DNA from: Lenisia limosa
Lineage: Eukaryota > Protista > Breviatea
DNA length: 64,000 nucleotides
Direction of reading: 5' to 3'
Assembly: GCA_001655205.1 (NCBI GenBank)
Contig: LPNZ01010852.1
Coordinates: 1-64,000 of the forward strand
The notes below the pieces were generated by a model. The model was not told where the DNA came from, did not search any database, and saw only the letters and a list, made by a program, of their open reading frames with translations. The position numbers and the translations under genes were made by a program. Shown piece after piece: positions 1 through 64,000 of this stretch (position 1 is the first letter of the stretch; each line of letters opens with the position of its first letter).

Positions 1-3000
1 GGGGGGGGGGGCTGATTAACGCCATTCAAATGATGCACAAGTGGCGGTGCCACGCACAAGAACATGGTGATGTTGGAATGGACGTTATTAACTCCACAGC
101 ATTGCAAGGTTCTACAACACTTCGGAGCGTTTGACCGCTCTCTTTGTCAAAATCACGAACCAGCTCATCACGTGCTGCAAGACTTATCTCAGGTTCGACA
201 TAGTCACATCTCCGCCTCTCACCCCATGCAGCAGCGAAGGGCCACTGTGGCAGCAAGATCGTGTTGGCATTATCGGCCGCATAGCCGACTGCATCCGTGT
301 GGCTGATGCCTACCAGAGCAGATTCAGGGAGGTCAAGGTGGGCACCCACGCCACTTTATGTGGCGCAATTGCTCTAATGCTGCTTTTTATTGTTTAGGCA
401 CGGCTGCAAGCTTCACCTCGTGAGAAGCAGTTCGACTTCAGTGAAATGTACATTTTCGGCAAACTGGGCACGTTTTGCAAAAGACTGGAGAAACTGAAAG
501 TATGGCGGCGTGGGTGCTTCTCATCTTTTAGACCCTCTTCTCAACTATCGATGAGTTTTCTGTGCTCTGCCGCCCCCATCTTCTTGAGGGTGTTGACACT
601 GTACTCGCCAAGTTCAAGGTTTGTTTTATTTGTGCATTTTCCTTCATATGATCCCATGTACTTAACATCTTAGGAAGTCGTCTTCTCATTCCAACGCAAG
701 CCCTACGATCTTCTAGATCATCGCAAATTGGTGAGCACAATGGGCTTTTTTTGGTACCCGTGGCTTTTCTTGGTACTGACGTGACTACAGGACTTTGAAA
801 CGGACTTTGTCTGGTTCCAAGAACGAGTCAATGAGACCGAAAGAGACCTTAAGGACTACATTGCCTCATCCTTCGCCCGCTGTCCCACTGTGGAGGCCTC
901 GTTGGACCTGGCAGAGAAGTTTTCTGAGGCTTTCACACGTCCTGCTCTTTTGGTGTGTGGATGCAGTGTGTGTTTTTTTGTACCGCTTGATTCTCTTTGT
1001 CGTACCGCTTGATTCTCTTTGTCGTACCCCTTGATTCTCTTTTGTGAACTAACCCTTTAGTCTGACTTGAGCCTCAAATACCACCTCATCTTCAAACAGT
1101 ACACTGCTTCCCTTGAAGAGGTGCGTGAGACCTTTTAGAGAGTACTCCATTCACGCCACAGGTCCGCAGAACGTACGAGCGCGAAAAGGAGTCGCCACCT
1201 GCTCCACGTCACACACCGCCGGTTGCCGGAAACGTATTATGGGCTCGTCAGCTTCTTCGTCGAATTGAACAACCCATGTCCAAGTTCAAGGAAATCCCGG
1301 GAATCATCCAGAACGCCGAAGGCAAGGTTTGTCACTTGCATCGTTAACCTCCCAGAAAGTTGTGCGTCAATACAACAAACTTGCTGGCGCCTTGGTGGAA
1401 TTTGAATCCCTCTGGGTGTCTGGTGGGAAGAGGGAATGACTTTTTTTCATCAGTGGCTTACCCTATTAGGGTAGACTTGCCATATTAGGATAGACTTACA
1501 ATATTAGGATGGAGCCGCGCTGTTGGTCATGTCAAATCGGGCCTTATGGCCTCACTGTTGGTCCGCCACCCCCAGTCACAGAAACTCTACGCCAACTTCG
1601 ACCCTCTGATCCTCCAGGTACTTGCCTTTTGTTATAAAGATTCTTGGGGATGAAGTCAATCAGTTTTCACTCCTTCAGCTGATTGCAGAGTCACACGCCC
1701 TTAAATCTCTGGGTGTTGAGCTGCCCTCAATGGCCGTCCACGTCTGCCGTCTGGAGAAGAAGCTCCGAGCCGAACAGAGTAAGTCCTTGGCATTTGAACA
1801 TCGCTGACAATCAGGCCGACTCGTGTACCTTGTGGCCGAATACGAACGCGTGCAGGCAAGGATTCTCCCGGTCTACGCACCCCTCGTCTCAGGACAAATT
1901 AGCCGTGTCGAGGCTCTTCTTGAACCGGTTTGCATCCCCAGGAAACTTGACAATAATTCTCACCCATGCCAGGCGCTGACCACGCTGACGTGGACTTCGT
2001 TGAATGTGCAATTGTTCCTGGAGGGTCTTGCCGCCGGCATCGAGGCGTTAGAAGGTGTCGTCACCAAGGCTAACGACATGATTGATTGTCGTATCGAAAC
2101 AGGCCTCGAGGAAATCCGTCAAACCTCAATGGTGACTATGCCTGGTGGGTCATCAATGGCAATTGTACGGTCGCAGACAGACTGGAGTTTGATACTATAT
2201 GATATGAACCGATTGTTATGAAGCTGAGCGTGTAGTTGGTGAGGTTTGGCCCGCAGAACGGTTCAGCAGGGAGAACTATATCCACAGCAAAACAGTATCG
2301 AAGGTGGGCTTGACACGTATGATACAAGGCTCATGGTGAGTCCTGACTGCGTAGAGCCTGGATCTCCAGAACCAACGTGTCGAATTGGCCGTCAATAATC
2401 TTGTCGACATCTGCCTCCACAAGTACACTGAAGAAGGTGAGGCTCTTGGGCTCTTTTCCTGTAACTATTTCAGAAGTGTCGGCTATGGACGAAGCAGTTT
2501 CCAACCTCGTGTCTCACTTCCAGGTTGGAGGGGGGTATAACTAGGGCTTCCCTTGGAAAAAGACTGATCAAATATCGATATTTATCGAGGATTTATCAAA
2601 TAAAATCCGTTTTTTGGGACCGTAAGGAAACCCTAATAATGTAAACAATTGAATTGAAGTTAAAGGACAATTATTAATAGCAATAGGCTGAAGCCACGGC
2701 CGCGGTAGTCACGGCCAATCTGCGGTCCTTCAAGAGCCTCAAGGTCCGTCTTGACTCCCAAGTCCGCGACACCCAATTGGCGGCAGTCATCATGGCCGAG
2801 ACCGAACGCGCTCCGCCGATCTTCCAAGTAGGCCTGAGGATGGGGATCTTTTACTTTTCAGGTGAGCGTGGAGCTTAGCATCCCCCACATTGTCACAACA
2901 CCGGGCCTGCCAGCCATCCAGAAGAGCCTCAATGACGTGAGTATACCAATGCTGTGATGATGGGGTTCTCTTGCTTTTCTTCCTAATGTTGTAACCGCCC

Positions 3001-6000
3001 AGGTTATTCGGTCTATTTTAGGAGTCAACCGAAGGGTCTTCCTTTGGGGTCAAGATCGCTCAACTGTAGGGCATTTGCCGAATTCTTTTGCTCCAGCGAA
3101 GACCTTGTTGACACCCCAGGGAGACGGATTAGCTACATACCACAGTGCCGTTTCACGCGACCGTAACATTGTCATTCATGTCCTCCTGCTCTCCGGCGCC
3201 GTGATGGCTGTTGACCGGCACGTCTCAACGCATCTTGCAAGCTACAACAAGTGGGCTTGCCTGCTGGTTTAACTCGGAATTAACTCGATCGTTGCGTCGT
3301 CTGATCTCCAGATACGACTTTGTTTGGAAAGAAGCCAAGTCTGACGCTTATGAGCTGTTCCTTGAAACAGACCCTTCACCAGATGATTTCGAAACTGAAA
3401 TGAGAAAGTGGGGGGGGGGGGGNNNNNNNNNNNNNNNNNNNNNNNNNNNNNNNNNNNNNNNNNNNNNNNNNNNNNNNNNNNNNNNNNNNNNNNNNNNNNN
3501 NNNNNTCTGCTTTGGCTAATATTATTCAGATTTGACCGACTTGCGTCTGAAGTTAGTCTCATTCCCGGCTGGTCACACATCGGTCCCCTGAGCCTAGTGG
3601 CGGCTTCACTGAAAACATCCCTTATGTGCGATTTGACCCTCTTTCTGAATCCCTTGCTAGACAGCCTTTTTAATGTTGACGCTTCAGTGAGGAGTGTCGG
3701 GCGTGGAAGCAGCAGTTCGGAACCAACCTCAACCGCAAGGCTCGGAGCGACATGGAAAGCCTCTATATGTACATCGAAGACGTGAGCAATGCCTTCAAAC
3801 AGGCTCTTGACTAACCCCCCAGACACAAGCACGTTTGAGTAGACCCACAACAGACCTTGACGATGTCCGCCAAACCATGGACGGCTTGAGCGGTGAGGCG
3901 GCGATGAAACGGGGACGTTACTGACAACAGTGTTGCAAATGTCATGCTTTAGGCCTTCGTGAGTTTGAGGGTGAGATAGAGAGCCGTTTGGGTCCTATTG
4001 AAGACGCCTACGCCACGCTTGCAAGCTACAAGATCAACGTGTCCAAGGAGGAATCCGAGCAGATCGACAACCTGAGGTTCGAACATGGGGGGTGCACGTA
4101 TCTCACTCTTCAGATACACTTGGCGCAAACTTCGTGACCAGGCGCACCAGATTCAGAAGCACCTAAGAGAGAAGGTCTGTTGCAAGCTTATTTGAGAACA
4201 GACCAGTCCTGACCCTCCAGCAACCCGTGTTCCGCAAGGAACTTGAGGAGTCCGTTGCAGCCTTTAAATTGGACGTTGCACAGTTCAAAAAAGAGTACGA
4301 CGCCAAGGGCCCCATGGTCCAGGGCACAAAACCCAGGGTTGCAGTCGAACGCCTCAATACGTTCCAAAGGTCGGGCCCATCCAGTGCAAGAATGATCTCA
4401 TCTGTTCAGACTTTTCGAGGAAAGAGACCGCAAGTATCAAACCTACCGTGCTGGCGAAGAGCTCTTTGGACTGGCGGTTCGCTTTTCACCTCTTATCGCA
4501 CATTTAATTCGTCCTGATAACATTCTTTCACCCAAGTGCCTTGTTTATCTTTGGACAAGCAGTTTCTTACCGTTCAGCTGACCGAGTACCGCGACCTTCA
4601 AATAGTCCGCAAGCAGCTGAAGCTTCTCCACTCCCTCTACGACCTTTATAGCGACGTCAACCAGGTGTGGGTCTTGCTGACGCATTTGTCTCATGGTGGT
4701 TTCACGATTGCATTTGTCTCATCATGGTGGTTTTACGGTTGCAGTGGTTTGGCCGTGTGGACGAGACACTGTGGGCCGACCTTGATGTCAAGCTCATGGC
4801 CGAGAACGTGGAGGCGTACCAGAGCAGGTGCAAGCGTCTTCCAAGTGTAGGTCGTGCCGTCATGACGTCACCATTCAGGCCCTTCGCGACTGGGAGGCTT
4901 ACCGCGATCTTCGATCTATCATCGACGAGTTCCGCGACTCGCTGCCCCTCCTGGAGGCTCTGTCACACAAGGCCGTGACGGCCAGGCATTGGCAGGCTAT
5001 TTCGGTGATGGGGTCCAAATCAAGATATTCCAATGGCATATAATAGCATGAAACATATGCCCATTTTACACACTGGCCTTAGTTATTACTCTCAATCCTC
5101 TTCTCATTTGCTTAGCTAAACATATTGTTTTTCTTCTCATCCCCCCCCCCCCCNNNNNNNNNNNNNNNNNNNNNNNNNNNNNNNNNNNNNNNNNNNNNNN
5201 NNNNNNNNNNNNNNNNNNNNNNNNNNNNNNNNNNNNNNNNNNNNNNNNNNNNNNNNNNNNNAATTGAAGAACCTCCGTGCGGCTCCTCTTCTTGAGTTTA
5301 AGGACGATATTGAAGAGGTCTGTTTTAGCATTATCTTGGCATAACTATCCTTGATACTCTTGATGGAGGGGAGAGCTCCGGCTTGATACTCGGTATTGGC
5401 AAGTGACGTTGTAGATCACATTCGGCGCTATCAAGGAAAGAGACATTGAGCTGAAGCTGAACACTGTTGCTGGCGAGTGGGCTTCCCAAGAGCTGACCTT
5501 CGCCGCCTTCAAGAACAGAGGCAACCTCACGCTCAAGGGTGGGCTGCAGGGCAAACTGCTGAACGTTTCCATCAGCATTTCTTAACCAAACAGGTCAAGA
5601 AGTGCAAGACGTCATCACCATGCTCGAAGACGCGCTGCTGTCCTTGGCGTCGCTGCTGTCTTCGCGTTACAACGCGCCGTTCAAGCACAAGATCCAAGCA
5701 TGGGTCCAGAAGGTTGGGCGTCGTACTGCCTGACGTTTTAGCTTTCGATGGCGGGAGAAGTCATTGAAGAGTGGATGTCAGTCCAGTCTCTCTGGGTCTA
5801 TCTGGAGGCAGTTTTCATTGGCGGTGACATCTCCAAACAGCTTCCCAAGGTGGGACCTTTTGTGGCTAAACTTTGTAGGAAGCGAAGAGATTCGCCCAGA
5901 TCGACAAGGCATGGGTGAAGATCATGACCAAGGTGGGAGAGTCGTTTAACACCGAAGAGGGGTCTTGATACTTCGGTTTAACCAAAATATAACGTTTTTA

Positions 6001-9000
6001 TGATGCTTCTCACCACTGTAGATCAAGGAAACTCCAAACGTTCTCGCGTGTACATACCACGACGAAAGCCTTCGCAACTTACTCCCTCATTTGACTGGTA
6101 CGTTCTAGGCTTCCTCCTGGTTCTTTCTCACACCGGCAGAGCAGCTTGAGCTGTGTCAAAAGTCTCTCACAGGGTACCTTGAGGCAAAGAGAGCCCTGTT
6201 CCCGCGTTTCTACTTTGTGTCCGACCCTGTTCTTCTTGAGGTTCTTGGCCAAACATCCAACTCGCATGCCATCCAGCCGCACCTCCAGGTCGGGACCAAG
6301 TACCTCTATCGATATGCGAATACTTGTATCATTTTGCTCAATATGATACCTTTTTTGAACAAGAGAAACCTTTACATTAGAAATCTAGGGAGGGATACCA
6401 TAAACAAATTACCAAACTTCTGCGACATTACTTGGTAATTTTTTGTGTTATCCTTTTAGGCCATTTTCGCTGCCCTCACCCAGCTGGTGTTTGACCCCGT
6501 GGAATACAACAGAATCCTTGGTAGGCCCTTGCGTAATACAAACAACTTTATCTCTTGAACTGTAGCTTGTTGAGTTAAATGTCATGATAACCGAGTAGCA
6601 CAGTCCTATCTAACACCCAAGGCTTCAAGGGAGAAGACGGCGAGTACATTGAGCTTGCCAAGCCGCTCATGGCTGAGGGCAATGTGGAGACGTGGCTCAC
6701 ACACCTGGTCACAGCCATGCAGGTTGGTCACGTGCACAACCGGGACTTCTTTACCGCATAGACCGCAATGAAGAAGGTGATCTCGCGAAGTGTTGCTGAA
6801 ATGCCGTCAATGGGTCTCTTCGAGTTTGTTCAGAAGTACCAAGCTCAGGTCGGCGATAACCCTTTTCACCATGGGGGTTGTAATTAGAGCTTTACTTCGG
6901 TTCGAAAAAAAAACCGGTACTATATTGATAGTTTTCGAGGATTTATCGAGAAATTCAGTCTATTTTCGAACCGAAGTGAAGTCCAAGTTGTATTGCAATA
7001 TCCTCACCGCTTAGGTATCGCTTCTTGGAATCCAGCTCAGTTGGACGAGTGACGTGGAGGAGGGTTTGGTGCAGTCGAAATACGACAAAGCCGCGCTGGC
7101 AGCTGTCGTCAAAAGAGTGTCTAACGTTCTCAACCAGCTTGTGGACTTCACTGTTAAGTATGCTCTCCCTTCTCTTGGCTCTGACTTCTAGGGATCTCTC
7201 CAAGGTTGAAAGGACCGGCCTTGAAACCCTCATTACCATTCAAGTATGCTTGGCCTTCTGGGTTGCCGTTTCGGATTTTCCATTCATAGTGTTTAATGTC
7301 TAATTTAAATTTTCAAAAATGCTCCGAACACTATACAAAGCAACAAGCAATATCACCCCCGTTTTTACACTTCATCCTTGACCTCCTTCGTGTTTTTAAC
7401 CAATGTGGTTGCTTTGTGTTCATAATTCGCATTTGACCCCTTTCAGGTGCACCAACGTGACGTTGTTGAGACTCTCAATAAACAGCGCATCAGATCCCCC
7501 CACGACTTTGAGTGGCTCAAGCAGGCTCGGTTCTACTGGAGCGAAGAGGAGAAGGACGTCGGTATCAGCATCGCCTCTGTTGACTTCAAGTACAACTACG
7601 AGTACCTTGGTGTTGTTGAGAGACTGTGTATCACGCCGCTGACCGACCGTTGCTACATCACCTTGGCTCAGGTTAGGGGCTTTGTTGCTACATTTGGCTC
7701 AGGTTAGGAACATCATTTCATCAATATAGTTTTTTTTCGGATGTTATTCCATTCACTTGTCACCCCCCCCCCCCCNNNNNNNNNNNNNNNNNNNNNNNNN
7801 NNNNNNNNNNNNNNNNNNNNNNNNNNNNNNNNNNNNNNNNNNNNNNNNNNNNNNNNNNNNNNNNNNNNNNNNNNNNNNNNNNAAACAGTGGGTTGATTGC
7901 GTTTGATTGCCTTGTCTTACCACGAAGGTCAAGGACATGGGGCGTACGTTGGGCAAGTTTGTTGTCGTCTTCAACTGCAGCGACCAAATGGACTTCCGCG
8001 GCTTCGGCAAAATCGTCAAGGGTCTAGCCCAGGCCGGGTGTTGGGGCTGTTTTGACGAGTTCAACCGCATTGAGCTTCCGGTTCTGTCGGTGGCGGCGCA
8101 GCAGGTTGGCTCGGTCTTCAACGCTAGACGAGAACGCCGCAAGGAGTTTGTCTTCACTGATGGCGCCACCGTGCCGCTCAACGCAGAGGTACGCGCATGA
8201 CGCCATGTGGCTTATTGTTCAGGTTGGCCTCTTCATTACCATGAACCCGGGTTATGCTGGCCGCCAAGAACTCCCCGAGAATCTCAAGGTCCAATTCAGG
8301 TTCGGCCTCAGCTCTTTCTTCTCTCTTGCTCTCTCTCTTCTCTCTTCCCCTCTTTCTTTTCTCTTTTCTTTGTCACCCCCCTCCCCCCAGAACTGTTGCT
8401 ATGATGGTTCCAGACAGGCAAATTATCATGCGTGTTAAATTGGCATCTCAAGGGTAGGCTAGTTTCACAGGGCCTCCTTTACCGCCAAGATTCCAAGAGA
8501 ACATTATGCTTGCTAAGAAGTTCTTCATTCTCTATCGCCTGTGTGAGGAACAGCTCAGCAAACAGAGACACTACGATTTCGGCCTGCGGAACATCTTGAG
8601 TGTTTTGAGAACCTGCGGATACACCAAGGTTTGTGGTCTTCTTGCAAACACCCCTTGACCAATCCAGCGTGCGAATCCTCACGACTCTGAAGTCATGATT
8701 CTAAAGCGAGTGTGTCGCGACCTAAACCTGTCCAAGCTGGTTGATGATGATGAGCCGCTCTTCTTGAGCCTCATTGGGTGGGTTATCTTAGGGCTTCACT
8801 TCGGTTCGAAAAAGACCTGTTAAATATCGATAGTTTTCGAGGATTTATCGAGAAGTTCAGTCTTTTTTCCAACCGAAGTGAAGCCCTAGCCATCTTCTCT
8901 ATCATTCCTTGTGTTCTTGTTTAGTGGTCTTGGCCTTTCTGACCTTGTAGTGACCTTTTCCCGGAGGTTGAAGTCAGCAAGGAGAACTACCCAACGCTGG

Positions 9001-12000
9001 AGGTAAGGCTGGCTTTTCGGAAATGAACTGAGCTGAACTGAACTGAACTGAACTGAGCATTTAGGCTGCGATCAAGGAGCATGTTGATGAGAAGGGCCTT
9101 GTCTACCACGACGAGTGGGTCAGTAAGGTGAGCGACCGCAGCTTATATGTTGGCATTAACCAGTACAGGTGGTCCAGCTTCATGAGACGTCTCTTGTGCG
9201 GCACGGCATCATGGTGCTTGGCCCCTCCGGCTCGGGCAAAACCCAGTGCATCCACAGTCTCATGGCTGCTCTCAACAAAACTGGCCAGCCTCACAAGTGC
9301 GGATAATATTCTCTGACCGCATGTGCTGTTTCAAACCTCACCCCCAGGGACCGCATGTGCTATTTCAAACCTCACCCCCCAGGGAGATTCGCATGAACCC
9401 CAAGGCCATCACTGCTCCCCAAATGTTCGGACGTCTGGATGTTGTCACCAACGTATGCCCGACCTCGCCGTATTGACGTTCAGGACTGGACCGACGGCAT
9501 CTTTAGCTCCATTTGGCGCCGCGCGTGTAAGAAGAAAAGCGAGCAGATTTGGATCACGCTTGACGGGCCTGTTGATGCGATTTGGATTGAAAATCTGAAC
9601 ACTGTCCTAGATGATAACAAAGTAAGCGCTGTTGCCTTGGGTCACACTGTAGTCTCTGACTCTGGCCAATGGTGACCGAATTCCGATGCAAAACACGATG
9701 AAGCTTATCTTCGAAGTTTCAAACCTGGACAACGCGTCTCCTGCCACTGGTTTGCTACCTTGTCACTGGGCTTCCCCACGGTTCCAAAAAACTGAATCTC
9801 TCGATAAATTCTCGATGAATATCGATATTTTATTGGTCATTTTTTGAACCCTAAGGAAGCCCTCCCTACCTGTCATTCAATCTCGATTTCTGCTCAACTT
9901 TAATGGATACTATTATCAGTATGAATATTTCTGATGGTTTTAGTGAGCCGAGCTGGAATGATCTACCTTGCCGTCTCGACGCTGGGCTGGGAGCCTCTGT
10001 ACCAATCTTGGGCAAAAACGCAGAACCGGGGCGTGCAAGGTGGGTCAATGTCTGTGCTTTGTTGACTCTTTAGACGTTCTCACCCCGCTGTTTACCGCCA
10101 ACCTTCCAGTCCTTTTTACTCTTATCAAGGAGAGCCTCAAGCCAACCATGGCTGTATGTTGAGGGTTTTTATGTATTCAGTCAGACCTTCAAGCAGTATT
10201 ATTTCTCAATATTCCTCCGTTCATCATTGTTTGGTCGGTTACCCCTCTCCCCCAGGTGACTGAGATGAACATGGTTACCACAACTACGGACATTCTGACC
10301 TCTCTTATTCCAGAGGTTTGTCAGAATAACGGTGTCTTTTCTTATTAAAAACAAAGCCGCCTTTTTGCTTACCGCACAGGAGGAAGTTCGGTCAATGAGC
10401 GCAGAGCATCTGAGTCGGCTGTTCACATACGCAGTGACATGGGGCATGGGCGGACTGTTTGAGGTCGAAGATAGGATCCTGTTCTCGAAGGAGCTTGCCA
10501 GCCGCCCCGTGAGTCCCTATACTGCCTTGTCTCAGTCGTTCTTGCCCATGGATTCATCGCTGTGCCTGACCTTTTAGGGTATCGACGTTCCCGTGATGAA
10601 TGAAGGAGAAACGCTCTTCGACTTTATGGTGGAAAGCAACGGACAGTGGAAGGCCTGGGCTGATGTGTTAGTGGCGCATGCTTGTTTCTATTGCGTATTC
10701 GCCAACTCTGCCTGACTTCTTAGCGTACCTGAATATGTGTACCCCCAAGACCACTCACCGCTCTTCTCTTCAATCTTCGTGCCCACTGTCGACAACACTC
10801 GCATCGACTACCTTCTCGACCTTCTCATGTCCCGAGTAGGCTCACTAATCGTGACTCTCACCTCTGCAGTCCAAGCCTGTCCTTCTGATCGGCAGTCCTG
10901 GAACTGCCAAAACAGCGACTATGACGCACTACCTGCGGCAACGGCGCTCTGAGAACCTGAGCTACAAACAAATCAACTTCAGCAGTGCCACTACTCCCGG
11001 ACAGGTGCGGTGGAAGACTCTTTCGGGAACATTTGAGCAGTGACATCGTTTACTCTGCTAGGTGCAGCGAATGATTGAAGGAGTCGTCGACAAACGTCTT
11101 GGGAACACCTTCGGCCCTCCTGCTGGTAGGTACCTACGCCCTTTGCTGACTGTCTAGGAAAGCGAATGGCGTTGTTTATTGACGATCTGTCCATGCCTGT
11201 CATCAATGAATGGGGAGACCAGGTTTGCTAGCGCTTTTTGGATGCCCCATTGTCCCATTGTGGATTTGCTTCACGCTCGCAGGTCACCAACGAACTTCTG
11301 CGCCAGCTTATTGACCAAGGCGGCCTCTACTCCCTGGTACGTCCGCCCTTATTCCCCTCTCTCAAGCCGCATGACCCCCTAGGATAAGCCCGGAGAGTTC
11401 TCGCGTATCGTCGATGTTCAGTTCATGGCGGCAATGTCTCACCCCTCCGGCGGCCGCAACGACATTCCCGAAAGACTCAAGGTTGGCCCGGTCTGACTGC
11501 AATTAACTCTGTAGCGCCAATTTGCCATCTTCAACCTGCCGTCACCGTCGTCATCATCGGTGCAACACATCTACAGCAAGATGGTGTCGGGCCACTTCTC
11601 AAGATCCAGAGGCTTCACCGAGGATAGTAGGCTGCTCCTTTGTCGTAACGCTCTAGTCCAAGCCTTGTCACCTAAACTGGTGGACCTCACGCAGAACCTC
11701 TGGTCCGCCACCGCGGCCCGAATGTTACCCACTCCCGCCAAGTTCCACTACGTCTTCACCCTCAGGTTTGAGCCTTGCACCCCATCTTGTTACGGTTTTA
11801 GGGACGTGAGCCGTATTGTTGAGGGCCTGCTCAGGGCCGACAGCTCCGTAATCTCCACCTCAAAGTCGCTGCTGAGCCTTTGGCGCCACGAGAGCCAGCG
11901 CGCAATCAGTGACCGCTTCACATCCAAAGACGAGCACGCCTGGTTCGACAGAGCTACTCAGGTTGGCGGCTGGGGACCTGAGAATCATGATGATTGACCA

Positions 12001-15000
12001 AATTGAAAATGTTGTAGCTCTTAAGACAAAGTTGATGATATAGGAACAACTTCTTACGGTGGCGGACCCCCAAACCGCTGCGGACGTCATGGAGGACCAA
12101 TACTTCGTGGACTTCATGAGAGACCCCGAGGAGGTGCTTTAATATCGTATTTTGGAGTATTGACCCCCCAGATTGAGGATCCGGAAGCTGACATCGAAGA
12201 GGCGCCAAAGATCTACGAAAAGCCCTCGTCCATGGCCAACTTACGCGGCCGTGCTGAGCACTTCATGCAGATGTACACCCAGGAGACTAGGGGCATGAGT
12301 CTGGACCTGGTTCTCTTCAAGGACGCCATTACGCATCTCACGCGCATTTCTCGGGTGTTGCGCACACCTGTTGGCAACGCTCTTCTTGTGAGCTGGGTGG
12401 CCTCTTGGTACCGTTATGCATCAAAGAGTGACGGTGTAGGTTGGTGTCGGAGGAAGCGGACGGCAGTCTTTGACCCGACTTGCTTCGTACATTGCAGGCA
12501 ATGAATGCTTCCAGATCCAGGTGCGTCGGTAGCCCCAGGTTTTATTATATTTTGATCTTCAAATGAACTTGGGTTGTTGGTGCGACGAATGACTCTTTAG
12601 GTCACCCGAACTTACAACGTCAGCAATCTCATAGACGACCTCAAAGTGTGCAGTGAACAGATATCACGGATTTGCTCTATTGGATTAGTCCTTGCGCGCT
12701 TTTTGCTCCAGCCTCATATTTTAGCATTTGTACCGAGTAACTGGTGGAGAGGGGCGACCAGTGACCTTCATCTTAACCGATAACGACATCGTTGACGAGG
12801 CCTTCCTTGAGTACATCAATAGCATCCTTAGGTTTGTCTCTGCCCTGGTGTTGTCATGACTTCAGTTCGGGTGAAGTGCCGAACCTCTTCCCTCGAGATG
12901 AGCTTGACTTGGTACTCTCTGACCTTCGCGCTGTGTTCCTCAAGGATCCCGCAATGAAGGTTCGACTCCATCTGATTCTGCTTTTCTTGTCAGGATACAT
13001 TTTCAATTATTTTCTACCCCCCCCTCTGGAGTGATGGAGTGGTGGGATGCGGTCGGTGCTGCATAAGCGACTGGCCTGAGCTTTGTTTGTTTTTTTGTTA
13101 TCAACCCTCGNNNNNNNNNNNNNNNNNNNNNNNNNNNNNNNNNNNNNNNNNNNNNNNNNNNNNNNNNNNNNNNNNNNNNCAGGGAGAAATCGATACGCAG
13201 GAGGAGCTCTACTCGTACTTCATACAGCGCGCCCGCGCCAATCTCCACGTAGTGTTGTGCATGAGCCCTGTTGGTGAGACGCTCCGCTCTCGCTCTCTCC
13301 GCTTCCCGGGTCTCATTTCTGGCTGCACCATTGATTGGTTCTTCGGATGGCCTCGTGAAGCCCTCGTGGAAGTGGCTGCAAAGCACATCAAAAACTTCCC
13401 CATGCTCTGCAGCGGCGAGGACAGAGACGCGCTCGTCGACCACATGGCCTTCCTGCACAGCCACGTCAAGGCGCAGTGTGACAATTACTTCCAAAAATAC
13501 CGCAGATCGACTTACGTCACCCCCAAGTCCTATCTCTCCTTCATCAATCAGGTATTCCTTCCACCTTTCTTTCCTTCTCATCCCTTCAGTACATGAGGTT
13601 CTACGACTTGAAGAAGAACCATTACGATGACCTTGCCTCCCGAATGAACCAAGGTCTTGAGAAGCTGCTGGAGGCCGGAGAAAGCGTGTCTCGTCTGAGA
13701 CTCGAACTTGTTGACAAGGTGGCCGGACTTTCTGACGTCACGTAGAATGCTTGATGGTTGGGAATGACGATTTAGGAACGCAACTTAGAGGTGGCACAAG
13801 CGAAGGCTCAGGAGTTCCTCGTCGTCATCACTGCTAAAACAGCCGAGGCTGAAAAGAAAAAGAACGAGGTAGGCTCCACTTATATATATTTTGGAATATT
13901 TCATTTGAACTATGTGCACTGACCCTTCAAACTCAAAAATATGACACTTTGTACTCACCCCCCCCCCCTAGGTTCTTGTGGTCAAAGAAGAAATGGCAGA
14001 TGTTGTGGCCAAGATCGAATGTGACAAGAAGGTGGTGGAAGACGATCTTCTTGAGGCCAAACCGGCCCTGGACAGTGCCATTGAGGCGCTCGACCGCATC
14101 AAGCCCGCTGATATCAGGTAACGGGGATAGGGAGTGATATCAAGTAATGGGGATGGGGAGGAGTGATGTCAGGTAACGGGGATAGGGAATGTTTGCTTGC
14201 ATGCATGTCTGAACTGACCCCTTTTCAGTAACGTGAAGAAGCTGCGTAAGCCGCCCAACCTCATCCAGAGAATCCTTGACGGTGTTCTTTTGCTCAAACA
14301 GCAGCCTGTTCTCCCCATCCAGGTTTGTCATGATGGCTTGCTTCTCACCCTATAGCCCGACCCCGAAAAGCCCGGGTATTTCCTGGCGTCGTGGGCCAAT
14401 GCTGTTCGTACCATGGGTGCCGGCGACTTCCTACCCTCGCTTCTCAACTTCCCCAAGGACCAGGTATGCCTGTTGCTATTGTTTCAATAGTGTTTTCAAT
14501 TTCTAACTCGATGCAGATTACGGACGAGACCATTGAGCTGCTGCAGCCCTACCTTGAAATGCCAGACTTCAACTCCAAGGACGCCGAGAAATCCTCGGGT
14601 TCCATCGCTGGTCTCTGCAGCTGGGTTCAAGCTATGGTGGGGGCGTGTGCAGTATGTAATGAATGATCAGCATTTTTGTTGAGATGTTAACGATCTAGGT
14701 GATCTATCGCCGTGTTTCCAAGGAGGTCCTTCCCAAAAAGGAAGCTTTAGTTCGGGCCGAGAGGAAACTGCAGTTAGCACAGGCCGACTTGCAGACCACC
14801 CAGGTTTGTTTTTATTTTCAGTGTATTGATATTGCGCTCCTGATGTTGTACTGATCCTCCTCAGGAGGAACTCGATGGAAAGCAGAAGGTTCTAGATGAG
14901 ATGAAGGCCGAATATGAAGAGGCCCTGAGACACAAACAAGCCCTCCAGGTATGGAGGTTTTTCTGGTTCAGATGTTTGATTCTCATGATACAGACTTATT

Positions 15001-18000
15001 CTTCCCTTGACCACCCCAGGATGATGCTGAGCTGACGGCTCGGAAGGCAGAAAGCGCCACGTCTCTCATTTCTGGGCTCTCCGGAGAGAAGGAAAGATGG
15101 ACGCAGCAATCTCGTGAGACATGGTGTAGAGAATTTAACATGTGGTTCGTTGTTGTCCGCCTTACCACCCCCTCACAGGAGAATTTGCGGAATCAACGCG
15201 TCGTTTAGTTGGAGATGTTGCTCTTGCTTCAGCCTTCCTTTCCTATTGCGGACCCTTCAACCAAGAGTTCAGGGCCAGCCTCTTCAAGTCTTTCACCAGA
15301 GTATGCTGAGATTGACCCATCATCATAATAATGATGTTTCGCCAACAGAGTTGATCTGAGGCTTTTTGTTTTCCTGTCACCTCCCTAGGACTTGAAGCAA
15401 CACAACATTCCGTGCAGCCAAACCCTGGACGTCACCAAGCTCCTTGCTGATGAAGCAACTATAGGCGAATGGCATCTCCAGGTACATATAAACATAATGT
15501 TATACAATACGCATTTTGGTGTAATTCACACTTAAAAAGACATATTTTGCGACAAGTTATAAGGAAAAACTTTTTGCCATCAGTGTAACTCACTGTATAC
15601 CTTACGTTCCTGATGATGCCTCTAACCCTTCAATGGCATTTGACGCATTAGGGTCTGCCCACTGACGAGCTGTCCATCCAAAATGGCGTCGTTGTCACAA
15701 ATTCGTCCCGCTACCCCTTGCTGGTCGACCCCCAGGGACAGGCCAGAGCCTGGCTCACGTCTCGAGAGGTCGGCTTACCTTTCCCCGATCCCTCACCATC
15801 TAGGCTAAGAACAACTTGCGCATCACTAGCTTCTCGGATAAGTTCTTCCGTCAAACGCTGGAGGATTGTCTGTCGTTCGGCTACCCCATTCTTATTGAGG
15901 GCATTGTGGAGTCCCTGGACCCGGTCCTTGATAACGTCCTTGAGAAAGTTTTCATCAAAACTGGAAGGTTGGTCCTGTTGCTTGTTGACATCTTGATCGA
16001 TTTGTTCACATTATTTAGGACCCGGAAGGTGCGAGTTGGAGATAAGGAAATCGACTTTGACGATAATTTCTTCCTGTACATGACAACGAATTTGGCCAAC
16101 CCCTCTTTCTCGCCCGAGGTATGCATCACACTTGTTTTCCTTTTAACTGCCTAGGTGTTTGCAAAGACCTCTGTTGTGGACTTCACGGTGACTATGAAGG
16201 GACTGGAGGACCAGCTTCTTGGTGAGCCGTTTTGACCCATCTCACAGCTCAGGACGTGTAATCCTGAAGGAGAAGATCGAGCTTGAACAACAGCGCCAAC
16301 AACTGCTTGAGGACGTAGGTTTAATTACATTTTTATATTCACTTGCAATCTCCATATTACTAGCAATCAAGATTGTCCGTAGCAGATTTATCCATTAAAT
16401 AGTAGTGAACGGTGTTCGTGAACTGACTCTGCAGGTGAACCAAAACAAGAGACGAATGAAGGAGCTTGAAGACTCTCTGCTGCTTCGGCTGACCACCACC
16501 GAAGGCTCGCTTGTCGACGATGTTGAGTTGATCGGAGTCCTCAATAGCTCCAAGACCACAGCCAATGAGGTTCTGGAGAAACTCACAAACAGCCAGGATA
16601 CAGAGACCAAAATCAACATTGCACGAGAGGAGTTCAGACCTGTCGCCACGCGCGGCTCTATTCTCTACTTCCTTATCGGTAGGCTGCCCTCCTAAGCGGT
16701 GGTGTGGGCCTAATACTATCCCCTTTCCCCATATGAGAACCTGACGTTGCAGTCGAAGTTGGCCTTGTCAACCACATGTACGCTACAAGTTTGGCGCAGT
16801 TCCTCAAGACGTTCGATCTCGTGGGAGGGATTAGATTGCTTTTGATTAGTATTGGCCCGTTCTAACCACCCAGGCCATCGATAGAGCCCCACGGTCGCCG
16901 CTGCCGGTCAAGAGACTACGCAATATTGTCGACAGTGTCACCGCCGCCGTAGGTCTTATTTTTGTTCATGGGGTCAACTTAATGCTGGCGGATTGATTTT
17001 GACTCCGCAAGGTGCATACCAACGTTGTTCGAGGCCTTTATGAGAAGGACAAGTTCCTATTCAGTCTGCAGCTCGCGCTCAAGGTCAGTGAGGGCCTTAG
17101 AACTAGGGCTTCACATCCGTTCAAAAATACTGGTAAAATATATCGATAGTTTTCGAGGGTTTATCGAGAAATTCAGTCTTTTTTCGAACCGAAGTGAAGC
17201 CCTACTTAGGACAGACTCTTGAGACGATTCTTTGACGTTTTAGGTTGACCTCAAGGCCGGCAACATCTCCTTCCAGGAGTACCGTTATCTCATCAGAGTA
17301 CGTTCCGATACTCCCCCCCCCCCCCCNNNNNNNNNNNNNNNNNNNNNNNNNNNNNNNNNNNNNNNNNNNNNNNNNNNNNNNNNNNNNNNNNNNNNNNNNN
17401 NNNNNNNNNNNNNNNNNNNNNNNNNNNNNNNNNNNNNNNNGAAGCCTTGCCACTGGATCACTGACTCGTCTTGGCTCAATCTTGTCGCCCTCAGGTATGT
17501 CTTTGTGTCTCTTGTCATGGCTAAATTACTCTTTCTGTGTCTCTTGCAATGGCTAAATCACTCTTTCTGTGTCTCTTGCAATGGCTAGATTACTCTTTTT
17601 ACTGCAATGACCTGCTACACTTGTTGTACATCCCTAACCTGCAGTGATTTGCCACAATTTAGCGAAGTGCTTGACCACCTGGTTGCCAACAGCGCCAAAT
17701 GGCAGCAATGGTGCGCGCGCGGGGGGTATTAGCAATTGACACACCACCGCAACTGACCATCAGGTACGAACTTGAGGCACCAGAGAAGGCAATCCTCCCC
17801 GACCGCGGAATGGAGGGACTTGATTCGTTCCGTCGGCTCCTTGTGCTCCGAGCCTGGTGTGAGGACCGCGTCATATTCGCCGCCACCGACTACATCTCCG
17901 NNNNNNNNNNNNNNNNNNNNNNNNNNNNNNNNNNNNNNNNNNNNNNNNNNNNNNNNNNNNNNNNNNNNNNNNNNNNNNNNNNNNNNNNNNNNNNNNNNNN

Positions 18001-21000
18001 TCCAAGCTTGGTGAGCGGTACATCAACGCCGTGCCTGTGGACTTGGACAAGATCAGTCATGAGGCCGAACCGGTCACTCCGATCGTGGGGGGAGGGGTAG
18101 TTGTCATCAAAGTCCGCCACGATGCCTAACTCACTAGGTTTGCCTCCTGAGCCAGGGTAGTGATCCGTCCAGCTCAATATCATCTCTTGCAAAGAGACGC
18201 AAGGTTCGCTTATCGTGAAATAGTGTTATGGCATTGCTCCTGTGATTATCTCAGATTACGCTGGGCGAGATCTCCATGGGCCAAGGACAGGAGCCCCATG
18301 CACGTCGTCTCGTCACCCAGGCAATGGCACAAGGCCACTGGGTGCTTCTGCAGAACGGCCATCTCGGCCTCCCCTTCCTCAATGAGCTCATGGAACTCCT
18401 CAAATCTACACAAGTCTGTACAGCCGTCCCTATTCCAGCCGTTCTCAAACCGTTCTGACTCCTTAGGACATTGACAGCAACTTCAGAGTGTGGGTGACTA
18501 CGGACCCCATTGACGTGTTCCCAATTGCTCTCCTACAAACATCCATCAAGGTTTGCCACCACCAGGACCGGACCGGAGCTGATTCTTTCAGGTCACTTCC
18601 GAGCCGCCTCTTGGACTCAAGGCCGGCCTCTCCAGAACCTACCAATGGGTCACCCAGGTATGGACTACTCTCTAGTGGAAATGTTGACGCTCTTAGGAAC
18701 TTCTCGATGCTGTTGACAAAACACAGTGGCAACCAATCCTCTACGTGTATGCCCTGTCATCCTCTTGTCTTAATCCACTCCCTTTTTAAGAATTTTTTTT
18801 TAAAATCTAGCCTCCCCAGTCGCAAAATTCTTAAAGAAACCATCCTTCCACCAACTTTTATCGAAGTTGCTTTGACCCCCCCTTTATTTCACGCCCCAGA
18901 CTCTGCTTCCTCCACTCAGTGGTGCAGGAAAGAAGAAAGTTTGGAGCCCTGGGTTGGAACATCCCCTATGAGTTCAACCTCAGTGACTTACAGGTCGGGC
19001 ATTACCGGCTTTCATTGGATTGGCCGTATTCAGGATAGAGCTTGTTTGATTCCTTAGGCTGGAGTGTTGTTCCTGCAGAACTTCATCTACGACTGGGACC
19101 ACCGCCGGCCGATTTCATGGTCAACCATCCAGTACATGCTTGCCGAGGTATGTGATCAATCATGGCCCTCTGCTTGTCTGACTTTTCAGGTTGTCTACGG
19201 TGGCAGAGTCACTGACGATTTCGATAGAATACTGATGAACACCTTTACTGAGGTATGCACGTCTTTACCAGTTCAATCCCTAAACCACCAGGTCTGGCTT
19301 GGCGACCAGATTCTGCAGCCGAATTTCAAATTCAGTGGCAGCTACGGCATCCCCCAACTCTCGACGATTGATGAGTACCGCAAAGAGGTGGCACAACTGC
19401 CCCTTGTCGACAGCCCTGAGGTGAGCGATCTTTGATCTTGTCATATCTGACACCCCAGGTCTTTGGTCTGCATCCCAATGCTGACATCACGTACCGGACC
19501 AACCAAGGCCGTGCTGTCCTTGATACCATTCTCAGCGTCCAGCCCAAGGTAAGGCTTTCTCTTGACTATCACGCATGCAATACCACACCCGTTAGCAACG
19601 AAAGTATGATACAAGGATAAGGAAAACGCCTCCGGGTGATGGTAATGCTGCAGGAAAACATTGGTTCTGGAGAGACTCGTGAGGACACAGTGCTGAAGAT
19701 TGTCAACGACCTTCTCGGCAAAATGCCAGCTAACTTCGAACCAGCCAAGGTGGGCAATATCATTCCTTGCGTTTCTTCCTTGAATGGTATCTGACAACAC
19801 AGGTGGTGAAGGCTATCCAACGACTTGGTGGGATGGCTGTCCCCCTCAATGTGTTCCTCAAGCAGGAGGTCACGACTATGGCTAAGGTGCGTGCCTATTT
19901 GACATTGTGGAGCAAACGGGAAATGCATTCATTGTCTAGGTGCTGACCCTTGTGCGTAAGACCCTTGAGGACCTGCAGCTCGCAATCGCTGGTACCATCA
20001 TCATGAATGCCGAACTTCAGGTATGGTGTTACTTTGTTGCCCTTCTTCTTCTTCGTGTTGTTTCGCCTAACTCTTCAGTCCGCCCTCAACTCACTCTATG
20101 ACGCAATGGTACCCGAATCTTGGTCCAAAGTGGGGACCAACAAATCGACCGCTTTGTGTTCTTTCATTTCTGATCTCTCAGATCTCATGGCCTTCTCCCA
20201 CCCTTGGGTTCTGGATGAACGATCTCGATCAGAGATGCAGCCAATACAGTACCTGGCTCTATGACGGAATCCCGAAGGTGTTCCTCTTCTCTGCTTTCTT
20301 CAACCCCCAGGTTCGCATTCCTCTGTTAACTTTTATTTCTGTTTGACATCAAGTTGATTCTTAAACTCACAATGCAGGGCTTCTTGACGTCCATGAAACA
20401 GGAGGTGACCAGACAGCGTGGATGGGCCTTGGACGCCGCCGTACTTCATGGCGAGGTTAGGATTCTCTGACTGAATAAAGCCTGGACCAACTATTTGCTT
20501 CATAATGAGTAGACTCGGGCAATTAATATTAATCAAATATTAATATGATTTGACTGAATTTTTTTTCAATATTTCTGATCAATGAAATATCAGCAACTGT
20601 GATGCATTGCACGCTTTGACCAGTAGGTTCTACGCGTGGACAAAGAAGGCATTGACAGGCCAGCAGACGAGGGAGTCTACCTGCAAGGCCTGTGGCTCGA
20701 GGGCGCGGGATGGGACAAACGTCACGGCCGTCTTACTGAGGCTAGTGCTAAGGTTTGTGTCTTACGTTCTTGTCAATCTCATCCTCACACAGGTTCTTCA
20801 CACCAAAATGCCTGTTATTCATGTGACATGTGTTACTTCCAGTCACCCCACCCAACAAGGACTTCAAGTAGGTCGCTCTTTCACAATGATATGTTTTCAA
20901 CAACTATTCCATTGAGCATGCTACTTTGAAGACGCTAAACTCTTACTATTGCAGAAGTCATACAGCTGCCCCGTGTATACCACTCCCCAAAGGACAGATC

Positions 21001-21158
21001 TGAACCACATTTTCAACATCTCCCTTCCAACCAATGTGGTATGTTGAAGAGCTTTTAATTTTGAGAAGACAGGTGTACAGTATGTCATTTACTGACCTTT
21101 TCAGACCCCAGACAGATGGATTCTCCGTGGTGTTGCTCTCGTGTCGTCCAAGCAATAA
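1..21158 (+). CDS. DNAH5: Axonemal dynein heavy chain, outer-arm gamma type (DNAH5/DNAH8-like); multi-exon, 5' end lies outside the window
   Basis: Exon peptides match DHC motifs: [22 protein letters not shown]; FNCSDQMDF...[12 protein letters not shown]; [17 protein letters not shown]; P2 GPSGSGKT (~9221); [24 protein letters not shown]; P3 [10 protein letters not shown] (~10886); P4 [11 protein letters not shown] (~12440). [34 protein letters not shown] is DNAH5/8-like. Also [15 protein letters not shown] and C-terminal [13 protein letters not shown] (stop 21156-21158). The P1 Walker A falls in the gap at 7776-7882. Confidence 0.93.
2542..2635. mobile_element. MITE family A, copy 1 (intronic)
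   Basis: TAGGGCTTCCCTT...AAGGAAACCCTA termini; internal AATATCGATA..ATCGAGGATTTATC core shared with the other copies; TA at both ends. Confidence 0.75.
6885..6986. mobile_element. MITE family A, copy 2 (intronic, termini eroded)
   Basis: TAGAGCTTTACTTCGGTTCGAAAA...TTTTCGAACCGAAGTGAAGTCCAA inverted repeat plus the shared core. Confidence 0.8.
8789..8888. mobile_element. MITE family A, copy 3 (intronic)
   Basis: TAGGGCTTCACTTCGGTTCGAAAAAG...CTTTTTTCCAACCGAAGTGAAGCCCTA; ~25-bp TIR, TA flanks. Confidence 0.88.
9024..9058. repeat. (TGAAC)7 pentanucleotide microsatellite in a dynein intron
   Basis: tgaac tgagc tgaac tgaac tgaac tgaac tgagc read directly. Confidence 0.85.
9767..9864. mobile_element. 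MITE family A, copy 4 (intronic, opposite orientation)
   Basis: GGGCTTCC...GGTTCCAAAAAACTGA...TTTTTTGAACC..GGAAGCCCT; the core is the reverse complement of that in copies 1-3. Confidence 0.75.
14109..14189 (+). repeat. Threefold tandem duplication of an exon end plus 5' splice site
   Basis: tgatatcag|gtaacggggataggga, tgatatcaagtaatggggatgggga, tgatgtcaggtaacggggataggga. Confidence 0.85.
17104..17204. mobile_element. MITE family A, copy 5 (intronic)
   Basis: TAGGGCTTCACATCCGTTCAAAAA...TTTTTTCGAACCGAAGTGAAGCCCTA with the shared core. Confidence 0.85.
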
Positions 21159-21218
21159 ATATCTTTATCAATATAGTCTATTTCATGTAACTTAATATTG
21201 CCTTCATAAGGCGTATTG

Positions 21219-21252
21219 CTGGCAAGATGTCTCGCAAGCATCTCGCTAAGAA
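21219..21252 (+). repeat. 34-bp exact inverted copy of histone H3 coding sequence (22045-22078)
   Basis: ctggcaagatgtctcgcaagcatctcgctaagaa equals the sense strand of H3 codons around [10 protein letters not shown]. Confidence 0.9.
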
Positions 21253-21603
21253 TCAGGTTTTTCAAGGGTGGAATTAAAAAGACAGTGAAATATGAAATTT
21301 AATAAAAAATAAAAATGCAATAGGAAATCGATTGAATCACAAAAAGAGTTTAAAATTCAAATGTGCCCAGTTGTTTCTAGAAGCTTTTTAATGAAATACT
21401 ATTTGAGTAAGAGCAAGAAGTTAGAGAGGAATTGATGACAGATTGCGTATTAGAAAAAAAAAAAAAAATAATAAGAGGAGATCGAGATCTAATGAAATGA
21501 GGAATAAGAAGTATAAAAGAATTATTTTAAATATGGACTATTGTATCTGTAGAAGTAGTGATAAAGTTAAGAAAACAATAAAAGAGAAGATTATAAGGAG
21601 TCA

Positions 21604-21710
21604 GTTTTTGGGAAATTGAAGGTTGGTGTTAAAAAACACCGTTGTGGTAAAAGGAAACACAAAAATGTGAATCCGAAAAAGAGCCAAAAAGGCAGAAGTC
21701 AAAAGACTTA
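21604..21710 (-). repeat. H3 3'UTR, left arm of an inverted repeat with the H4 3'UTR
   Basis: Reverse complement aligns to 22651-22756 with 3 substitutions and 1 indel, starting exactly at the TAA stop. Confidence 0.93.
21625..21640 (-). promoter_or_regulatory. Histone-type 3' stem-loop candidate (GGTGTT-TTTT-AACACC) downstream of H3
   Basis: Perfect 6-bp stem and 4-nt U loop, with CCACAAC 5' flank and AACC 3' flank; same geometry as the SLBP-bound histone hairpin. Confidence 0.6.
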
Positions 21711-22115
21711 GGCGTGGGTGCCGCGGAGACGCATGGCAAGACGCATATCGTCAGGCTTGATGGTAACGCGATGGGCATGGATGGCGCAAGCGTTGGTGTC
21801 ATCGAAAAGACCGACAAGGTAAGCCTCAGCAGCCTCCTGGAGAGCAGTGACGGCGGTAGACTGGAAACGGAGGTCGTCCTTGATGGTGGAGGCGATCTCA
21901 CGAACAAGACGCTGGAAGGGAAGCTTGCGAATGAGGAGCTCGGTGGTACGCTGGTAGCGACGGATATCACGCAGAGCGACGGTACCGGGGCGGAAACGGT
22001 GAACCTTCTTGACGGCACCGGAGGGAACGGTCTTCTTGGCGGACTTCTTAGCGAGATGCTTGCGAGACATCTTGCCAGAGGCGGACTTGCGGGCAGTCAT
22101 CTTAGTACGAACCAT
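21708..22115 (-). CDS. H3: Histone H3, divergent, intronless (135 aa)
   Basis: [11 protein letters not shown]...[37 protein letters not shown]...[39 protein letters not shown]. Confidence 0.97.
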
Positions 22116-22149
22116 TTTGAATTATTCAATGAGAAAAGTAAAGAGAATT

Positions 22150-22301
22150 AAAAAAAAAATTATTTAAATAGAAAACAGTTTTTGAAAATTACAAGATAAA
22201 ATTTCTAACTATCATCCCGCCAAAATTTTGGCGCCATGATAATTAGATATTTTATCTTGTAATTTTCAAAAACTGTTTTCTATTTAAATAATTTTTTTTT
22301 T
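22150..22301. promoter_or_regulatory. Palindromic bidirectional H3/H4 promoter (two 76-bp arms)
   Basis: Arms are reverse complements with ~4 mismatches; centre at 22225/22226, which is 110 bp from the H3 ATG and 113 bp from the H4 ATG. Confidence 0.85.
22216..22235. promoter_or_regulatory. Two back-to-back E2F-type motifs (CCCGCCAAAA|TTTTGGCGCC)
   Basis: TTTGGCGC on + matches the E2F consensus TTTSSCGC, and TTTGGCGG on - is a close variant; they sit at the exact palindrome centre. Confidence 0.55.
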
Positions 22302-22338
22302 GAGGAATGTATCTATCTTTTTTGATTAATTGATTAAC

Positions 22339-22653
22339 ATGTCTGGACGTGGAAAGGGAGGCAAGGGACTCGGAAAGGGTGGCGCCAAGCGTCTTACTCG
22401 CAAGGTTCTCCGCGACAACATCCAGGGTATCACTAAGCCCGCTATCCGCCGTCTCGCTCGTCGTGGTGGTGTCAAGCGTATCAACTCCCTCATCTACCCC
22501 GAGACTCAGAAGGTTCTCCGCCTCTTCCTCGAAGGTATCCTCAAGGACGCCATCACTTACACCGGCCATGCCCGCCGCAAGACCGTCACCGCCATGGACG
22601 TCGTCTACGCTCTCAAACGCGCCGGCCGCAACATCTACGGTGTTGCCAACTAA
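22339..22653 (+). CDS. H4: Histone H4, divergent, intronless (104 aa)
   Basis: [48 protein letters not shown]...[15 protein letters not shown]; true ATG at 22339. Confidence 0.98.
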
Positions 22654-22756
22654 GTCTTTTGACTTCTGCCTTTCGGCTCTTTTTCGGATTCACATTTATG
22701 TGTTTCCTTTAACCACAACGGTGTTTTTTAACACCAACCTTCAATTTCCCAAAAAC
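22651..22756 (+). repeat. H4 3'UTR, right arm of the inverted repeat with the H3 3'UTR
   Basis: ~96% identical to the reverse complement of 21604-21710; a further AAAACTGACTC match at 22766-22776 vs 21598-21608. Confidence 0.93.
22720..22735 (+). promoter_or_regulatory. Histone-type 3' stem-loop candidate (GGTGTT-TTTT-AACACC) downstream of H4
   Basis: Identical hairpin to the one after H3, ~67 nt past the stop. Confidence 0.6.
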
Positions 22757-22879
22757 AACCAATGTAAAACTGACTCTTCTTTTGGTATACTTTGGCGCCT
22801 TTTTGTCTTTTTATTTTCTGACTTTTCATTCCTTCCTTTCTCTTCTGTCCTGATATAATTATTGTAATTACTTCTACAA

Positions 22880-23570
22880 CAGGTTGATCAGCCAGATTTT
22901 CACCTCGGAGTTTTGGTATAAACATCCAGAACCTGCTGCTAGTACAAAAGTACCCGCTGGCTCGGAATTCCATCCCCAGATCCCACAGTCCGAGCCGGCG
23001 GTCACTTTTCAATTTGAAAAATACAACACCAATCCTTTTGGAACTTCTCAATATCAGCTCAATATCAAGTGTATTATATAGATAGAATGACGTAGACAAG
23101 TTCTTTAGCTTAAACGCCTAAGGTTCCAGAGTTTTCTTAGATTGAATCGTGGTAATGAAGCTTAATAAAGTCTGTAATGAATGTAAGCGAAGAAAGAAGA
23201 AGTGCAGGTGAGCTAATAGGATCAAAATACGTTTTATCAAGGTTTGACACATCACTGTTATTTTGTGACGTTCCTTGTGACTAACCTTCCAGTGGACCGC
23301 CTGTTTGCGAGCTTTGTCTGTCAAAGTCATTAGGTTAGTGGAGATTTTACTTTCCGACCTTTGTGCTCTGATATATAAATAATATGATACCCACTTCCCT
23401 CTCTTGTAGCTCCTTGTCTTCTTTTACATTCTATAGACTGCAGATTTGATCCACCGAAGCGTCCAGGCCCGAAAGTGAAAGTAGCCTGTCGTGGCGATGG
23501 ATTGAAGGGGGACAGATCAGACTTCCTGAATGCAATTGTGTTGGTTGGGCGACACAATCCAAGGCTTTAA
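22880..23570 (+). other. Possible exon fragments of an unidentified gene
   Basis: Open, moderately GC-rich stretches (IFTSEFWYKHPEP..., DCRFDPPKRPGPKVKV...) inside AT-rich DNA; no recognisable family and no confident gene model. Confidence 0.2.
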
Positions 23571-24639
23571 CACTTAATAAATAAGTTCTATGTTTCAGGA
23601 GTACGGAGGGGGGGGGGCAAATGAAAAGGAAGAAAAATCCACATGAATACAAATTTTGGATTTTTGGAATCAATTGCCGTGAAATTATCTAAATAGTGAT
23701 TTCATTCATGAGATGAGCTGCTTTTTCTTTTCTTTTTTTAAACTACTAGTGCTCTTTGAAATTGTAACAGAATTAAAAATATAAAACGACGTTGTTCTAT
23801 TTAAATTTTGAAGTACTAAAGAGAATTACATCGATGGGATGTTGGAAGGAACAAGTGGATTGTGACCTGATTTTTGATGCTATTAAACTTCCCATTTTTT
23901 AAAAAACTTTTTCAGAAAAGTGTCGGGACTATTTATCCATTCCCATAACTTTGAGGGGAGAGTTACACAGAGTCATTATGAAGGCTACTTTCATGGAATT
24001 TGTTTTGACCTGTATTGTACCGCCAAGATTCCTTTTATGGACATAAGGCTGGATATTTTATGGAACCTGTCACCTGGTGTTTTTAATTCATATTTTTTGT
24101 GATATCTTTGAAAACTGAGACTTTGTAGACCTCAAAACCAGGCAGCGCCCCAGGCGATCCCTTTTGGTATACAGAATGACGACAACTTCCAAATTCGATT
24201 CCCACCAATGCCCCGCAACTCCCAAGAAAGCGGCAGCCTTGCAATGCTGTTGGGGGGGGGGGCTCTGGATGATGATTGTTCCTTTGAACTGCCATTAATA
24301 TATTAGGTTTTCCAAGCACGAAAAGGTTCTCAACAATGCATCCACCCAATGTAAGCCGATTGTTTTGATTCCTCTTACTAACATTTAGTGTGTACCGATT
24401 CTTTCAATCTTGTGACATCTGCATTCAGGTCGCACTATATTAGTACGTCCCCTAGGTTTTTCTTCAAATTGACCTTTCAGTTGCCTACCAATCTTGGACC
24501 GAAGGAATGGGAATTGTTGGCGTTCCACCTCTGTCGTACCTTGAGCCAAAAGGACCAGTAAGCCCCACCAGGGTTCATAATGCACTGACACTTTAGAGCG
24601 ATACATTCTCCGTTGACGTTGTTTGTTCAATTGGAGCTT

Positions 24640-26817
24640 TCATGAGAGGCCACATGGAACTCTGTACAAGGTGAGTTAATTTTGAATTTGACTGCTGCTT
24701 GTTGTTGCTTGTTCTTCTTGCTTTATAGGCTCATTAATCGCGCTCTGAACATGTTATCGACAGTGCCTCCTGAAATGGCAAGTACCTCACTTGTCTTGTC
24801 CATTGTGATTCTGATGGGCCTTGCGTCTGATGTTGGCGATTCCGCTGTTCTTGAGAAGGTTTGGCAATTACGTCTGTTTTACAACCTATCACTTATATTT
24901 ATTGCAACATATCACTGCTTAGTTGGGTAGTGACTTGTCTATTTTCGCTCCGCACGTCCAAATGAGTACATCAGTTGCAACCTTTGTAGAAGGTTTCATC
25001 TCTCCTCGAAACAGAGAACACGCTTTATGTAGGTTGAGACAACCGTTTATTGCGATGTCGTCATTCACCAAAATAGGCTGGAAGTTCCCTGTATATGGGC
25101 CAACAGATGTCACGAAAGAGCTCCCGCTGTCGGCCATTCCATTGTACGCTTTTGCTATAGTTGAGACTCACTTTTCAGCCTTGCCCACTCCCTTCTCGGC
25201 CCTCTAACTGAGGAATGGCCTTTTCAAGCAGGATGCCCAGCAGTGGTCCGTACACGACCGGTTTGCTATTTTTGCCCAATATTAACAGTTAACTTTGTAG
25301 AACCGTCGGCTTTTCCCAGGGATCTTACCTGAAAGCTGCCTACACTCACAAACCTTGAAGAAGCTGGACGAGATGCAAAACAACATGATGAACACCTTTG
25401 AAATGACAGATCATTCCTTTCAGCATGAAGTGGGCCTTGTAACAACCATGATAACTCTGATATGACATGTGTAACACTATCAGGAGCCGCATCACTTCCA
25501 TTTCTGTCAATCTCCAGAGAACCTGTCGCATAACCTAGTCAGCACCTGGTTTTTTTGAGTCTCAAAGCTGTTCTTTTATTTACACTTTAGCCTCCTCCCA
25601 GTCCATCGCCTTCCTTTCTTTCTTTAACCACCAGTGAAACGGAATTTATCCGGAGACAGGTGAGCCTAAAGGTAATACTTCTGACATACAATACAGGGCC
25701 GAGTTGAGGACTTCACAACATTGGACTTGGGACCTCTGGACCTCGAAAATGCTGAAGACGTCCCCCTCAGTGAGCTGGAATGTGACCTTAATAGCGCTGC
25801 TTGGTATTAGATGCTCGTATCTGACGGCATCAGGTGTGCCGCGTTGTCCTGAGTCCGAAGCCATATTCGAATCCTTGATTCAGTCTGCACCGGCGCCTCC
25901 CCAAGGCATGTCTCTCCAATACACCGTTTCAAATGGCGCAATCCTGCCTCTTGACCCCAACTTTGTCAACACTTTCTTCAGGGTTGGTGCCAGATTTAGG
26001 ATATCATCGGTGACTTTTTAGTTGGCAGCATCAACACGGCGGGTGGTCGAGACCATCGATGAGCCAATCATTGCTTCCTTGATCGGCAAAGCTTATGTCT
26101 TCATGAACTGTCTGCGGTGCAAGTTATCCACACTCCCCTTGAAATGAAATATTACTCATTTCTAACTCTTCAGCCTTACTCCATATTCTTCTTCTTTTCC
26201 GTTCTGCGAGGTACAACCAGGCACTTCAAGAGCTCCGGCGGCTCAAACCCTTCATCTTGGTGGGTGGTGTTTTGATGAACTGAAGTTGGTTGATATATGT
26301 GCTCATTTCACGTGCTCAGGAGAACTTTGTGTCATCTCTCGTTCTTCTTCCTAAGACTGCGTTTGCCATTTGTCACATTATTGGCTTTCTGGCCGACTTG
26401 AGGCAGGTTGGAGGGTCGAGTGTCTGTCTATTGGTTACGGTGTTTGCCTTGCATACTCCATTTAAAAATTTGCTTTTGATCCTTGTAGGCTGACCTTCTT
26501 GTTGAGCTTCGTGATGCGTTTTACTCCGAACGTAAGTAACGAAATGTTTTCAAGCAGAACTGATTCTGTAGACATTCCTGCACGTGAGATTGCGTGGATC
26601 ACTGGCTACTGTGAAGAGTTCCTCTCCGCTCTTGGTGTTGAGAGGCCACCACCAGGACCAAATCCGGGTAAGTCCTACGTTTGCCAAAGCCTAATGACAC
26701 CTTAGGAACCACGACTGTGTTTTCACTCGACTCTTTCTTTGCATATATTGCTAGGTCCTGCCAAGGCAAGCAGTAAGCGAATGAACTTTCAAATTACACT
26801 ATTATGATCTGTCATTC
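24640..26817 (+). CDS. Hypothetical, probably alpha-helical protein, multi-exon; start uncertain
   Basis: GT-AG-bounded exons give LINRALNMLSTVPPEMASTSLVLSIVILMGLASD, GVPRCPESEAIFESLIQ, LLHILLLFRSARYNQALQELRRLKPFIL, ENFVSSLVLLPKTAFAICHIIGFL and REIAWITGYCEEFLSALG; TGA at 26815-26817. Confidence 0.5.
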
Positions 26818-27100
26818 ATCAATCCCATTTACTTTTCAGCTCAAAACAGTTCCTTCCTCCTCCTCTCCATCCCCTTAGAATTCAAAACTTCTCGTGAGCT
26901 TCCTGGAATTTTTTCAAGCATTTTGTTTCCTTTATGACGCTTTTAGTGAGTAAGAGAAGCTCTATCTTTCGTTTCTTAATGTTCGGCTCGTGTTTCTTAC
27001 TTTTCTTATGTTGTTTCTCATATCATAATTGAGTTTAAGATTACTATCTTCAAGTGGCCCTTTAATATCATAAAGCCATATATCAAGCAAGCATCGGAGC

Positions 27101-29559
27101 TTAGAAGAGGTCGTGGAGAACCTTGTGGACGAAGTCAGTGGAGGCCGTGGGTTGATCGAGGGGAACCTGGACAGTGAAAACATGACAGGATTACGATAAC
27201 AATGCGGAAGAGGAGAACCTACCATGTGACCGGCCTGGTAGACACGGACGTATGAGAGGTTGTCAACAGTGGTGATCTTACCAGCGAGTTGTCCGCCAGA
27301 ATACCATTCCTTAAATATGAGTCAGGGCAGGTCGGGCCATGCATGACTCACCTTGGGCTCAGCGGCGGCCCACTTGCTCTGTCCAGCCCACTTGAGGTGG
27401 GGGAGGAAGTACTCCGTTCCGCGGTCTGCAGCATTACTTTTAAAACAAGAGAAAAAAAAATATAGGGATACAAAACTACATTACACTTGGTAAATTGAGG
27501 GTGCCAAGAGTAAGTCCACTAAAAGGCATACGATTGCAGATGAAATCCTGGTCGCCGGAGTAGAAGACAGCAAGCTTGCCGGCGTCAAGAACAGCCGAAA
27601 CAGCGTGGTCCACTGAGCGCCTATTGAGTAAACCCAGGGAAGAGGGTATCTCATGGTCAAGTTCAACCCACATCCAGTCGTCTTCGAACTGCTGGTTGAC
27701 GGGGCCGTTGCAGGTTTCCCAGGTCTTATCAACGCCAATGCGTTGTTGGACCTCGTCAAGGTTGAGGTAGGATACCACGTTCGAGAAGTCGTAGCACAGG
27801 CCGGGAATCTAACATGTTAGCTGGACAAGACGTTTTAGAAGCAAAGGGTAAAGGACTCACCTTGCAGGGAATACGGATGTCATAGGGGTTGATGTTGGTG
27901 GGAACAGTGACGTCAGAAATGAGCTAAAAAGTGGATAAGTGAGTGGATAGAGTGAGTGGAGTCCTACAGAAGTGCAAGTGAGATAGGCGGTAGTGAAGCG
28001 GCCGGCATCGATGATACGTTCGCACTCGTGAGTGGTGAGGTTCATGCGGTGGTAGAGGTTTTTGTCAATGAGATGATGTTCAAAGGCATAGTCACCATAG
28101 GCACGGAGCTGAAAGCGGTTAGGGGTGGCATAGTCACCATAGGCACGGAGAGGAATTGGCTTGAAAGCATAACTAAAAGTTTCATACCTGGTAGCGAGGC
28201 CACACCATTCCGTTTCCAACAGCGAATCCCTAAATAGTCAACACAACAAGCGGGAAGTGAACGCACCTTGAAGTTGATATGACGTCCACCCTCTTCATTG
28301 CCCTTAACAATACGGGCAGAGCAAGATGGAACCTGGAAGGTCAATCTCACTACCACCTTGAAAGACACTCACATAATGGCCGCCGTAAGATTCACCAAAG
28401 ATGTAGAAGGGGTTGTTCTTAAGATGGGGGTACTCGTCGTGCATGTACTTTGTTACAAAGTTGTAGACTGAAAATGTGAGAGAAGCTCACGACAATCACT
28501 CCTGCTTACTGTCTTCTGAGACTTCAGCCTCGTTGCCGACGGACTTCACGTCGTCTAAATCAGTAAAAGAGGAGTTATGACAGTAGCACATTTAAGTTCT
28601 TATACTGTTTGAAATTCCTGGCTTTAATGAGAACTAGGTCAAAAAAAAAAAAAAAAAAANNNNNNNNNNNNNNNNNNNNNNNNNNNNNNNNNNNNNNNNN
28701 NNNNNNNNNNNNNNNNNNNNNNNNNNNNNNNNNNNNNNNNNNNNNNNNNNNNNNNNNNAAAACTAGTCATAAACTTCATCATGAGCTTCTTTGTAGTTTT
28801 TACTTCATAAATAGTATACATATGATATATCATATTTATTTATTCATAATAATAGAAACCTTCATGTTACGCACTCCAGATATGTCTGTCTGCTCTGCAT
28901 ACCAGTGGAGGAGAACCCGACGTCAGTAGGCTGGTCGATGAAGATAATGTAAGCCTCGTTGTTCCATGACTCAGGGTTGACAGAAAGCTCAAGGTTGTCG
29001 TCAAGCTTGTAGGGTCCGTTTTCAACAAAGAGGGCGAGCTGATCACGGTGAAAAAGAATGGAACAAGACACACATGTCCTGCCTGTATAACCCACAACCA
29101 ACCATGTTGAAAGTCGGGACCGGACCAGCCCCCCCTCTCATCAATTACTATCATCCCATCCATTCATCCCTGTCCACGGAACCTTCATCGTTGCATTCTA
29201 AATGAACCAACCTCACCTGACCAGAGCATCCAGGTCCTCCTGAAAAACATAAGTGAACATATCTTAACGACATCATCATTCTCTTCAATATAAGGTTCTA
29301 TGTAGGCTTACCAGTCATCCAGAGAATGACAGGGGCGCTAGTATTGCCGTTGCGGGGTTCGAAAGACCAGTGGAAAAGACGAGCTGAAGAGTTACTCCGT
29401 TTAAACTGCGGAATGCTTACTATTAGCTTCCTCGTTAACAAGGATACGTCCAGTGTGTTGCTTCTCAGCCTGTTCGCCAATAACGCGAGGCATAGTGATG
29501 GGAGCGGCAAAAGCCACAGAAAGAAGTGCCAAAATGGCAATAAATACTGCACTTCTCAT
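27101..29559 (-). CDS. Serine carboxypeptidase, peptidase family S10, secreted; multi-exon
   Basis: Signal peptide MRSAVFIAILALLSVAFA; PVILWMTGGPGCSG; LFVENGPY; IFIDQPTDVGFS; catalytic GESYGGHY (~28375-28398), YSGDQDFIC and AGHMVP; stop TAA at 27101. Confidence 0.93.
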
Positions 29560-29804
29560 CGTTGTCAGTATTAAGGGGCTGATTTTTTTTTCCCCATTTT
29601 ATATAAGAATCCCGGAACGGGGGGAACTGGTCAGAATCAGAAAACTTAGCCTCCCAGCCTCCTCCAGCCTCCCCCTCTCCTAACAAGCCACTGATAAGCC
29701 ACTAGGCCACTAGGCCACTAGTTAGTTGACAGCGAGACAGCGAACCCAGCAGCCACCGCAGACTTGCCCCAGACAACCCCCACCTCGTGTGAAATAGTCC
29801 CAAA

Positions 29805-32350
29805 ATGGATTATGACAATTTCTCTCAAATGGTTTGTGTTCTATTTCTTAATACAATGGATTTCCAAGGAGATGTTACAATCCAGGTGCTCTCAGCATCT
29901 TTACTCAATCACTCTTCGACATTGTCGAATATCTCGGCATACGCCAACCCTATTGGTCCTTATGTGGGTGGTTATAATGCACTTTTCAAATACCAAAGAG
30001 CAAACCTATTGTAAAAACCCATTATTATATTTGTTACTCTCAATTATACAGTATATATATATTTTTACGCGCTTTGATAATTCCCAGTTTAATTATGGTA
30101 ACTTTTCAAAACAAACCAGAGCTATGTCAGTGGTATTCATAACGAGACAGGGTCGAAGTGCGCTCTTCCACGCCTGCTCAGAAGGTAACCTAAGTGTTGC
30201 CAAGGCCATTGTGGGAATGGGTGGGGACATGGCTGCTGACGGGGCTCATATCCGACGGAACGCTGGCGTGTGCACCGTAGGGGGGGGGGGTCAGAAAGAA
30301 ATGCGAGTGTCCATTTGGATTTGTTGGTCGTTGTAATTTGTGCAGCCGAAATCTCTGTTGCAGTACGCAGCAGCGCATGGATTCCTCAATGTAAGAATGT
30401 GCGCTCTGTTTTTATGTTAAAGATAGTCATTCATATGCCGATTTCAAATGAAGAGAAAAGCCCTCCAAAGGAAGACGGCAAATCTGTAAACAATGTTGCC
30501 ATTTGACATTTAGTGGGCTACATTGTCGGCATTCGGCTGGGCCGCGGATAGAGGGCATCTCCATGTCTGCCAATATTTGATCGACAAGGTTGGTCAGCCT
30601 TATGGTTGTCTCACAGTGTAGGGCGTTGCTATCAATGCAGTTGTTGGATATGTAAGGTATGGGGGTGAAACTAACCTTTCAGAACCGAACAGCCCTGTTT
30701 TATGCTGCCAGAAGTGGTCATGCAAATGTAGGGCTTTGCTTTTCTTTTCATGCCTTCAAGGTTGTACAGTATCTATTGAATTGTGGTATTTCAACCAAAC
30801 ACAAAGACCATAATGTAAGGAGTGATCGTTCTAATATTAGGATGATACAGCAGCTCATAGGAGTGTTCATGCACGTGACCCTGGAGCTTTACTGGCTTTA
30901 TTAGAGGGCTCTGTTCTGTCCAATCCATGTAAGGTGAGTAACCTCACAGTTTTCAGCTCTTTTCCATATCCTTTCATTTCTTTAGTTTTCTCCCCTCCAT
31001 GAAGCCTGCATGGTAGGAGTTGCAGTTAGCTTATAGCGTAGATTGGGAATGTCTCAGCCATATGTGTGCTTTTAGACAGTCATGAAGGTAGACGTTCACT
31101 TAGGACTGAAGCATCCTTCATTTGCCAAACCCCCTTGTCAATTGCTCTGTCATATGGTCATTCTAATGTTTGTTGTTGTTCTTCAGCTGACTTGTAGGTG
31201 GCAGAGATTCTTTTGGAGGCAGGAGCAAACCCAAAACAACGCACCTCCGAGGTAATTACATGTTGGCCTTTAATATCTCAGGAATTACCGTTGATATATC
31301 GTGTTGATAATTTGGACGGCTATCTTTATCTAAAGAACTGTTTGGGTATTGACCTCATTCCAAATTTTGAGGTTTGTTCTCACCAAGGCTGTTGGACATG
31401 GCTCTACTAATTTTTCCTTCAATTTACATTCACTCCCAAATGGATTTACTCAACCACAGTATGACACGATATAGTATAATAGATTTATCATAGTATATCA
31501 TACTAATATGTATGTACATCTTTCTGAAATAACTTTTCAACTTTGTAGAAGATGCCTCCTTTACACTTCGCTGCAATGTGCGATTCTGTTCCCCTTTTTG
31601 CCCACATTTTGGCTGATAACTTGAGTAATGTCAATTCAACGAACCACGCAGTAGGACTGTAGTGAGCTGACCCCAGAATGAGACGCCGCTTCTGAAGGCT
31701 ATCCGGTCGGACATTGGCGTGAACGTTTCGCTCCTCCTCGATAATGGAGCGGTTGTCTCTGATCTGTATAGCATTTCTGGCGTGGGAGGGGTTACTTGTC
31801 AGTTGACTGTTCCTAAAAACCATGTCGTAATGCAAACTGCTGAAGTGTGGACTATGTAATTTGAATATAGAGTTCAGCCCTGATTTTGACTGTCCAGGAT
31901 CATAATTTGAATGTTCTACAAGTAGCCATTCTTGACGGGTCAAAAAGTGTTGTTCGAGTGCTGCTGGAGCACCAGATTGTTGACATCAATTATGAAACTC
32001 CAATGGTGGGTCTAACACTGCGTTCCTCTTCAGCTTTATAGTTTTTGTTTGAAGGGCTGCTAATTACATCCACAGGGGATAACCGCTCTGAACCTTGCGC
32101 TTGAGCGCCAGACTGAACTTGTGGAAGTAAGTCTTGATGACATCTCAGTTTCCAGGCTCTACTCAAGGCTGGTGCCGATCCTAATGGCTTTATGCCTGTG
32201 AGATGGGGGTGCCTTCTGGTGGTGCTTGATTAATCATTTTAGTCCATGAGAGGAGAAGGAGAGACCCTTCTACGATACTGCAGGAACACACCTGACCAGG
32301 AACACACGAAAATGGCTCTGCTTTTGCTTCATTACGGCGCAACAACTTGA
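29805..32350 (+). CDS. Ankyrin-repeat protein, multi-exon
   Basis: Repeated ANK motifs: GRSALFHACSEGNLSVAKAIV, WAADRGHLHVCQYLID, RTALFYAARSGHANVVQYLLNCG, SPLHEAC, TPLSIALSYGH..VAEILLEAGANP, ETPLLKAIR, LLKAGADPN; ends are approximate. Confidence 0.85.
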
Positions 32351-32416
32351 CCAGCCAAGAAAAATAAACAGCATATATCAATACAAACACCCAAGAAACC
32401 CCAATACTATTTTGAA

Positions 32417-35400
32417 TTAGATGCGGTGGCCTGATGCAGGATCAGCAGTGCGTGGCCGTGGAGCGCTACAGTTATTAATCCATGGTCAAGATGGCGATTT
32501 TAAGGGGACAGGACATCAGTATTGAGATGAAGAAGGCAACTCACCGTTCAACGTCTTTCCATCCACAGCAGGCGTGACGCATGCGGTGCCACAGGCGCTG
32601 GAACCAGTTCATCTTCTCGTGGCGGCGTACACTGCAGGGTGAGAATGGCAATGCAAAGATAGATACAGAGGACACGCGGCGGCGTACTTGACACGAGGCT
32701 GGCCGGGAGTGCCGGCGGCGGCGGCGTCGTCATCGTCACCATCCACCATTCGGGCGCCTCCGAACATCTCATCGTCAACGGTGCCGGTACGGACAACCTG
32801 GGTGGTCATTTCGATGTAGGAGGGTATCGGGAGGAGGAGGGGGTGAACGCAGAACAGCACAATATTCAATGCAGATGATAATCGAAAAGTTAACCAAGAA
32901 GAAACGTATCAGAAAGACAAGCATTGGCCTAGCCCACCTCCTTTGGAGCGGAGTTGGTGTGGCCAAGTTTACCCCAGTCCACACGGGCTCCTCCGCCCGG
33001 TCCGCGGTAGTAGTCACCTAGGGATGTGAGACAATATGCAGGGAGAGAAATATATTTGTAGCAACCAGGAAAAACGGCTGAGTAGTTGCGGAGGTTGGCT
33101 TGAGAACAAAAGGACAAAAGGACCCACCAAGCTTGACGAATTCCGCGTCGTCAGTGGCCGTCGTGGCCGTCTCGGCCTCCATCTCCATCTCAACGGTTTT
33201 GGTGGTGGGAGCAAGAAGGCGCTCACGTCTGGCGCGCATCGGTTCGGCCTTGGTGGACAGACGCGATTGCTGGTACTGCATCGTGAGATGTCCACAGTTA
33301 CAAGGTGATGGTCAGAAAGGAGGGTGAAAACAACGCCCAACATACGACGGTCTTAGGACGACGAAGGTAGAACACGGCGGCGGCGGCCATGATCCCGCCT
33401 GAGGTCAGGAAGAACAGCAGGAACTTCCACCAGTCGCCCTCGTTCTCCCATGCCGTGTCAAGGGAACGCGCAATGTAAGTGCCACTGAGAGTGGTGGCAA
33501 TGATGCGATAGTGCACCTGGGGGGGGGGGGGNNNNNNNNNNNNNNNNNNNNNNNNNNNNNNNNNNNNNNNNNNNNNNNNNNNNNNNNNNNNNNNNNNNNN
33601 NNNNNNNNNNNNNNNNAAACGACACAGACAACTGAATGAGAGGCCTACAGTGATTCCGTTGTTGAGGTTGGCGCCCATAAGGCCGTCTTCAATCTCAAGA
33701 CTAGTAGTGTTGGTCACAAGCTCGAATTCCGAAGATGAGCCGCTGCAGCCTATAGCGTTAGAGATATGCGGTGGTTTCAACAGTGCATCTTGCGAAGTGA
33801 CCATAGCATATGATATGATAGCTCCAGCCTACCGCTGCAGTCGGTGGCTCTGCGGTAGTAGCTGAACGTCACGTTGCCGACATCGTCAGGGAAGTAGAGT
33901 GGCTCAAGCTTGATGCGAAGTCTGAAGGTCAGGGGGGAGTATCCTTTGTAACGTTGTGATATTGATTGTCAAATGTCCTGTTGCAAGAGAGCATTGTCAC
34001 AGCCCCACAAACTTCCAGTCAAACCAGCCGCCGATTTCCTCGAACGCAACATGGATGAGAGGGACCTGCTTGTCGGTGTAGCCAACTGCGGGGTCAAAGG
34101 GCACTCAAGTCAATCATCTTGGTTATCATTCTCAACCATCAGTTCAACAAGGGGCTCACGGCTCATGCTCTTGTCAACCTTCTGCGTGACGCGGACCTCA
34201 CCCGCAGTGTCCGTTAGGTCAATGGAGCCTTCAACGGAGTCCTGCAGGTCAATCCAAGGAAACGTATGCACCGAAATTACAGCACAGAATTGTGAGTTTG
34301 ATGCCGCTTATGCCATAATGGACCCGGGAGTGGACCCCGATATTTATATTACATCCCCAGGTTCCATTTACTGTTATTGCCTGATCTCAAAACCAACACC
34401 ACGCATACCACAATGATAAGCTCACTGGGTGAGCCGCGGCGGCGGTTGTCGTAAACAATAAAACTATCATCCTGGGGGGTTATTGGGAAAAGAGAAAAAC
34501 TAATGGAAAATGAATAGTAGTACAGTACAAGATTGAGAGAGTTGCATGAATCATCAAAGGGCCTCAGTGACAGTTGCAGACCTGGGGAGGATTGACAAGG
34601 AGGTCAATGGTAACTCCGAGAGCCTCTCCGGGGGGAAGGTACTTGTCGCTGTTGATGACGAGCTTCTGGACCGGAATCTTGTTTTCATTGATAGTCTAAC
34701 GGGTCAGGCTGGGACAAGAAAAAAACAATCTTTGAATGATCAATTGCTAGTGTTGCAAAAGGTTGGCAGAAGCCTACGTTTTCAACGGTGTAGGGGTAGA
34801 TGATGGAGTCGGGCTTAATGATGACGTTGATGGGAATGTAGCAGGCCATGTCGACGTGGTATGCCGTGCGGTCTCCGATGTTACTGAGGGGTCACTTCCA
34901 TCACAATATACTGTGACCAGGATAAGTCTTGACCTATTTTCCTTGGGAAAACACATAGCAAATCGGTCAAGACTTATCCCAGTCACTGTATATCACATAG
35001 CAAATCGGTTTATCCTCTGTCATTGAAAATATTCCGAGCTTTTTGAGCCCCCCCCCCCACGTGATAGTCAGGACAATTTGAGTGTCGGTAGTCTCACCCT
35101 GGTACATGTACTACAGATTGTGTCAGAAGCTAACGTTGGAGGCATGTAGAGGCAAATGATTGCGGACTTCATAACAGACAACATATTATCCTAGTTGGCC
35201 AGACCCCCTCCCCCACCTGGGTGTCAGTGACTTCACCATCCGCATTAATGATGCCGCCGGTGAAGGTCACGCTCAGCCACGCGCCATGTGCTGATACGCT
35301 GGCGCCATAGCCCACTGATCGGCTGTCTTCCTGTCGCAGGGTAAGAAATAGTGTTATCAGGGCAAAGATTCCTCATGTCTCCAGTTCAACCGTAAGTACA

Positions 35401-38400
35401 GCCCAGCATAGGCCCACCTTCTCAAAGTGCGTGAGGTAGTTGATGAAGCCATTGTGCGACTGGACGTTCCATCCACGAGGCTGCTGGGGGGTGTCGTAGC
35501 GGATGATGAGCTGAGTGCGGGCAATATCCGGACCTGGAAAAATATGAGAACTCGATTTCGTAATCCTCTTCACACTATCCTATCCTATTCAGATAACATT
35601 CTTGATATAAGCAGTGCGTACCGGCAGTGGAAGGGACCTTGTAGGGGAAGTGCTTTCCGTTAGCCTGGGTCAGGTCGAAGTGGGCATTGTTGGCCGTCTG
35701 GGCATGAGCAGAAGATAGAGGGCCATATTGGATAAAATGAGAAGGGTGCAAGATTCAAAACATGTTACATTGTTAAATGGATACATGGTGAGGGCGAATG
35801 AGAACAGCGGAAAGTAGCATACCTTTGAATGGACTTCGACAGAGAACGGAATGTCTGAATTGGTTGGTCTAAGAGGAAACCAGGAACATTTTTTTGTCTT
35901 CAGGTAATATACATGTACAGTGACCGGGATAAGTCTTAACCGATTTGCCAAGTGATATCCCAGGGAAAATCGGTCAAGACTTATCCTGGTCAGTGTACAC
36001 AAATCAAAACAAGGATAATGAAAGAGCGTACTGGTTCCCTTGCAGGTCTTCCAGAAGTCGTCCAAGGCGGTTCTTCTCTCATCCTCAACTGTGGCAGCAG
36101 CACGACGCAAGCTGCAGCGGTAAGGTGTGGAGGGATGAGGAATTGTGGAGGTTTTAAACACAGTTGAAAGCAGAACAAGGCAAACTCATCAACAGTCTGC
36201 GTGGAGACTTCCTTGATGCCGGTGATGGTGTGAAGGTTGTTGTAGCGGATAACCGTGTCTAGGCATGTCAGATGGGTCAACGTGAATTTAAACACTCATA
36301 TATAAAAAAAGTGAGTTTTTCATTAAATCATAAGGATGACAGGACCCACCAGTGAGTTGCGCGTAACCCCAGGTGTGGAAGATTTTGCCTTCGTGCTCGC
36401 CTGACAGGTATGGGAATCCAATGTAGCCACTAAAGTGTCAGAGCACATCGGGCGGGAGGGGGGTCTAACCTCGGGATCTTGAGAGAGTAGTCATGGTAGC
36501 CCTTCTTGGTGGGGTCGGAGTCTTCTCCAGGAAGCTCATGGAAATACTTCGGAACAATTTCGAACTGAAACGTCAAACATGGCAACGGGAGCTGTTAATG
36601 TAGGCCGAGCTTACGTCGATGGGGAGCATCCGGCCGCGGACAGAGTCGGGAAGGGAGTCCTTGACGGTCACCTTGTAGTAGTACAGGCCGCTAAAGCCAT
36701 CGCGGATCGTGACCACGTTAATGTTCTGCATTGTGAGACAAAAGAGCCTTCATGACAAACCTCAAAATCGAAAGCCAGAGGCGCAGTGTCGATGTTGTGG
36801 TCGGAAGGCTCAATAGTAATGTGCTCGCGGATTGAGGGGTCAACAGTCACGTCAATGAAGCTGGAACGTGAGCAATGCTGGCGGTTTTTATATAATGATA
36901 AGACCAGCAGACTTGTACTTCCTGGGCGCGAGGATGGTGTGGACGAAGCCGCTGAGAAGGTCGTGTCCGCTAATGGGCTATACAATGAGCCATGTTGAGC
37001 AGCGAAGCAACTTGCTTCTTGTCATACCATGGCATCGATGACGTCAGATTCGATCGCTCCGTTGACCATGTTCCAGTCAAAGCCGGCGTTGTTGAAGACC
37101 TCGATCTTGATGTACGTGACTGAGCCCTTTTCGAGGATGCATTGAGAGCCGTCGTAGCCTCCAACATAGGTACTAATTGCAACGTCTCCGAAGCTGAAAC
37201 GTCAAAACAATGGCTTGGAAGATAAAGAAACGTTAAAACAACGGTTTTGAAGACAAAGATACTTGAAAAGCCACTCCAGGGGAAATGATGTGCCAAGCAG
37301 GCCTACCCATAATGGTTGATGTAGATGGGCATGGTCCATTCGCGCTCCTCTTCAGGGGGGTCGGCAATCCTGGAATGGTGAATGGAGCGCTCCATGCAAA
37401 GCCGCCTACTCTACGATGCCGAAGTGCAGAGAACTGAACGTGAGAGCCGAGACAGGGATGGCCTCATAGTTCATTTCAAGATCGTGTCTACTCGATAAAA
37501 GATCGCTTCCCTAATACAAATACAGTTCTGAATAAATCTTGGGTCTTTTGTGAAATAACGTCTTCCTTGATTAACTTGTTTCACTATTGACTCCGTACCT
37601 GATGGCAATCATGGTGCTGACGGGGTCGTCAACAATGAGATAAGCGTTGGGTCCGAGGGCTGGGTTCCAGTACACAACTGCTCAGTCAATATCGTTACGA
37701 GATTATTGCTGCTCTTCAATCCTCCCACATCTGCCTCCGTCTTGGACTTTGGTAATGCCTTCCTGCTTGGTGAACTCAAGGGGCTCCAAGCTGTACAGAA
37801 TGTTGATGGTTTCCTGGGGGGGGGGGGGNNNNNNNNNNNNNNNNNNNNNNNNNNNNNNNNNNNNNNNNNNNNNNNNNNNNNNNNNNNNNNNNNNNNNNNN
37901 NNNNNNNNNNNNNNATGATACAGAACAATACCTTGGCGTTTCCTCTGAGTGCGGCGGCGAAGTAGAGCCAGTCACGTGGCGTCGGGGTCTCAAGAAGGTT
38001 GTTGTAGGTATGGATGTTTTCTGCAAGGAGGAAACGAAGTGTAAAGGGGATGATAGAGTAATTAACCCAAGATAAGATACTTGGGGATGATAGAGCAATT
38101 AAACCAAGATACCTGGGGTGTACTGCGGGACAGAGACATCGCAATCGTAGTTAACCAGACGGTCATCATCCTTGTCCAGAGTGTGATCAATGGGGACACT
38201 ACAGGGTAAGATCCGCAGCTGATGCTAACGCTTACATGTTGTTTTGGTACACGTTGAGCGGGTACGTGGCCATGCGGTGGTCGGCCTGACAGGTCAATAT
38301 CATCCCCAATTCAATTCTAAATGCCGTTCTGGTCCGTTTGATGCCCCCTCCCCTACACGAGGGTCAACCTTGATGCGGTTGCGGTTGAAGAGGCAGCCAT

Positions 38401-41400
38401 AAATGTTCTTCAGCCCGGTGCGCTGCATGGCTAAAACGTCAAAATCAACACAACGTGCTCGTCATCGGTCGGACCATTGCATGCCCCAGTTACCAGGAGT
38501 GAGGTTGTCGAGCTTGTCAACAGACACCCATCCGACTTCATCTGTCAGCAGGTCCTTATCCACGGAAATGTCGTTGGACGTTGACTACATTGTGAGCGGC
38601 TTCGGATGGCCAGGATCACAAACCTGTCCGGCAATGAGGGTATGGTCCTTGTTCTGCAGGTTGTCAGACCACCATCCCTTATGGTCTCCATAGCGGCCGT
38701 GTCCTCTGCTTTGTCAGTATTTGTTGCTGCATGAAGTTGATGTATTTGCGCTACAATGTTCTTCAAAAAAAACCCTCCAATGTAAGCAGTATTTCAAAAA
38801 GAACTCACCTGTCAGGCGAATAGGCCATGTTGTATCCGACACCCTTGAAGAGTGGGAAGGCAATGATGTTGTGGGGGTGCTTGGAATGGTCGATATTGGG
38901 AATGCGGTTGTCCATGTCTGAAGCGTGAAAACGGCTTTAACGCTAGTCACTCACGGTTTTTGTCGCCCTGTCACTCACGGTATTTGTAGCCGATGTCGAA
39001 CGGGGTGTCATCGTAGTCGTAGTGCTGAAGGTTCCACATGTTCTCCTTGATGTAGTTCTTGGGCCAGTAGTCCGCGGTCTGCTTCATGTAGTTGAAGGGA
39101 TTGCAGTATGGGTCGGGGTCCACGGCTGAATCGTGTCAATATCACATGAAAGAAAGGAAGTACAATTAAAGCGTATTGTAATAGTATACTACATAGGTAT
39201 ATGATGTATTGCAATATACTACAAGGTAATATATGATAATGCTAAATAGTTGGTTGTTAACACAAAAAAAGCAGACAATGTCCGCAGCACCCACCCTTTT
39301 CGGTGTTCATTCTGTGGAAGGTGGGCAGGTCCTTGAGACCGTCGCATCCGTCATACCACTCCTCCGTGGCAGCGCAATGCTTGGCTTGCTACAATGTCAC
39401 AAAATGATATCAATGTTGCTGGCTAAACGGTTTTCCCAATTATGATTTGAAGACAACAAAAAGAGAAAAAGAAAACCGGGCCAGACCTGGATGAGATCAC
39501 GTTGTTCGTCATTCATTTCTTGACAAGCCAGGGTGGTCTCCTCCTTCATACATGCGCCATAAGAAGCATCAAAGGCGGTCTGGTGGGTTAGAGGGCACTA
39601 TGAGTGTTCTTCATTTGGGTTAAAAAAAAAAAGAAAATCATCAATATGAAGGTCTTTTTTTGGAACGCACGTTGAGGTACTGAGTAGTTGACTGGAAGTC
39701 GTCAGTGAGCTTGCCGTCAAGCTGCCCGTCAAGGAACTTCCTGAAGGGCTTGCTGGTGAAAAGGTACTCGTTGGCCTGGCAGTATGTTGGCTCAAAGGAC
39801 TTGGGATAGTTGTTGATGAGTTTGACTTGCGCCTTGATCGTCATCTCCTCGTCTGAAGNNNNNNNNNNNNNNNNNNNNNNNNNNNNNNNNNNNNNNNNNN
39901 NNNNNNNNNNNNNNNNNNNNNNNNNNNNNNNNNNNNNNNNNNNNNNNNNNNNNNNNNNNAACTCCTAACAAAAAGGATGAACAGCTTACCTCTTGTTGTA
40001 TTGGTGATGGACAGCCTCGAAAGTTGTGGTCATCCAGAAGTTACTGAATGATTACTCAAGTAATATATAGAATTCCTCAACAAAGAGAAAGCCGCAGCAC
40101 CAACCGAAGCGGAGGGGGAATGGGAGGAATGTCGAAATACACAGTGCGGATGGGCTGGTGCCATTGCCGTCCCCAGATATCCTTCCTGCGGCGTTAACGG
40201 ACCTGGCACGCAGTACGCCTACCAAGACATGTGCGACGTGACAGGGATGGCAGGGATGCTGAGCGACAGGCCAGTGTTGACGTACTCCCGGAAGGGCACG
40301 GAGGAGATACCGAGGGTCACGGCCATGTTGAAGGCATTGGAACGTGACACCACACCGGTGCTGAGGGATGTTAACTGTTCTTGCATGGCTTGTTTGGTTA
40401 CCTTGCTTGAGGGTGGAACTCAATGGCACCCCACACGGTCTGATGGGCCTTCATTTCCTGGACGTAATGGGCGGTGCGAACCTGGGGGGTGAATCCAATA
40501 CTTAAGTAAAGCAAGACATTGAAGAGTGGTACAACTCCTTTAAAAAGACGTCAATGAGTGGTACGACGAAATTAGTTGTCCCTCCTACAATGGGGTTGAT
40601 GGCCTCGTAAGGCATCATGTAGGTTTCGTTGTTAAACGTTCCGCGCGAGAGGCGATGATGCAGCCTGAATTGTCAGTTTGGCCGAATTATGTTTGCGAGT
40701 ATCCCCATTAAATTGTATCTTTAGATTTTGTGAAAGAAGTGACATTGAGACGTATGAAGAAATGAATAACGTACTTGATGGCGGGTAAGTCGTAATACAA
40801 AGTCTTGTTCATTGTCACGGTAGAGTAGTCGGTGTCGACAACGGTAAAAGCCTCATAAGGACGCTCGGCGTTGGGAATGGACATGTCGAACTCCAGCCTG
40901 AACGTCAACCAAGCAAGAAGCCAGCTTACTTGGAGGCTTCGAAGTCGACTGTGAAGACGTCTGGAGCACCGGAAAGGTACTGGAAGACAACCTCCATCTG
41001 CGAGTCCTTGCCGTCGCTTTCGTTGGGCATGTTGCCGCGACGGAAATACATCTCAACAACGTTGCCCGTCACGGTCGTGGAAATAACCGCCACCTAGGCC
41101 ATAAGCTGTCTTTGATGGCCATAAGCTGTTTTTTTTATAAGGAACCGGACACGCACCTGGTCCGCAGCGAATGTGATTGCTTCGAGCTCAATGGCGTTGG
41201 CTGGGAGGGTCACACCAGCAGGCAGCGTGAATCTGCAGATACCGCCTCGTCTATTGCGTTAGAACAGAACTTGTCAAATAAGGCTTGGTGTTGTGACTGG
41301 TGGCAACAGACCTGGTCAGCTCCGGTTTGAGGATGAAAGTGCCTCTCCAGGCGTACAGAATACGGACGTTGTTGTAGGTACCGTAGCTGGGATATGAAAT

Positions 41401-44400
41401 CCAAAGTAGACCTACTTGACATCTTCCATTGAGGGGTCGTAGTACCACTCGTTCTCTCCGTTGATTCCAATCTCCTTGACAAAATACATGGCCTCGTCTC
41501 CGCTGGTGATCTGCTGTTGGCCGTAGGCAAGCTGCGGAGTTAATGCTACCATCAAGATGAATATTAGGGCTCAGCTTTGCATCATTAAGAGAGGACATGA
41601 TGATGAAACACATACCGCGACCGGCATAAGCCAATGAGTGAGACGGGTCTTGCCACCAGTCAAGGCGTCCAGAGCCTCCAGGTCGACCTTGTTGTTGTCA
41701 CAGCGCTCCAGAAGGCCGTTACTGTAGTGGTGTGACTTCTTGCCACGGGGGTAGTAGGCTCCTGAGGCCTTGGTGGAGTCGAAGTAGCCTTCAACAACCT
41801 TGTTACCGGAGGCGCCGCCGTAGCCGGAGATGCAATCCTACAATGTCAGACGGACAGGTGATACGTTGGAATGAGATTCTACTTACGACACTTCACACTG
41901 CCATCATGTTTATCCAAAGATTATGGACATAACCCAAGATGGGTGGGGCTGTAGTTGATTTGGACATACCCCAAGATGGGTGGGGCTGTAGTTATCGACA
42001 GTGTAGATGTCACCACTGTTGTAGCCTTCACTATGGGGGTATTTGGCTACACAAATCAATGACGCATCGAACATTAAGGTAAATACATATAATAGGCCTT
42101 GACTAATTGCACTCCTCGCAACCCACTGAAGATGGTTTTGAGGTAGAACGTGTCAACACGCGAGAACAGCAGCTCGGCCTTGAGCCTGTTGCCGTCAGGA
42201 TGCATGGCCCATGAGGGTGGCGCTCCTCCAGCAAACTGTCAGTGTCAGTGTTGGATTGAAATCATACAGTGAAGGATAATAGTTCAAGACTTATCTCAGT
42301 CACTGTAGGTACAACAATGTTTCAATTCATTACGACGCCAACTCACGGCGTCGTCAATGGGGTGCGAAGCGTAGCCCTCCACAGTGTTCAGATCGTGGAA
42401 CGGCATGAGGCGCTGAGTGGCGTGCTCGTAGAACTGCGCACTGTCGGCGAAGTAGGCCTGATGGTAAGAGCTTGATTCAAAGCCTAGGAAACGTTGACTG
42501 ATTCAAAGCCTGGAAAACGTTGAACATTCGGATCTCACCTGCTTGATGACGTTCTTGTCATGGTCCATGTTAGTGGCCATGTTACTGCCGGGAACTAGAT
42601 GGTCAGAAGAGCCACTATCACGCTGGTGACAAAAGCCCGACACACACCTTTGTTCATGTCTTCGATGGGGTCGCCACCGACACCGTCAGGAATGACCTCG
42701 GCACGGGGGTACTTGAAGAACTTGACGGGAGTGTCCCAGTTGGCTCCGAGCCTGTTGTTGCGACTGGCGAACAGACGGAAGTCCAGGAAGTCCTCCTCGC
42801 GAGGGTCTTCAAAAGACGTCATGGGGTAGACATAGTCGGCCACCTGTGGAGTCAGAGAAAAGAGGCTGGTGACTCACCTTATTGACCTCCTTCTTGTAGT
42901 ACATGTAGTCGAAAGTCAGCGGCGTGCACGTGCCCTAGACGGTGATGACAGATCAGAGATCAGCCTACGAGTTGGTCAGAGCCGTCAAGGACGGGTGACA
43001 CGAGGGCAATGGTGTTGGTGTGCCAAACGTCAAGCGCCATCGTCTCTTCCTGGAGAAAATCAACCTCAAAATTGACTTGAAAAGCGCGAAAGCAATTAGA
43101 TATGGACACGCCGGCGCACCTTGTTCTCAGCCCACACGACTTGGTCGGTGAACGCACCCTTGCCCGGGATGGGGTAGTGACCGAGAGGGTCGAGGTTGGC
43201 GTCGGTTCGGATGAGGGCCGCCATTGCGGCGGCGATGGTGATGGCTCCGTAGTCGGCTGTGATCTGGAGATCGTTTCTCCTGAGGCGGGTTATCAAGGAG
43301 GAAAGCATGGAACAGATGCTGATGAAAAAAAAAAGCAGAAAGAAAAAAACTAGGGCAAAATGAGGATGTGATTACCATGGGATAGTGTAGAGGATGACAG
43401 GCTGGATGAGAGGGACGGCGTCACGGACTTGGGTGATTAAAACGTCCTCGATGAAGATCTGTAAAGTTAGATGGAGCTTGCAGTGCCACGTCATCATTAC
43501 CTTGAAAGTGACAGACATTTGACGATGTGCAGGCACACCCATGTCTGAGGCGCAGATGTAACTGAACGGTAAGACAGGAACGCCTAGAACGCGCGAGGAA
43601 GTCGTTAACCAGGGCCTACCGGAGATTCCTGTCCATGAACTCGGGGGCCGTGGTCCCGGGCTGGAGCGAGCAGCCGGCTGGCGCTTCGATGACATAGCAG
43701 CCTTGGGCAATGAACACCTTCAGAGGTCAGTCAGCACAAGGGGTGGGGGTGGGATTTCAGCTTCGAATCGAAAATAAACAAGAGACCTCCGCTGACCTCA
43801 AAACTGTTGACGGTGATCTCTTGATCGTAGACGTTCATCATTGTGGAGCTGACCTGGACCAGTCACAACACCATTGAAGACCTACAGAAAGCTGAATCTG
43901 CTCGAGGGCAGGGATGACCTCAACGGGGGTGTCGACAGCCGAGTTGAGCACCAGAGGACGAGAGGTAGCGGCCCACACCGGGGAGAGAATGTACGGGTAA
44001 TAAGTGGAAGATCTGAAAAAGTGAGACGCAGACGACCTCCGGTAGCGCTTACCCAAGAGGCCGTCCAAGATTGATGTAGACCTGACCCTTGCCGTAGAAG
44101 CGGTGCATGAGCATGGGAGCAGGATCGGTGACACGCACAGTGTCCATGACGCCGCTGATGATGTTCTTCTTGAAGTACTCCACAGTGGTCATATCAACGG
44201 TCGCGACAGTCTATGGTCATTAACAGCACTGCGCAGCCAACCTTGAGAGAGCCCTGCTTGGCCACGACGGGGATGGTGCTGATTCCGATGCGGCGCCGGC
44301 GGTCACTTTCCTCTTGGCTCCACTACACCGTGAGACAAATCGACTTAGAGAAGGAGCAAACCTTGAGGGCGGAGAAGCAGGCCATGCGGTGGGCAAAGGC

Positions 44401-46296
44401 CTCGTCAGTGTCGCCGAGAGTGCCCTGGTCTGTGATGTTAGAGCTCTTTCATTATCTGTCTCGACGCCAACCAGGCATGTCAAGAAGGTCGCAGCCCTCA
44501 ATGTAGGCGCTAGACTTGCTCTTGACTGTGTCCAGAACATTGGTCATGTCGAAAGTGCCGGAAGTAACCTGGTGAAATAAGACGGAAAATGGATTGGGTC
44601 CCATTACAGGACTCGCATACCAGGTTAAGCTTCTCAGCAATCCAGGCACCCTTTTGCGAAGCGAAAACAGTTCCACCTGCAAAGTTAGGGATGATAAATG
44701 CGATAAGGGATTGGTAATCTGCCAGTTCACCCACCAGATGACACCCAGCTGCGGATCTTGCTGGCACCGCCGCTGCCAATCTTGTTCATGATCTGGTCAA
44801 CACCAAGAGCTAAAATGTGAACAATGTGCTGACAGAAGAAGACAAACTGCACATGCCTCATAAACAACACAAAAGTATTAGTTCAACAAACCATAGATGT
44901 TGCTAATGATGAGAGTCTCGAAGCGGCGCTGGCCGTTGCTGGCCATGAGAATGCCTTCCTTGATGTCGTTGGGGGTGACAAGAACCAGGGACGCTTCCTC
45001 GGGAGTGGCTGAAACGTCAAGCTGTGACTTTCAATGCATCATTATCAAAACACTGTCTTTCCTCCCACCAGTGTCGGCAATGTACTTGTGGTAGCCGTCG
45101 GAGTCCTGTATAAGGGTTAAGTTTACGAGTTCCCTCAAAGCAACAAATCAACCGCTCCCCAAGTCAAACAAATTGCTCCAACCAAACGCCTACCCAGCAT
45201 TGCTTGAAGCGAGAGCCAGTCCAGGACTTCAGGGGGCTGCAGAAGCTGGAGGCCTCGGGGAACAGAGGCATCTTCTCCCCTTGTACGGTGCCCTCTGACT
45301 GGTTCGTGAGACGACATAAAAAGAAACTAGAGAAAAAAACTTACATAGAGAATAGCAACACCACCATTGTAGATAGCCTTGGCTTTGGTGGCGTCCATAT
45401 CAGTGTTAGCAAAGATGCGGTAGATGAAGGCTTCAGCAATGTCCTCATCCTCAAGCCCAGCACTGGACAGGCTGATGATGGCACCCTGATTGGTCACAAT
45501 TATACCTTTTACAGTCCTTTAACATTTTACGACAAAAAAATAAACGCATTTCCTTTTTAACAATGTCAAAATATGCTCTTCACTCACAACCTAATCAAGA
45601 AACTCCAATATAGGCATGTATGTGTTTCATATCAAAAGAACTAATATACCGCCACAGCTCACATCAGGGAAGTGGATAGCAGTTGAGTTGACTGTCTTGG
45701 TGAAAGCGTAGGGGTAAACCAAGAGTTGAGCTCTATGGAGACGGAGATTTGATGATACAAAGCGATAAGCGTTGTAAATTGATTTTGTAGTCAGTTCATC
45801 GTAGGCGTCAGTGGAGTGAAGGTACTAGAAAGGTAAATCGAAATCGGAAGAATAGTAAATCAACCCTCGGACATGCTACGCGCTGTGCATACCTGTATTT
45901 GTCCAAAAGGAATAAAGGCAACTTCATCAACAGAGATTGGTTCAATGCCACGTCTATGGCCATTCACTAAAAAATATAATGTCGGACCAAATCCCAAGGA
46001 TTTATATTGACTCTCAAACCTTCATTGCCATCAGCAGAAAGTCCTGCAAAAGAACCAGTAGCATCCAACTCAGCGTCTTTGTTGATACTATTGCGGGAGA
46101 CGAATGGCAGACCGGTATCTGCTTCAAATTCATTCGGATAGTCTTCAAGGGGATCAGTGGGGAACTGGACTTCTCTATCCCTCTCTTCAACAGTGTTTTC
46201 TAGCGGAAGAGTTTTAAAGGGGAGCACCTCAAAACATGACGCCAAAGAGAGAAACGTTAAAAATATTGTTAATAGTAGCCTAAAGGAGCCTCTCAT
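32417..46296 (-). CDS. Giant type-I membrane protein of unknown family (signal peptide, very long ectodomain, one TM helix, cytoplasmic tail); many exons
   Basis: ATG 46296 gives MRGSFRLLLTIFLTFLSLASC (signal peptide). A continuous series of GT-AG exons with strong C/G-ending codon bias runs across 45.9-33.4 kb. TM segment WWKFLLFFLTSGGIMAAAAVFYLRR at ~33370-33440. Final exon ends RAPRPRTADPASGHRI-TAA at 32417. I cannot exclude that it is two adjacent genes. Confidence 0.72.
34911..34988. mobile_element. MITE family B (Tc1/mariner-like), 78 bp, intronic
   Basis: TA|CTGTGACCAGGATAAGTCTTGACCTATTT...AAATCGGTCAAGACTTATCCCAGTCACTG|TA; 29-bp TIR. Confidence 0.88.
35918..35995. mobile_element. MITE family B, 78 bp, intronic
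   Basis: TA|CAGTGACCGGGATAAGTCTTAACCGATTT...AAATCGGTCAAGACTTATCCTGGTCAGTG|TA. Confidence 0.88.
42267..42305. mobile_element. MITE family B, internally deleted 39-bp copy, intronic
   Basis: TA|CAGTGAAGGATAA...TCAAGACTTATCTCAGTCACTG|TA. Confidence 0.7.
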
Positions 46297-46613
46297 CTTT
46301 CCGAAAAAAAGTAGCGAACTTTATTGGAGAAACAAGTATGGAGGTTTTGATAACCAACGTCTACACAACTAAACTAACATATAACAAGTAATTTTTGCCG
46401 CTGATGAAAGCATTTTTTTTAAACGATAATATTGTTTCAAAGTCATCCCCAGGTGATGTTATTATATTTGCAAATTGGCATTTTCCAAATCCAGAATTTT
46501 CAATCGCACTATCACTGCTCAATAATATTATATATATTATCAGTATATTATCGAAGAAGAGAAGAATATATTATATAGTATAAAATTAGATTCTTCATAT
46601 AATACAACCAACC

Positions 46614-48671
46614 ATGTTGCTTTCCGCTCTTATTTTAATATAGTTTGTGGGTGTGGATTTATGGAATCTTGAATGGGTAAGACCTTTTAAAAAAATGATA
46701 ATTAATAGTCATTGAATTTTTGATTAATTAGTTCATGTAACTTACTTCAGCCTATTGTCATCTACCTTCGTTTTGGTGACACCATTTTCTCTTGGGATTG
46801 ATGGTAACCCAACGTTCAATACCATAAAGTGAGTGAATGTCGTACTTTTAGCTTACGTTTCAGAGTTCTTGGAACACCAACAGATCCTAATGATGCTGCA
46901 ACTGTTGTAAGCAATCAGTGTTTTTTTTTTTGCAAAGCTTTAACTAATCAGCAACATGTACACGATAAGTTAGCAGCTGAGGTTGCAACCCTCAAAGAGT
47001 TCATGGTGAACAGTACTGGTGGGTCAAGCATATGTCAATTATACAGTGTACTCCCTTCTTTTAGTTGTTCTCACTCTTTTTCCCTCCAGCTATCTATCCA
47101 AGTTGTTGGCCGGCACGCTTTACAGGGGTTGCTGCTTTCTATAGCCTTTATTTGGATGACGAAATTGTTAAAGGTTGTAATTTAGCAACTAGATGCTCTT
47201 CCAGAAAGCAACTTTAATTGTGTAGTGTGGTGTAGAGAAGATGGATATGGCCTTATTGCTGCCCTTCAAACTGATCAAACCCCCTCTACTGTTTGTCACC
47301 TGCTTAACCACTTGTCTTATCCAACAGTTTACCTTAGATCAACATCAACAGTATGGACAGGCTGACGGAGCTGTAAGACACTTGTTTTAGTTGATGGTTT
47401 AGTTCCTACTTCACCCTGACAATTACAATGGACATCTCAAGTTCTCTATCTTGCCTAACGACAAAGATTTCCAGTTTGAGTGCAGAGTATGTAGGGAATA
47501 CAAATACTAGCTTTTCACTCCGCAACGAAAATTCCAATGTGAATAACCATTCCCAGTCAGCAGTCGAAGACTCCTGGTCCGTATACGATGCAACCGTGCC
47601 TGTGGATATGGACCTTGGTACTGTCGGCCAGTACGGCGCCGTGGATACTGGAGAATGGATTGCGGTTGATACTTTGGTTGGTTCATGGTTGACCATCATT
47701 GGGATACACTTCAACAAAGAGACTGAAATTTTTGTTAAAAGTTTCACTACAATAGGGCGATTAAATTAGTTTTTTTTTTTGTTAAATTTTTAAATATTTA
47801 ATAAATTTTGCCAAGCGATTAAATTTTCAATTATTTAAGTTTTTTTGGGGGGAAGGGGGTTCCCCAGGTATTTGAATAGTACCCCATTGACTCTCTCCCC
47901 CGCTTGCCACCCAAAGCTCGCTTCCGCTTTTCCTCTTCTCATTTTGATGGAAGAACTCCCCCAAGATATTGCAGATGCCGTTTTCGATTACCATGGAGAT
48001 GATGGTGCCATCCCCGCCCACCCCCTCACACCTCTTCCCAATTGCTAACTGTTTCACATGCACTCGTTATGAAAAAAGGAGAGCTACCAAACATAAGGTG
48101 CTTGGCACCCTGAGGGTATTTCCTCAAGGCGGTAAAAAAATATTTAAATATTACTTTTCCCATTTTTCAAATATTTGAAGTCTAAATATTAAAAACAAAA
48201 TAAATATTGTAAATAAGACCTAATATTTGGAAAATATTTTATTATTATTTGATAATTTAATCGCCCTAATCATCGCTTCAGTTATTATTACAATCCTAGC
48301 ATAGGTAACCTTTTTAGAATCTCAGTGGTCGTGGAGGAATATTTGTATGTGGAAGTAGTGTCCAGGTATGTTAAAACAGGAGACAGCCATGTAAGACTAT
48401 TGTTTTATCATGTTTCAGAGCGCGCATGGAGGTATTGGTCTGTGTCAGGGAACCCCTGTGAATAATGGATCGTTTGACAATCATTTGTTTGTGGTCTGGT
48501 TTTTTGCGTTATCTTCTAGGGCATCTCTGAGCTTCAACCCAAGTGAAGCAGCAATTGGATGCAATGGGGTTGGAGATAGGAACAGTGGAAACTCTCAGGT
48601 AAGTTGATAATTTCAAAAAAAAAATATTATAATTTATTACTCAGATCCGTGTTTGGCTTGACCTTAACTAA
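46614..48671 (+). CDS. Putative secreted hypothetical protein, multi-exon, divergent from the giant membrane protein gene
   Basis: MLLSALIL start; exons LLSSTFVLVTPFSLGIDGNPTFNTIK, RVLGTPTDPNDAATV, DKLAAEVATLKEF, SAVEDSWSVYDATVPVDMDLG, GGIGLCQGTPVNNG; contains a 516-bp inserted element. Confidence 0.45.
47753..48268. mobile_element. Non-autonomous TIR element, 516 bp, with AT-rich ends and a GC-richer core
   Basis: TAGGGCGATTAAATTA ... TAATTTAATCGCCCTA perfect 16-nt inverted termini including TA; subterminal GCGATTAAATT repeat at ~47816. Confidence 0.8.
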
Positions 48672-48833
48672 ACTAGTATGTATCAATGTTTTGACCTTAC
48701 AATGTATGAATTGCAATAATATATTAACCACCTGAAAAAATACCATCATAGAGCACACCATAAGAGTAACACACAAGCAATTCGTATTCAGGAGGTAAAG
48801 CGTCTAGGTGTGAAAATAAGAGGTCTATAACTC

Positions 48834-51150
48834 TTACGGTGAAGTTGCTGATTTGAACACTTTCATTGCACATGTGCTGAGGGCTGCTGCCTTTATCTCA
48901 TTTGCTGACAGCCATTTGGGTGTACAGGAAGCTATTTCATAAGCAATCACAGACGTCTCACCAGTCGAGAGAATTGGAAGTTTTGAGAGCTTGACTTGGC
49001 CAGCTTGGACTTTAATTGTCATTCGAATATGGGTAAAGACGTGGAGGACATCTGCGCGAGAAGACGTTTCAACCTGCTTGATAAAGACGTTCCGTTGGCA
49101 AGACTGTGAAAAATAGGAATGACTTGAACAGCGTTTATGATTGAAGCAAAAACCCCAGAGAAGAACTGAATTATCATGCTCCTCATACATCAAAAGGCGT
49201 CTCACAGAGAGATTGGAGTGCTTCTGTCGAGGACTCTTTAAAGGGAACAAATTCCTTAATAGTTATTGAAAGGCCCATCAACACTCACCCAAAGGCCTGC
49301 AAGAAGACCCTTTTTCGGTCGTTTTGTGACAAGGTAGAAAACTAAAGTAAGTTGACGTTAACACAAAGAAATGATACCAAACCTTCATCTTTGACTTTAA
49401 CAGAAATGACTGCCATTTTCACAACTTCAGTTCGTTGGGTGGTTGTTTTGACAATATTTGGGTACTAAAAGTAACAATAATGGATGAAGGTACCTTTGTG
49501 ACCTCCGGGGTTGGAGAGTAGGCTCCGTCCCATTCACTACAAAGAGAGCATGAAATATCTTCAATATCTACAAAATAACGTTTGATTTGAACAAACCAGT
49601 CGCAGTGGAAGTATCGAAAACATTTTGCGACTCCTTTAAAGCCCTTAAAAAGTAACATAGAAATATGAGGTGATTCGAACCTGCAGTATTTGGAAATTGG
49701 GCAAATGCTGCATTGCGGAGACTTTGGTGAACACTGCCAGTCAGAATATAATCCATTAACGCAACATATCATTTGAAAATGGCGAATACTTATGAAGGTC
49801 ATGAAATTAAAAAATAGTTCTGTTCAAATCCCCATACCACTCGGCTTCCCAAGTCCATTACGGCCTAAATTGAGTCAAAACTAAGTGAAACACGAGCAAG
49901 TGATTTCTATCATTTATTTATACAATCCAAATTATTGCCACCAACTTGGTTCCAGTCTCCAGGCCGCTCAGAGTCAATTAGTTTCTCACACTGCAAACTA
50001 AACTTGTAACAAATTAATCAAACACCAACGTCACTATCTTCATTCTAAGCTTGGTATCTGGGGTGCCTAAAGCCTTAACACGGCTGAAAACCCTATATTG
50101 TCAGAAAAATACCCAGTTTAGAATACCTCAGAAAGTTGCCATCAACAGCAGGGGTGCGGCGATTGTATATTAGGCTTTGAAGGGACCCCATGCAATAGGG
50201 ACCCACCCCAGGTAACTGTTTCATGTCTGCTGGATTTGAGGGAAACTCTCCATTAAACTAAAAGTGTGAATGGATACGGGTCTCACCTTTTCCATCACCA
50301 TGATAGCAGCATTATGTAAGTAGCCAGCTCTCCGATAGAACCCTAAACCTTTCCACATCTCATGAACTTCCTGAGAGTCACAAATAAGGTTTTCAAACCT
50401 CAAGGGTTGCCTTTGATAAAGCCTCAAAATCAGGCCACTTCTTGACCCATCTTTCGAAATATGGAGATGCTGTTTTGACCTACTCCATGAAAATTTTAGA
50501 AACTAAATAATTGAAAAGGCTTCTATTTTTTTTATTTTTTTTTTGGATATTTACCCAATAACTTAGAACTTTTTCAATTTGCAGAATATACTTATCTGGT
50601 AGTATAATAATTACAGAATTGCCCACTCACCTGCGTTTGTTGGCACATTATTTCACTAACTAAAATTTGGTATGCGTAGACAGAGTCACAAAGTGAAGTC
50701 CTGGATTTTTGAATAGTTGGTTCTGTTAACGACAGAAGCATAATTTAAGGGGTTCTTTGTAGAACGAGGTTGAAACAGACATATTCAGTACCAAGCCATA
50801 CTTTTGGTTTGGTGGAACCCTCCATGGCATAACAGCGGCTGACTTCGAATACCTACAATGTCTTTATCAGCATCCAAGGACAAAGAAACGCCGGTTTTCT
50901 ACAGCCAAACCATCCTCCCCCATACCATGCCAAAAGATCTTCAGTGAAGCTGGATTGTTCAGAAATGCTGAGATGATGGTAGTCTTCTGAATGTCGAGGA
51001 ACATCCTCTGCCTTTGTCTGTGAGACTCAAATTATCCCCAGCCTACAGGCTTTGTGACGACTTCCTTTTTATCTTTGCGCTTCTTAGCAGCTTTTGCCAT
51101 CAGCTCAAAAGCATTCCTTTTCGTCTTTCGAATGAGTTCACATGTAGTTC
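48834..51150 (-). CDS. MUTYH: A/G-specific adenine DNA glycosylase MutY/MUTYH; the start probably lies in or beyond the gap at 51151-51327
   Basis: LLAWY, MPWR, YQILVSEIMCQQTQV, YFERWVKKWP, EVHEMWKGLGFYRRAGYLH, HhH LPGVGPY, AVDGN, PGDWNQ, 4Fe-4S motif CSPKSPQCSICPISKYC, and C-terminal NUDIX-like HVFTHIR. Confidence 0.93.
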
Positions 51151-51717
51151 NNNNNNNNNNNNNNNNNNNNNNNNNNNNNNNNNNNNNNNNNNNNNNNNNN
51201 NNNNNNNNNNNNNNNNNNNNNNNNNNNNNNNNNNNNNNNNNNNNNNNNNNNNNNNNNNNNNNNNNNNNNNNNNNNNNNNNNNNNNNNNNNNNNNNNNNNN
51301 NNNNNNNNNNNNNNNNNNNNNNNNNNNTAGACAGTAGAGTCAAAAGCAGTTCAGAAGACGTTCGTTTTGGATGAAAAGGCTGCTGTCTGCTGCGGCGAGT
51401 GTGCAAAGTGCAGAGGAGAGTGTGAAATTGTGAAATTGGTTAAAAAGTTGAGTGCGGTGGGACCTGAAGGGAACTTGGGAGCAACTTGGGGGGAAGAGGG
51501 GTAAAAAAGGAAGAAGGCTCGGAGGCTGTCTGTCGGNNNNNNNNNNNNNNNNNNNNNNNNNNNNNNNNNNNNNNNNNNNNNNNNNNNNNNNNNNNNNNNC
51601 CGGTTCCGGTTCCAGATCCACCTCTCTTGTTCCACCTACTCTCCTTCTCCTGCTCCTCCCTCTTTCTTTTTGTTTGTCAGCACCACCACGCATACACCAC
51701 ATGATTATTAATTCTAA

Positions 51718-54700
51718 ATGAATGGGCTTGCGTTCATATTTTGGTGGACACTTTTGCTCATGTCTGTCAAAATAGGCAAAGCGGAACACCATCACGATGG
51801 AGCTGTTCAACCGATGTTTGCAGTTTTTTAAATGGATTATTTGTGAAACAATTTAGCCTACTCTTTTTATTCTAATTTATTACGTAGAAATGCTCCAGCA
51901 CCAACATTCAAAGGAGTTGCATTGCCACTATCACGTTTGAAAGTCATTTCACTTTTTCATGATGTTAGGTGAAAAACTAGATATTGGCAATACCCCTTGT
52001 CCTAATGGGGAAGTATGGAGTTGTTTGGTAAGAGTAATATACTATTTATTTTTTCAGGGGAAAGGTTACTGTGAAGGTTTCAGCTATTGCTCTTCAATTG
52101 GGACATGTACGGTAGGTTCTTCGTAGTTCTTTTACCCGTGGTCCAGGAAGGAGGTGAATGTTATCAGTCTTCTGATATTGACTGCCCTTATGGGTTTGTT
52201 GGAATAATATACCCTGCTTAATTTGAACTTTTGTAACGTCTTAGAACGACATGTACCGGAAAGGGGACTTGTGAAGGGTATAGCATATGTCATACTGGAG
52301 TGGGAAGGTGGGTAATGTTTGATGTTGATACTTTTCAGTTGTAATGGATTAATAAAGTGTTCAACATGTGAGATAAACAAGCTATGTGGTTTCAATTGCT
52401 GTCAAGAAGACGAAATTTGTCTTGATGGAATGTGTCTCAGTCCTTGTCCAAAAGAAGCCACTCGATGTGGACAATCATGCTGTGACTCATTTAACTACAA
52501 GTGTATTGATGATGTAAGAATCGTTTTCATTTTCTGAAATTAGGTTTGTACCCCTAGGAGCTGTCCAATTGGTTTTGTGCGGTGCTCCATATCGCCTCTG
52601 GTATGTTGCTCAGAAGCTGAACATCAGGTTAGTGCATTTGGCATGACAAGTAGATTTGTCCCACCTCTGATCATGAATGTCTCCAACTACAGAAATGTCA
52701 AATTGATGAATTTCAGTGTGGCAAATATTTGTGCTGTAACCGTAGGTATAATTGTACTAAATTTGTAGTGCAAGAAGAATGCCAATACTCTCTCAATGAC
52801 AGAGCCAGTTGTGTCCCTCAAACCAAGTAGGTGAACCTGATATTTACAATTCTCAGGTGTAGTCATGGATTCAGTGCTTGTGGTGATGAATGCTGTCATA
52901 ATTTCCTTCAAACCTGTTATCAAAACGAATGCAAGTTATTAGAAATGATACATACTCTAGATCAAGTCACAGGTATGCAATGACCCTATTTAACGTTTAG
53001 ATATTGAAAAATATCTTGAGCACCTACACTACCCTATACTATTGGATGATTTTTCCTATTCTTCCCGAAGACTACAGTCAGGACTCTATTCTTCAGATGG
53101 CATAGGATTCACATCTTTAAAAGTGGGTTCTTTCGCTAGTAAAAATTTAGGGTTTCATTCCTGATAACAAAATGGGGCTAAATATTGCTATCAACAGAAA
53201 TCCTCAAGGTCAGTTTATTATTAGCTAAATTTTTAGGACATTTAGCCCCATTGGTTCGAAATCCTGTTGCAACTTGGACACTATCAATTGGTTGGCATTC
53301 AGTTTTCTAACAACACATGTAGATCAATCACAAGTATCAGACATGAAAGAATCGTCAATAGTGCTAATAGATGGTCCTTTCTCTGGGGCTTCAATTCAAC
53401 AAGGTGGAACAGGCTTTCTTTCAGTAAGGTTATGTTCAAATGCTAAACTTTTCAGACCTCTGTTACTGTCAATGGCGAATTTAGTTTGTTGCTTCAATTG
53501 TTATCCTTTAGGTCCAGCATTGGGAAATGTCACTGTTTCTTCGCTCAATTCAATTAATGAGTCCATTTTTGAGGTACAAGAGACATTTATTAATATTAGG
53601 TGGTACTTCATGACAACCATTTCTATGTCGAGTCTGACTGCTCTGTGGAAATATTCTTTAGTCTCAAAACAAACTTTACTCTTTCTGAATTGCCACCAGT
53701 TGGATGTCCAAGCTGTTACCCTCTAGAATATGAACTGCAATGTCACAAACTTTGAAATTGAATGCATGTATTTGGTATTGTCAGGTTTCTGTTCATGTTT
53801 AGGCTACGCTCAAACCAAACTCTGATGTTGTGGTTGCTCATTTTCAGTTGCAGGAATTCAGTCGAACTGTGGAAAGTGCAGCAATATTCCAAGTGTTTTT
53901 TATGAAATGATTTTAGGTAAAAACGACTCAAACGGAATTCCCAAACTTTAATATTGGCAACCAAATTATTGTGGCTGCGGCAACTGAAAAAGCAAGTATG
54001 GTACCCCATCACAAGTTACTATCAAGCATATTCAACAGATGAAAGTTTTTCAGGAGTTTTCTCGATATTAAAGGAAAAAGCAGCACCTTTCACTGCCCAA
54101 ATGCTTGACCTTCACTCGTTAACCTTTGTTCTTTGTACACCACATGTTTGTAATGTGGTAGACGTCGTTGAAGGTAGTTCATTTCTTTGTTCAACTGACG
54201 GAACAGATTTTGAATACACGATTGACTTCAAGCGTAAATGCAAGTGGGTCATTTGAGCAATGTCTAACAAAGCAGCATCATTGTACCGTTTAAGGTGCTG
54301 GAGGATGAAGACTGGGAAGATAATGCTATTGTCACACTTCGTGTTGTGTTTCAGCTGACATTGAACTCTAAAATGACAACCGCAATAGCTGGTATTCACC
54401 AATCCAATCTTATACCACAGAATTGTCAGTAAATATTGTCCGCTCAGAATCAAATGATGGGTATACTCTAATGAAATCAGTGTTGCTAATTGGTATGCCT
54501 TTATCTGCTAACTTTCAGGCATACTCGTATTGTGCACTTTGGTTGGAGGTGCAATTACATTTCAAGCTCTGAGGTTTGAAATATAGCGACTTACCTCTCT
54601 AGGCTTCGAATAAAAGACCAGGTTGGAGGGAGTGTTGAATGACCAAGTAGCCACAAAGTGACGCTGCCCCTGACACGCAGCTTGAGATGGGGCAAGTTGG

Positions 54701-54785
54701 ATCCTGCGCTGCCATAGAAGTACGATCAAGTTCGTCTTCAAATCTCGTGGATACCCCAGAAGTGATTATTGATGAGCAGTACTGA
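51718..54785 (+). CDS. Putative Cys-rich cell-surface protein (signal peptide, CC-containing repeats, C-terminal TM), multi-exon
   Basis: MNGLAFIFWWTLLLMSVK; LCGFNCCQEDEICLDGMCLSPCPKEATRCGQSCCDSFNYKC; QCGKYLCC; ACGDECCH; hydrophobic ILVLCTLVGGAITFQAL near 54520-54570. It may be more than one gene. Confidence 0.5.
53148..53266. mobile_element. MITE-like foldback element (family C)
   Basis: Ends TAGGGTTTC...GAAATCCT; internal perfect 13-bp inverted repeat AATGGGGCTAAAT (53171-53183) / ATTTAGCCCCATT (53240-53252). Confidence 0.5.
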
Positions 54786-54989
54786 GCAAGGGTTTTTTCT
54801 TAATGTTCTCTAATGTTATGTTATAGCTAATGATATGTAGTATTTAAATGTAATGTATGTCCAAATGATTCACTCAAGTCAAAATTACATTAAGAAGATG
54901 GATTAAATACAAAAAATAAGAATACGAGGAAGCAAAACTTAAGATCCTTCCATCAAACCACATAGTTCAAAGCTCTAATCCTCTGGCTC

Positions 54990-56130
54990 TGTGAGGGGAA
55001 TCTCATCCGGTCCTGTACTGTCAAGAAAAAGGCAAAAACGTGATGCTGAACAAAAGCCAACCATCTTTCAGCCTCTGCCCGAGAGCGTAAGTCTCCTGCT
55101 GAACACTACTACCCTCCTTATTCCTCCAAACTCGAATTTCGTCTTCTCCACATTCGTTATTTTGCTGAAACAGTCAGCACAGCATCAATGCTCAAACCTG
55201 TTCCTTGTCCTCGAGGCCTGAAGACAAGTCACCATCCTTGAGAGACCGCCCGGCCCGAGGCCCTCCTGCTGGTCTGGAACATAAACGAACCCTCGGTGTA
55301 AAGGCTTACGTGACAGAACTGTTAAAGTCGAAAGGCTGCCAAAACACGAACAGCAGCAGCACGGCAAAGAGGAATGCCCCCGTCATGGGCAAGGCTTTTC
55401 GAACCTTCTGTGGCGGCTCCTAGGCGGATGAGAAGATAAATATTTGAAATGGAGCGTACAAGAATGTTTTGATACGTGTCTTCAGCGAAGGACATGGCCG
55501 AAGATGCAACTGCAGCTGGTGGGGGAGGCATCACATCAAATGTGTCTAAAATGTCAAACGGAATTCACGCAAGAGTATTTTGGAATGGGTGAGGTGTATC
55601 AATATCCACCAACCCGTAAGAGGCCGTTTTATTTGGGTGTCTCTGAGTCTCATGTTTCCTTCTTGAAGCCTTGCATTCTAAATGATGAGTTGCTACCGTA
55701 TAGATATACCACCACCACAACCGGCCATGAGGCTTACTTCAGACTCCAGCATTTCCAATCGGTCACGAATAGCGAAGAAGGCCTCTTCAAGCATTGCAAC
55801 ATACACCTTTCTGGAGAAGGTAAAATAGAATGCAACTTGGTTTCCAACTTTTTAGTTCGGCTCAAAGCAGCGGATTGTCTATTCCTCTGCATTCGGGCGG
55901 ATTCAACTGGACCTAAATAGTCAAAAACATCGAGAATGATCACAGTACCTAAATAGTCAAAAACATCGAAAATGATCATAGGAGCAACCAACAGAAGTAC
56001 TCCAAGCGGTCAAAAAGTCAGGAATACCATCAAAACTAACCATGCTTAACAACATCCCAGTAAACTCATATGATACGACATGCATACCGCCATTCTTTGA
56101 TGCATCAGGTCTGTGGGCTACCTCCATTGC
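54990..56130. other. Unresolved coding-like region
   Basis: Open frames on both strands (e.g. the 158-aa + ORF at 55444-55920, and minus-strand stretches with splice-like signals); no family recognised. Confidence 0.2.
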
Positions 56131-56169
56131 AGCCTATTTTTTAGTGAAAGACTGAAAAATTGAGTTGCT

Positions 56170-57780
56170 TCAGACCCCATAAGATGAATCAATATTTGAA
56201 AATAGAAAGTGACCAACATTAATTACTCGCTCGCCCTGGTCAACAAGGTACATCTGAAGTTCTTCAACCGAGAACTTTGGTTTAGCAATGCGCCGGGTGC
56301 GTGCCAACTGTGTGGGGTCTAAAGTGTCACAAAACTTGTCAAGCGTGAGCTGAAAACGAAGCAATTAAAAATAAAGTATTCGCAAAGAATAATATCATTC
56401 AAGCGCAAACAATGATATAGTCTAGGATATCATAATCATGAAAGACCCTGAGTCGCACCGTCATGAGGCTCGTCAACAGGTTGACTGATCGAAGTTACTC
56501 GCAGGGCCTCCTGGGCTCTTTTACGTGCAAAGGGTGGCGGGCACTGCAGAAGTGAGGGGAAATGAAGAATATGCAATAAAGAGAAGTCAGAAATAAAAGA
56601 AGAGGATTATTCAAATGAAGTGAAACGGTGGGTATTGAAGTTTGAGAGATGTAGCAAGACCCACGATTGGCCTTGTTGTCGATGTAGCACTTGGGTTAGA
56701 GCACGTATCGGAGGTACTCACAAAGAACGGTACACCTTGTAGCGGGGTATTGACAACTGCTTCTTCTTTGTTGTAAGAGAAAGCAAAAGAGCATTGAAAG
56801 TAAACCTAATAATGCTCCCAATAGAAAAAAAACAGGACTGGTCAGCAAATGGTTAAGTCCTAACCTCATACCTTGAGTAGGAGGTGGATACAGGGGCTGC
56901 GCCTCCGGGTGTGGGTCGGGGAACAAACTGGTGGCAAAGGGATCACTCTCATAGGGATCGTCGGGGAAAACCGTTTCAAAAACGGCACCCTCAGAATAAG
57001 TCTGACCGCCAAGAACAGTGGTGCTGATTGAGGGCGTTTCTGGGGGGTTAGGAGACCGACCAGGACTAACCGTCAAAATCCGTCAGAGGGAACTCTTTGA
57101 AGGAAGATGTGGAGCTAGAAAATAGGGTGTCAGGGTTTTGAGGTTCGGATAAGGGGTCAAAGGCTGACAGAAACATTGCTTCCTGGAATATTAAACTCGA
57201 TTCTTCCGTTCATGCCACCTCTTATTGAAGGAAAACTACTGATTAAAATTGACAACTTACAACCTATAATTACTATCATAAACAATCCCAATTCCCAAAA
57301 TATAATCAGTATTTGAGCACCAGCTTTTGCCAGTTCAAATGCCAGGGTGTCAGACCTGAGAGTTGGTGGAGTTGGCAGGGGAGGGGTAGAACCGGTCAAA
57401 CTCAACAACATCGTCATTCCTAAGTCATTAAAAGATAACATTAAAGAGACTCCAACTGTCCAGTTGATGAATGTGCAAGGGACGCACTCTCTTCTGAGAA
57501 ATGATCTTCCATGGGAATCGGAAAAGGTGGGTAGTGCAAGTTAAGCTTCAAACGGAAATATATATGTATTATCTTTTATTTCTTGTTGATAAATAGGGGA
57601 ACTGTACAGGGAAAGCTAAAGGGTGGCTTGTAAACAGGCCAAAAGTGTTTTCGAACACGCTGTAAAGGGTATAAACTCTGGGGGAACAACAAATGGTATA
57701 ACTGCCAACAATTGTCAAAATATATCCTCTATGTAAACAGCTTCCCAGGAACGTTTGATTTTTAATACAAGAAAACTAAT
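56170..57780 (-). CDS. Putative membrane protein with a Pro/Thr-rich stalk and a TM helix
   Basis: ORF 56696-57076 is P/T/S-rich and followed by VFFLLGALLGLLSMLFCFLL; flanking minus-strand exon-like stretches; boundaries uncertain. Confidence 0.3.
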
Positions 57781-57824
57781 TTGATTGAGAGGAAGAACAA
57801 ACCTTTTGTCAGGTCTTTCTGACC

Positions 57825-64000
<6,176 letters not shown>

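What the first reader, a model, noticed from the sequence alone, without database searches (positions are those of the whole stretch)
21598..22776. Quasi-palindromic H3-H4 cassette: mirror-image regulatory DNA around two non-homologous coding sequences
Seen: nearly all of the ~1.18-kb locus outside the two ORFs and ~35-bp leaders is an inverted repeat. The promoter is a 76+76-bp palindrome (~4 mismatches), with the ATGs 110 and 113 bp from the axis. The 3'UTRs are ~96% identical starting exactly at the TAA stops. Established: divergent H3-H4 pairs are common, but their UTRs are normally unrelated. Inference: the identity must be maintained or recently created, either by intramolecular gene conversion across the foldback or by a palindromic duplication with CDS swap. 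That would enforce 1:1 H3:H4 output through identical promoter and 3' processing signals. Alternatively the IR-bounded unit is a mobile or amplifiable histone cassette. This is the best candidate for an undescribed system in the window.
Basis: partly seen in the sequence, partly recalled or inferred. Interest (0 to 1): 0.85.

Follow-up and report, generated by a model that had tools for sequence, protein, structure and literature searches.

The report
Mirror-image histone H3-H4 gene pair
A protist's back-to-back histone H3 and H4 genes carry nearly identical promoter halves and tails, which looks like an ordinary S-phase histone pair whose control sequences are kept alike by copying between copies, not a new or mobile system.

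Summary
H3 (21708-22115, minus) and H4 (22339-22653, plus) diverge from a 223-bp spacer. Its core is a 76+76-nt palindrome (72/76), and the 3'UTRs match at 104/108 positions from the stop codon.

The parts are recognisable. The axis is two abutting E2F-type sites, and each arm holds a conserved 29-nt box and a TATA box. Each 3'UTR holds a sub-threshold but well-placed histone stem-loop (Rfam RF00032).

The cassette is not unique. Contigs of the only public DNA run show the 3'UTR element in at least six flanking contexts, plus a second H3-H4 version that differs only at synonymous sites. An independent assembly of this locus has the same layout but arms only about 75-79% alike.

Site patterns suggest recent arm-to-arm gene conversion in the window's copy. 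Assembly smoothing could give the same pattern. The 95% version rests on the window assembly alone.

I found no target-site duplication, no transposase and no sign of a coding-sequence swap.

The scan noted the same architecture before on other pieces of this genome: a second H3-H4 spacer and an H2A-H2B pair. Those notes are unchecked.

Verdict: an ordinary replication-dependent histone pair with unusually homogenised regulatory modules. Moderate interest.

The parts
21708..22115 (-). Histone H3 coding sequence, 135 aa, no intron, TAA stop. Divergent H3, about 74% identical to canonical H3.
   Evidence: ORF. Homologues and Pfam PF00125. The only closer protein is its own copy, P0022.
22339..22653 (+). 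Histone H4 coding sequence, 104 aa, no intron, TAA stop.
   Evidence: ORF (ATG at 22339). The exact product is found on an independent contig next to H3.
22150..22301 (.). 152-bp promoter palindrome, axis between 22225 and 22226. The arms match at 72/76 and are identical from 24 to 76 nt from the axis.
   Evidence: Four-arm comparison with L001.
22216..22235 (.). Two abutting E2F-type sites, CCCGCCAAAA|TTTTGGCGCC. Each reads TTTTGGCG(G/C) towards its own gene.
   Evidence: Sequence. The octamer TTTGGCGC occurs 7 times in the window against 1.75 expected. The match to the E2F consensus TTTSSCGC is from my own knowledge. Binding was not tested.
22180..22208 (-). H3-side copy of a 29-nt conserved promoter box between the E2F site and the TATA box.
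   Evidence: Found only at these two sites in 64 kb. Its 22-nt core is identical in all four arms of the window and L001 versions. The L001 H4-side arm has one change in the full box.
22243..22271 (+). H4-side copy of the 29-nt conserved promoter box (1 mismatch).
22162..22170 (-). TATA-like box TATTTAAAT for H3, followed by a T run.
   Evidence: Sequence. Conserved in all four arms. Calling it a TATA box is inference.
22281..22289 (+). TATA-like box TATTTAAAT for H4, followed by a T run.
   Evidence: Sequence.
22116..22149 (-). H3-specific leader (around the start site and the 5'UTR). Unlike the H4 leader, but 32/36 alike between the two cassette versions.
22302..22338 (+). H4-specific leader, 33/34 alike between the two cassette versions.
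21598..21707 (-). H3 3'UTR module, 96% identical to the H4 module. Four small hairpins are predicted.
   Evidence: z = -4.8.
22654..22776 (+). H4 3'UTR module. It includes a 14-nt insertion at 22757-22770.
   Evidence: z = -4.5.
21625..21640 (-). Histone-type stem-loop GGUGUU-UUUU-AACACC after H3.
   Evidence: Rfam RF00032: 26.6 bits (gathering score 34), E 6e-5, over 21599-21645. Fold.
22720..22735 (+). Histone-type stem-loop GGUGUU-UUUU-AACACC after H4, 66 nt after the stop codon.
   Evidence: Rfam RF00032: 23.9 bits, E 4e-5 to 6e-4, with the alignment shown. Fold.
21219..21252 (+). Isolated 34-nt exact copy of H3 tail-coding sequence, inverted relative to the gene. It may not belong to the cassette.
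   Evidence: Present in L001 too. The run's contigs break there.

Best explanation
This is one of at least two divergently transcribed, intron-less H3-H4 pairs. It is probably replication-dependent.

Each gene is built from the same two regulatory modules.
- Promoter module: an E2F-type site, a 29-nt box, a TATA box and a T run.
- 3' module: about 110 nt ending in a histone-type stem-loop.

Two promoter modules placed head to head form the palindrome. Their E2F sites abut at the axis. One S-phase factor complex could then fire both genes, with each TATA box about 55 nt from the axis setting direction (inferred).

Because the genes diverge, the DNA inverted repeat at the 3' ends gives both mRNAs the same sense sequence. 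Both would be cut after the same stem-loop and handled alike (inferred).

The high identity is kept up by two things. One is purifying selection on the motifs. The other is gene conversion confined to the homologous non-coding flanks, both between the two arms of this locus and among histone loci. The coding sequences are free to drift at synonymous sites.

Shown: the anatomy, the sub-threshold stem-loop matches, the multi-copy 3' element, the second cassette version, and the site patterns.

For: Anatomy and repeats.

Stem-loops:
- Both UTRs match RF00032 on the right strand, 66 nt after the stop codon.
- They have a 6-bp stem and a UUUU loop.

The 3' element is not private to this cassette:
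- Its summed contig depth is 300-444, against 36-41 for the flanks.
- Loose ends give at least six different flanking contexts.

A second cassette version exists:
- Two H4 coding-sequence variants lie at 41.8 and 35.7 depth, each near flank depth. They differ only at third codon positions.
- L001 differs from the window at 27 bases and 5 gaps, all between 21662 and 22305. Its H3 protein is identical.
- An RNA contig carrying the variant 3'UTR continues into a different downstream flank.

Conversion signature:
- The window's arms match at 72/76, while the same-gene arms of the two versions match at only 65/77-79.
- Differences unique to one arm number 13 on the L001 arms and 1 on the window arms.
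- Gene-specific sites survive only within 17 nt of the axis and in the leaders.

Expression: depth in the poly(A) RNA library is low (4.4, against 18-91 for neighbours). This fits mostly non-polyadenylated mRNAs (weak).

Literature:
- Head-to-head histone pairs with 200-300-nt shared promoters are the norm (PMC13525598).
- Histone cis-regulation is more alike within a species than within a histone family (PMC1794435).
- Histone stem-loops are widespread in protists (bioRxiv 10.64898/2026.10.14.759114).
Against: - The stem-loop scores lie below Rfam's gathering score. No purine-rich downstream element follows; the next 19 nt are C/U/A-rich.
- I could not read the other copies of the 3' element, so their link to histone genes rests on unchecked scan notes. 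The tool also warns that summed contig depth is not a copy number.
- The window's nearly perfect arms are absent from the run's contigs. The singleton asymmetry could therefore come from assembly or polishing rather than biology.
- E2F, its partner DP, SLBP and U7 genes were not looked for; they are outside the window.
- No transcription start or 3'-end mapping exists.
Confidence: 0.68

Rival explanations
1. The extreme symmetry is partly an assembly or polishing artefact. The locus really is a divergent H3-H4 pair with similar flanks. Short-read graph collapse, or consensus polishing across the two arms and the paralogous cassette, then made the window's outer promoter arms identical.
For: - L001 has identical flanks but promoter arms only 79% alike.
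- No contig of the run covers 22134-22295 at 95% likeness or better.
- Only 18% of the promoter's sampled words are held by that run.
- The surviving mismatches lie within 23 nt of the axis, where graph collapse cannot act.
Against: - At positions 47, 55, 65 and 66 the window arms carry states found on neither L001 arm. The window's arm sequence therefore exists somewhere in the reads.
- The four inner arms are all different and pair up as two loci.
- L001 is itself a visible mosaic. It switches between versions inside stretches shared by both, and the run's contigs mix the variants in a third way.
- Contigs drop variants, so absence is weak evidence.
Confidence: 0.22
2. Selection alone explains it. 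Every conserved base in the arms and the UTRs is functional (factor sites, processing signals), and identity is held by purifying selection without gene conversion.
For: - The 29-nt box, the E2F sites, the TATA box and the stem-loop are conserved in all arms and versions.
- All four H3/H4 UTR differences fall in loops or unpaired positions of the predicted hairpins.
Against: - The same outer-arm positions differ freely in the second version: 12-14 differences per arm.
- One other copy of the 3' element is clearly diverged just after the stem-loop (loose end at 21625).
- The T/A variant at 21662 is shared across genes and versions, which looks like exchange.
- The loop-only placement of the four differences has a chance probability of about 0.15 by my own arithmetic.
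Confidence: 0.07
3. The unit is a mobile or amplifiable cassette bounded by inverted repeats, or the product of a palindromic duplication followed by replacement of one coding sequence.
For: - The unit has inverted repeats at its ends.
- At least two cassette copies exist in the genome.
Against: - There is no direct repeat at the two outer ends.
- There is no transposase-like ORF in or beside the unit.
- The terminal repeats are the functional 3'UTRs.
- A likely second H4 copy keeps similarity beyond the repeat end (AACCAATGTAAA), so the duplicated segment is not bounded by the repeats (from a 30-nt loose end only).
- The leaders and coding sequences show no residual homology.
Confidence: 0.03

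Closest known systems
Head-to-head H3-H4 (and H2A-H2B) histone gene pairs with a shared bidirectional promoter, as in yeasts, Drosophila, C. elegans, Volvox and Chlamydomonas
   Same: - Divergent orientation and a 223-bp spacer, within the usual 200-300 nt (PMC13525598).
- Intron-less genes with central shared regulatory sites.
- By my own recollection, the Volvox pairs also have short spacers with TATA boxes and 3' palindromes. That paper was not held.
   Different: - Here the spacer is a near-perfect 152-bp palindrome rather than a set of shared short motifs.
- The two 3'UTRs are 96% identical over about 108 nt from the stop codon.
Replication-dependent histone mRNA 3' stem-loop (Rfam RF00032), bound by SLBP, with cleavage directed by the U7 snRNP
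   Same: - 6-bp stem starting GG and a 4-nt U-rich loop.
- A-rich 5' flank and an ACC 3' flank.
- Position shortly after the stop codon of both histone genes.
   Different: - Stem positions 3-6 differ from the consensus, with paired changes.
- The scores (26.6 and 23.9 bits) lie below the gathering score of 34.
- No purine-rich downstream element follows.
- The shared module is about four times longer than the 26-nt metazoan element.
Promoters with paired inverted E2F sites (adenovirus E2, DHFR, E2F1), and E2F activation of a human H2A gene
   Same: - Two E2F-consensus sites in inverted orientation sit at the centre of an S-phase-type promoter.
- E2F control of a replication-dependent histone gene is on record (Oswald 1996, cited in PMC1794435).
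- The viral and DHFR examples are from my own knowledge.
   Different: - The sites abut at their T-rich ends and serve two genes.
- Binding is untested, and the organism's E2F/DP genes were not examined.
Arm-to-arm gene conversion in genomic palindromes (human Y-chromosome palindromes, plastid inverted repeats) and concerted evolution of histone arrays
   Same: - The arms are more alike within the locus than between paralogous loci, and singleton differences have been erased.
- Concerted evolution of histone repeats by gene conversion is established (PMC13525598).
   Different: - The tracts here are tiny (about 50-110 nt).
- They are non-coding only, and they flank two non-homologous genes.
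- The review finds evidence for concerted evolution lacking for dispersed histone pairs.

Membership tests
Histone 3' UTR stem-loop (Rfam RF00032) | Scores at or above the family's gathering score (34 bits) | tested here: not met
   26.6 and 23.9 bits. No hit at the gathering threshold.
Histone 3' UTR stem-loop (Rfam RF00032) | 6-bp stem beginning GG, a 4-nt U-rich loop, an A-rich 5' flank and an AC-rich 3' flank | tested here: met
   ACAAC-GGUGUU-UUUU-AACACC-AACC aligned to the model end to end. Predicted as a hairpin in both UTRs.
Histone 3' UTR stem-loop (Rfam RF00032) | Lies shortly downstream of the stop codon of a core histone gene, on the sense strand | tested here: met
   66-67 nt after the TAA of both H3 and H4.
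Histone 3' UTR stem-loop (Rfam RF00032) | Purine-rich histone downstream element, with the partner machinery (SLBP, U7 snRNA, LSM10/11) encoded in the genome | tested here: inconclusive
   The downstream sequence CCUUCAAUUUCCCAAAAAC is not purine-rich. No U7 hit in the window.
Bidirectional (head-to-head) histone gene pair | Partner histones (H3 with H4) transcribed divergently from a short shared spacer | tested here: met
   H3 on the minus strand, H4 on the plus strand, 223 nt between the ATGs. The same pairing is on an independent contig.
E2F-regulated promoter | Match to the E2F consensus TTTSSCGC near the start site | tested here: met
   TTTTGGCGCC and TTTTGGCGGG at the axis. Conserved in both cassette versions.
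E2F-regulated promoter | E2F/DP proteins are present and bind the sites, and expression is tied to S phase | not testable with these tools
   No access to the rest of the genome and no cell-cycle expression data.
Transposable element bounded by inverted repeats | Target-site duplication flanking the terminal inverted repeats | tested here: not met
   The sequences outside 21598 and 22776 share no direct repeat.
Transposable element bounded by inverted repeats | Encodes a transposase, or copies end exactly at the repeat tips | tested here: not met
   The unit holds only H3 and H4 as recognisable genes. The other ORFs listed there overlap them in other frames. A likely second copy shares flank beyond the tip (weak).

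The most novel reading that the evidence does not exclude
This genome may run a flank-only concerted evolution of its core histone genes. In this reading, promoter and 3' processing modules of about 80-110 nt are continually copied among H3, H4, H2A and H2B genes. The coding sequences share no homology. Copying across the inverted arms of each pair (foldback or cruciform-assisted conversion) would be the main route. The result would be hard-wired equal transcription and processing of partner histones. That would be concerted evolution of regulatory DNA uncoupled from the genes it serves, in dispersed histone pairs, where current reviews find evidence for concerted evolution lacking.
Probability: 0.2. 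Interest if true: 0.6.

Novelty: new variant of a known kind. Interest (0 to 1): 0.4.

Why it matters
If the symmetry holds up, this compact locus separates selection from gene conversion in regulatory DNA unusually cleanly.
- Two unrelated coding sequences sit between interchangeable control modules.
- A second cassette serves as an internal control.

It also gives a minimal natural design for equal two-gene expression, and a non-animal case of E2F-type sites and a stem-loop on histone genes.

It does not point to a new kind of genetic system.

Tried and rejected
- **Rfam at gathering thresholds:** nothing in the window. The microRNA-family hits on the palindrome in the E-value scan only reflect a long hairpin.
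- **Exact-product look-up for H3:** not on record, because the gene caller used a later start codon.
- **Metagenome scan with the stem-loop core:** no match.
- **Metagenome scan with the H3 protein:** one 55% relative on a 2-kb contig, with no intact H3 ORF, no H4 and no inverted repeat. Uninformative.
- **By-sequence look-up in the scan's notes:** blank.
- **Other histone loci of this genome:** I could not fetch them. The second H3-H4 copy and the H2A-H2B pairs are known here only through contig depth, loose ends and unchecked notes.
- **Downstream gene (22.8-28 kb):** the ORFs gave nothing recognisable by eye.
- **Volvox H3-H4 paper:** not held.
- **Organism:** I suspected a breviate from the run labels and from scan notes on integrins and macroH2A. 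I did not establish this and do not claim it.
- **Coding-sequence swap and mobile-cassette readings:** rejected for the reasons given under the rival explanations.

Full report
**What is there**

The stretch holds two intron-less histone genes back to back.
- H3 lies at 21708-22115 on the minus strand (135 aa).
- H4 lies at 22339-22653 on the plus strand (104 aa).
- H3 is a divergent member of its family. It is about 74% identical to canonical H3, and nothing closer exists among 5.8 billion proteins except its own copy.

The 223-nt spacer contains a palindrome, 22150-22225 against 22226-22301.
- It is 76+76 nt, matches at 72/76, and has no gap between the arms.
- The ATGs lie 110 and 113 nt from the axis.

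The 3'UTRs are inverted copies.
- They match at 104 of 108 columns, starting one base before the TAA.
- Six further bases match after a 14-nt insertion on the H4 side.

None of it can be chance.

**What the parts are**

The axis reads CCCGCCAAAA|TTTTGGCGCC. That is two sites matching the E2F consensus TTTSSCGC (my own knowledge of the consensus), each pointing towards its own gene.

Moving outwards, each arm has three further features:
- a 29-nt box, whose 22-nt core is identical in every arm I could compare (one L001 arm has a single change in the full box);
- a TATA-like TATTTAAAT about 55 nt from the axis;
- a T run.

Identity stops about where transcription should start. The 34- and 37-nt leaders are gene-specific.

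Each 3'UTR is predicted to form four small hairpins (z about -4.5 to -4.8). The last is GGUGUU-UUUU-AACACC. It aligns end to end with Rfam's histone 3' stem-loop model at 26.6 and 23.9 bits. That is below the gathering score of 34, but the E-values are 6e-5 and 6e-4, and the strand and position are right.

Because the genes diverge, the DNA inverted repeat gives both mRNAs the same sense sequence, not complementary ones.

**The cassette is not unique**

I laid the contigs of the one public DNA run that holds this sequence onto 21000-23400.

The 3'UTR element:
- Its summed depth is 300-444, against 36-41 in the flanks.
- Its loose ends lead into at least six different flanking sequences, upstream and downstream.
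- The tool warns that summed depth is not a copy number, so I claim only 'several copies'.

The H4 coding sequence:
- It appears as two variants at 41.8 and 35.7 depth, each close to flank depth.
- The variants differ at five sites, all third codon positions.
- This fits two loci better than two alleles.

An RNA contig from a poly(A) library carries the variant H3 3'UTR and then runs into a downstream flank unlike the window's. That again points to a second locus.

An independent metagenome assembly of this same locus (L001) gives further detail.
- It is 100% identical to the window over more than 20 kb of flanks.
- It differs at 27 bases and 5 gaps, all between 21662 and 22305, which covers the H3 3'UTR, the H3 coding sequence and the promoter.
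- Its H3 protein is unchanged.
- The switches fall inside stretches shared by both versions, so L001 is most simply a mosaic of the two cassettes.

Notes from this scan on other pieces of the genome report the same design elsewhere:
- a second dyad-symmetric H3-H4 spacer with a double E2F-like centre (s1-201438);
- a mirror-image histone promoter with central E2F-like sites (s1-205296);
- H2A-H2B pairs sharing a 74-80-nt 3'UTR element with a variant stem-loop (s1-205135, s1-205189, s1-201350).

These are unchecked notes by other readers. They agree with the depth and loose-end evidence but do not add independent proof.

**Conversion or artefact**

I compared four promoter arms: window H3 side, window H4 side, L001 H3 side and L001 H4 side.
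- The window's arms match each other at 72/76. Each matches its same-gene counterpart in L001 at only 65/77-79.
- The L001 arms match each other at 60/80 in this alignment (79% in the repeat search).
- Differences unique to one arm number 13 on the L001 arms and 1 on the window arms.
- Sites that separate the H3 side from the H4 side in both versions survive only at 9, 10 and 17 nt from the axis, and again beyond 77 nt in the leaders.

This is what a recent conversion tract over the outer arm of the window's locus would leave. It is also what graph collapse or consensus polishing of an inverted repeat would leave.

Evidence against a pure artefact:
- The window arms carry states at four positions that neither L001 arm has.
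- All four inner arms are distinct and pair up as two loci.

Evidence against certainty:
- No contig of the run covers 22134-22295.
- Only 18% of the promoter's sampled words are in that run's contigs.

I put roughly 70% on the symmetry being real.

**3'UTR: selection or exchange**

- The 3'UTRs differ by about 2-4% in every comparison I could make, both between genes and between versions. Synonymous sites of the two cassette versions differ at 14 positions in 717 nt of coding sequence, all silent.
- The T/A difference at 21662 is shared across genes and versions.
- One other copy of the element is clearly diverged just after the stem-loop (loose end at 21625). The post-stem-loop segment is therefore not strictly constrained, yet it is identical between this H3 and H4.

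Together these favour exchange plus selection over selection alone.

**Not mobile, no coding-sequence swap**

- No direct repeat flanks the unit.
- Nothing in or beside it looks like a transposase.
- The 'terminal repeats' are the working 3'UTRs.
- The leaders and coding sequences show no residual similarity.

**How it most likely works**

One E2F-type complex at the axis switches both genes on at S phase. Each TATA box sets direction. Both mRNAs end at the same stem-loop module and are handled alike, which would help equal output of partner histones.

All of this paragraph is inference from anatomy. The low depth of histone RNA in the poly(A) library (4.4, against 18-91 for neighbours) is weakly consistent with non-polyadenylated messages.

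**Against the literature**

- Head-to-head histone pairs with 200-300-nt shared promoters are standard. That review finds evidence for concerted evolution in tandem arrays and finds it lacking for dispersed pairs (PMC13525598).
- Histone cis-regulation is known to be more alike within a species than within a histone family (PMC1794435).
- Histone stem-loops occur downstream of histone genes in 214 of 310 surveyed protists (bioRxiv 10.64898/2026.10.14.759114).
- I found no description of a histone pair with a near-perfect palindromic spacer plus 3'UTRs that are near-identical from the stop codon. The older Volvox and Chlamydomonas papers are not in the library.

**Verdict**

This is a real, functionally ordinary histone pair with an unusual degree of flank homogenisation. 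I class it as a new variant of a known kind, with interest about 0.4. The decisive test is a long read or a cloned PCR product across the locus, together with an alignment of all histone loci of the genome.

Noticed in passing
window 21219-21252 (+) versus 22045-22078: A 34-nt exact copy of H3 tail-coding sequence sits between the dynein heavy-chain stop and the H3 3' end, inverted relative to the gene. It is present in both assemblies, and the run's contigs break at it. An H3 transcript reading through its stem-loop would carry it as a perfect antisense to its own 5' coding region.
   Followed up: partly
window 22791-22798: A further E2F-type octamer, TTTGGCGC(C), lies 15 nt beyond the H4-side repeat end. 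It is upstream of the next plus-strand gene, whose RNA contig starts at 23046 and has a GT..AG intron at 23205-23289.
   Followed up: no
window 9512-17699: Five of the seven TTTGGCGC octamers in the window (1.75 expected) fall inside the dynein heavy-chain gene region. Their meaning is unknown.
   Followed up: no
L001 9372-9960 versus window 21662-22305: The public metagenome assembly of this locus is a mosaic. Its flanks are those of this locus, while the H3 3'UTR, the H3 coding sequence and the promoter apparently come from a paralogous H3-H4 cassette. The run's own contigs mix the variants in yet another way. Histone loci in short-read assemblies of this organism should not be trusted base by base.
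   Followed up: partly
whole window: No ORF of 200 aa or more exists anywhere in the 64 kb, although large genes such as dynein heavy chain are present. This fits a very intron-dense genome. The two histone genes stand out as intron-less and GC-rich at third codon positions.
   Followed up: no
window 22654-22719 and 21641-21707: Upstream of the histone stem-loop, each 3'UTR has three more small predicted hairpins, each with a U-rich loop of 4-5 nt. The first starts right at the stop codon. All four H3/H4 differences fall in loops or unpaired bases. This is not significant on its own.
   Followed up: partly
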